Shown piece by piece: positions 1 to 41,102 of a DNA stretch of 41,102 nucleotides. Position 1 is the stretch's first letter. Each line of letters begins with the position of its first letter. Source of the DNA: a virus; UHGV virus genome UHGV-0210063; one strand, 5' to 3'. Both the position numbers and the translations under genes were made by a program. The notes beneath the pieces were generated by a model. That model saw only the letters and a program-made list of their open reading frames with translations, was not told the origin of the DNA and searched no databases.

Positions 1-135
1 ATCAATCGTTTGTTCACATTTCCAAAAAAAAAGTTTTCGAACCTGCGGCGATGTGAGGAAGGGTCAGGCGGCGGTACTGAGCAGCCAGGGTTGCAGAGAT
101 TTGACCCGCCCCTCCCCTACAGATGGGAACTGTTA

Positions 136-486
136 TCAATTGATGCGTTCGCGCGCTGTTTTTGCTTTATGACAGGGCCAGCACAGACTCTGCAGGTTAC
201 TGTCTGCATCTGTGCCACCATGAGCTTTCGGAATGATGTGGTCCACAGTTCTGGCTTCAACGGCTCTCCCATTGCGCAGGCAGTTCTGACACAGATGATT
301 ATCACGCTTCAGTATGCGCGCACGTATGGCATCCCATTTCGAGCCATAGCCACGCTGGTGGCGGCTCAGTCCGCGTTGATGCTGTACCCATCCTTCGCCA
401 CGATGTTTATCGCAGTAACCAGAACTGTCTGTGGTTGTACCTGCACATCCACGCTTACGGCAGGCGCGTGGGATTCGTGATGGCAT
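136..486 (-). CDS. HNH endonuclease (packaging-associated, HK97 gp74-like)
   Basis: 116 aa with Cys pairs and HNH motif (VDHIIPKAHGG...SNLQSLCWPCH); sits next to terminase across the genome end. Confidence 0.8.
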   Translation of the reverse strand: MPSRIPRACRKRGCAGTTTDSSGYCDKHRGEGWVQHQRGLSRHQRGYGSKWDAIRARILKRDNHLCQNCLRNGRAVEARTVDHIIPKAHGGTDADSNLQSLCWPCHKAKTARERIN

Positions 487-493
487 AAATACC

Positions 494-694
494 TCACACC
501 CTGTTCAGTTGAATGACGGGCTGATTCTCGATATGTTCTGCTGTCAGTCTGAAAGTCACAGTGACTGTTGGTGGCTCGCCTCCGCGTGACTCTGTCCTGG
601 CGGAAAGCTGCCCTTCCAGTAACTCACCATCAACTGCAATCCCATACCCTGCGAAATGTTTACCACGATACAGTTTAGCGACCTGAAACTTCAT
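494..694 (-). CDS. Hypothetical protein (66 aa)
   Basis: Intact ORF immediately upstream of HNH on the same strand; no recognisable motif. Confidence 0.4.
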   Translation of the reverse strand: MKFQVAKLYRGKHFAGYGIAVDGELLEGQLSARTESRGGEPPTVTVTFRLTAEHIENQPVIQLNRV

Positions 695-938
695 AACTCT
701 TCCTTTTAGACATGTTAGACGTGAACCTGTCGCACGGCAGAGTCGCCGAAAGTTTACGGTTTACCCAGGCTCACAGCTGAAAGCCTTTCTTAGATGTGCA
801 CATGCGATATGCTTTGAATGAATTATTAAAAACTTTACTCTTTTTCAAAATTTCGTATCCTGGCTCGTTAATGTTAAAGAATTAAACGTAAGAAAGTAGT
901 ATGTTGAATCGCTTATATCAAAATACATAGGACTCAAA

Positions 939-1424
939 ATGCCAGAACTCGTTGATCCAACAGACTCATTAATTAGTTTTCAATACGCCTTTTCTAATGG
1001 TCTGATTAAGCCTTCACCATGCATAGTTCACCCAAATATGAAGGTGCTTTTGGATGATGCAGAGGGTACACCACGGTTTACTTATGCATTCTTTGAAGGA
1101 GAAAATGTTAAAGGTGTTGCTATATATGTCCCTGCAGAGTTTGTTGAAGGTAAACCATGCTTTGGCGTTGGCTATGCAGTAGCCGATGAATATAAAGCGC
1201 AAGGCATCGGTACTCAACTTCTCATCGCCAGCATTGAAGAAATGCAATACGGATTTAGAAATTCCTTCAATGAATTCTATGTAGAGGCTATTGTCGGGGT
1301 TGGTAATCAAGCCTCCAACAAATTAGCTGCAAAAGTTTTATCTGATACTCCTGAGCCAGGGACAGATTCTTACTCAGGAAAACCTATCAATCAGTACATG
1401 AAACTTTTCAAAACCACAAAATAA
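939..1424 (+). CDS. GNAT-family N-acetyltransferase (moron)
   Basis: 161 aa; motif-A-like KAQGIGTQLL and motif-B-like NQASNKLAAKV; AGGA ribosome-binding site before ATG; AT-rich; opposite strand to late genes, between Rz and HNH. Confidence 0.6.
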   Translation: MPELVDPTDSLISFQYAFSNGLIKPSPCIVHPNMKVLLDDAEGTPRFTYAFFEGENVKGVAIYVPAEFVEGKPCFGVGYAVADEYKAQGIGTQLLIASIEEMQYGFRNSFNEFYVEAIVGVGNQASNKLAAKVLSDTPEPGTDSYSGKPINQYMKLFKTTK

Positions 1425-1435
1425 CTACCATTCTG

Positions 1436-1461
1436 GCGCAGATTTTTGCGCCTTTTCAGGT
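1436..1461 (+). terminator. Rho-independent terminator after GNAT gene
   Basis: Hairpin GGCGCA-gattttt-TGCGCC followed by TTTTCAGGTTT. Confidence 0.55.
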
Positions 1462-1602
1462 TTGCAGTTCACCTGCCACGCTTTGTTATGCGCCTGAATG
1501 TCCCGCTTCGTCTGTTGCATTATCATAAGTAATAGCGTAGGTTGACACCTTGGCTCTCTTTCGCCACCGGCGAATCTTTAGCGGATTATCCTTGGCCGTT
1601 TT

Positions 1603-2070
1603 TTATCTGAGACATTGCTCACGAATATATAGCTGTGCCCCTTCCAGTTGCTTCTGCATCGTCATCAACCGTTCTCTGAGGGTGAAATAATCCCGTTCAG
1701 CGGTGTCTGCCAGTCGGGGGCTGGTTGCATTATCCACGCTGGTGGGTCCGGTGGCTTCACGCACGGCTGCGGAGCAACTGGCATTGACCCGCAGGCGCTT
1801 ACGACCAGCGGCAACATCAGCGCGCAGAGTTTCATTTTCAGCTTTCGCATTGGCTAATTCTCTCGAGTACTTTGCATCGAGCGCAGCAACATCACGCTGA
1901 CGCTGTTGCATGTCAGCGATGGTGGCAGTCGCCTGCTTCAGCTCACTGACTTTTTTATCACGCTGTTCTTTGTAGGCGATGGCGTTATCACGGTAATGAT
2001 TGACCGCCCACGACAGGCAGACGATGGTGCAGATAACCAGAGTATAAATAATCGCTGCGACTCTGCTCAC
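1603..2070 (-). CDS. Rz: Spanin inner-membrane subunit Rz
   Basis: Close match to lambda Rz ([19 protein letters not shown]...[14 protein letters not shown]); probable GTG start overlapping endolysin stop; ORF track extends to 2085 with a TTG start. Confidence 0.85.
1665..1850 (-). CDS. Rz1: Spanin outer-membrane lipoprotein Rz1, embedded in Rz in another frame
   Basis: 61 aa, [20 protein letters not shown] lipobox, proline-rich, ends [12 protein letters not shown] as in lambda Rz1. Confidence 0.85.
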
Positions 2071-2600
2071 TGATCTATCCCCCAACAGGCTAATGCGCTT
2101 TCCTGGTCACGACGAATAACCTGTCCATAGCAGTTATTTGAACGTATGCGGCAATCGCGCCCACCATCTTTTATCCACCAGCGAATCGCCTCGCATGCGC
2201 CCTTACGATCACCGGCATTCAGCCGCTTATAAAACGTCGACGGGAAACACTTACCGGGGCCAATGTTATAGGGACAGAATGACGCTATACCCGCTTTCTG
2301 TGGTTCGGTCAGTGGTACTTTAATATTGCGCTCTACCCATGCCAGCGCCTTATCACGTTCAATAGCGTTAACCTGGTCGCATTTTTCCTTCGACAGCTTC
2401 ATTCCCGGTATGACGGGCTTACCATCCACCATTGTGGCACCCCGACAGATGGTCCAGATGCCGGCCCCATCGCGGTATGCCGTTGTGTGGTTACCTTCTT
2501 TTTCATCCAGAAACTGGTCGAGAATATCAGGCGCGGGCGCACCGACGGCAATCAGTGCCAGAACGGCAGCCGACAGGCCGTATCTGATTTTTGCGTTCAT
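2067..2600 (-). CDS. Endolysin, GH24 lysozyme with N-terminal SAR (signal-anchor-release) segment
   Basis: 177 aa; hydrophobic N-terminus [14 protein letters not shown] then lysozyme-like core; position between holin and Rz. Confidence 0.8.
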
Positions 2601-2663
2601 GGATATTTATCAGGATTTATCGGTTTCTGCCCACGGACAGGTTTATCTGTTCCGGTCAGTGAC

Positions 2664-3014
2664 TTAAGGTTGTGATTCCGGAGGAGTCTTCAGAGAACCA
2701 GTAATTCTTCCTGGTAGCTTTCCTTTGTAGGTTATCCACACATTCTGCGCATCTAAAATTACGGGGCGCTTTTCCGGCGGCTGCTCATCCCCTTCACATA
2801 ACCCGGCAGCAACATCCAGGAAGACCTGTCTGATGCTCCTTCTGGCTGCTGCCTCATAAAACTCCAGCGCGGCACCTTCAACACGGTCCAGCGAGATGTC
2901 CAGGTCAAAAATTTCACCGTCAAAGCGTTTTTTGTCCCGTAACGCTAAAGTTACCGTAACTTTATTCTCAAAATTGCGGATCCCTTTCACAATCAGTTCA
3001 TAGTTTTGAGTCAT
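2664..3014 (-). CDS. Hypothetical protein (116 aa) inserted between holin and endolysin
   Basis: Intact ORF tightly packed in the lysis cassette; acidic, no transmembrane segment, no recognisable motif. Confidence 0.5.
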   Translation of the reverse strand: MTQNYELIVKGIRNFENKVTVTLALRDKKRFDGEIFDLDISLDRVEGAALEFYEAAARRSIRQVFLDVAAGLCEGDEQPPEKRPVILDAQNVWITYKGKLPGRITGSLKTPPESQP

Positions 3015-3018
3015 TGAA

Positions 3019-3234
3019 TTACTCTCCCCGTGCAGCCTTACGCTTGTCTTCTCTGATTTTGAAGTACAGATTTGTCAGATAAGTCAGGAAGCCCAGAACC
3101 AGACTCCCCAGTACACCAATCGCAGCCCACTGTGAAGGACTGACCTGATCAAGCCACTGTAAAAACCAGTAGCCAGCACTGCCTGCGGAGGTGCCGTAGG
3201 CAATGCCCGTTGAAATTTTGTCCATGGATTTCAT
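3019..3234 (-). CDS. S: Class II holin (S21-type pinholin) with dual start
   Basis: 71 aa [30 protein letters not shown]...; near-identical to phage 21 S; two Met codons at positions 1 and 4. Confidence 0.9.
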
Positions 3235-3300
3235 AGCCTCACCTCCGCAAATAACGGATGGCGTAGTTTTACACTGAGAAATGAAAGGGATTTGAAAAGA

Positions 3301-3325
3301 AAAACCCGCAAAAGCGGGCGAAACG
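3301..3325 (-). terminator. Rho-independent terminator between tRNA array and holin
   Basis: Minus-strand hairpin CCCGC-TTTT-GCGGG followed by T-run. Confidence 0.5.
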
Positions 3326-3526
3326 ATATATACAGAAAGGAAAGCACTCTATCCAACAAACCACCCACAGTTAATCGGAATAAAAGCAGAGTGCTTATGA
3401 ATGATCGCCTGCTCGAAGGTTAGTATTTCTGCACAGCAATTTTGCAAAAAAAGGCGATCATTCATAACTTAAACGTCTTTCAGTCACTCCGGGATTTCCC
3501 ATCATCGCAGACTGAAAGACTCTAAC

Positions 3527-3601
<75 letters not shown>

Positions 3602-3604
3602 ATA

Positions 3605-3680
<76 letters not shown>

Positions 3681-3716
3681 ATCAAGTAGCGCGCATTCTA
3701 ATCGCGTGGCCGAAAT

Positions 3717-3801
<85 letters not shown>

Positions 3802-3809
3802 GGACTTGA

Positions 3810-3885
<76 letters not shown>

Positions 3886-3887
3886 AC

Positions 3888-3964
3888 TGGACCGCCACCG
3901 GGGACTCGAACCTCGCACACTCAACTTAAAGGGTTGACGCTCTTTCCTGATGAGCTAGTGGCGG
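3888..3964 (-). tRNA. Atypical tRNA-like gene, anticodon loop CCUUUAA (UUU anticodon, C at position 33)
   Basis: 77 nt; perfect 7-bp acceptor stem C1-G72, D-arm with GG, 5-bp anticodon stem, TTCGAGT T-loop, CCA; non-canonical C33 and one T-stem mismatch. Confidence 0.5.
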
Positions 3965-3965
3965 C

Positions 3966-4041
3966 TGGTGGCCCTTGCTGGATTTGAACCAGCGACCTGG
4001 CGATTATGAGTCGCTCGCTCTCACCACTGAGCTAAAGGGCC
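3966..4041 (-). tRNA. tRNA-Ile2 (anticodon CAU, ileX-like; elongator Met not excluded)
   Basis: 76 nt; closely resembles E. coli ileX as recalled, anticodon loop CUCAUAA. Confidence 0.8.
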
Positions 4042-4150
4042 GAGCGCAGGATAATAACGTTACGAAATCAATGTTGCAAGCATTCAAAAATCACCCTTAT
4101 CTCCTCCACTAACGCATTAACCATGTCTATCCGAGATAAGTGGCACAAAA

Positions 4151-4182
4151 AACCCGCTTGTGGGCGGGTTTTGTTTGCTTTT
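4151..4182 (-). terminator. tR'-like terminator downstream of the Q-like gene (bidirectional hairpin)
   Basis: CCCGCCCACAAGCGGG hairpin followed by TTTTTTGTG on minus strand; also T-rich on plus strand. Confidence 0.5.
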
Positions 4183-4235
4183 GCCATCACGTACAAAATC
4201 GGCAAAATATCAGATTTGCATGAAATATATGCCTT

Positions 4236-4931
4236 TCAATCTACTTTTGCAACACTTTGCTTTGAAAATGCCGCCTTTTGTTTTGAACGTGTTCTCATTA
4301 CAAACAATAAAGCCTCACTATCAAGTCGGTGAAAAATGTGTTTCATTGCAACCCAGTGACGAGTAAATGTTTTGGACCAGTTTTTAGTTGTCACTCCCGC
4401 CAGTAATGCCAGCTCCTGGTATTCATAACCTTCCCCACCAAAAAGTTCTGCTTTTACTGCCTGCGCCGCCAGCCAGATTAATTTTTTCAGGCGTTCCTGC
4501 GTTTTCCCTGCAATTTTTCTGGTACCGGATTGAGTATTAAATTCATTCCACGCCCACTGTGTTATCGCGATCTGATATTCCCAACAAATACTCCCGCTGT
4601 AACACCACAACAACCAGGCTTTATGATGTTCTTCAAGAGACAGAACAGCCCGCCGCCACGATGATGTCGAAAACTCAACCGGACTGACCAGAGGAATTGA
4701 CGTCCCCTTCGCCAGCGATTGCTTTCCCGGGATTGGTGGATTATCCCGCGTTATCATTTTTCCAGTCACTTCATCGCGGTACCGGATTTTTTTTCGCCTG
4801 TAACGCCCTGTATCGAACATGGCATTCTCTTGCCAGGCTTCAAGCTGACCTTTTGTTGCCCCACTCAAATCAGCGGTGGCGATAATGAGCTGCTCACGCA
4901 CAAACTGTAAATACTGGTTATTCATGCGCAC
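4236..4931 (-). CDS. Putative late-gene antiterminator (Q-like), assigned by position
   Basis: 231-aa ORF between rusA and the tR'-like terminator/tRNAs/lysis genes; no zinc-finger motif recognised. Confidence 0.35.
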   Translation of the reverse strand: MRMNNQYLQFVREQLIIATADLSGATKGQLEAWQENAMFDTGRYRRKKIRYRDEVTGKMITRDNPPIPGKQSLAKGTSIPLVSPVEFSTSSWRRAVLSLEEHHKAWLLWCYSGSICWEYQIAITQWAWNEFNTQSGTRKIAGKTQERLKKLIWLAAQAVKAELFGGEGYEYQELALLAGVTTKNWSKTFTRHWVAMKHIFHRLDSEALLFVMRTRSKQKAAFSKQSVAKVD

Positions 4932-5287
4932 TCCAGTTCTGTGATTTTTATCCCCAGCCGCCCACCAGGAACGAGCTGACCGCGCACAATATTGATTTCA
5001 TCAAACTGCTCGTCGTCTATAAGTAGTCCGGCATGCGTCAGCGCATCCAGTGGTGCCTTCAGGATATTGTCCAGGTCGCGGCGGCGCTTATCCGGTGGCT
5101 CTGCAATAATCTTTATCGCCAGCCTTCCGGACAGGCTTAATTTCAGCCGCTGCTGGCGAACAATTAGCGCCACATCACGGCGATAACGCTTTCCGGCTTC
5201 CGAGATGAAATACGTATTGCCATGACGTCGCCAGTAGGTATTCACCGTCGGCGGGTAAGGCAAAACAAATTCTATGCGTTCAGTCAT
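4922..5287 (-). CDS. rusA: Holliday junction resolvase RusA
   Basis: 121 aa; RusA-like motifs (PPTVNTYWR..., DKRRRDLDN, GGRLGIKITE). Confidence 0.85.
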   Translation of the reverse strand: MTERIEFVLPYPPTVNTYWRRHGNTYFISEAGKRYRRDVALIVRQQRLKLSLSGRLAIKIIAEPPDKRRRDLDNILKAPLDALTHAGLLIDDEQFDEINIVRGQLVPGGRLGIKITELECA

Positions 5288-6271
5288 TCATGCTTTCCAC
5301 TTCAGGACACCCGAATTTCTCGCGTGCATTAAAAAACGAATCAGCAACAACAGCTGGCTGCCGTGTTTTTCTTCAAAATCTTTTACCCCGGCGTGCAGTT
5401 CGTTATGACATTTACGGCACAGCGGAATAACAAACAAATCATCAGCCTTTGTTCCCATCCCTCCCAGTCCATGACCAATGATGTGATGCGGATCATCTGC
5501 CTGATTACCGCACGTCATGCATTTCTGCGTTTTTACCCAACGCGTGTATACAGGCATCTCTTCCCGTTGTGGTTTCTGGCGCTGGAGATACTGAGCCGGT
5601 GACTCCGGATCAACGGCAATGCTGACCACCGTCTTGTCCTGTGGCGGGTTTTGCTGGTGGGCATGAGGCAACGGCGCAAGATTTTTTGTGCGCTGCTTCA
5701 GTATGCTGGTGGCGGTCTGCTCTCCCGGTACGATGTCGCTTTCGCGGTACAAGGAGCGGATTTTTTCCGCACGTAACCCCAGAGAACGACGTAATACTGC
5801 CTCCGGAAGCGCGTCCGCCACCTGATTGCAGACCGCCCACCAGGATAATTCAGCCAGCGACAATTCCCGCTCCTGCGTGCCATTCATTGCATGGCGTATG
5901 ACGTCAATCATCCATGCTGACAGGTTTTGATGAGCAAGTTGCCCGAGTGATTCGGATGTCTGGTCACGCAACTGGTTGTCGCAGTGCCAGCACAACACCA
6001 TCGCGCCGGTACCGTAACGATGTATGACGATTTCACTGTGATGATAGTCACCATGAGGCCACTGGCAGGATTTGACATGACGCAACAGCCAGTCAGACAG
6101 TGCCCCAGCGCCGCCAGCAGCACGAATCACCCGCTCATCGCTGAAAAATGGCAGTAATGATTTATCCTCCGCCAGCGGCTGGCGAACGGCAGGGACGACT
6201 CCGGACGGCAGACCGCGCATGCTTTTCGGTTCAGGCTCCACCAGCACTCGAGGGTTATGAAATACTTGCAT
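5288..6271 (-). CDS. DUF968-like protein with C-terminal HNH-like zinc motif (YdfU-like)
   Basis: C-terminus CMTCGNQADDPHHIIGHGLGGMGTKADDLFVIPLCRKCHNELH; ORF track starts at 6415 but that overlaps the upstream gene, so an internal ATG at 6271 is proposed. Confidence 0.55.
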   Translation of the reverse strand: MQVFHNPRVLVEPEPKSMRGLPSGVVPAVRQPLAEDKSLLPFFSDERVIRAAGGAGALSDWLLRHVKSCQWPHGDYHHSEIVIHRYGTGAMVLCWHCDNQLRDQTSESLGQLAHQNLSAWMIDVIRHAMNGTQERELSLAELSWWAVCNQVADALPEAVLRRSLGLRAEKIRSLYRESDIVPGEQTATSILKQRTKNLAPLPHAHQQNPPQDKTVVSIAVDPESPAQYLQRQKPQREEMPVYTRWVKTQKCMTCGNQADDPHHIIGHGLGGMGTKADDLFVIPLCRKCHNELHAGVKDFEEKHGSQLLLLIRFLMHARNSGVLKWKA

Positions 6272-6344
6272 GGATTCACGGCCCGGCCTAAGGACCACCA
6301 GCCCGAGTTCCGGTACCAGAACAGGTCGAAGTAATATCCGCACG

Positions 6345-6623
6345 TTACCTCCAGATCCGTTGCTGGTATGTGCGGGATGGGCGCGGTGGGCGTTCGGAAT
6401 AAGGGAGCCTGACATAGATTATCCAGTGACGATAATCGAGGCTGAGGGCTTTCTTAATCTCGTATCCGCGTCTGCGATAGTTATGAATTAGCCATTCGGC
6501 CTGTTCTTCAGTACATGGGTCATGCTGGAACCAGTCAGATTTGAAAGTGCGGGAACGCCGCCCGTGCCTGCTGGCAAAGACGGCAGAATCATCAGAATTG
6601 TGTAATTTGGTATCGTGCGCCAT
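6345..6623 (-). CDS. Hypothetical nin-region protein
   Basis: ORF track 6345..6704 begins with TTG inside a terminator; internal ATG at 6623 gives a 92-aa basic protein. Confidence 0.4.
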   Translation of the reverse strand: MAHDTKLHNSDDSAVFASRHGRRSRTFKSDWFQHDPCTEEQAEWLIHNYRRRGYEIKKALSLDYRHWIIYVRLPYSERPPRPSRTYQQRIWR

Positions 6624-6693
6624 CGGTTGTCTCTGCTGGCGCAGCAGGTGCCAGTTGTTCAGGCTGGCGTGCGAATTGTAAACCAGAATGCCA

Positions 6694-6722
6694 GGAAAAA
6701 ACAAAACCCGCCGAAGCGGGTA
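6694..6722 (-). terminator. Rho-independent terminator (UUCG tetraloop) after lipoprotein gene
   Basis: Minus strand ACCCGC-TTCG-GCGGGT followed by TTTTGTTTTTT. Confidence 0.6.
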
Positions 6723-6919
6723 TGCTAAAACAAACTGAAAGTAATATACCGGACTTGTAAAGGAACGATAGAATAATTATTGGATTAAACCCTGACTCAA
6801 TCCAGATTTCATAGGCAACAACTACGGACTAATCATCACAGTCATGTTTGATAGACTTAGTCCACATTGGGTGAGGGTTTACGGCGTTTTCACTAATAAT
6901 TTATCGTCCAAGCTATACA

Positions 6920-7312
6920 CTACTGCCCTGTTTTAACGAAGTTTTTAAAGGAAACAACTGCCTGATAGGGGTTTGGTTGACAGCCAAACATATTATCGCA
7001 AAAAGGCTTGATGAAAATTCTTGAGGATCCATCTTCATTTGGCATTTTACTCACTTGATAAGCGAGGAATGGACTATTTGGAGAGGGATTATAAGTGGAA
7101 ATTAGCGTGTCTGTCGCCGTTTGAATTTTCCATGAGGAATTATTAGCCAACCAGAATTGCGCTCGTTTCCAATAAAAGTCACATTGCTTTTCATCATTAC
7201 ATGTTAGTGGCTTCATTGCTTCTGCTTTCAACGCTGGATCGACCTTTGCTGCACACCCTCCCAACATTACTGTTGCAATCATTACACCTGCGACTAAAAC
7301 AAGTTTCTTCAT
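6920..7312 (-). CDS. Lipoprotein, function unknown (moron)
   Basis: 130 aa; signal peptide MKKLVLVAGVMIATVMLGGC with lipobox; about 41% GC by eye; flanked by hairpin terminators. Confidence 0.7.
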   Translation of the reverse strand: MKKLVLVAGVMIATVMLGGCAAKVDPALKAEAMKPLTCNDEKQCDFYWKRAQFWLANNSSWKIQTATDTLISTYNPSPNSPFLAYQVSKMPNEDGSSRIFIKPFCDNMFGCQPNPYQAVVSFKNFVKTGQ

Positions 7313-7455
7313 CTCCCTGCCCCATCAATAAAAGTTCGGTTCTCTAATAACTAGAGTTAATCAACGGAAAAAACGCCGAAGCGGGTTAAGTGCGGGTGCG
7401 TTGAGGATGCCTGACACATCAGAGGTGGCGAGGGATTTCTCCCCCGCCAGGTCTC

Positions 7456-7611
7456 TTACTCCTCAGGTTCGTAAGCTGTGAAGACAGCGACCTCCGTCTG
7501 GCCGGTTCGGATTCGTACCTCGCAGAGGTCTTTCCTCGTTACCAGTGCCGTCACAATGACGGTTAAACAGATGACGATCAGGGCGATTAACATCGCCTTT
7601 TGCTGCTTCAT
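7456..7611 (-). CDS. hokD: Hok/Gef-family type I toxin (HokD/RelF-like)
   Basis: 51 aa MKQQKAMLIALIVICLTVIVTALVTRKDLCEVRIRTGQTEVAVFTAYEPEE, recalled as matching E. coli HokD; ORF track gives an in-frame upstream extension to 7668. Confidence 0.8.
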   Translation of the reverse strand: MKQQKAMLIALIVICLTVIVTALVTRKDLCEVRIRTGQTEVAVFTAYEPEE

Positions 7612-7902
7612 AGCCTGCTTCTCCTTGCCTTTCGGCACGTAAGAGGCTAACCTAGATTTGCCGTTCATAGATTGAGCCTCAGATTAATGTTAAGCGTCTT
7701 GCAGGACGCGTAATGTTAACTGGGGCTTTTCTCTATCTGCCTTTTGGTGTTCATGCCTGAGACAGATAGCCTCAAGCACCCGCTGCAATTCTACTTAACT
7801 CTCCTTTTCCCGCAAACCGTTTTTATCCCCAGCGGCAAATCGAATACACCACCAGCGCCACAGCCATTGCGATTCCTGCCGTTGTAAATGCCTCAGGCCA
7901 GG

Positions 7903-8418
7903 TCATCGTAAAACATCCTCCACGCTTATCAGTCCATTTCGTTTCAGGTAATCCATCGCCATCTCCGGTAATTTGCAGTCTAGATTAGCTTTTTTCAGTT
8001 GACTGACCAGTCGTTTAACCCACATTGTTAATTCGCCAACCTGATTACTGGATGCTAGTGGATTGTCGGCTTTACCCAGAATGACAGCACAGCAGGCCTC
8101 TTTGAGTACCCAATCAACAGCATCTTTCCATGCTCCTGTTTCGACTGGTGGATTCTCACGCTTTACCTGTTCATAAAAGCGCACGGCTTTAACCAGTCCT
8201 TCTGATATCACAGGGACTGGCGGGGTAGTGAATAAGGCCTGAATCTCATAGCCCGGCCTGTCGTTGCACCCCTCTTTTGTCGGTACATATTTCCAGTCAC
8301 CAACCCACATCTTCTCCTGAAAGTCCGTAACGCCTTTTTTCACGTAGCGATATCGCCATGCAACTGGTTTTGCCTGCCCTGCCGTTTCATGCCCTTCCTG
8401 ATAATTAATCTCGCTCAT
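7903..8418 (-). CDS. Hypothetical nin-region protein (171 aa)
   Basis: Intact ORF with translationally coupled neighbours (ATGA overlaps). Confidence 0.5.
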   Translation of the reverse strand: MSEINYQEGHETAGQAKPVAWRYRYVKKGVTDFQEKMWVGDWKYVPTKEGCNDRPGYEIQALFTTPPVPVISEGLVKAVRFYEQVKRENPPVETGAWKDAVDWVLKEACCAVILGKADNPLASSNQVGELTMWVKRLVSQLKKANLDCKLPEMAMDYLKRNGLISVEDVLR

Positions 8419-8591
8419 TCATCGCCCCACTCATCACAATATGCTTCGACCGGAGTTTTTCCTGCTTCGTAGTCATCACGCCAGGCTTCAGCATCAGCAG
8501 CACTTCCACCACGTAACTCTGCATAGTCCATTAACAGTTCATGCCATTCTTCAAAACTGACGTTGTATTTAGTTGAACCAAAATCAGCCAT
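8415..8591 (-). CDS. Small acidic hypothetical protein (58 aa, hand-translated)
   Basis: ATG at 8591, TGA overlapping start of 7903..8418 gene; MADFGSTKYNVSFEEWHELLMDYAELRGG...; below the ORF-track length cutoff. Confidence 0.4.
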   Translation of the reverse strand: MADFGSTKYNVSFEEWHELLMDYAELRGGSAADAEAWRDDYEAGKTPVEAYCDEWGDE

Positions 8592-8766
8592 TTTGTTCTT
8601 CCTCTTCGTCTTTTATTTCGTGATATGAGTAATTGCAGTAGTTAAAGAAAATTTCTTTTGCTTCGTCATGAATTTCATCAGGTGTTGCGTCATCGTCCAC
8701 TTCGAATACATCCTCAAAATCTCCACCAGCTATTCCCGTTTCAATAATTATTTTGAACTTTCGCAT
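8584..8766 (-). CDS. Hypothetical small acidic protein (60 aa)
   Basis: ORF overlapping start of the downstream small gene. Confidence 0.4.
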   Translation of the reverse strand: MRKFKIIIETGIAGGDFEDVFEVDDDATPDEIHDEAKEIFFNYCNYSYHEIKDEEEEQNG

Positions 8767-9273
8767 TTCACTACCACCCTTTCGGGTGGCCTCCTGCTGT
8801 TCTGAGGGTGCAGAAATCCCTCCGGTTAAGGATTAAATTTTTAACAGTGCTAAATTTAATTATTCAGTTCTGGATTTTGTCACCCTGCGTATCCGTGCTT
8901 TCGCATTACGCTCAATCTGAATTAGCTTTTCTATATTTTTTCGCCTTTCCTGTTCCTCCTGGCGCAATAGTTTTACATCATCTGCCAGTCTGGTTTCTCT
9001 TTTCGCCACAGAGAGCATCCAGTCAAATGGCTCCACAACTGCACCGCAGATTTTACAGCGGACCTGACGCTCTTTTTCGTCAACCCGGACAGAAGCGTGA
9101 TGGCAGTATGGTCTTTCCTATGGCTCATAAAGAAAATTAACCTGATTACGTGGGTCATCCTCTTTTACCGGAAATAAAACAATATTACTTAACTCATCTT
9201 CTGGTTTTATTTCCATGCTCCTCTCCTTTGATGCGAATGCCAGCGGCAATTGAAGCCTGATAGCTAATTTCAC

Positions 9274-9696
9274 TTACAGTACCGCCTCCTGAAAATTACC
9301 CTGATAGAAAGCCAGTACACGCTGCATAGCTTCGCTCTTCCGGCACTCGCGACAGATTATATTCAGGCGCCTGTCGTAGCGGCGTATTTCTCCGTCTGGT
9401 AATGACCAGATAAGGTCCGGATCAACCGCAGATGGTTTCTTCGGCTTTGCCCTTGAGAGCTTTTTACGGGCATTTTGCCAGTCCTTACGCGCCTGTTCAG
9501 ACGGGAATAACCCGTAACCAGAGTTGTATACATCGCCACTGGCAACCAGCTCTCTGGCCAGAACGCTCATCAGATATCTTGTTGCCCCAGTTTTAGTTTC
9601 CAGTTGTCGTAACGTCTCGCGCCCACTCTGGCGTACGAGTTCAACAACCTGCCCTTTAATTTTTTCCCGCTCTTCTTGTGTAAAAACTTTTGCCAC
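9274..9696 (-). CDS. Hypothetical protein downstream of replication initiator (possible replication partner)
   Basis: 140-aa basic ORF after the O-like gene; no AAA+ or helicase-loader motifs seen. Confidence 0.45.
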   Translation of the reverse strand: MAKVFTQEEREKIKGQVVELVRQSGRETLRQLETKTGATRYLMSVLARELVASGDVYNSGYGLFPSEQARKDWQNARKKLSRAKPKKPSAVDPDLIWSLPDGEIRRYDRRLNIICRECRKSEAMQRVLAFYQGNFQEAVL

Positions 9697-9736
9697 AAGC
9701 CCTCCTGAAAATTACCTCATGACCAGAAATTAACAC

Positions 9737-10813
9737 TTACCCCCTGAAGCCCGGCGGAATTTCGTTATCCGGTTCAGAAATATGATTCACACAACGCTGG
9801 TTGTTCGTGCCGCTTACCGGGAGCAACCAGGGGTTCTCAAAATTCCGGTCCGGTCCAAAAAACGTCGTCGCTCGCTGAACAAATTCCGTTCCCGTTTTCC
9901 CGGTAGCCGCCAAGTATCTTGCGTAACGCCTCACGCCATCCAGCATGGCCTCTGGTGGCACCCCCTCGCGTAATCTGGCCTTCCAGGCACTGAAAGCGGA
10001 TTTCTTCGGGTTTGCTCCGGCACGCAACGGGTACTCCCGCCAGACCTGTTCGAACACATCCGGATAATCCACTCGTCCCACAGACTGCCCGGTGCTTTCC
10101 GGGACTACCCGATCGGCTTCCCGCTGAATGGCGGAATCGGCTTCAGGCTGCTGCAGTTGGTGTGATTGCTCCGGCCTTGCGGTCATCACCTGCTGCACAG
10201 CGCCCGAATCGGCTTTCAGCGCATACGCTGAATCGGCTTCCGGTGTCGTGCCTGCTGGCTGACCAGGATTGACGGTCTGAACATCCCCTGCCTGGTTCGT
10301 GGCGTTTTTTACGCCATGAACCATAGTGTTTTGATCTTCTTGATCTGTATCTTTATCTGTATCTTTATCTGTCGTGACTCGTCGTGACATGTGCGTGACA
10401 TTTCGTGACGCGCCGTGACAATCGCCATTTTGTTCCCGCTTTCTTTCCCTCTCTCGCTGCGCCCTCTTGCGCTCTGCAGGAGATTTTGCGGTTTGCGAAA
10501 TATTGCCGTTGTCCTCTTTAAGCACCTGGCGTTTTTCCCATCCAGTGATTAAATCACCATCAAGTACCCGCCCCTGCATCGTCTGCAAAATTGAATCAAT
10601 TACCTCTTCTGTCACGTCGAGCGCACTTGCCAAATCTTCTGTCGTGACATCAATGTGACCTCGCGTGACATTTCGTGACGCGCTCACCAGGAGGTGGATA
10701 TACACTGCCATCACTGTTGCAATTGGCTGCCCTGACACCCTGGCAATTGTTCGCCACTTAGGGTCATTTGGCATGTCATGCCATAATCTGAGCCAGGCGT
10801 TAGCCATACTCAC
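9737..10813 (-). CDS. Replication initiator, O-like (YdaU/DUF1376-like) containing the origin iterons
   Basis: 358 aa; N-terminus WLRLWHDMPNDPKWRTIARVSG; internal iteron clusters; position after cro/CII-like genes. Confidence 0.65.
   Translation of the reverse strand: MSMANAWLRLWHDMPNDPKWRTIARVSGQPIATVMAVYIHLLVSASRNVTRGHIDVTTEDLASALDVTEEVIDSILQTMQGRVLDGDLITGWEKRQVLKEDNGNISQTAKSPAERKRAQRERERKREQNGDCHGASRNVTHMSRRVTTDKDTDKDTDQEDQNTMVHGVKNATNQAGDVQTVNPGQPAGTTPEADSAYALKADSGAVQQVMTARPEQSHQLQQPEADSAIQREADRVVPESTGQSVGRVDYPDVFEQVWREYPLRAGANPKKSAFSAWKARLREGVPPEAMLDGVRRYARYLAATGKTGTEFVQRATTFFGPDRNFENPWLLPVSGTNNQRCVNHISEPDNEIPPGFRG
10343..10378. repeat. Tandem 12-bp repeat (ATCTGTATCTTT, about 2.5 copies)
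   Basis: Direct tandem copies; encodes DKDTDKDTD on the minus strand. Confidence 0.7.
10371..10420. repeat. Iteron cluster A (5 CGTGAC repeats at 10-11 bp spacing), putative ori
   Basis: CGTGAC at 10373, 10383, 10394, 10404, 10414. Confidence 0.65.
10611..10682. repeat. Iteron cluster B (3-4 CGTGAC repeats plus one inverted copy), putative ori
   Basis: CGTGAC at 10643, 10664, 10674, GTGAC at 10655, inverted GTCACG at 10611; shares a 20-bp exact repeat GCGTGACATTTCGTGACGCG with cluster A. Confidence 0.65.
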
Positions 10814-10878
10814 CTCTTCTGATACCGAATCTTTTTACTCACGAGTTGCCGGAAGCGATTCGATATGGCTATTATCAC

Positions 10879-11304
10879 TCAATGCACTGCCACAGCATTT
10901 CCTGCCGGGCCACCACGGTTCATCTGATTGAAACCGGCGATTGCCACTGCGACAAAATCATCGGCGTCTCTCACCAGTCGCTCCCGCGTCTCCACCAGCT
11001 CCCGAAAATAAGCTGAACTGTGGCTACGCATTCTGGCCACCAGCAAAGGTGGCATTGCCTTTTCGATCGCTGGTAACAACGCCTGAATTTTTTCAACTGC
11101 ATCAGGGGTGTCTTTCTCTACCCAGCGGAAAATTTTCTGGGTATTGCGAGCCAGGGCTTCCGGATGGCTGTCGTCGTACAGTTCAGGAAACGTCATACCC
11201 AACTCAAAATAAGCCTGGGTTATTCCAGCTGCCGGAACTTTTTCGCCATCAGGACGCGCCCAGGCATTCATCGCCATGCGGATGTGTTCATGCTTGATTT
11301 TCAT
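10879..11304 (-). CDS. YdaT-like protein (CII-like regulator of Rac-type prophages)
   Basis: 141 aa from internal Met (MKIKHEHIRMAMNAWARPDGEK...); directly follows the cro-like gene. Confidence 0.55.
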   Translation of the reverse strand: MKIKHEHIRMAMNAWARPDGEKVPAAGITQAYFELGMTFPELYDDSHPEALARNTQKIFRWVEKDTPDAVEKIQALLPAIEKAMPPLLVARMRSHSSAYFRELVETRERLVRDADDFVAVAIAGFNQMNRGGPAGNAVAVH

Positions 11305-11530
11305 GAATCCCCCCTTGGTTAGAAGGCGGATTATGATCAGAACCGGGAATGACAACCGTCGGTATGTGTAACTCATATTTGAGCGCCCCGGCAGTGACTG
11401 CCTGAATTAGCAACGCCCATTTCCACGGAACCTCTTCCCCCCACATGCTGACTGTGGTTTTTGACGTTCCTAGAGCTGCGGCTGTTTTAACAACTCCGCC
11501 AAAATAGCCTAATACTTCTGATTTTTTCAT
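11288..11530 (-). CDS. Cro-like / YdaS-like HTH regulator
   Basis: 80 aa MKKSEVLGYFGGVVKTAAALGTSKTTVSMW...; GGAG ribosome-binding site; divergent from cI. Confidence 0.65.
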   Translation of the reverse strand: MKKSEVLGYFGGVVKTAAALGTSKTTVSMWGEEVPWKWALLIQAVTAGALKYELHIPTVVIPGSDHNPPSNQGGIHENQA

Positions 11531-11621
11531 GAGTCGCTCCATAAAACTGAACGCCAAAAGTTTAATAATCAAAACCAAAGAAAGTCAAGAAACAAAACCA
11601 TCTGTGTTTTAAAATCAAAAC

Positions 11622-12260
11622 ATGAGCAAGCAAACAATATCTGAACGCATAACCCAACGTATGCATGCGCTAAACCTGAAAGGCAAAGACCTTGTCAATG
11701 CCACTGGCGCATCAAAAGGCTCCGTAAGTCAATGGATGAACGGTGGAGGAGCGCCGTCCTCGCGTTACATAAGTTCACTGGCAAAAATATTGAAAGTAAA
11801 CGAAAATTGGCTTCTTAATGGAGGAGAGTTAAATACAGGTGATTCGCTTGATCTATCTTTACCGCCGATAAAAACGGTTCCGCTACTATCACTTCAGCAG
11901 GCAGCAAGCTGGAGTGATTATATGAAAAATTCCTCAATAACCTCTTGTGTGCAGCTTGTCGGAGAAATCCCGGCCAATACCTTTGCAGTTGTTCTAGAGA
12001 GTGACAGTATGTCAACATCTGGTGGGGGAGTTTCCATCCCAAATGGTTCAACAGTTTTTGTTGATCCCGATCGAACCGTACAACCAGGAAATATTGTCCT
12101 TGCCTTACCCAAAGGGACCACAACACCTGTCATTCGTAAACTGGAGATAGAAGGGCCGGATATTCTTTTAGTCCCCACGAATCCTCGCTACCCTTCAATT
12201 ATGCTGGATGATCTATCTTGCATATTGGGCGTATGCTTTAAAATTCAACAAGATATTTAA
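11622..12260 (+). CDS. CI-like repressor (HTH plus S24 LexA-type peptidase domain)
   Basis: 212 aa; N-terminal HTH (GASKGSVSQWMNGG) and C-terminal domain; divergent from cro-like gene. Confidence 0.8.
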   Translation: MSKQTISERITQRMHALNLKGKDLVNATGASKGSVSQWMNGGGAPSSRYISSLAKILKVNENWLLNGGELNTGDSLDLSLPPIKTVPLLSLQQAASWSDYMKNSSITSCVQLVGEIPANTFAVVLESDSMSTSGGGVSIPNGSTVFVDPDRTVQPGNIVLALPKGTTTPVIRKLEIEGPDILLVPTNPRYPSIMLDDLSCILGVCFKIQQDI

Positions 12261-12334
12261 CCGACCTCATCTATTTGATTAACTGTATGCCATCGTGGTG
12301 ATGGCTTAACAGCTGCCTGCTTAAAATGTTTTGA

Positions 12335-12363
12335 TAAAAAAACATTGACCTGAAAAGTTCATT
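12335..12363 (+). promoter_or_regulatory. Candidate sigma70 promoter of the ydfABC-dicF-dicB operon
   Basis: TTGACC, 17-bp spacer, TAAACT; palindrome CCATCGTGGTGATGG at 12290..12304 may be an operator. Confidence 0.3.
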
Positions 12364-12552
12364 TTTCTAAACTTCATTCATTCCCTCTCCCCACCCCACA
12401 GAATGCAGGGCAATACTTCGAGTTACCAGGCAGTGGTCAGGGGTTAAGTAGCCAGCCTGAGGCGTAAGAACATGACGGCAGGGTTCAACTTTAATAACTA
12501 TGCAGCAGGTTTTTGTTCCGCTACCCCGGCGTTAAGGGGAAATGAGGTCAAC

Positions 12553-12708
12553 ATGGATACTATCGATCTTGGCAACAACGAATCTCTGGTGTACGGCGTG
12601 TTTCCCAACCAGGACGGCACGTTCACCGCGATGACGTATACCAAAAGCAAAACGTTTAAAACCGAAAATGGTGCCCGTCGCTGGCTGGAAAGAAACTCAG
12701 GTGAGTGA
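12553..12708 (+). CDS. ydfA: YdfA (DUF1391) of dicB operon
   Basis: MDTIDLGNNESLVYGVFPNQDGTFTAMTYTKSKTFKTENGARRWLERNSGE, matches Qin YdfA as recalled. Confidence 0.8.
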   Translation: MDTIDLGNNESLVYGVFPNQDGTFTAMTYTKSKTFKTENGARRWLERNSGE

Positions 12709-12709
12709 T

Positions 12710-12838
12710 ATGGATTTCGACACAATCATGAAAAAGGCTTACGAAGAATACTTCGAAGGCCTTGCCGAAGGCGAAGAAGCCCTCAGCTTCAGTGAGTTTA
12801 AACAGGCGCTTTCCAGCTCGGCAAAATCTAACGGCTGA
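12710..12838 (+). CDS. ydfB: YdfB small protein of dicB operon
   Basis: Hand-translated 42 aa MDFDTIMKKAYEEYFEGLAEGEEALSFSEFKQALSSSAKSNG; 1-bp gap after ydfA. Confidence 0.7.
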   Translation: MDFDTIMKKAYEEYFEGLAEGEEALSFSEFKQALSSSAKSNG

Positions 12839-12867
12839 TAAGCGAAGCAGCACCGCGAGGAATCAGT

Positions 12868-13086
12868 ATGCAGAAACGAGAACCCGTCATCATCGCGCCA
12901 GACTATACCGATGATGAACTTTATGAGTGGATGCGCCAGAAAATTAATGCAGCGCAGGATCTGAAATGGGCCAATGAAGCCAGGGCTAAGCAGGCTGAAA
13001 ATCTGTCCGCTCTGGAGCAGGATATCACCAGGCTGGAAAAAGCAGCGGCATTAAGCATTGCCAGAATGATTACATACCCGCGTTAA
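12868..13086 (+). CDS. ydfC: YdfC of dicB operon
   Basis: 72 aa MQKREPVIIAPDYTDDELYEWMRQKINAAQDLKWANEARAKQAENL... Confidence 0.8.
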   Translation: MQKREPVIIAPDYTDDELYEWMRQKINAAQDLKWANEARAKQAENLSALEQDITRLEKAAALSIARMITYPR

Positions 13087-13221
13087 TAGCTAACCAACGA
13101 AGCTAAGGTTGGTAATTAAGGAGTTCTCCACGGGTAAGGTGGAGTGCGTGCGCCGGACACGGGTGAGCATCCGGCACGTTCTTTAAAAATCTGGATAGTC
13201 CCAACTTATTTAAACGGTTAA

Positions 13222-13653
13222 TTATCTTGAGTTCATCCAGAACTTATTATTGCAAGCGGGGCAAAAAGTACGAAAATGAGCATCAAGGCGCATTATTTCC
13301 ATTGGCTGCAGTACAGATATTACCTTTTTTCCAAAACATTGTGGGCAAAGATGCACTGTTATCTCGGTATCGCCTATAAATTGCTTCTTGGAATACACAA
13401 GAGTTCCAGAATCAAGCTTGTTAAGTTTGTAACCTTCCGCCTGTTGCTGAAAGTCTTCTATCTCTGCAATTTTTGCTTTGAGAGATGCGGCTTCTTCCTG
13501 ATAAGAGCGCACCATCTCAATGAGCGATACGCATTCAAACTGAACAGACGTAAGTTTTGAAAGCATATCGCTGACAGCGGAATTTATCTCAGTTTGAGTT
13601 TTGGCATTCAGAATACCCTTTGCCATTACCGCAGTTTCTTTGATTGCCGACAT
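13222..13653 (-). CDS. Hypothetical coiled-coil protein with C-terminal zinc ribbon; antisense moron inside the dicB operon
   Basis: 143 aa from ATG at 13653 (MSAIKETAVMAKG...); two CxxC pairs (CPQC, CPAC); AT-rich; ORF track extends to a GTG at 13797, but a promoter lies inside that extension. Confidence 0.6.
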   Translation of the reverse strand: MSAIKETAVMAKGILNAKTQTEINSAVSDMLSKLTSVQFECVSLIEMVRSYQEEAASLKAKIAEIEDFQQQAEGYKLNKLDSGTLVYSKKQFIGDTEITVHLCPQCFGKKVISVLQPMEIMRLDAHFRTFCPACNNKFWMNSR

Positions 13654-13689
13654 TGCTGCTGAGAACTCAACTATCACGTTACTTACTCT

Positions 13690-13746
13690 TCTCGTTGTTG
13701 GGGATATCCGGATTATACAAATTTCTTGTTGTTGGGGAATAACAGG
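13690..13746 (-). promoter_or_regulatory. Candidate promoter of the antisense moron with flanking direct repeats
   Basis: Extended -10 TGTATAAT (plus-strand 13712..13719) flanked by direct repeats TTGTTGGGGA at 13694..13703 and 13728..13737. Confidence 0.4.
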
Positions 13747-13988
13747 AACCACCTCGCCTGATGTGGTTAAAAGCAGGCACACAACACGAAAGCGCACGGC
13801 GAGGCTGTTAGCTCATAAATGGTCTGTCGTTAAATTTTCGTCGACCGTGCGCTCTCGGTTGTGGCACTCCGCGAAATGGCGCGACGGTAAGTATGGCGGG
13901 GTTATTCCTTCCCCGTTGAGGACACCGGGTTGTCAGGTTGACCATACGCTTAAGTGACAACCCCGCTGCAACGCCCTCTGTTATCAAT

Positions 13989-14041
13989 TTTCTGGTGACG
14001 TTTGGCGGTATCAGTTTTACTCCGTGACTGCTCTGCCGCCC
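13989..14041 (+). ncRNA. dicF: DicF small RNA (ftsZ-targeting sRNA)
   Basis: 53-nt UUUCUGGUGACGUUUGGCGGUAUCAGUUUUACUCCGUGACUGCUCUGCCGCCC followed by T-run; matches recalled E. coli DicF. Confidence 0.85.
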
Positions 14042-14215
14042 TTTTTAAAGTGAATTTTGTGATGCGGTGAATGCGGCTAAGCGCACGCGGAACAGTTAAA
14101 ACCAAAAACAGTGTTATGGGTGGATTCTCTGTATCCGGCGTTAATTGTTAACTGGTTAACGTCACCTGGAGGCACCAGGCACCGCATCACAAAATTCATT
14201 GTTGAGGACGCGATA

Positions 14216-14404
14216 ATGGAAACGTTATTACCAAACGTTAATACGTCTGAAGGCTGTTTTGAAATTGGCGTCACTATCAGTAACCCTGTATTTACTGAAG
14301 ATGCCATTAACAAGAGAAAACACGAACGGGAGTTATTAAATAAAATATGCATTCTTTCAATGCTGGCCCGTTTACGTCCGATACAAAAAGGATGCTGGCA
14401 ATGA
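14216..14404 (+). CDS. dicB: Cell division inhibitor DicB
   Basis: 62 aa METLLPNVNTSEGCFEIGVTISNPVFTEDAINKRK...; internal start of ORF 14111..14404. Confidence 0.85.
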   Translation: METLLPNVNTSEGCFEIGVTISNPVFTEDAINKRKHERELLNKICILSMLARLRPIQKGCWQ

Positions 14405-14589
14405 ATCCAGTATTTGCACTTATTCTGACGGTTTTTCTTGTTTCCGGAGAGCCAGTTGATATTGCAGTCAGTGTTCACAGAACAATGCAGGAATGTATGG
14501 CCGCAGCAACCGAACAGAAAATTCCAGGCAACTGTTATCAGGTCGATAAAGTTATTCACCAGGATAACGAAATCCCGGCAGGATTTTAA
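14392..14589 (+). CDS. ydfD: YdfD-like small membrane protein
   Basis: MLAMNPVFALILTVFLVSGEPVDIAVSVHRTMQECMAAATEQ...; overlaps dicB stop. Confidence 0.7.
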   Translation: MLAMNPVFALILTVFLVSGEPVDIAVSVHRTMQECMAAATEQKIPGNCYQVDKVIHQDNEIPAGF

Positions 14590-14682
14590 AACAGCACCGT
14601 AATAAATATCCAGTTTCATTCTTATATGTCAGCAATGGCAGAGATTTGTTCACCCTTAAATCTGTGATGAGGTTTATCAATA

Positions 14683-17109
14683 ATGAGCACTGATAAAGAA
14701 GAATTTGCACTATATTGCGAAGCAAAAAATGACAAAGTAAGAAAACGCCTGGGAATTAAAGGTGGTTTTTACTGGACTACAGCAAAAAAATTATCTGTTG
14801 CAATCTCCCGCTGCATTACCGCAATGGATGACAACGATTATGATGAAGACGACTTTAAAAAACCCGTCCGCGTCAATTTGCCCGTTGTTGACGACCTTCC
14901 GCCAGAAGGCGTGTTTGATACTGAATTCTGCAACCGCTATGAAAAAGGCGGGAAAGATGGCATCACAATGACATTTATCGGCCCTTCCCCCTCTGTTCAG
15001 GACAAACCAGCCAGCACTGACAATACCAACATCAACGGCGAAGACATGACTGAGATTGAGGAGAGCATGCTTCTGCCTGTCTCCGGTCAGGAACTGCCCA
15101 TTCGTTGGCTTGCTCAACACGGCAGCGAAAAACCAGTAACGCACGTTTCACGCGACGAACTCCAGGCATTACACATTGCACGGGCTGAAGAACTACCGGC
15201 TGTTACTGCCCTGGCTATTTCGCATAAAACCAGTCTGCTCGACTCGCTGGAGATTCGCGACCTCCACAAACTGGTTCGTGACACTGACAAAGTTTTCCCT
15301 AATCCTGGTAATTCAGACCTGGGACTAATAACTGCTTTTTTCGAAGCATACCTGGACGCTGACTACACTGATCGGGGGCTGCTGACAAAAGAGTGGATGA
15401 AAGGAAATCGTGTTTCACGCATCATCCGCACGGCTTCCGGTGCTAATGCTGGCGGTGGGAACAAAACCGATCGCAATCCGAATTTAGTACACACCCTAGA
15501 CACACTGGATGTGGAGATTGCAGCAGCCACACTTCCGATGGATTTTAATATTTATGAAATTCCGGGCAGCGTTTATCGTCGCGCAAAAGAAGTAGTCCTG
15601 AAAAAAGAAAGTCCGTTCAAAGAATGGTCCGCAGCACTTCGTGCAACCCCGGGTATTCTGGACTATTCCCGCGCCGCTATTTTTGCACTTATCCGAAGCG
15701 CACACCCTGAATTTTATCACTACCCGGGACGCCTTCAGGGGTATATCAACGCCTATTTGACGGAAACTGATCACGAGAACCCCAGCAAGGAAACTCTCAC
15801 AGCTGCCCGGCATACGCCGGAAAAAGATATCCTGGAAGAAATTAACCGCGAGGTGGTTACTGAACGTGAAACAGAAGAAGAAAAACCACAACCATCTGAC
15901 GCAATGGCAGGTGAACAGGCAACAACTGAAACAATGGAACCGGCTACAACTGAACATTGCCAGAACGCTCAGTCGCAGGTGAGTTCCGCTAACCAAGTAA
16001 AAGTCACCGCTGACGAAGTAAACAAAATTATGCAGGCAGCCAATATCAGCCAGCCTGACGCCGATAAGTTACTTGCTTTATCGCGTGATGAATTTGTTGA
16101 GGGGATTAGCGACCCTAATGATCCGAAATGGGTCAAGGGGATCCAGACTCGCGATTCTGTGAACCAGAACCAGCATGAATCGGAACGGAACGACCAAAAA
16201 GCGGAACAAAACAGCCCAAATGCGTTACAAAACGAGCCAGAAACGAAACAATCCGAACCAGTAGCGCAACAGGAACCGGAAAAAGTCTGCACCGCCTGCG
16301 GTCAGAGCGGTGGCGGCAACTGCCCTGATTGTGGCGCGGTGATGGGCGACGCAACATACCAGGAAACATTCGATGAAGAGAATCAGGTTGAAGTTCAGGA
16401 AAATGATCCGGAGGAAATGGAAGGCGCTGAACATCCACACAAGGAGAACCCTGGCGGCAATCAGCATCACGCCAGCGATAATAAAACTGGCGAGGCGACA
16501 GATCCCTTAATTAAGGTGAATGGTCATCATAAGCTCACATCCACCAGCAGAGCGGGGATTCATCTGATGATCGACCTTGAAACCATGGGAAAAAATCCCG
16601 ATGCCCCGATTATCTCAATAGGCGCAATATTTTTCGATCCACAAACCGGAGATATGGGACCGGAATTTAGCAAGACCATCGATCTGGATACTGCTGGCGG
16701 AGTCATTGATCGTGACGTCATTAAATGGTGGCTGAAGCAATCACGTGAGGCGCAGTCTGCCATTATGACCGATGAAATCCCGTTAGATGATGCACTACTG
16801 CAATTGCGGGAATTTATCGACGAAAACTCCGGTGAATTTTTTGTTCAGGTCTGGGGTAATGGGGCCAACTTCGACAACGTGATTTTACGCCGTTCATACG
16901 AACGACAGGGTATCCCCTGCCCGTGGCGCTACTGCAACGATCGCGATGTACGCACAATCGTTGAGCTGGGGAAAGCCATAGACTTCGATGCCAGAACTGC
17001 TATCCCATTCGAAGGTGAGCGCCATAATGCACTTGATGACGCTCGTTACCAGGCAAAATACGTTTCAGCTATCTGGCAAAAACTGATCCCGAGTCAGGCT
17101 GATTTTTAA
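14683..17109 (+). CDS. Large early protein with C-terminal DEDDh (DnaQ-like) 3'-5' exonuclease domain (prophage 'exonuclease VIII-like' family)
   Basis: 808 aa; C-terminus HLMIDLETMG...WGNGANFDNVIL...HNALDDARYQAKY; acidic middle region with CTACGQSGGGNCPDCGAV zinc ribbon; upstream of xis/int. Confidence 0.6.
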   Translation: MSTDKEEFALYCEAKNDKVRKRLGIKGGFYWTTAKKLSVAISRCITAMDDNDYDEDDFKKPVRVNLPVVDDLPPEGVFDTEFCNRYEKGGKDGITMTFIGPSPSVQDKPASTDNTNINGEDMTEIEESMLLPVSGQELPIRWLAQHGSEKPVTHVSRDELQALHIARAEELPAVTALAISHKTSLLDSLEIRDLHKLVRDTDKVFPNPGNSDLGLITAFFEAYLDADYTDRGLLTKEWMKGNRVSRIIRTASGANAGGGNKTDRNPNLVHTLDTLDVEIAAATLPMDFNIYEIPGSVYRRAKEVVLKKESPFKEWSAALRATPGILDYSRAAIFALIRSAHPEFYHYPGRLQGYINAYLTETDHENPSKETLTAARHTPEKDILEEINREVVTERETEEEKPQPSDAMAGEQATTETMEPATTEHCQNAQSQVSSANQVKVTADEVNKIMQAANISQPDADKLLALSRDEFVEGISDPNDPKWVKGIQTRDSVNQNQHESERNDQKAEQNSPNALQNEPETKQSEPVAQQEPEKVCTACGQSGGGNCPDCGAVMGDATYQETFDEENQVEVQENDPEEMEGAEHPHKENPGGNQHHASDNKTGEATDPLIKVNGHHKLTSTSRAGIHLMIDLETMGKNPDAPIISIGAIFFDPQTGDMGPEFSKTIDLDTAGGVIDRDVIKWWLKQSREAQSAIMTDEIPLDDALLQLREFIDENSGEFFVQVWGNGANFDNVILRRSYERQGIPCPWRYCNDRDVRTIVELGKAIDFDARTAIPFEGERHNALDDARYQAKYVSAIWQKLIPSQADF

Positions 17110-17167
17110 TGTTCAACCCTAATTGCCGCTAACCGTATATAGTTAGCGGCGGTTATGAGATATAGCT

Positions 17168-17371
17168 ATGAGCAGCTTATTTTTAACCGAAGATGAATTG
17201 CTAATATTAACGGGCTGCAAATATGCAAGCCACCAGCGAAAATGGTTAATGGAAAACGGGCTTCCGTTCTATACCAATCGTAGTGGCAAACCGATTGTCA
17301 GCCGGGATCTATTTACCTGCAATAAAACTTTACCACCACGCGAGGTAGAGCCGAATTTTGGTGCGATCTGA
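17168..17371 (+). CDS. xis: Putative excisionase (DUF4224-like)
   Basis: 67 aa directly upstream of and overlapping int start; LTEDELLILTGCKY...NRSGKPIV pattern. Confidence 0.55.
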   Translation: MSSLFLTEDELLILTGCKYASHQRKWLMENGLPFYTNRSGKPIVSRDLFTCNKTLPPREVEPNFGAI

Positions 17372-18396
17372 TGGGAAGACGAAGGAAAAATCCTGAACAC
17401 GAAAAATTACCTCCAAATGTATACCCAAATAAATATAGTTATGTATGGAAACCAACATCCAGAGAATCTGTCACACTAACCGCCATCAAGGATGGTTTAG
17501 CTGCTTTATGGAAAAAGTATGAGGAAACTGTAAATAATCGCGATCGTGCAATGACATTCGGTCGCTTGTGGGAAAAATTCCTCGCCAGCGCCTATTACAG
17601 TGACCTTAGTCCAAGAACACAAAAAGATTATCTGCAACATCAAAAAAAGTTGCTTGCCGTATTCGGTAAGGTACCAGCGGATTCCATAAAACCAGAACAC
17701 ATCCGTCGATACATGGACAAAAGAGGGGAGCAGAGTAAAACGCAAGCCAACCATGAAAAAAGCAGTATGTCCCGTGTTTACAGTTGGGGGTATGAGCGAG
17801 GGTACGTCAAGGCTAACCCATGTGCAGGTGTAAGTAAATTCAAGGCCAAAAACCGCGAACGATATGTAACCGACAAAGAATACCAGGCAGTATTAAGCGT
17901 TGCACCTCTTCCTGTTTTTATCGCAATGGAAATTGCCTATCTGTGTGCAGCGAGGGTTTCCGATGTGTTATCGCTGAAATGGGAACAGATTGGAAACGAC
18001 GGGATATTCATCCAGCAAGGGAAAACCGGAAAAAAACAGATAAAAGCATGGAGTCCACGATTACAGGCAGCGATCGAAAAAGCAAAACAGTTACCAAAAT
18101 CTGCCTATGTGATCAGCAATCAATACGGCAACCGATATATGTACAAAGGCTTTAACGAAATGTGGGTAGAAGCAAGAAATCGTGCTGGAAAAATTTCAGG
18201 TATTTTAACCGACTTCACCTTTCATGATCTGAAGGCGAAAGGAATTTCAGACTATGAAGGAAGCAGCCGGGATAAGCAACTTTTCTCTGGTCACAAAACC
18301 GAAGGGCAAGTGCTAATCTATGACAGGAAGGTTAAAGTTTCACCAACACTTGATGTCCCGTTACCTGAAAATATTCCAAGAAAATATTCCAAGTAA
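17371..18396 (+). CDS. int: Tyrosine-type site-specific integrase
   Basis: 341 aa; C-terminal catalytic region (HDLKAKG...GHKTEGQVLIYDRK); adjacent to tRNA-Ser fragment. Confidence 0.85.
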   Translation: MGRRRKNPEHEKLPPNVYPNKYSYVWKPTSRESVTLTAIKDGLAALWKKYEETVNNRDRAMTFGRLWEKFLASAYYSDLSPRTQKDYLQHQKKLLAVFGKVPADSIKPEHIRRYMDKRGEQSKTQANHEKSSMSRVYSWGYERGYVKANPCAGVSKFKAKNRERYVTDKEYQAVLSVAPLPVFIAMEIAYLCAARVSDVLSLKWEQIGNDGIFIQQGKTGKKQIKAWSPRLQAAIEKAKQLPKSAYVISNQYGNRYMYKGFNEMWVEARNRAGKISGILTDFTFHDLKAKGISDYEGSSRDKQLFSGHKTEGQVLIYDRKVKVSPTLDVPLPENIPRKYSK

Positions 18397-18448
18397 TTCC
18401 AAGTGTGATTTTTGTCACTGACTTAATGATGTGTAAGTGATTGAATTT

Positions 18449-18510
18449 TGGCGGAGAGAGGGGGATTTGAACCCCCGGTGGAGTTGCCCCCACTCCGGTT
18501 TTCGAGACCG
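18449..18510 (-). other. attP core: 3' ~62 nt of a tRNA-Ser (serU-like, CGA anticodon arm onward)
   Basis: Minus strand reads ...CGGTCTCGAAAACCGGAGTGGGGGCAACTCCACCGGGGGTTCAAATCCCCCTCTCTCCGCCA; 5' half of the tRNA absent. Confidence 0.7.
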
Positions 18511-18809
18511 ATGATACAGAGTCGAAAAATCAAAGAGTTAAAAACTTTTCTTGGAATAAATGTCTTAAAATCGTACACGAAAAATCAATAAATTACATAA
18601 CATTAAAGAAGAATATTCCAAGCCTTCTTGAGGCCACCACCTGTTTTCAGGTGTCATTCAGACGTGATTTACCCCAGATTGGGTAAGCACGCTTTTTTTC
18701 TCAGCTTATTCCGTTTTGCCTGTGTGTTGAATAATTCCACTGCAGTTATATAAAATCGGTAACGGCTGGAAATCATTCAATACTCGCACTATCGAAAGTT
18801 AACCAGCCA

Positions 18810-18856
18810 GCCGCAGTATCCTATCATGACAAGTTACTGCGGCTTTTTACTTTTTA
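18810..18856 (+). terminator. Hairpin with T-run (candidate terminator)
   Basis: CCGCAGTA ... TACTGCGG 8-bp stem followed by CTTTTTACTTTTT. Confidence 0.4.
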
Positions 18857-18859
18857 TAT

Positions 18860-19147
18860 TTAACGGATCAACATCCAGATCAGCAGACACGCCACCACCG
18901 GCACAGCAAAATCCATCAGGCTTGCCACATCCCACACGCGCGGATCAAAACCGCCCCACCACGGCATGTTAATCCTCTTGCCATGCCCAAACATTTCAAT
19001 CCAGCGATATTCTGCCTGGGTGTGTTCACGCGCAATGAAGAACGTACAACCGGCTATCGCACCGTAAGCCCAGTTTCCGGTAAAAAGGCCAATCAGTACC
19101 TGCGCAGCCACAGCACAAAGCGCATGAAGAAAAGGTGTTATATCCAT
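18860..19147 (-). CDS. Small inner-membrane protein, function unknown
   Basis: 95 aa with at least two hydrophobic helices; last gene before attP. Confidence 0.55.
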   Translation of the reverse strand: MDITPFLHALCAVAAQVLIGLFTGNWAYGAIAGCTFFIAREHTQAEYRWIEMFGHGKRINMPWWGGFDPRVWDVASLMDFAVPVVACLLIWMLIR

Positions 19148-19157
19148 TACTCCTCCT

Positions 19158-19862
19158 TTATCCGATATCGCTTCGGGAAACGGATAACAACTTTAACTCT
19201 GACTCAAGTTCATCAACTCTTTCAGTCAGTTTCTGGATATGGTGAATCAGTGGAACAACCAGACGTTCGTACATTACACCTTCGGCAACAAGGCCATTGC
19301 TGGAAATGGTTTCCGGTGCATCATCTTCGTTGGCTGGTCGCCAGTGAACAAACTGAGGGGCAATTTCTCCAACTTCCTCGGCAATCAATCCATAGAATCC
19401 CCAGTCACGCCTGTCATTTTCGCATTGCGACCTGTACCACACAGGGCGCATCCTGAAAATGAGATCGGCGTGCTCTGAATCTATTGTCTCTACTGAATGT
19501 TTATAGCGGATAGATGATGTTGACCGCAGTACAGACGAAATTGCGGGGTCAGGATTAAGATAAAGGTTTGCCGCCGCTGTAGTCGTGGCCAAATTCCATA
19601 AATAAAACGCTTCACGACCTGTCAGTGGATAAAAATCTCCGCCATAACGACCACTTTCCAGATCGTTCACTTCCACTTTGTTTTTCAGCTTATTATCAAC
19701 TTCAGTTTTTGTGTATCTGGTGCTGATATCCTGCTTTGCACTGGTCATATCAGTCTGAAGCGTTGATACTTTTCCGTTAATTGAGGAAATCTCTTCCTTA
19801 GTTTTACTGACATCTCCCTTTAGCGTGGTGATATCTCCTGGAATTACTGTCGATGTAGCCAT
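19158..19862 (-). CDS. Tail-fibre-like protein with C-terminal intramolecular chaperone (peptidase S74-like) domain
   Basis: 234 aa; coiled-coil N-terminus; C-terminal pattern LRSTSSIRYK...WGFYGLIAEEVGEIAPQFV...YERLVVPLIHHIQKLTERVDELE. Confidence 0.45.
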   Translation of the reverse strand: MATSTVIPGDITTLKGDVSKTKEEISSINGKVSTLQTDMTSAKQDISTRYTKTEVDNKLKNKVEVNDLESGRYGGDFYPLTGREAFYLWNLATTTAAANLYLNPDPAISSVLRSTSSIRYKHSVETIDSEHADLIFRMRPVWYRSQCENDRRDWGFYGLIAEEVGEIAPQFVHWRPANEDDAPETISSNGLVAEGVMYERLVVPLIHHIQKLTERVDELESELKLLSVSRSDIG

Positions 19863-19871
19863 TTGTCTCCC

Positions 19872-20153
19872 TCACATCCAGCCACGAAGTTGATGCTCAA
19901 CAACAACCGCGTATTTATCGAATATTGACGATTTTTTTGCATCATTAATGATGCGCACGTTTACAAAATATCCGTCTTCCTTAACACATACCGGTTCGCC
20001 ATCTTCAGTCAGTTCTCCGGTTTCTTTGTACACGTTACCTATCACGTCAATAAGAATATTATCCTGCATCGACTCGTCATCATAATAGCCAGTGCTCTCC
20101 ATAAAGGCCGAAAAGTCGGCCCTGTCTGCAAATTTGAGTGTTAAATCTTTCAT
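19872..20153 (-). CDS. Hypothetical protein (93 aa) translationally coupled to stf
   Basis: Start overlaps stf stop; acidic; sits where tfa would be. Confidence 0.45.
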   Translation of the reverse strand: MKDLTLKFADRADFSAFMESTGYYDDESMQDNILIDVIGNVYKETGELTEDGEPVCVKEDGYFVNVRIINDAKKSSIFDKYAVVVEHQLRGWM

Positions 20154-22534
20154 TAGATTGACTCCCCCACCTGAGCATCAGTCAATGCCTTGTGCCATAT
20201 TCTGAAATTCCTGACATGACCAAATAAATGACGTAACCCGGCAGTAGTCTGGCCTCCAATACGGATAATTGCGGTGTTCTGAATACAGGACCATGTGGTT
20301 TTTGTTTCGCTGGATATACGCCCGTTACTTACTGAGCACGTAGACTGATCTGACTTTACACGCATCCCCATAACCATTTTTTCAAGCGATGCGTTTTCGT
20401 TTACCCGTCTGTTAGCTCCTCCAATATCGCAATAAGGAAATCCGTCGTAATCTGTTGAACGACCGAAGCCAAGAATAATAGCCGCTCCGGTTTGATGACC
20501 GCCGGTGTCAAAAACACGCGGAGCTGCATTTGGCGTTTTATACCAGTTCTTATGTACCTCACAAAGAACCGTAAAAGGAAGATTATAAAGATTATTCTTA
20601 ATGGGAACTGTAACTATATCGCTTGCGCGGGTCGCCGCCGTCGTTCCTGATATAATAAAAGATGATACACAAGGCCCATTTTCTACTTGTGGGGTGGCCA
20701 GATAAATATAGTCACCAGATACGGTTGCCCCGCCCTGCTTAGGAGAATACTGTATCTGAGAACCTATTTTTAACTCCCCATCAATTGCCTGAATTGTTGC
20801 CTCTGCAAAAATCCATCCGGTAGCTTCGTCCTTTCTGACTCTCGCAGTAATCCTTGAGGCAGCACCGCCTGTCATATTAATTTCAAGCGTTTGTGTATCA
20901 ATATACGCATCACCAAGAAAAGTTGTTGCGCTACCGTCATATTTATCAAACCGGATACGCAACCTTACCTGCAGTTCTGTTTTAAAACGACATGAGGTTG
21001 TCACGTGTTTATTATCGCCTGAGACATCAACTGACTTTGTTGCAGCAATTGATGCCATATTAATGGCTGAGGTTTGCCCAATCAGAGAATCGTTGCAGAC
21101 AAACTTTCCATAGGTAAAACCAAAACTATCCGTCCCTGTTTCGGGCACATCCATATTTGACGATCGCCCCCAACTGGCAGGGTTTTCCGAATTGAGCATG
21201 TAGTTTGTTCTTTGCCCCTCAATAAGCAGGCCATCACGTTCAAACCGTGGCTCGTCAATGGCAGCCTCTGTCAGCACACCAGATTTATTAATGTAAGTTG
21301 CTTTTGATGCGCGTTTAAACTTTACAACCTTATCGCCAGGCATCGTTATTTCATCATCACCAATAACAATCTTTTTATATGACGGCGAAAAGCCCGTAAT
21401 CATATCCAGTGAATCGTTAAACGGTATCCACACATCGGGAAGCGGCTGCAATACTTGTTTATACGGCTCCGCAGCCTGGCTTGCATACTCTCTGGCTGCG
21501 TCTTCACTTGCTTTTGCAGCCGTCTGGCTTGCAGCGGATGCTTTCGCCGAGTTAGCCGCCGCAGTCTCGCTCGCCTTTGCGTTGGTTTCACTGGTTTTTG
21601 CAGCTTTTTGACTGTTGGCTGATGCAGTGGCAGAAGCAGCCGCCGCGCTTGCAGAACCAGCTGCAGCACTCTCGCTTTGGGCTGCTGCATCCTGACTGTT
21701 TTTCGCCGCAGTTTCGCTGGCTTTGGCATTCGTTTCGCTGGTCTTCGCTGCCGTCTGGCTGGACTTTGCGTTAGTTTCACTCGTCTTCGCAGCTTTCTGG
21801 CTGTTAGCCGCAGCAGTTGCTGATCCAGCTGCTGAAGTCGCAGAACCGGCTGCCGCGCTCTCGCTTTGGTCTGCTGCAACCTGGCTGTTTTTTGCCGCAG
21901 TTTCACTGGCTTTGGCATTCGTTTCGCTGGTTTTCGCTGCCGTCTGGCTGGACTTTGCGTTGGTTTCGCTCGTCTTTGCGGCTGTCTCGCTATTTTTCGC
22001 GTTGGTTTCTGATTTTTTGGCTGCTGTCGCGGAGTTTGCCGATGCAGTCTTTGAGGTCGCTGCCGCCTGTGCACTATTAGCTGCATTCGTTTCTGAGGTT
22101 TTCGCCGCGTTCTTCGATGATGCCGCTGCAGTTTCGGATTTCTTTGCCGCCGCTGCGCTCTGAGAGGCGGCTTCAGCGTTGCGTGCCGCTTCTTCCACCA
22201 TTTCCTCAAAACGACGCAATGCCTCCGGCATGACATCATCTTCCGTCATGGCACCGAGAAAATCATTCAGCGTACCTGGTCTGGAGCCTTCATAGACGGT
22301 AATGGTCCCGGCATGTGAAGGCGGAAAACCTTCAACCAGCAGGGTGACGCTGTACTGGCCATACTCAACATCCATGCTGTAACGCCCGGCTTCATCAGGA
22401 TTTTCAGAGGCCACCGTGTTCACCAGTACCGTGGTGCTGTTACGCTTTGCCTTCAGTTGAATAGTGCAGTTCTGTATTGGTTTTCCCGCACCATCTTTCA
22501 GCACACCTGAGATTTTTACTGCTGCCATATCCAC
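20153..22534 (-). CDS. stf: Side tail fibre protein (Stf-like) with repetitive Ala/Ser/Thr-rich shaft
   Basis: N-terminus nearly identical to lambda Stf (AVKISGVLKDGAGKPIQNCTIQLKAKRNSTT...); internal SETNAK repeats; divergent C-terminal receptor-binding region. Confidence 0.85.
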   Translation of the reverse strand: MDMAAVKISGVLKDGAGKPIQNCTIQLKAKRNSTTVLVNTVASENPDEAGRYSMDVEYGQYSVTLLVEGFPPSHAGTITVYEGSRPGTLNDFLGAMTEDDVMPEALRRFEEMVEEAARNAEAASQSAAAAKKSETAAASSKNAAKTSETNAANSAQAAATSKTASANSATAAKKSETNAKNSETAAKTSETNAKSSQTAAKTSETNAKASETAAKNSQVAADQSESAAAGSATSAAGSATAAANSQKAAKTSETNAKSSQTAAKTSETNAKASETAAKNSQDAAAQSESAAAGSASAAAASATASANSQKAAKTSETNAKASETAAANSAKASAASQTAAKASEDAAREYASQAAEPYKQVLQPLPDVWIPFNDSLDMITGFSPSYKKIVIGDDEITMPGDKVVKFKRASKATYINKSGVLTEAAIDEPRFERDGLLIEGQRTNYMLNSENPASWGRSSNMDVPETGTDSFGFTYGKFVCNDSLIGQTSAINMASIAATKSVDVSGDNKHVTTSCRFKTELQVRLRIRFDKYDGSATTFLGDAYIDTQTLEINMTGGAASRITARVRKDEATGWIFAEATIQAIDGELKIGSQIQYSPKQGGATVSGDYIYLATPQVENGPCVSSFIISGTTAATRASDIVTVPIKNNLYNLPFTVLCEVHKNWYKTPNAAPRVFDTGGHQTGAAIILGFGRSTDYDGFPYCDIGGANRRVNENASLEKMVMGMRVKSDQSTCSVSNGRISSETKTTWSCIQNTAIIRIGGQTTAGLRHLFGHVRNFRIWHKALTDAQVGESI
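21540..22150. repeat. Tandem imperfect repeats inside stf (about 46-aa units)
   Basis: Repeated AAKTSETNAKSSQTAAKTSETNAKASETAAKNSQ...SESAAAGSA blocks at protein and nucleotide level. Confidence 0.7.
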
Positions 22535-22540
22535 TCCACA

Positions 22541-22572
22541 AAAAAGCCCGCCTGAACCGGCGGGCTGTCATA
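22541..22572 (-). terminator. Terminator downstream of lom
   Basis: Minus strand GCCCGCCGGTTCAGGCGGGC hairpin followed by TTTTTTGTGG. Confidence 0.55.
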
Positions 22573-22592
22573 ACACTGTGTTACCTGGCTAA

Positions 22593-23192
22593 TCAGAATT
22601 TATAACCGACACCCACGATGAAACCGTCAGTGCGCCAGTCACCACTGCCGGAGCCTTCATAAGCAATATCAATGGCCACGGATTCGGTCGGGTTAAACTG
22701 CACGCCAGCCCCCCACGCCAGAGACGTGTTGCTGTGGCGACCGTCATCACTTCCGGTCAGCACATCGTGCGTTTTCCCCTTGCTGTCAGTTACGCGGAGA
22801 TAATCCCCGGAAAAAGTCGAAACACGGCTGTAAGCCACACCTGCCATCGCATAAGCACTGAACCATTCATTCACGCGTACAGATGGCCCCGCCATCATGC
22901 TGAACCAGCGGTTACGCACGGAATCTTCATGCCAGCGGGTATCGCTGTAATGCGTTTTTTGCTCATCTTTGGCATTGGCATAACTGAATGACGTCACCAG
23001 CCCCAGCGTGTCCGTAAATTCATAACGGTATTTCACGTTAATGCCCTTCAGGTCATCACTGCCTGGCATATCAGTATGGGTCTGAAGATACCCGGCGCTT
23101 AGTGTGGACTGATGCTCTGCTGCGCTCGCTGGCGTACCAGCGGCAACCAGCCAGACTACTGCGGACAGAATAACAGCACATAATTTACGCAT
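22593..23192 (-). CDS. lom: Outer membrane protein Lom (Ail/Lom family)
   Basis: 199 aa with signal peptide and beta-barrel pattern ending GVGYKF; flanked by hairpin terminators. Confidence 0.9.
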   Translation of the reverse strand: MRKLCAVILSAVVWLVAAGTPASAAEHQSTLSAGYLQTHTDMPGSDDLKGINVKYRYEFTDTLGLVTSFSYANAKDEQKTHYSDTRWHEDSVRNRWFSMMAGPSVRVNEWFSAYAMAGVAYSRVSTFSGDYLRVTDSKGKTHDVLTGSDDGRHSNTSLAWGAGVQFNPTESVAIDIAYEGSGSGDWRTDGFIVGVGYKF

Positions 23193-23220
23193 AATTACCT
23201 CTCGCTTTTCTGCAATAAAA

Positions 23221-23250
23221 AAGGCGTCATTTCTGACGCCCGTATTGGGG
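23221..23250 (-). terminator. Terminator between J and lom
   Basis: Minus strand GGCGTCAGAAATGACGCC hairpin followed by TTTTTTATT. Confidence 0.55.
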
Positions 23251-23259
23251 TTATAAAAT

Positions 23260-26200
23260 TCAGCTGATACTGATGCCTGCGGTGGCTTTCTTCATCACCA
23301 CAACCAGCAAATCGCTGATACTTGCTGTGGGATACCAGTCATTTACCAGCCATGCTGACACCGAAAACTCCAGCGTCATGTGACCGTGACCGGCAGGCAT
23401 ATCAATAACGCCACTGTAAATCAGCGTATTATCCAGCGCGGTACGGTTATAAATTTCAGCACCGTTTTTCCGCACTATCAGACGGCATGAGGAGTAAATA
23501 TCAGTATGCTCTCTCTCATGTTTAGCGCCACGAAACGCCACCGCCGGAATAACAATCTGCCGGTCAAACGGCTGATCGTCATAAATCCTGACGGTAATGG
23601 TCCCTGATGGCCACCGTTCCGGTGCACGGGAGTCCCGGGGGAAAGCTTTGCCCACTGTTTTAACGAGATCGCCTTCAATCTGGTTCGCGGACAGTTTTCC
23701 CAGAACCCGGCAGTTCTCGTTAATCGTGACGTTGTTGAGCGTCCCGGAGTTCGCATTCACGTTACCGCTGATATCGGCATTTTTCGCCGTCAGCCGCCCG
23801 TCCGGTGTCAGGGAAAATGCCGGAGGATTACCGCCGCTGGTAATGGTGGGAGCCGTCAGATATTTCAGGAACACTTCATTCATAAATATCTGATCGCCCT
23901 GACCAACAAACATCGGCTTTGTGTTGCCATTCGCAGGATTAACCATCGCAATCCTGTCCGCCGCCAGCAGCACCTGACTCTGCATACCGTCAGGGGTGTT
24001 CTCAATACCGGCACCAATACCCGCGATATAAAGGCGTCCGTCCTGCATCTGCTGCAGCTTCACAGCCCACATGCTGTTCAGGTTATTATTTGTATCAACC
24101 TGAACCTTCTGTATCTGCTGAATTGCCGCACTCTGGTCTTCCAGTTTCTTATTGACGGTCTGCGTGATTTCATTGCTGACATCCGTAATGGACGTCCTGA
24201 TTTCAGCCAGGTCAGGCGCAAGCTGACCGTTATCAATCTGCGTCCACAGCTCCTGAGCCAGATGGCTTTTCCCTATCTCGCCTTTGAAAAAATCCAGATA
24301 GCCGGATGCATCATCACTCGGCTGGCCAACAGCCTCCACAAATGCCGATTTGCCAACGGTGTTCACACTGCGGATGTAAAAATAATAATCATGGCCCGGT
24401 TTGATATTGATACTGGCAGCTATCCAGTACAGCGCCGTGCCAAGATAGCGGGCTGTGGTTTCAACCTGCCTGATATCCGCAATCCGCTTTTCCGAGAACC
24501 AGAACTCAAACTGTACCGTCGGATCATAAACGGCAAGATGGGGCGTGGCGGTTATCTGAAAATAGCCCGGCGTCAGCTCAATCCGCGACGGCGCTGCCGG
24601 TGCGGCAATACGGAACGATACCGATGCCGGATCGCCCTGCTGCCCCCAGGCATTTGCCGCCCGGACTGTCAGCCTGTAGTTTCCCAGCGCCAGTTGCGTG
24701 AAGCGGTATGTGGTTTCCGTCGTCCGGGCCGTGCTGACCAGCCGCTCACTGCCGTCATCCGCTGCCACGGTCAGGCGAAGCAGGAAGCTCACGCCCTTCA
24801 CCACCTTCGGTGTGTCCCATCGCGCCAGCACCTGATATTCCCCGCTGTCTGCGGTGACTTCGGCAGTCAGGTGCTGCACCGCTGGCGGCGTGACACCATT
24901 CACCGTGCCGCTCTGGTCGCCGTCAAAGTGCGCCCCGTTATCCACGATGGCCTCTTTTTCCGGTACATGCTGCACGGCGGTGATGGCATACGTGCCGTCG
25001 TCGTTCTCACGGATACTCACGCAGCGGAACAGGCGCTGGCGCAACGTCGGCAGCTTCAGCCCCCATACGCTGTATTCAGCAACGCCGTCAGGAACACGGC
25101 TCACTTTCACCTTCACGCCGTCGGTGACGGACTGAACCTCCACGCTGACCGGACTCCCCTGCCCGTCAACCAGGCTTATCAGCGTGGTGCCGGAAGATGG
25201 CAGCGTGATTTCACGGTCGAGCGTCAGCGTCCGGGTCTGGCTGTTTACCGCCAGCACGCGCCCGCCGGTGCGGATACCGGCATAGTCATCATCGCAGATT
25301 TCAATGACATCGCCCGGTACATGGCGAAGCCCTTCGGCACCCACGCTGAAATCCACGGTCTGCGTTTCCAGCAGTTCCGTTTTAATCAGCCACAGCCCGG
25401 CGCGGTGTGCCTGCCCCCGGCTGGTACAGCCAAAAGCATCCATCTTCGTGACGTTACGACCGTAACGGGCAATGGCCTGCGTATCCTCCACAAGCTCTGT
25501 CGCCGTCTCCCAGCCGTTGTCCGGGTCAATCCAGTTCACCTCAACGGCATTATGGCGGTCTTTCAGGGCGCTGAAGCTGTAGCGGAACGGCGCGCCATCA
25601 TCCGGCATCACCACATTACTGCGGTTATAGGTCCACACCTTATCCGACGGTCGGTCCTGCACGAACGTCAGCGTCTGCCCGTTCCATACCGGCATACAGC
25701 GCATCGCCGAGCAGAAATCACTGAGCACATCCCACGCCTTGCGCTGTGTGGTCAGGTACGCATTACAGGTGATGCGCGGCTCCGTGCCGCCAAAGCCGTC
25801 CGGCACTGACTGGTCGCAGTACTGGCCGATGACATACAGCGCCCATTTGTCCACATCCGCCGCACCAAGACGTTTCCCCATGCCGTAGCGCGGGTGGGTC
25901 AGCATATCCCACAGACACCAGGCCATGTTGTTGCTGTATGCTGGTTTTAACGTTCCGTCCCAGATACCGCTGTATTGCCGCGTCTGCGGGTTATAATTCG
26001 ACGGCACCTGCAGAATACGCCCGCGCAGATGATAATTACGGCTCACCTGCTGGCTGCCGAACTGCTCCGAATCCACCTGCACGCCGACCAGTGCCGTGTT
26101 CGGGTAGCACTGTTTCACATCGATGATTTCGGTGTATGACGACCAGAGCGTTTTGTTCTGCAGCTGGTCTGTGGTGCTGTCCGGTGTCATCCTGCGCATC

Positions 26201-26739
26201 CGGATATTGAACGGGCGCGGAGGCAGGTTATCCACCACCACCGAGGCCAGATACTGCGAGGTGGTTTTGCCCTTAATGGTGATGTCTTTTTCCGTCACCC
26301 AGCCACCGTTACGCTGTATCTGAACCAGCAGGCGAACTTCCGACGGATTCCTGTCTCCCTTTGAGGTGGTTTCCACCAGTGCCTGCACGCCGAAAGTAAA
26401 ACGCAGACGGTCAATGTTTGCCGACGTGATGGTCCGGGTGATCGGCGTGTCATATTTCACTTCTGTACCGAGCACCGTCTCGGAGCCGGAGGATTCAAAT
26501 CCCTCCGGCGGTGTCTGCTCCTGCTCACCGGCCCGGAACACCACCGTGACGCCGAATATATTGGTATTCCCCTCACTGTCCAGCACCGGCGTACTGTTCA
26601 GCAGCACGCTTTTTAATCCATCCACCGGACCTTCAACCGGCCCTTCGCTGATGGCGTCTATCACGCTCAGCATCTGGGATGATTTCAGGTTGTCCTTCGC
26701 TTCGCGCGGGGTATGCCCCTTACTGCTGCCTTTACCCAT
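23260..26739 (-). CDS. J: Host specificity protein J (central tail fibre)
   Basis: 1159 aa after tail assembly protein I; size and position as lambda J. Confidence 0.9.
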
Positions 26740-26799
26740 TCGTCATGCTCCATAAACGATAAAACCGCCCGGAGGCGGTTTCACATAAAACATTTTGCA

Positions 26800-27471
26800 T
26801 CAGCGACCAATCACCACAACCTGACCACCATCCCCTTCGTCTGCCGTGCTGATCTCCTGAGAAACCACGCGTGACCCCACGCGCATTTCACCGTACAGAA
26901 CCGGCAGAACATTGCCCTGGGCAACCATGTTATCCAGTGAGGAGAAATAGGTGTTCTGTTTGCCGTTATCCGTTGTCTGTGTACGGGGAGTTCTGGCTTT
27001 CGGTGCCAGCATCTGCGCCACACCACCGAGCACCATACTGGCACCGAGAGAAAACAGGATGCCGGTCATACCACCGGCCCCAATGGCTGCCCCCCATGCT
27101 GCAAGGGTGGCTCCGGCGGTAAAGAATGATCCGGCAATGGCGGCAGCCCCCAGGACAATCTGGAATACGCCACCTGACTTGGCCCCGGCGACTCTGGGAA
27201 CAATATGAATCACAGCGCCATCAGGCAGAGTCTCATGTAACTGCGCCGTTAACCCGGACGTGCTGACGTCCCGCCCGGCAATCCGTACCTGATACCAGCC
27301 GTCGCTCAGTTTCTGACGAAACACCGGGAGCTGTGTGGCCAGTGCGCGGATGGCTTCAGCCCCCGTTTTCACACGAAGGTCGATGCGGCGGCCAAATCGT
27401 TGTAAATCCCCGTAAAGGCAGATGCGCGCCATGCCCGGTGACGCCAGAGGGAGTGTGTGCGTCGCTGCCAT
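26800..27471 (-). CDS. I: Tail assembly protein I
   Basis: 223 aa with Gly/Ala-rich hydrophobic segment; overlaps K as in lambda. Confidence 0.8.
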   Translation of the reverse strand: MAATHTLPLASPGMARICLYGDLQRFGRRIDLRVKTGAEAIRALATQLPVFRQKLSDGWYQVRIAGRDVSTSGLTAQLHETLPDGAVIHIVPRVAGAKSGGVFQIVLGAAAIAGSFFTAGATLAAWGAAIGAGGMTGILFSLGASMVLGGVAQMLAPKARTPRTQTTDNGKQNTYFSSLDNMVAQGNVLPVLYGEMRVGSRVVSQEISTADEGDGGQVVVIGR

Positions 27472-28112
27472 TTGTCGGTATACCTCTCTCGTTTACTCAG
27501 TTGTTCAGGAATATGGTGCAGCAGCTCGCCGTCACCACAGTAAATAGCGGCATGATTCGGCACCGATGAACCAAAGCAGCACAGCAGCACATCGCCCGGC
27601 TGCGCCGCTGACAACGGCACCTGATACAGCCCTGTGGCCTCCAGATTATCAAGATAGAGATTCTGGCCGTTACGCCACCAGTCATCCTCACGATGAAAGT
27701 CCGGCATCTCAATCCCCGCCAGATGGTAAGCGTCCCGGAACAGCGTGTAACAGTCCGTCACCCCGTGCTCAAAGCGCCGCCCGGTGAGATGCGGCACACA
27801 GCGGAACTTATGAATCGCCCCCCGGCAGACCAGCCACCACGGCAAATCACTCTGCACCTGCAGCCGCCGGTCGGCCTCACTCAGCCAGGGCAGACCACCG
27901 GGATGACTGTGGACCAGCGCCACAATCTCACCCTGCATCTCTGCCTGCAGCCAGTCCTCCGGAGCCATCCGGAAATACGCCTCCGGCTCACCGGAGATAT
28001 TCACGCAGGGAAAATATCTTTCCCCCTCCGGCGCTCTCACCACGAAGCCGCACGACTCCGCTGGCGCACATCGCCGGGCATGCGCCAGAATCGCTGATTC
28101 TGTCTCTGTCAT
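27369..28112 (-). CDS. K: Tail assembly protein K (MPN/JAB plus NlpC/P60 domains)
   Basis: HSHP motif (ALVHSHPGG) and Cys/His peptidase region. Confidence 0.8.
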   Translation of the reverse strand: MTETESAILAHARRCAPAESCGFVVRAPEGERYFPCVNISGEPEAYFRMAPEDWLQAEMQGEIVALVHSHPGGLPWLSEADRRLQVQSDLPWWLVCRGAIHKFRCVPHLTGRRFEHGVTDCYTLFRDAYHLAGIEMPDFHREDDWWRNGQNLYLDNLEATGLYQVPLSAAQPGDVLLCCFGSSVPNHAAIYCGDGELLHHIPEQLSKRERYTDKWQRRTHSLWRHRAWRASAFTGIYNDLAAASTFV

Positions 28113-28117
28113 GGGAT

Positions 28118-28816
28118 TTACTGCGAAAGTTTGTTAATGGAAAGGAAGCCGCCAAAGTTGCCGACGTTATTGCGAAACTTACAGCCGCTCAGGCATTTGC
28201 TGCATTTATCCTTCGTGATATCGGAAGTCGGCTGATCATATTCATCCGCGACCGCCGGACCGTGATAACCGCACTCATCACCGCGATAGGTCCAGGTGCA
28301 GGTATTAGCCAGCATGATGCGCCCCGGAAAAACGGCACCATCCGTTTCCGTCGGTGTGGACAGTACAAAGGAGGCACTGACCGCACTCAGTTCGCTGCAC
28401 TGCTCGATGCGCCAGCGGCTGATCACCTCCTGCTCCGGATCGGCGTCGCTGTTTCCGTTGACGAAGTTCACCGCATCCAGAAAACGGGCGTAAACCTTAC
28501 GCCTGACCACCGTTCCGCCGACCAGACTCTGCAGATCTTCCACCATCCCGGTGACCATGCCGTACAGGTTAGAGACTTTAAGCGTTGGCCTTGCACTGGC
28601 TCCTTTGCCGTTCATCTCAAATCCGCTTCCCTGAATGGGATAAGCCTGATACTGCCGCCCCTGCCAGGTGACTGGTTCACCTTTTTCGTTCTGCTCATTA
28701 CAGAAGAAATAACGATCTCCGACGACCTCTGTCAGATCAATTTCCCAGAGCACGACCAGCGCGGATTGCTCCGTTTTAGTGCACTCATTGAGTGTTTCCT
28801 GCTGTATATCCTGCAT
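28118..28816 (-). CDS. L: Minor tail protein L
   Basis: 232 aa between M and K; conserved Cys cluster near C-terminus. Confidence 0.8.
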   Translation of the reverse strand: MQDIQQETLNECTKTEQSALVVLWEIDLTEVVGDRYFFCNEQNEKGEPVTWQGRQYQAYPIQGSGFEMNGKGASARPTLKVSNLYGMVTGMVEDLQSLVGGTVVRRKVYARFLDAVNFVNGNSDADPEQEVISRWRIEQCSELSAVSASFVLSTPTETDGAVFPGRIMLANTCTWTYRGDECGYHGPAVADEYDQPTSDITKDKCSKCLSGCKFRNNVGNFGGFLSINKLSQ

Positions 28817-29172
28817 CAGTGAGTGACCTCTTCAAAGGTACAGTTAAAATCGGTATACATGGCATTATCCGAAATGCTCCACTCCCTGCAGACAACCCGG
28901 ACAGTCCTGTTGTGTTTTGGCGGACGCCACAAAAAAGCACGAATCCCGGCATGACGGGATAAAAAACTGTCCAGCGCGGCACGGGAATATTCATCTGTGA
29001 CACGAAATACCGGTTTAAACGTTTTCAGATCCGCATTCAGACCACCAGCCCGTCGCTGTTCATATCCGTCACCAAACTTTACCGTAATAACTGATGGCTT
29101 TCGTGTCGTCTCCATCCCCTCACGGGGGATCCAGTTAAAAACTTCAGGCTCAGGCACTGTACAATCCTCCAT
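28816..29172 (-). CDS. M: Minor tail protein M
   Basis: Lambda M-like (VKFGDGYEQRRAGGLNADLKT...); ORF track start 29202, internal start 29172 proposed. Confidence 0.7.
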   Translation of the reverse strand: MEDCTVPEPEVFNWIPREGMETTRKPSVITVKFGDGYEQRRAGGLNADLKTFKPVFRVTDEYSRAALDSFLSRHAGIRAFLWRPPKHNRTVRVVCREWSISDNAMYTDFNCTFEEVTH

Positions 29173-32100
29173 CCCGACGCGATGACTGCATAATTGACAC
29201 AACCCTGCTGTCGATCAGATCCACCAGTCCCCTGGCTGAGCGCGCATCTATCTCGCCATTGCTCCCTTGATTCTGAATGCTGATGTGATACACGGGAGAA
29301 TAAACAAATCCACCGCCACCATTCACATTTCCAATGGCCCTGACCCCAAGAGAGCCGTCCGCTGCCCGTGTCAGTGGCATGATTGCTTCAGGCCCGGCCT
29401 CGCCCATCAACCCGGCACCTTTCGCAAAAGCAAAATACGTCGGTGTATCCACAATAGTGTTACTGTAAGCACTCAGATTTGCCGATGTGTAAACACCACC
29501 TTTTGCGTTTGCCACTGCCCCCGAAATCCATCCGCCGACCGTACCAAGCCACCCTCCGGCACCGGAGAGTGATTTCAGTCCGTTAACAATGGCTGCATTC
29601 ATCAGAATTTTTGAAACTTCCCGGAGAACTGAACTCCCCCAGTTCCTCCAGTCCACAACATTCCCGGCCAGTGCATCGGAAATATTTGATACCAGCCCGT
29701 CCATCGTGGAAACGACAGCATCTGCCGCCTGTGAAGCATAATCGGTGGCACTGTCTGCCCAGTTGGTCAGTCCCTCCTGGAGTCCGGCATTCCAGTTATT
29801 ACGTAAAGCATCGGCCTTTGCATAATAATCCTGCTGATCACTGAGACGCTCTTCCAGATATTTTTTATTCAGTTCTTTCTCCTGTTTCCACAGGGCTTCT
29901 TCAATTTCTCCGGCCTGATACTGTCTCAGCAGCTCGTTATTTTTCTGCTCAAACGCCTGCCGGATACTCCACATTTCCTGGAGTCGTTCACGCATCCGTG
30001 AGCCTTCACCATATCCCAGCAACTGCGCTTCGTCAGATGCCCGGGCACTGGCATTACTGTCCGCCAGACTGCTCTCATACGCAGCAAGCTGCTCACGAAT
30101 CTTTTTCTGGTCGATGAGTGCTGCATTCTGCAAAAGCGTTTTTTTCTGCGCTTCTGACAGGGTTGATAATTCGCCCTGACTGACCTGATATTTCATCTTA
30201 GCCAGTTCAGTATTCTGCCCTGCCAGTGCTATTTGTTCTTTTTGCTGTTTAATCAGCCGTTTATAAATATCTTCTGTTTTTTCCGCTTCGGTCTTTTTAT
30301 GCGCTTTGGGTTTATTTACCTGGTTATTTCGCCAGGCATCCAGTGAGGTATTGATATAATTCTGTCTGGCTGTCTGATACGCCTCTCCCACAAAGCCGAG
30401 ATCATCCGCAGCATAACCCAGGCGGGCACGCTCACGGGCTTCCCCCTTCAGGCGGGACAGAGCCAGTTCGCGCTCGCTGTTATTCAGTGCGGTCTGCTGT
30501 TTATCATCCAGGGTTGCCTGTGGTAGCCGTAACGGTACATTCACCAGCCCCTGTCGCTGCTGAAGTAATTCATTACCGAGCCCGAGAAGGCGATTAAACT
30601 CGGTATGCTGCCCATTCATGATCAACAGGGACTGATACGCTTTGTTTTGTTCCGCGGCCTGTTGACGGATCAACGCCACCCGTCGCTCCTCCAGCCCGGC
30701 AAGCACATCCTGAATGGATTGCGCTTTGCCCTGCATTTGTGTGAGACGGGACTGTTCAACTGCCAGTTGATTTGTTGCTTCTGCAAGCCCTTCTGTGACA
30801 GTTTTTACCGACGTCATGTGGTTAATCATAAAACCGTTATCGGTTGTCCAGCCCGGGTTTGCCAGCACATACTGATAGCCAGCAATTTTTTCCTGTAAGG
30901 ATTTAATCTTACTTTTCTGCTCGTCAATTAACCTGTTTTGCTCATCAAGTGCCTGCCGCGTCTTTTCCTCATTATCTGACGCTTCAGGAAGCGACATTGC
31001 CGACGTTTTCTGGCGAATTTCGTCGATTGTTGCGGCATACTGGCGTGCAGATTCTCTGGCCTGCTCCTGATTCTGATACATCGTGTACCAGGCCGTCGCC
31101 CCCAGCATGACGAGTCCCGGCACACCACCAACCAACCCCAGCGCACCACTTAACAGACGACTCCCCACTGACGTGACAGTATTCAGCGTTGTCTGTGCCG
31201 CTGTTCTGGCCGCAATATTACGGGTAAGTGACGCCTGGGCAGCTGTCAGCTTCGCTTCTGCTGCGGCCTGCCTTTCGGTACCGCGAGCAGCAACAACCGC
31301 CTGTTGCGCACGATAAACCGCCGCACGCGCCCTGGCGGTTGCTATCTGTGTCCCCCGAAGTTGCGCTTCAGCAAGAGCCACTTCGTTTCTGGCTGCAGTA
31401 ATTAATCCAGCAGTTGCAGATCCAGCAGACGACGCCATATTGCCAAAATATCGGGCTACCCCGACGGCAACCAGTGCGCCAGCTGCAGCAGCCACGGTAT
31501 CAATATTGTCTGCAACACCATTCAACACCCCGGTGAGTGTCTTTGTCACTCCGCTTGCCTCGTTCGCACCACCAACCCAGGCCATAAAGGCGTTTTCAAC
31601 TTTGGTTGCAGAGGATGAAACAGTATCAGGCATTGCTGCATATTCATCACGCAACGCCCCAAGCTGACTAATCAGTGCAGGAACAACCTTATCGGCGGTC
31701 AGTTTTCCGTTATCCGCCATGGCCTTCAGATCCTTACGGGCAACACCCATTCCCGCAGCCAGCGCACGAATAACACGATCGCCGTTCTCATTCACAGAGT
31801 TAAATTCTTCACCGCGCAGCACTCCCTGCGCCAGTGCCTGACTGAACTGCGTGATCACCGAACTGGCTTCTGCTGTACTGGCACCGGATAATTTCAGGCC
31901 CGTGGAGATCGCCTCGGTGACTTTCAGTACCTCCTCAGAACTGTAGCCATACTCCCGCATGGAAGCTGCAGAGCGGGCAAAAAGGCTGGCGTTATCAGAA
32001 AACGCCGTTCCCGTTCTCTGGCTGATTGCCATTAATTCACGTTGTGATACCTGAAAATCATCACTGGACTGTGAAGCCTGCTTCAGACGGGCATTTACTG

Positions 32101-32383
32101 AATTCCACTCATCGGCGAGAGAAATAAGATGACCGGTAGCAAAAGCTCCGGCAAATGCCCCCGCCATATTCAGTGCCGAAGATTTAGCTGTATTTATCTG
32201 ATCCGTCACTTCTGCCAGTGCACGCCGCATTTCACGGGATGCAGCAGCGGACTGCCGGCCTCCGTTCTGCATGGTACGGTAGTAATCCTGCCCCATACGC
32301 GAAGCCCGGGAGATCTCTGACTGGAATGACCGGGAATTTGCCGAGATTTTAATAATCAGTTCACGTAATGTCGCCACACTCAT
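29150..32383 (-). CDS. H: Tail tape measure protein H
   Basis: 1077 aa, largely alpha-helical, after the G/T chaperone genes. Confidence 0.9.
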   Translation of the reverse strand: MSVATLRELIIKISANSRSFQSEISRASRMGQDYYRTMQNGGRQSAAASREMRRALAEVTDQINTAKSSALNMAGAFAGAFATGHLISLADEWNSVNARLKQASQSSDDFQVSQRELMAISQRTGTAFSDNASLFARSAASMREYGYSSEEVLKVTEAISTGLKLSGASTAEASSVITQFSQALAQGVLRGEEFNSVNENGDRVIRALAAGMGVARKDLKAMADNGKLTADKVVPALISQLGALRDEYAAMPDTVSSSATKVENAFMAWVGGANEASGVTKTLTGVLNGVADNIDTVAAAAGALVAVGVARYFGNMASSAGSATAGLITAARNEVALAEAQLRGTQIATARARAAVYRAQQAVVAARGTERQAAAEAKLTAAQASLTRNIAARTAAQTTLNTVTSVGSRLLSGALGLVGGVPGLVMLGATAWYTMYQNQEQARESARQYAATIDEIRQKTSAMSLPEASDNEEKTRQALDEQNRLIDEQKSKIKSLQEKIAGYQYVLANPGWTTDNGFMINHMTSVKTVTEGLAEATNQLAVEQSRLTQMQGKAQSIQDVLAGLEERRVALIRQQAAEQNKAYQSLLIMNGQHTEFNRLLGLGNELLQQRQGLVNVPLRLPQATLDDKQQTALNNSERELALSRLKGEARERARLGYAADDLGFVGEAYQTARQNYINTSLDAWRNNQVNKPKAHKKTEAEKTEDIYKRLIKQQKEQIALAGQNTELAKMKYQVSQGELSTLSEAQKKTLLQNAALIDQKKIREQLAAYESSLADSNASARASDEAQLLGYGEGSRMRERLQEMWSIRQAFEQKNNELLRQYQAGEIEEALWKQEKELNKKYLEERLSDQQDYYAKADALRNNWNAGLQEGLTNWADSATDYASQAADAVVSTMDGLVSNISDALAGNVVDWRNWGSSVLREVSKILMNAAIVNGLKSLSGAGGWLGTVGGWISGAVANAKGGVYTSANLSAYSNTIVDTPTYFAFAKGAGLMGEAGPEAIMPLTRAADGSLGVRAIGNVNGGGGFVYSPVYHISIQNQGSNGEIDARSARGLVDLIDSRVVSIMQSSRRDGGLYSA

Positions 32384-32389
32384 TCTCCG

Positions 32390-32415
32390 GACGAAAAAAA
32401 CCGCCGAAGCGGTTA
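32390..32415 (-). terminator. UUCG-tetraloop hairpin plus T-run between T and H (attenuator/terminator)
   Basis: Minus strand ACCGC-TTCG-GCGGT followed by TTTTTTT. Confidence 0.45.
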
Positions 32416-32422
32416 TGTTGAC

Positions 32423-32734
32423 TCACTGAGACACTATTAAAAGCGCGTTTTCCAGTCCGGCAAATGGATCTGAGACGCCTTCTGTCTGCTCTTGTTCCCA
32501 CTGAAGAAGCGCATCATTCAGTGGGACTTTGACACCCTGCGCACCGTAAACCGCAGAAACTATCTGGGCAGCCCGGATATCAGCCCGCTCGTCACCCAGC
32601 GGGCTGAACCTGTCAAATTCTGCCCACATCATGATTTCTGATGCGGACATTTCCCGGCGTAACTCTGACAATGTGCGCCCCATCCTGAGCGCCAGCATCA
32701 TCAGAAAACGCATCCCCGGAAGCTCTACTTTTTT
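32423..32734 (-). CDS. T: Tail assembly chaperone T segment (expressed as G-T fusion by -1 frameshift)
   Basis: Reading frame continuous with G after a -1 shift at the A8 run; ...VELPGMRFLMMLALRMGRTLSELRREM... Confidence 0.7.
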   Translation of the reverse strand, partial: KKVELPGMRFLMMLALRMGRTLSELRREMSASEIMMWAEFDRFSPLGDERADIRAAQIVSAVYGAQGVKVPLNDALLQWEQEQTEGVSDPFAGLENALLIVSQ

Positions 32735-33111
32735 TTAACCTCGCCGGCATCACAGATCAGTTCCAGAGACTGCCGAAGAAGCCGCGCATGCACCGGGCCA
32801 TACACGGCAATCACCTGTTCACGATCATCCTCTGAAAATACAGGTTGCAGTCCGGTATCACACAGAACATCAATGAACAGTTCAACATCTGCCTCCAGAT
32901 TTCGGCGGGCGCGCTCCGCAACGGATAACGGTGTCTCATCATCTTTTGCTTTAACGATCTCCTGCCAGCGCAACCAGGCTTCTGCAGAAGGTTCCCGTAA
33001 TACAACCGTTGCCCCTTCCCATTCAGGCACATCAACAGTTTTATGGCGAAACCCCGACATCGTTGCCAGTGCCAGATTGCGGATATTTTTAGTCATCACA
33101 TCTATCCTCAT
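32725..33111 (-). CDS. G: Tail assembly chaperone G
   Basis: 128 aa between major tail protein and tape measure; ends at slippery A-run. Confidence 0.8.
   Translation of the reverse strand: MRIDVMTKNIRNLALATMSGFRHKTVDVPEWEGATVVLREPSAEAWLRWQEIVKAKDDETPLSVAERARRNLEADVELFIDVLCDTGLQPVFSEDDREQVIAVYGPVHARLLRQSLELICDAGEVKKK
32729..32736 (-). other. Programmed -1 ribosomal frameshift site (slippery A AAA AAG)
   Basis: Run of 8 A on minus strand at the end of G, with the T frame open in -1. Confidence 0.65.
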
Positions 33112-33815
33112 TAACTGACGGTAACAGTGCAGGAAGTGGAGGTCACCTTGTTAACAGGGCTTGCTGAATCAGAAATCTCGCAGGTATACGCACCAGCATC
33201 ACCTGATGCTGCTGATGCCTTACTGAATGTTGCCGCCGTCTGTCCGGAAACAGGAGAACTACCTTTCTTCCAGACATAAGAATAAGGCGGCACACCACCG
33301 GCAGCCTCAACCACCATTTCGAGTTTCGCTCCGGCAGAAACCTGCAGCGTGCTGTTTAAATCGACCTTCACTTTCAGCGGCTCTGTCGTCAGCACAGGTT
33401 TACCTTTCAGGCGCAGGGAAAACGTTGCAGCCACAACACCATTAGTTCCTGCAGACCAGGTATGCTGACGCACCTCTGCCATAAAGGTAAATCCGTTGCC
33501 TGACGGAAAAATAACTTTAAAGCCATACGTGGTGTCATTGTCATAGGCACTGCGCAACGCGTTCTGGGCAGCATTGAGGTAAAAGTTGCCTGACATGGAA
33601 ATCTCTGACGCGGCACCAAGGCCGTTAATATTTTCCTGCTCAACAGAACACAGCGTGGTGACATCAATATCCTGCTTTTGTCCTGCGGTAAACTGCACCT
33701 CTTTGATTGTACAGCTCAGGCCAAGATAGCTGGCAGAATCCAGGGTTTCTGCTGTTACCGGTGCAGACGAAATCATAATTTTCGTCAGTTGCGAACGCTC
33801 AAAATTAGAGGACAT
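33111..33815 (-). CDS. V: Major tail protein V with C-terminal Ig-like domain
   Basis: Start at MSSNFER with GGAG ribosome-binding site (ORF track begins 33866); C-terminal Ig-like segment (GGVPPYSYVWKKG). Confidence 0.8.
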   Translation of the reverse strand: MSSNFERSQLTKIMISSAPVTAETLDSASYLGLSCTIKEVQFTAGQKQDIDVTTLCSVEQENINGLGAASEISMSGNFYLNAAQNALRSAYDNDTTYGFKVIFPSGNGFTFMAEVRQHTWSAGTNGVVAATFSLRLKGKPVLTTEPLKVKVDLNSTLQVSAGAKLEMVVEAAGGVPPYSYVWKKGSSPVSGQTAATFSKASAASGDAGAYTCEISDSASPVNKVTSTSCTVTVS

Positions 33816-33874
33816 ACTCGTCTCCTGAAAATAAAAAACCCGCCAGCGGCGGGTGGGTAAAATCATTAACGACC

Positions 33875-34219
33875 TCAGGCTATTACCTGAAATTCAAGCG
33901 TGGCTCTGCTCAGACGGGAATCAGGATCATAACCCTGAGTTTTAGAAATAACGGAGGGTGCAAGTTGCCTTACCGCATCAAGCGCCTGCTCACGGATATC
34001 ATCTGCGTCATCAGGTACTGTTGCCCAGACATCGATCTGCACGGTAATTCTGGATTCAGCCTGACCATCAAGCACATCAGACGCAGTGTCAGACACCACA
34101 GAAAATACCAGCCATGGCGGAGATACCGCAGGCTTTCCCTCCGTCAGCGGGACCACATAAGGATAAACCTGTCCTCCGGCCAGTTGAGACAGCAGGGAAT
34201 ACAGTGTGGTCTCTCTCAT
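33875..34219 (-). CDS. Tail terminator / tail completion protein (U-like)
   Basis: 114 aa immediately upstream of major tail gene. Confidence 0.6.
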   Translation of the reverse strand: MRETTLYSLLSQLAGGQVYPYVVPLTEGKPAVSPPWLVFSVVSDTASDVLDGQAESRITVQIDVWATVPDDADDIREQALDAVRQLAPSVISKTQGYDPDSRLSRATLEFQVIA

Positions 34220-34665
34220 TTACTTAAGACCTCATCAATAGCCTGATTCATTCGCTGTATGGCAATCTGTGCTGCCAGTTCCTCTGTCGTATCGAAAGCC
34301 GGGCGAATGAACGGATGCGCGGGCATGTTTATCGTTCCCAGCTCCACAAAGCGCCAGTAAAACGCATTTCGGGGATCACTGGCTTTCATGCTGTTATCAC
34401 TGTTTCCGGTTCGCAGGTTCCGTCCACGAATGTGGACACCCGAGATAATTTCCCCGCGACGCTTTGAACGCTGAGTGAGAACAACCACATTTTTCTTCAG
34501 TTTCCCGGTTCGCTCCGGCGCACGTTCAACAACTGCATCCCGCATAACTTCAGCACCGGCACGGGTGGCATCGCGCAGTACCTTATTATTTTCTGCCCTG
34601 CTGAGCGTCTCCAGATCCCGTGCAATATCCGCCAGACCTGAAAAATCAAGACTGAAATCCATCAC
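34216..34665 (-). CDS. Head-tail joining protein (HK97 gp10-like)
   Basis: 149 aa, position and size in HK97-like module. Confidence 0.6.
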   Translation of the reverse strand: MMDFSLDFSGLADIARDLETLSRAENNKVLRDATRAGAEVMRDAVVERAPERTGKLKKNVVVLTQRSKRRGEIISGVHIRGRNLRTGNSDNSMKASDPRNAFYWRFVELGTINMPAHPFIRPAFDTTEELAAQIAIQRMNQAIDEVLSK

Positions 34666-35000
34666 ACATTCCCCTTCTGAGAACAGAGTATCTCAAGCCG
34701 TGTGGCACGAGCATCCGGTATCGGCGGACCGTCTATACTCAGAATCGCGCCTTTGAATGCACCAGTCAGCACTTTCAGACATGAAGTTGCTGTTACATCT
34801 CGCCGGAATCTCATCCAGACCCTCACTGTAGCCTGAGCAGTTTCTGCGCCTCCGGATATTCTCTCCCTGCCACTGATCCCCTTAACTTCTGCCCATATGG
34901 TTGCCCCCTCCGTCATTGTTTCCACAGGGTGCCCTGACGGAGACCGAACGGTGGTGGCATTTAGAATAACCACACGATCACGTAATCTTCCTGCCTGCAT
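34662..35000 (-). CDS. Head closure / head-tail adaptor protein
   Basis: 112 aa in conserved head-tail gene block. Confidence 0.6.
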   Translation of the reverse strand: MQAGRLRDRVVILNATTVRSPSGHPVETMTEGATIWAEVKGISGRERISGGAETAQATVRVWMRFRRDVTATSCLKVLTGAFKGAILSIDGPPIPDARATRLEILCSQKGNV

Positions 35001-35008
35001 GAATCCTC

Positions 35009-35314
35009 CTATGTTCCGGGATGAAATCGATACATCCGCAGTCCGGTATAGAAAAAATCAGGCACTGCATCCTGCATTTCCCTGTTCTCGTACCAGTAGC
35101 CAACCAGTTGCATAAGACGCAGTTTTATCAGAGGTGTTATTACAAGCCCGGTCGTATCCTGCTCAGAAACAGTTTCATCGTAAAGCGTCCGGTTTAAAAA
35201 CTTTTCAGCCTCTTCCCTGGCAGCAGCCAGATACATCATAAGAAGAGAATTCTCCTGTTCATTGTCATCATCAATCCGGCACTGAACACGAAGCTCTTCC
35301 AGAGTGGGCATCAT
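35009..35314 (-). CDS. Head-tail connector protein (gp6-like)
   Basis: 101 aa, acidic, downstream of capsid gene. Confidence 0.6.
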   Translation of the reverse strand: MMPTLEELRVQCRIDDDNEQENSLLMMYLAAAREEAEKFLNRTLYDETVSEQDTTGLVITPLIKLRLMQLVGYWYENREMQDAVPDFFYTGLRMYRFHPGT

Positions 35315-35325
35315 TTGGGCAACCT

Positions 35326-35514
35326 CTATGAATGCTGTTTTTTAGACTTATCAGCCCCCCGCGCAACAGGTGTTCTCTTATCAGAGACAATCCCAGCTGC
35401 AGTGGCAATTTCGCGTACCCGTTCGGGTAATTCTTTATCTTCATACTCACCGGCCCGAATAATCTCAACACGCATACCGTCCGGTGACCATTTCAGATCT
35501 TGTTTCAGGATCAT
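35326..35514 (-). CDS. Small hypothetical protein (62 aa)
   Basis: Short ORF between capsid and connector genes. Confidence 0.35.
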   Translation of the reverse strand: MILKQDLKWSPDGMRVEIIRAGEYEDKELPERVREIATAAGIVSDKRTPVARGADKSKKQHS

Positions 35515-35565
35515 GATTCTTTCACCTGTCAGAACAGGGGGCGCACTTCTGCGCCCCCTGAATGA

Positions 35566-36771
35566 TTACGCCGCTGCAATCTTCAGCAGTTTGATGGCCT
35601 GCGAATCGACCAGCATCCCGCCGGTGCGCTTGGTGGTATAAAAACCGACAAACGGTTTATTGGTGTACGGGTCACGCAGAATGCGGGTGCCGATACGGTC
35701 AACGATGGTGTAACCCCGTTTGAAGTTACCAAATGCAATGGCTTTCGCATCAGCGGCGATATCCGGCATCTGTTCGTTTTCAGCGATACCGTAACCCGCC
35801 AGAGAGGACGGCTGCCCCAGTTCCAGCCCCGGACGCCACAGATAGTTACCCTCGGTGTCTTTCAGCAGACGGATGGCAAACAGGCTGTTGTTGTTCATCA
35901 TGAACTTCGCGCCAGTGCGGTGTGCCTTTCGCAGCGTGTAAATCAGTTTGATAATGGCGTCTGCGGTCACCGCAGTCGCGTCGCCGGATACAATATGCTG
36001 AAGTTTGCCGAACGCCCGGACCTTATCGGTTTCATCCGTGGATTCATACGCCAGGAACCCTTTCGGCTTCTTGGTACCATCGCCGGTGGTAAAGGCAATT
36101 TCTTCCTGTTCGGCAAATTCGGTTGCCAGCTCGCTGTTGATCCAGGCCTCCACGTTGAAAAAGGCATCATCCAGCATTTTCTGGGTGGCCTGCGGGTTAC
36201 CGTAGATTTCCCCCATGAAAGGTTCAATCAGCCCCAGTTTTGAGGTGGCAGTCTGGGAGCGCGCGTCAGTCTCGCCAACCCATCCGGAATCCGTGCCGCC
36301 CAGATTCACCAGTTTTTTGTAGTCGGAACCACCAACGGTGATCACCGTGGCTTCCTGACGCATCACCACTTCATCTTTCAGCAAGGTCAGAATGTTGCGA
36401 TCCAGCGCTTCCGGCACGGCATAGCCACCGTCTTCATCGGTGCCCACCTGTAATGCCTTGCGCTCCAGATCGCGCAGACCATCTTCACGGCCTTTACGCA
36501 GGAAGCCCACAAACGCTTCTTTATGCTCGGTGGCCAGTTTATTTTGCGCACCACCTGCCGGACGTTTCAGCTCAAGCAGCTCTTTTTCAAGGTCGCTTTT
36601 GAGATTTTCCAGCTCGCTGAGTTTTCCGTTCAGGGTTTCCACCTGCCCGGCAAGTTTGCCTTTTTCCTGCTCAATCGCCTCAACGCGCTTGTCGTTCTTT
36701 GCTTTGAAGTCGTCAAACTTCTGCTGCAGCTCCTGCGCGACCTGTTCGACATCTTTAATATCAACCGCCAT
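35566..36771 (-). CDS. Major capsid protein, HK97 family
   Basis: 401 aa; N-terminal coiled-coil delta domain then HK97-fold-like region; follows prohead protease. Confidence 0.85.
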   Translation of the reverse strand: MAVDIKDVEQVAQELQQKFDDFKAKNDKRVEAIEQEKGKLAGQVETLNGKLSELENLKSDLEKELLELKRPAGGAQNKLATEHKEAFVGFLRKGREDGLRDLERKALQVGTDEDGGYAVPEALDRNILTLLKDEVVMRQEATVITVGGSDYKKLVNLGGTDSGWVGETDARSQTATSKLGLIEPFMGEIYGNPQATQKMLDDAFFNVEAWINSELATEFAEQEEIAFTTGDGTKKPKGFLAYESTDETDKVRAFGKLQHIVSGDATAVTADAIIKLIYTLRKAHRTGAKFMMNNNSLFAIRLLKDTEGNYLWRPGLELGQPSSLAGYGIAENEQMPDIAADAKAIAFGNFKRGYTIVDRIGTRILRDPYTNKPFVGFYTTKRTGGMLVDSQAIKLLKIAAA

Positions 36772-36785
36772 CGTATTTCTCCTGA

Positions 36786-37472
36786 TTAGAAGTTCAGATT
36801 TTTCAGTGCATTCAGTGCAGAGCCCACATCCTCAGCGTCGCGCAGGGACAGTGCGCCATAGCCCCCGGCCATGAATGCTTTGGCCTGGGTACGGGAGAGT
36901 CCGACATCACGCAGGACTCTTTCGATTTTTTTCTGTTCGGGGATTTCCCCGCGGGCCAGTGCGTTCTTGACGTCGCTGATCCGCGCCTCGTCGTTAGACG
37001 GGAATGTCACCAGACTGACTTCCCAGAGGTCGATTTCTTTCAGCAGAAAGGCTTCTTTCGTCCGGTCGTATTCCCAGTCCTTCAGGACGTACCCAATAGA
37101 AAGGCCGGTTAACGAACCGGCCTTCATGTGTGCATGTGCGCGTTTTGCCAGGGGATCATCATCAATGAGCAACCGCCCCCTGACGTAAAGCCCGACATCG
37201 TCTTCCTTCATTTCGGTGTAAACACCGATGGGCTCATCCATGCGGTGCTGCCAGAGCAGCGCAGGTAACGCTTTTCTGTCACTCCACGCCCGCAGGGAAG
37301 CAGCAAATGCCCCGGACATCACCACATCATCGTGGCTGTCCTTTACACCAAAGACGGAGCCATACCCTTCAAACTCACCGGAGTCACTGACAGATTTCAG
37401 ACTCAGCGGTACATCAAGACGTTGTTTCGTCTGCATTGGCGTTATCCTTCTGCTTACCGGCTTTACTGCCAT
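36786..37472 (-). CDS. Prohead protease (HK97 family)
   Basis: 228 aa between portal and capsid; FEGYGSVFG...D...GAF pattern. Confidence 0.8.
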   Translation of the reverse strand: MAVKPVSRRITPMQTKQRLDVPLSLKSVSDSGEFEGYGSVFGVKDSHDDVVMSGAFAASLRAWSDRKALPALLWQHRMDEPIGVYTEMKEDDVGLYVRGRLLIDDDPLAKRAHAHMKAGSLTGLSIGYVLKDWEYDRTKEAFLLKEIDLWEVSLVTFPSNDEARISDVKNALARGEIPEQKKIERVLRDVGLSRTQAKAFMAGGYGALSLRDAEDVGSALNALKNLNF

Positions 37473-38655
37473 CGGAGGGTTTCGTGGTCATGTTCATCGG
37501 TGTGAGATAGACATCACCACCGGGACGTGGATTCATATCTTCCAGGTCGCGGCAGTCATTGGGAGAGTAAATTCCCCAGTTGATCCCGGTGGCGTAGGCT
37601 TCAAAACGGGACTTCATATCCCCGCGCAGTAACGCCCCGGCGTTAAATTTGGCGTAATAAACGCCCTGCTTACTTTTTCGTACCAGTCCGGTGTTGATCC
37701 GCTGTTCGATGCGGGTCAGATACGGCACCAGTGAATAGTTGATAAATCCCAGCCCCAGCTCTTCGATATTGTTGAAGGTGGCGCGATCGGTGTTCTGCAC
37801 CATGTGCAACGGCACCCGGAACAGACGACAGATTTCTTCAAGCTGAAACTTGCGGGTTTCCAGGAACTGGCTGTCCTCGGCGTTCAGCGCCATCGACTTC
37901 CAGTCCAGCCCCATCTCAAGGATCATCGGGCGGTGAGCATTGCCAAGCCCGGTGTGACGCTCCTCAAAATCTTTCTTCAGGCGCTCATAAGCCTGATCCG
38001 ACAGCGTCTGTTCTGTACGCAACACACCGGACGTCACCGCACCATTGCTGAACAGTCTGGCCCCGTGCTCTTCGGTCGCTGCTGCCAGCGATATTGCCTC
38101 GCGGGCATAGGCGATGGGATTCAGTCCCACCAGACCGTCCAGCGTCAGCGTGCGCACATGCCAGATATCTTCCTGGCTCAGTACATCCGTGGAACCGTCC
38201 GGGAATGTGACCTGATAGACCGGCTCCCAGCGACTGTTAAGCTTCGGTACCACACAACCGGGATCGACGGGCAGCAGTTCAGCCACTTCGCCAAATGCTT
38301 TCACTTTGTAGGCGTAAAAGTTTCCCCTCAGGCACAGACAGGTGACCACCAGCTCCCAGAACTCCTGCGGCGTCATATAGCCATTGGGATGCGTGGAGAT
38401 CAGCTTATGCAGACGTTCGCCGGTGGCCCTCTGTTTCAGGCTGCCGTTCAGGTGATACAGATTGCAGGGCAACATCCCGACCGACTCTGCCAGCACTCTG
38501 ACGCAGGAAAAAACCGCCGTCAGTCGCATGGCCCGCTGACTGCTGATCTGCTTTCCGGTATAGGTGTCGTAAGACAACCCGATGGCATCCGCCAGCTCTG
38601 CTGGCGTGGTCACCGGCGCGTCACTTTTTCGTTGAAATAATCCCGAAAAGAACAC
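37414..38655 (-). CDS. Portal protein (HK97 family)
   Basis: 413 aa between terminase large subunit and protease. Confidence 0.85.
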   Translation of the reverse strand: MFFSGLFQRKSDAPVTTPAELADAIGLSYDTYTGKQISSQRAMRLTAVFSCVRVLAESVGMLPCNLYHLNGSLKQRATGERLHKLISTHPNGYMTPQEFWELVVTCLCLRGNFYAYKVKAFGEVAELLPVDPGCVVPKLNSRWEPVYQVTFPDGSTDVLSQEDIWHVRTLTLDGLVGLNPIAYAREAISLAAATEEHGARLFSNGAVTSGVLRTEQTLSDQAYERLKKDFEERHTGLGNAHRPMILEMGLDWKSMALNAEDSQFLETRKFQLEEICRLFRVPLHMVQNTDRATFNNIEELGLGFINYSLVPYLTRIEQRINTGLVRKSKQGVYYAKFNAGALLRGDMKSRFEAYATGINWGIYSPNDCRDLEDMNPRPGGDVYLTPMNMTTKPSDGSKAGKQKDNANADETTS

Positions 38656-38837
38656 TATTTACCTCCGCCGACAGACGGCTGTGTACGGTCGAGATATCGC
38701 GCCACCAGCCACGACCAGAACAGGCACAGCACCCCGGCAACAACAAAACCCGCCGGGGGATAAATCAGCCAGGCACCATACGCCAGCAAAAGCGCACCCA
38801 GCACGCCCACCAGTGGCGCGAGAATTATCAGAAACAT
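38655..38837 (-). CDS. Small hydrophobic protein (60 aa) between terL and portal
   Basis: Two predicted transmembrane helices; ATGA-type coupling with portal start. Confidence 0.4.
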
Positions 38838-38848
38838 AATGACCTCGG

Positions 38849-40606
38849 TTAAAGCGAGCGGATGCCCACGCTGACCAGATGTTCAGACAGATCCAGCTCC
38901 GGTTCACCACCATTGACCAGCATCCGGCTCATTGCTGTAAACATCGCAACAGGGCCGTCGATTTTGGCTTCCTGCGTGGATTTATTCGGGAAGATATTGT
39001 CGTTTTTGTCCGGTTTTACCGTAACGTTAGACATCATCCAGTTCATGACCGGATGATTGCTGTGATGGAAACGCCCGGCATAGACCAGTGATTCCGTTTC
39101 CTTCATGGCCTCTGACAGATTGCGAACCGTCTGCGGAACCTCCACCAGCGGTATCCCTTCTTCAGCCAGTGCCAGGCTGAACTGCATCGCGCTCCACGGG
39201 TCAAATCCCAGTTCCCTGAGGTTTTCACCACCAATCCATTCCAGTAAGTCACTTTTTATCTGAGCATGATCGATAACATCACCATCCGTCAGAATCAGCT
39301 TATCCATCTCCGCCCACTTCCGGTAAAGTTCTGCCTGCTGCCGCGAGCATCGTTCCAGCCGTCCTTCCGGAAGCCAGAATTTAAAATCGGCATGAACATG
39401 CCCGTTATCCGTTCGCCAGAGTTTTGCCGCCGCACAGATATCAATCTTATGAGCAAGGTCAACGCCGACCCACATGGGATACGTTTTCAGCTCATGTCGT
39501 GGGGCAATGTATTCGCACTTCTCCCACTTAATCATGTCCATCCAGGCAGACTCTGCTGTTACCCACACATTCATGTGTTTGGTAAAAAAATTCACCCGCG
39601 CAGAGACCTGTTCTTTCGCTTTTTTCGCCAGGCGACGCAGATCATCCCAGCGTTTACAGATGCCCAAGCCGGGATTCGCTTTCTGCCAGACCGTTTCATC
39701 AAACGGATCATCTCCCTCATCGAGGGTGTAAATAATCGCAAAGTAGGAGTCGTCTTTTACCGCGCCCTCCACGTCGCTGTTATAGCCACGCAATACCTTG
39801 ATGGCGTAATCACGCTGCTCGTAACAAATCCCTTCCTTGTTAAACCCTGCCGTGGTGATACCAAATAAAAGGGACTGCAGACGGGCACCGGTTGCCGTTT
39901 CCAGAACGTCCCACACGTCACGGGTTTTATGTGCATGCAGCTCATCAATAATGGCGCAGTGGATGTTCAGACCATCTAGGTTGTTTGCATCCGAAGAAAG
40001 CGGTTCAAATTTTGATGCGCTCTGCTCCTGGTAAATCGCCAGCTTGTTGAAATCAAACAACCGCCCGAGTGTCGACCGGGCTTTTCTGACCATATTTTTG
40101 GCGTCTTCAAACACGATTCTGGCCTGGTCACGCGTGGTTGCGGCTGAATACACCTCAGCTCCGCCTTCACCATCTGCCCCCGTCATATACAGGCCGATAC
40201 CCGATGACAGAGTTGATTTTGCGTTTTTACGGGCGACTTCGTTGTACGCCGTCCGGAACCGGCGCACCATCACCGGACGTCCGCTGCCATCGCTGCGCAT
40301 GACAACTTCCCCGGTCTCTTCATTGACCAGCGGAATGACAAAACCAAAAATATTAATGAGGATAAATACATGCCAGTCCATCAACTCAATGGGCTGGCCT
40401 GCCAGCGCCCCTTTTACATGAGGCACAAATTTGTAGAAATTCAGGATGTGCTGCGCACGGGGTTCACTGAAATAAATCCCCCGCTCTTCGCCGTACTTCA
40501 GATCATCAAGAAAACGCTGGCAGGCCAGGCGGACAAATTCGCCAGCAACAATTTCTCCTGCAACAACACGTTCGGCGTAGCGGATCCCGTCAGCCACTTT
40601 TGCCAT
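38849..40606 (-). CDS. Terminase large subunit
   Basis: 585 aa; ATPase and nuclease regions; position after terS. Confidence 0.9.
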
Positions 40607-41088
40607 CAGTCTCTCGCTTTTAAAAGCTCCGCCAGCGGATCAACATCATCCGGTCCGGCGATATTTACTTTAGCCCGGCTTGCCGGTGACATACCAAACT
40701 CTGCAAGCATTGCCCGGATCCGCTTCCAGGCATCCGCTTTCATTGCCGCCGCGGGGTGCGCCTTAATCAGTACATCACCGCTCTGCGTTTCCGTGCGGTA
40801 GGTATACCCCTCAACATCGAGTGTTTCGCAGTGATGCCGATATTCGGTGTAGGCTTCCACCAGCAACTCGAGCGCACGCGCATCAAGCTGAGAAATGATC
40901 CCTTCCGCATTCAGCTCTTCCGCCATTCGCCTGAACCAGTACTTCCCCTGAGCCCCTAAATGCTGCGGAATTTTAGGAAGACCTTTTTCATCCTTTTTAG
41001 CGGTTTTTTTGTGGTCTTTAACGGGGCGCTTTGAGGGGTTGCCTCGAATCAAATGCAGGCGTGGCGGGGTTTTCGGAGGTCCTGACAT
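40606..41088 (-). CDS. Terminase small subunit
   Basis: 160 aa basic N-terminus; immediately upstream of and overlapping terL. Confidence 0.8.
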   Translation of the reverse strand: MSGPPKTPPRLHLIRGNPSKRPVKDHKKTAKKDEKGLPKIPQHLGAQGKYWFRRMAEELNAEGIISQLDARALELLVEAYTEYRHHCETLDVEGYTYRTETQSGDVLIKAHPAAAMKADAWKRIRAMLAEFGMSPASRAKVNIAGPDDVDPLAELLKARD

Positions 41089-41102
41089 AATCGGTCTTAC
41101 CT

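Follow-up and report, generated by a model that had tools for sequence, protein, structure and literature searches.

What stands in for tfa, the gene usually found after the side tail fiber gene stf, where it is missing, and what do the genes in its place do? The question is raised by the genome UHGV-0210063, a stretch of 41,102 nucleotides of viral DNA (here called the window), in which three small genes lie between stf and attP. An earlier note, made from the letters of this DNA alone, saw in them an acidic protein of 93 amino acids (aa) coupled to stf, a 234-aa protein that might be a second short fiber, and a 95-aa inner-membrane protein with a possible part in lysogenic conversion or exclusion.

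Layout of the locus

The open reading frame (ORF) list matches the proposed cluster exactly: the three minus-strand genes are closely packed, and the attP that follows them carries the 3' end of serU next to int. The features discussed here are the following.

20153-22534, minus strand: stf, 793-aa side tail fiber (ORF, Pfam, phrog_1419)
20156-21445, minus strand: C-terminal domain of stf of ~430 aa, residues 364-793, PLPDVWIPFNDSLDM ... RNFRIWHKALTD (sequence comparison)
19872-20153, minus strand: gene of the 93-aa protein, phrog_1361, acidic and coupled to stf (ORF list)
19158-19862, minus strand: gene of the 234-aa protein, a putative minimal second (branch) fiber with an S74 domain (ORF list, Pfam PF13884)
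19818-19862, minus strand: N-terminal motif of the 234-aa protein, residues 1-15, MATSTVIPGDITTLK (family alignments)
19725-19832, minus strand: coiled coil of the 234-aa protein, residues 11-46 (read from the sequence)
19161-19517, minus strand: S74 intramolecular chaperone domain of the 234-aa protein, residues 116-234 (Pfam and alignments)
18860-19147, minus strand: gene of the 95-aa protein, phrog_1443, a predicted three-helix inner-membrane protein (ORF list, AlphaFold2)
18929-19030, minus strand: conserved polar loop of the 95-aa protein, residues 40-73 (REHTQAEYRWI..FG.GKR.NMPWWGGFDPR.WD; family alignments)
18809-18844, no strand assigned: 10-bp GC-rich hairpin, 16 nt past the stop codon of the 95-aa gene (fold energies)
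18449-18510, minus strand: attP core, the 3' 62 nt of tRNA-Ser(CGA) serU (alignment to K-12 serU)

Base 20153 is common to the stop codon of stf and the start codon of the 93-aa gene (TAATG, a 1-nt overlap), which bears out the coupling of the two, and the junctions of the 93-aa with the 234-aa gene and of the 234-aa with the 95-aa gene are 9-10 nt long, with GGGAG and AGGAGG ribosome-binding sites. All three genes are under purifying selection when compared with phage IdasGreatGrand, with dN/dS ratios of 0.43 (93-aa), 0.20 (234-aa), and 0.20 (95-aa). The cluster is genuine and common in prophages of Escherichia coli, being present in about 13% of complete genomes of the species, and as sequence it is ordinary. 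A literature search on the three proteins found no functional study, only general descriptions of lateral-fiber loci. The region had been called moderately AT-rich, a description that fits the 93-aa and 234-aa genes (41% and 44.5% GC, against a window mean of 50.4%) but not the 95-aa gene (52%).

At the far end of the cluster, the attP core, which adjoins int, differs from K-12 serU by two substitutions. This segment has partial matches in 5416 of 5426 E. coli genomes, and its matches in Rfam are tRNA-like and sub-threshold. Does transcription of the cluster end before attP, at a terminator after the 95-aa gene, as had been suggested? The strong hairpin is there (z-scores of -3.9 on the minus strand and -2.8 on the plus strand), but the T-run that follows it, at 18845-18858, is on the plus strand only, and a pattern scan called no canonical terminator on the coding (minus) strand after the 95-aa gene. 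The hairpin has the canonical form of a terminator only for transcription that arrives from int.

The side tail fiber and its tip

The N-terminal residues 5-134 of stf form the lambdoid virion-attachment domain (Pfam phage_tail_N, E=7e-67), with residues 5-97 matching the tail fiber protein of PDB entry 9e7m, and the protein matches phrog_1419 over its full length. The attachment domain is followed by a repetitive shaft rich in Ala, Ser, and Thr, encoded in part by 189-nt tandem repeats at 21557-21991. The C-terminal domain is 50-98% identical to domains in fibers of lambdoid phages, Drexlerviridae, Tequintavirus, and Nonagvirus, the N-termini of which are unrelated, and it matches the NCBIfam GTA_spike_fiber domain (E=7.6e-14). 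It is the mobile tip cassette, found in at least five phage lineages, both temperate and virulent; presumably, it is the glycan-binding, receptor-binding domain of the fiber. Pfam finds no S74 domain in stf. The absence of the usual tfa, remarked on in the earlier note, holds up, in that none of the three small proteins matches Caudo_TAP, the Tfa family, in Pfam or NCBIfam.

The 93-aa acidic protein

The position that Tfa would occupy, directly downstream of the fiber gene, is taken by the gene of the 93-aa protein, which is indeed acidic (pI 4.4; 19 D+E versus 10 K+R). Homologues occur in 181 phage records from six lineages. In all 40 of these records that were listed, the gene abuts a fiber gene, and in the phages compared that neighbor is a first fiber with the conserved C-terminal domain. 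At least four lambdoid phages (mEp460_4F5, 1H12, ev017, and Perceval) keep the 93-aa gene without a second fiber. The identity of the 93-aa protein tracks that of the stf C-terminal domain in most comparisons, not all; the linkage is imperfect because between IdasGreatGrand and the window the C-terminal domain is 59% identical and the 93-aa protein 83%.

What kind of protein is it? Together with seven relatives it has no match in Pfam, NCBIfam, or the PDB, profile search included, and none for the protein in PADLOC-DB. The AlphaFold2 model, built on 29 sequences, is unusable (pLDDT 38.5); its alignment was shallow because the relatives returned were all at least 82% identical. The earlier note suggested a short fiber with its chaperone, a role for the 93-aa protein that its distribution contradicts: in every case compared it sits right against the first fiber's conserved C-terminal domain, and it is retained where the second fiber is absent. 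An S74 protein, moreover, brings its own chaperone anyway. We infer that the 93-aa protein is a dedicated partner of the stf C-terminal domain, either an assembly factor or an accessory of the tip, in place of Tfa. As in the Stf/Tfa pair of phage lambda and other pairs of a fiber with a downstream chaperone, it is encoded by a small gene right after the fiber gene, translationally coupled to it and co-inherited with the fiber C-terminal domain; unlike Tfa, it is acidic, about half as large, and without similarity to Caudo_TAP. Small proteins of 71 and 72 aa encoded before the membrane gene in Enterobacter and Comamonas were considered as possible kin, and comparison shows them to be unrelated.

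A probable short second fiber with its own chaperone domain

The 234-aa protein had been credited with a coiled coil and an S74-like chaperone domain, and both are present, the catalytic residues included. Residues 116-172 match Pfam Peptidase_S74 (PF13884) over positions 1-57 of the 58 in the model, with 26.7 bits (E=7e-6) against a cut-off of 22 bits. Profile matches in the PDB are the C-terminus of DT57C LtfA (1.8e-11), the MYRF ICA (5e-8), S16 gp37 (1.4e-7), and the GA-1 gp12 IMC (0.04), and the protein also matches phrog_3299 and phrog_454. S116 and K121 are invariant in both family alignments. In the GA-1 chaperone chain 3gud (SDERHK), the residues aligned with them are residue 1 and the Lys, respectively. 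Self-cleavage is predicted to occur just before Ser116, with Lys121 serving as base.

Upstream of the S74 domain there is only the 15-aa motif, the coiled coil, and a tip of ~45 aa. The coiled coil runs unbroken through five heptads, with I11, L14, V18, T21, I25, I28, V32, L35, M39, A42, and I46 in the a/d positions, and has weak matches to the trimeric coils of Lpp and P22 gp26, which suggests that the protein is a trimer. With its Pfam match, Ser-x4-Lys dyad, C-terminal helix, and placement at the C-terminus of a probably trimeric fiber, the domain resembles those of the known S74 systems (the endosialidases, T5 pb1, and GA-1 gp12; PF13884, 3gud). It differs from them in its cargo, a coiled coil and ~45 residues, where the classical clients are a long triple beta-helix or a beta-propeller. 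The tip that precedes the cleavage site is conserved, not variable, across the family alignment. This is unusual for a receptor-binding protein, and a stub of 115 residues leaves very little room for receptor binding. In PADLOC-DB the protein has only a chance-level, CorA-like match (E=0.019).

Why, then, regard it as a fiber? Its relatives are second-fiber proteins whose genes come after that of the main lateral or side fiber, which supports the proposal of a second short fiber. A first fiber with the same C-terminal domain, a protein of ~92 aa, and a second fiber beginning M-A/V-T-x-T-V-I-P-x-D-I-x-x-L-K follow one another in the lambdoid phages IdasGreatGrand, HannyBb, and PhiR55_1, in Nonagvirus ESCO3, in swan01 of the Drexlerviridae, and in Tequintavirus FGS017; by their coordinates, the 93-aa and second-fiber genes are also adjacent in tuinn, G3B1, JK16, tonn, JenP2, and 2G7b. 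The second fibers of HannyBb, ESCO3, and FGS017 are 343-581 aa long and are read as real fibers because 100-350 extra residues separate the motif from the chaperone domain. Across second-fiber proteins of 224-581 aa, which are otherwise 25-28% identical, the 15-aa motif is the sole conserved N-terminal part, and it may be the peptide by which they dock to stf or to the unit formed with the 93-aa protein. The conserved motif and the constant gene order support the idea that the second fiber would be carried by the first. The short form, too, is widespread. Homologues of 221-234 aa at 55-61% identity are found, those of 231 aa including proteins named in coliphages of ~50 kb (Drexlerviridae where the taxonomy was seen), and they argue for a functional short form. 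The gene itself is present, at 90-100% identity, in 742 of the 5426 E. coli genomes.

The nearest precedent is the branched, L-shaped tail fibers of the T5-like phages DT57C and DT571/2, which are encoded by two adjacent genes, recognize O antigens, and are swapped as cassettes, with LtfB thought to be carried on LtfA (PMC4728585, PMC10713586). There, too, an autocleavable S74 chaperone domain forms the C-terminal end of the second fiber protein, and both LtfA and LtfB are homologous to the 234-aa protein at the C-terminus. There are several differences. (i) LtfA has an S74 domain of its own, and stf has none. (ii) No small gene lies between ltfA and ltfB. (iii) LtfB has 767 aa with a large receptor-binding part, whereas the 234-aa protein is predicted to retain 115 residues when mature. 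LtfB of DT571/2 starts MSRNLMPKSGAMAPYVV (MSRNLMPKSG...), and by BLASTP its similarity to the 234-aa protein is confined to the C-terminal chaperone domain; homology of the N-terminus to the docking region of LtfB or phiEco32 gp15 was not found. Because the LtfB N-terminus is unrelated to the MATSTVIP motif, the LtfA/LtfB junction is of another type, and homology of the two junctions is ruled out by the differing N-termini and the lack of an intervening small gene.

Might the 234-aa protein serve the main fiber instead, its S74 domain and coiled coil acting in trans as a template for trimerization of the stf C-terminal domain, without being a fiber at all? Stf lacks both an S74 domain and a Tfa, the protein is short, hardly any sequence separates its coiled coil from its chaperone domain, and its tip is of the conserved kind. 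Entries of the BASEL collection are even named “putative lateral tail fiber chaperone,” and the chaperone annotation is found in PeterMerian, KarlJaspers, HMD-P4, and VogelGryff. We nevertheless consider such an assembly factor improbable. Some phages have a C-terminal domain of this type in stf, along with the 93-aa protein, and yet do without any such gene; the longer proteins of HannyBb, ESCO3, and FGS017, with the same position and motif, look like real fibers; and S74 domains are known to act only in cis. It is very improbable that the gene is a functionless, decaying remnant of a longer fiber gene whose receptor-binding middle was lost. In favor of this, the protein aligns over its full length to the final ~240 of the 1385 positions of the phrog_3299 profile and to the C-termini of other long fiber families, and longer alleles exist at the same locus. 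Against it, the reading frame is intact, with the low dN/dS and both catalytic residues retained, the gene is 90-100% identical in its 742 E. coli carriers, and the diverged short homologues include some from virulent phages, in which a dead gene would soon be lost.

The 95-aa membrane protein

The last gene of the cluster encodes a hydrophobic protein for which AlphaFold2 gives a confident model of three helices (residues 4-23, 26-53, and 74-94; mean pLDDT 93.4), in line with the inner-membrane location that the earlier note had predicted. The polar loop at residues 40-73 is far more conserved than the membrane helices. By a positive-inside count it averages 5.45 K+R, versus <1 in the other non-membrane segments, and the predicted topology is N-in/C-out with the loop in the cytoplasm. 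A lipobox-like IAGC at residues 31-34 raised the idea of a lipoprotein, which was rejected, as Cys34 is Ala or Ile in the wider family.

That family is large. It comprises 570 clusters when grouped at 90% identity. A profile search of 1.84 billion representatives yielded 427 clusters, at 50% identity, and in the best 150 of these all proteins are 66-146 aa long, with none fused to another domain. It is also nameless in the databases searched: the 95-aa protein has no match in Pfam, NCBIfam, or PADLOC, 66 divergent members did not lead to a Pfam family either, and no similarity to a known exclusion, conversion, or lysis protein was detected. The protein is present in 1906 of 5426 E. coli genomes, about a third of the complete ones, including Nissle 1917.

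Where is the gene found? In lambdoid, P22-like, P2-like, and virulent Ackermannviridae phages it trails tail fiber or tailspike genes. In the P22-like JEP4, in phiHAP-1, and in P2-like prophages of Leclercia and Enterobacter, it comes directly after the last receptor-binding or Tfa gene, often overlapping it, and it follows such a gene as well in a Citrobacter lambdoid prophage and in one Ackermannviridae genome. Aeromonas jumbo phages also carry the family. Stand-alone copies occur in Aeromonas chromosomes and beside toxin-antitoxin, Fic, and transposase genes, a setting that would fit a cell-autonomous protective function. In a Comamonas prophage, the gene precedes those of two more small membrane proteins and of a 183-aa protein, the sequence of which we guess to be muramidase-like.

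What might the protein do? Lysogenic conversion or exclusion, as put forward in the earlier note, is a plausible guess by analogy. The membrane or conversion genes P22 gtrABC, Sf6 oac, the epsilon15 O-polymerase inhibitor, P2 Z/fun, T5 llp, and phi80/N15 cor are all placed after receptor-binding genes. The 95-aa gene resembles them in being the last of a receptor-binding block, by attP/int in temperate phages, and in encoding a small envelope protein. It differs in having no homology to any of them (Pfam, NCBIfam, PADLOC), in seemingly being co-transcribed with late genes, in the presence of its family in virulent phages, and in a conserved site that is predicted to be cytoplasmic. A cytoplasm-facing site is not expected of a protein that masks the receptor.

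Could it simply be a classical lysogenic-conversion moron, which the prophage would express so as to alter the surface of the cell or keep related phages out? The gene is the last before attP/int both in the window and in JEP4, a position at which P22 presumably carries gtrABC, and in P2-like prophages it sits in the slot after the fiber genes, which in P2 we take to be that of Z/fun. The stand-alone chromosomal copies and a GC content of 52%, unlike that of its two neighbors, point the same way. A moron of this kind is nonetheless rather unlikely. A simple consensus scan found no sigma-70-like site upstream of the gene on the minus strand, and gaps of 4-10 nt or overlaps link members of the family to the preceding late gene (10 nt in the window). 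A strong intrinsic terminator between lom and stf cuts the operon off from lom transcription. The family is also found in virulent Ackermannviridae and in the jumbo phages, and PADLOC does not recognize it. That the protein times lysis, as a holin, antiholin, or the like, is highly doubtful: its size and three helices, its Comamonas neighbors, and a weak Phage_holin_8 match in 1 of the 66 relatives (E=0.0036) would suit such a role, but every other context places the gene after receptor-binding genes and far from lysis genes, which lambdoid, P22-like, and P2-like phages normally carry elsewhere. In the window its neighbors are fiber genes and attP, and the protein itself has no holin family match and ends in ...LLIWMLIR, without a charged C-terminal tail. 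Its polar loop, furthermore, is highly conserved, whereas holins are poorly conserved in sequence, and the copies that stand alone in Aeromonas chromosomes are not what a lysis gene would lead one to expect.

A proposed modular side-fiber locus

How do these parts fit together? The reading that we favor, with moderate confidence, is a modular side-fiber locus made up of a tip cassette, its 93-aa partner, a branch fiber, and a membrane protein that acts on the envelope. The region would be the distal part of a side (lateral) tail fiber locus that moves horizontally among coliphages, and in stf a lambdoid attachment domain and repetitive shaft would have been joined to the 430-aa tip cassette. 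The 93-aa protein, a fixed and coupled partner of the stf C-terminal domain, may help it to fold or assemble, or may stay bound to it. The 234-aa protein would be the smallest version of the branch fiber, with its 15-residue docking motif, a trimeric coiled coil (residues 11-46), and a tip of ~45 residues. Its S74 domain would drive folding of the trimer and then cut itself off before Ser116, leaving the 115-residue stub on the main fiber. The 95-aa protein would be made along with the fiber genes and present a polar site (H8, R40, E41, Q44, E46, W72, and P83) at the cytoplasmic face of the membrane. Its most likely target would be some conserved function of the host envelope that is connected with the use of receptors, and most probably it would either exclude incoming phages or alter the supply of surface polysaccharide. 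Of this picture, the reality of the genes, the identity of the domains, the Ser/Lys dyad, the fold of the membrane protein, the linkage of the modules, and their distribution are observed, whereas docking, cleavage, and the roles of the 93-aa and 95-aa proteins are predictions.

A bolder reading is possible, though we would hesitate to rely on it: the 95-aa protein may represent an unrecognized but widespread family of membrane proteins linked to receptor-binding genes, with a role in exclusion or receptor remodeling, and the 93-aa protein, independently, a new class of assembly factor or junction protein. If so, the H/R-E/Q/E polar site would target a conserved step at the host envelope, perhaps one in Und-P-linked polysaccharide assembly or a component of DNA entry, and many types of phage, along with some bacteria that captured the gene, would have a new infection-exclusion or receptor-remodeling function. 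The 93-aa protein, for its part, would let one tip cassette fit lambdoid, T1-like, T5-like, 9g-like, and rV5-like virions.

Nothing here is surprising in kind. The value of the locus is that it defines three common, uncharacterized gene families, each with a testable hypothesis; for a new function in exclusion or envelope modification, the 95-aa family offers a candidate that is well defined and cheap to test. The side and lateral tail fibers of a coliphage determine the O-antigen types that it is able to get through, and host-range engineering works with their cassettes as its raw material. The arrangement described here suggests that the tip cassette brings along a fixed partner, the 93-aa protein, and can optionally be fitted with a plug-in second fiber, recognized by its 15-residue N-terminal tag. 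If the inferred docking rule holds, that tag would make it simple to exchange receptor-binding proteins or to add new ones.

Organization of the locus

Between stf, which encodes the 793-aa side tail fiber, and attP lie three consecutive minus-strand open reading frames (ORFs), referred to here by the lengths of their products, and the ORF list gives exactly the coordinates that an earlier note had read from the sequence alone.

Features of the stf-attP region (window coordinates; genes of the cluster, stf, and lom from the ORF list)
17168-18396, plus strand: xis and int, converging on the attP segment
18449-18510, minus strand: attP segment, the 3' 62 nt of the K-12 tRNA-Ser(CGA) gene serU with two substitutions
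18809-18844: strong hairpin after the 95-aa gene, U-run on the plus strand
18860-19147, minus strand: 95-aa gene
19158-19862, minus strand: 234-aa gene
19872-20153, minus strand: 93-aa gene
20153-22534: stf, upstream of the three-gene cluster
22593-23192: lom, which, like J, precedes stf

These ORFs are true genes, and chance ORFs are ruled out. The stop codon of stf and the start codon of the 93-aa gene have a single base in common (TAATG), the two gaps within the cluster are 9 to 10 nt with GGGAG and AGGAGG ribosome-binding sites, each product has a large family of homologues, and synonymous exceeds non-synonymous change relative to phage IdasGreatGrand (dN/dS of 0.43, 0.20, and 0.20 for the 93-, 234-, and 95-aa genes, respectively). 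The region had been described as moderately AT-rich, which holds for the 93-aa gene (41% GC) and the 234-aa gene (44.5%) but not for the 95-aa gene (52%, compared to 50.4% for the window).

The placement between stf and attP is correct, because xis and int converge on the serU segment. Its two substitutions (A to G and T to C) are in the variable arm and keep the pairing. A terminator had also been proposed after the 95-aa gene; the strong hairpin is indeed there, but the run of U residues falls on the plus strand rather than the coding strand (the hairpin is followed by TTTTTACTTTTTAT, to 18858, on the plus strand only), which makes it canonical only as a terminator of transcripts that arrive from int. 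It sits about 410 nt past the stop codon of int and across the attP core from it. The lambda tI/sib site, through which int is retroregulated, has this layout, and here the hairpin and int would come apart on integration. Elsewhere in the window, an 808-aa, very acidic ORF is found upstream of xis (14683-17109, plus strand); its homologue in phage HannyBb is annotated as an exonuclease, and no assignment suggests itself for the long N-terminal part. Six tRNA genes (Gly-TCC, Thr-TGT, Tyr-GTA, Thr-TGT, Lys-TTT, and Met-CAT; 3527-4041, minus strand) form an unusually big set for a 41-kb lambdoid phage.

The main fiber and its proposed 93-aa partner

The stf product begins with a lambdoid phage_tail_N attachment domain (E=7e-67), continues as a repetitive Ala/Ser/Thr shaft (21400-22240) with 189-nt tandem repeats (2.3 copies), and ends in about 430 residues, running from PLPDVWIPFNDSLDM to RNFRIWHKALTD, that match the NCBIfam 'GTA head spike fiber' domain. 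Read in other frames, on both strands, the shaft gives long ORFs of 279 aa and 146 aa that are spurious, and in strain EC21GDE043 the stf homologue is annotated as broken pseudogene pieces. The C-terminal domain, at 50 to 98% identity, is also found in the fibers of other phages, among them lambdoid phages, Nonagvirus ESCO3, Drexlerviridae swan01, and Tequintavirus FGS017, with lineage-specific N termini. Each such fiber gene is followed by one for an approximately 90-aa homologue of the 93-aa protein, the stop codon of the first overlapping the start codon of the second.

To which fiber does the 93-aa protein belong? The earlier note had considered it a chaperone of a second, short fiber, a reading that the comparisons contradict: it goes with stf, because it abuts fibers, persists without the second fiber, and mostly codiverges with the stf C-terminal domain. 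A translated search placed the family in 181 phage records (lambdoid, Drexlerviridae, Dhillonvirus, Queuovirinae, T5-like, and rV5-like phages among them), and in all 40 of the records listed among these the gene abuts a fiber gene. Four phages (mEp460_4F5, 1H12, ev017, and Perceval) lack the second fiber and carry a gene of about 92 aa followed directly by the membrane protein gene. Divergence of the small protein tracks that of the stf domain in most comparisons. In ESCO3 and HannyBb, the stf domain is 98% and the small protein 90 to 91% identical, with the second fiber at only 27 to 28%; in PhiR55_1, the values are 50%, 33%, and 94%. IdasGreatGrand is the exception (stf domain, 59%; small protein, 83%). 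No match was found in Pfam, NCBIfam, or the PDB, profile search included, and AlphaFold2 gave no usable model. From position, coupling, and coinheritance, we infer that the protein may functionally replace Tfa, the usual tail fiber assembly protein, as an assembly factor or a bound tip accessory.

A probable second fiber with an S74 domain

The 234-aa protein had been assigned an intramolecular chaperone domain, and this is borne out: Pfam Peptidase_S74 covers residues 116 to 172 and exceeds the curated cutoff. The catalytic residues, whose absence the earlier note had listed among the observations that would refute its reading, are not missing, because Ser116 and Lys121 are invariant in the family alignments and Ser116 aligns with residue 1 of the GA-1 chaperone chain 3gud. 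Against solved structures, the family profile matched the C terminus of DT57C LtfA (1.8e-11), the MYRF autoprocessing domain (5e-8), S16 gp37 (1.4e-7), and the GA-1 gp12 chaperone (0.04). Little sequence lies upstream of Ser116: residues 1 to 15 (MATSTVIPGDITTLK), five clean heptads at residues 11 to 46 with weak resemblance to the Lpp and P22 gp26 trimeric coils, and then about 45 residues.

The gene immediately follows the 93-aa gene in twelve phages. At the same locus, other phages encode second-gene proteins of 224, 227, 343, 351, and 581 aa, which have in common only the S74 domain and the first 15 to 20 or so residues, with 25 to 28% identity elsewhere. This pattern, with a variable middle part between a constant N-terminal tag and a cis-acting chaperone, is the one expected of exchangeable receptor-binding proteins that dock on a shared platform. 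The short form is no accident; homologues of 221 to 234 aa are 55 to 61% identical, several from approximately 50-kb coliphages, and the gene is present in 742 of 5,426 complete Escherichia coli genomes, C41(DE3) among them. The protein is probably a minimal branch fiber that would trimerize and cut itself before Ser116, so that a stub of 115 residues stays on stf. As the main rival reading, it would be a chaperone acting in trans, which is how BASEL entries label such proteins; against this are the long alleles at this site and the phages that have the same stf C-terminal domain without a 234-aa-type gene. A junction of the DT57C LtfA/LtfB type was rejected: the LtfB N terminus is unrelated, no small gene separates ltfA and ltfB, and an S74 domain is present in LtfA itself (PMC4728585, PMC10713586).

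The membrane protein

AlphaFold2 confidently models the 95-aa protein as three helices (residues 4 to 23, 26 to 53, and 74 to 94; pLDDT 93.4). Its family comprises 570 clusters at 90% identity and 427 at 50%, and the best 150 of the latter are 66 to 146 aa long, none with a fused extra domain. No Pfam, NCBIfam, or PADLOC model matched, PHROGs lists it without function (phrog_1443), and fold searches returned only generic helical bundles. Conservation of the polar loop (residues 40 to 73) is far above that of the membrane helices, and H8, R40, E41, Q44, E46, W72, and P83 are kept in relatives down to 30 to 40% identity. Because the loop averages 5.45 Lys plus Arg, compared to <1 in each other nonmembrane segment, an N-in/C-out topology is predicted by the positive-inside rule, and the conserved site would face the cytoplasm.

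What might such a protein do? Gene neighborhood is the most informative line. In the contexts below, the gene comes straight after the last receptor-binding or Tfa gene, and the two often overlap.

Phage contexts of the 95-aa family
Lambdoid phages: this window and many 'Lambda_ev' isolates
Citrobacter lambdoid prophage: after a pectate-lyase spike
P22-like JEP4: tailspike, 95-aa-family gene, int
P2-like prophage of Leclercia: after a 939-aa S74 fiber
P2-like prophage of Enterobacter
Halomonas phiHAP-1: between Tfa and sheath genes
160-kb Ackermannviridae genome (L011): between two tailspike genes, 5001-5297

The last contig, filed as a Salmonella assembly, is a Kuttervirus-like phage genome; the corresponding stretch of a related phage, KFSST3, carries no annotation. 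Stand-alone homologues lie between pirin and RIO1 genes in Aeromonas chromosomes; that of Aeromonas rivipollensis (L008, 6001-6309) is 59% identical, with phage genes absent nearby, which suggests host capture of a phage gene, or the reverse. Another adjoins toxin-antitoxin, Fic, and transposase genes, and a Comamonas prophage homologue sits beside other small membrane proteins. The gene is in 1,906 of the 5,426 E. coli genomes, Nissle 1917 included, at a median of two copies.

The copy in the window looks like a late gene: it starts 10 nt after the 234-aa gene, a promoter scan found none on its strand, and an intrinsic terminator in the lom/stf gap shields the fiber operon from lom transcription. 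That terminator is canonical (22545-22566, minus strand; an 8-bp GC-rich stem and then TTTTTT), and lom transcription should end before the fiber operon without Q-type antitermination. The late-gene appearance, together with the family's presence in virulent phages, argues against a purely prophage-expressed conversion gene; the earlier note had suggested lysogenic conversion or exclusion. A protective function would agree with the attP-side position and with the stand-alone copies in bacteria. Tentatively, the protein may be an envelope-acting accessory of receptor use, with exclusion or modulation of a polysaccharide pathway as the likeliest forms; the larger share of the probability belongs to other roles taken together.

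Distribution and significance

The 1.7-kb cluster is present over at least 80% of its length in 696 of the 5,426 complete E. coli genomes, and one of them, strain EC21GDE043, carries a 100% identical prophage end beside zinT. PGAP names the three genes 'hypothetical protein,' 'tail fiber domain-containing protein,' and 'hypothetical protein.' Literature searches turned up descriptions of variable lateral-fiber loci, and no functional studies of the 93-, 234-, and 95-aa proteins. Given this distribution and those descriptions, the cluster is an ordinary, widespread fiber module of the known 'branched fibre with an S74 chaperone' type, two of whose three components represent common yet uncharacterized families.
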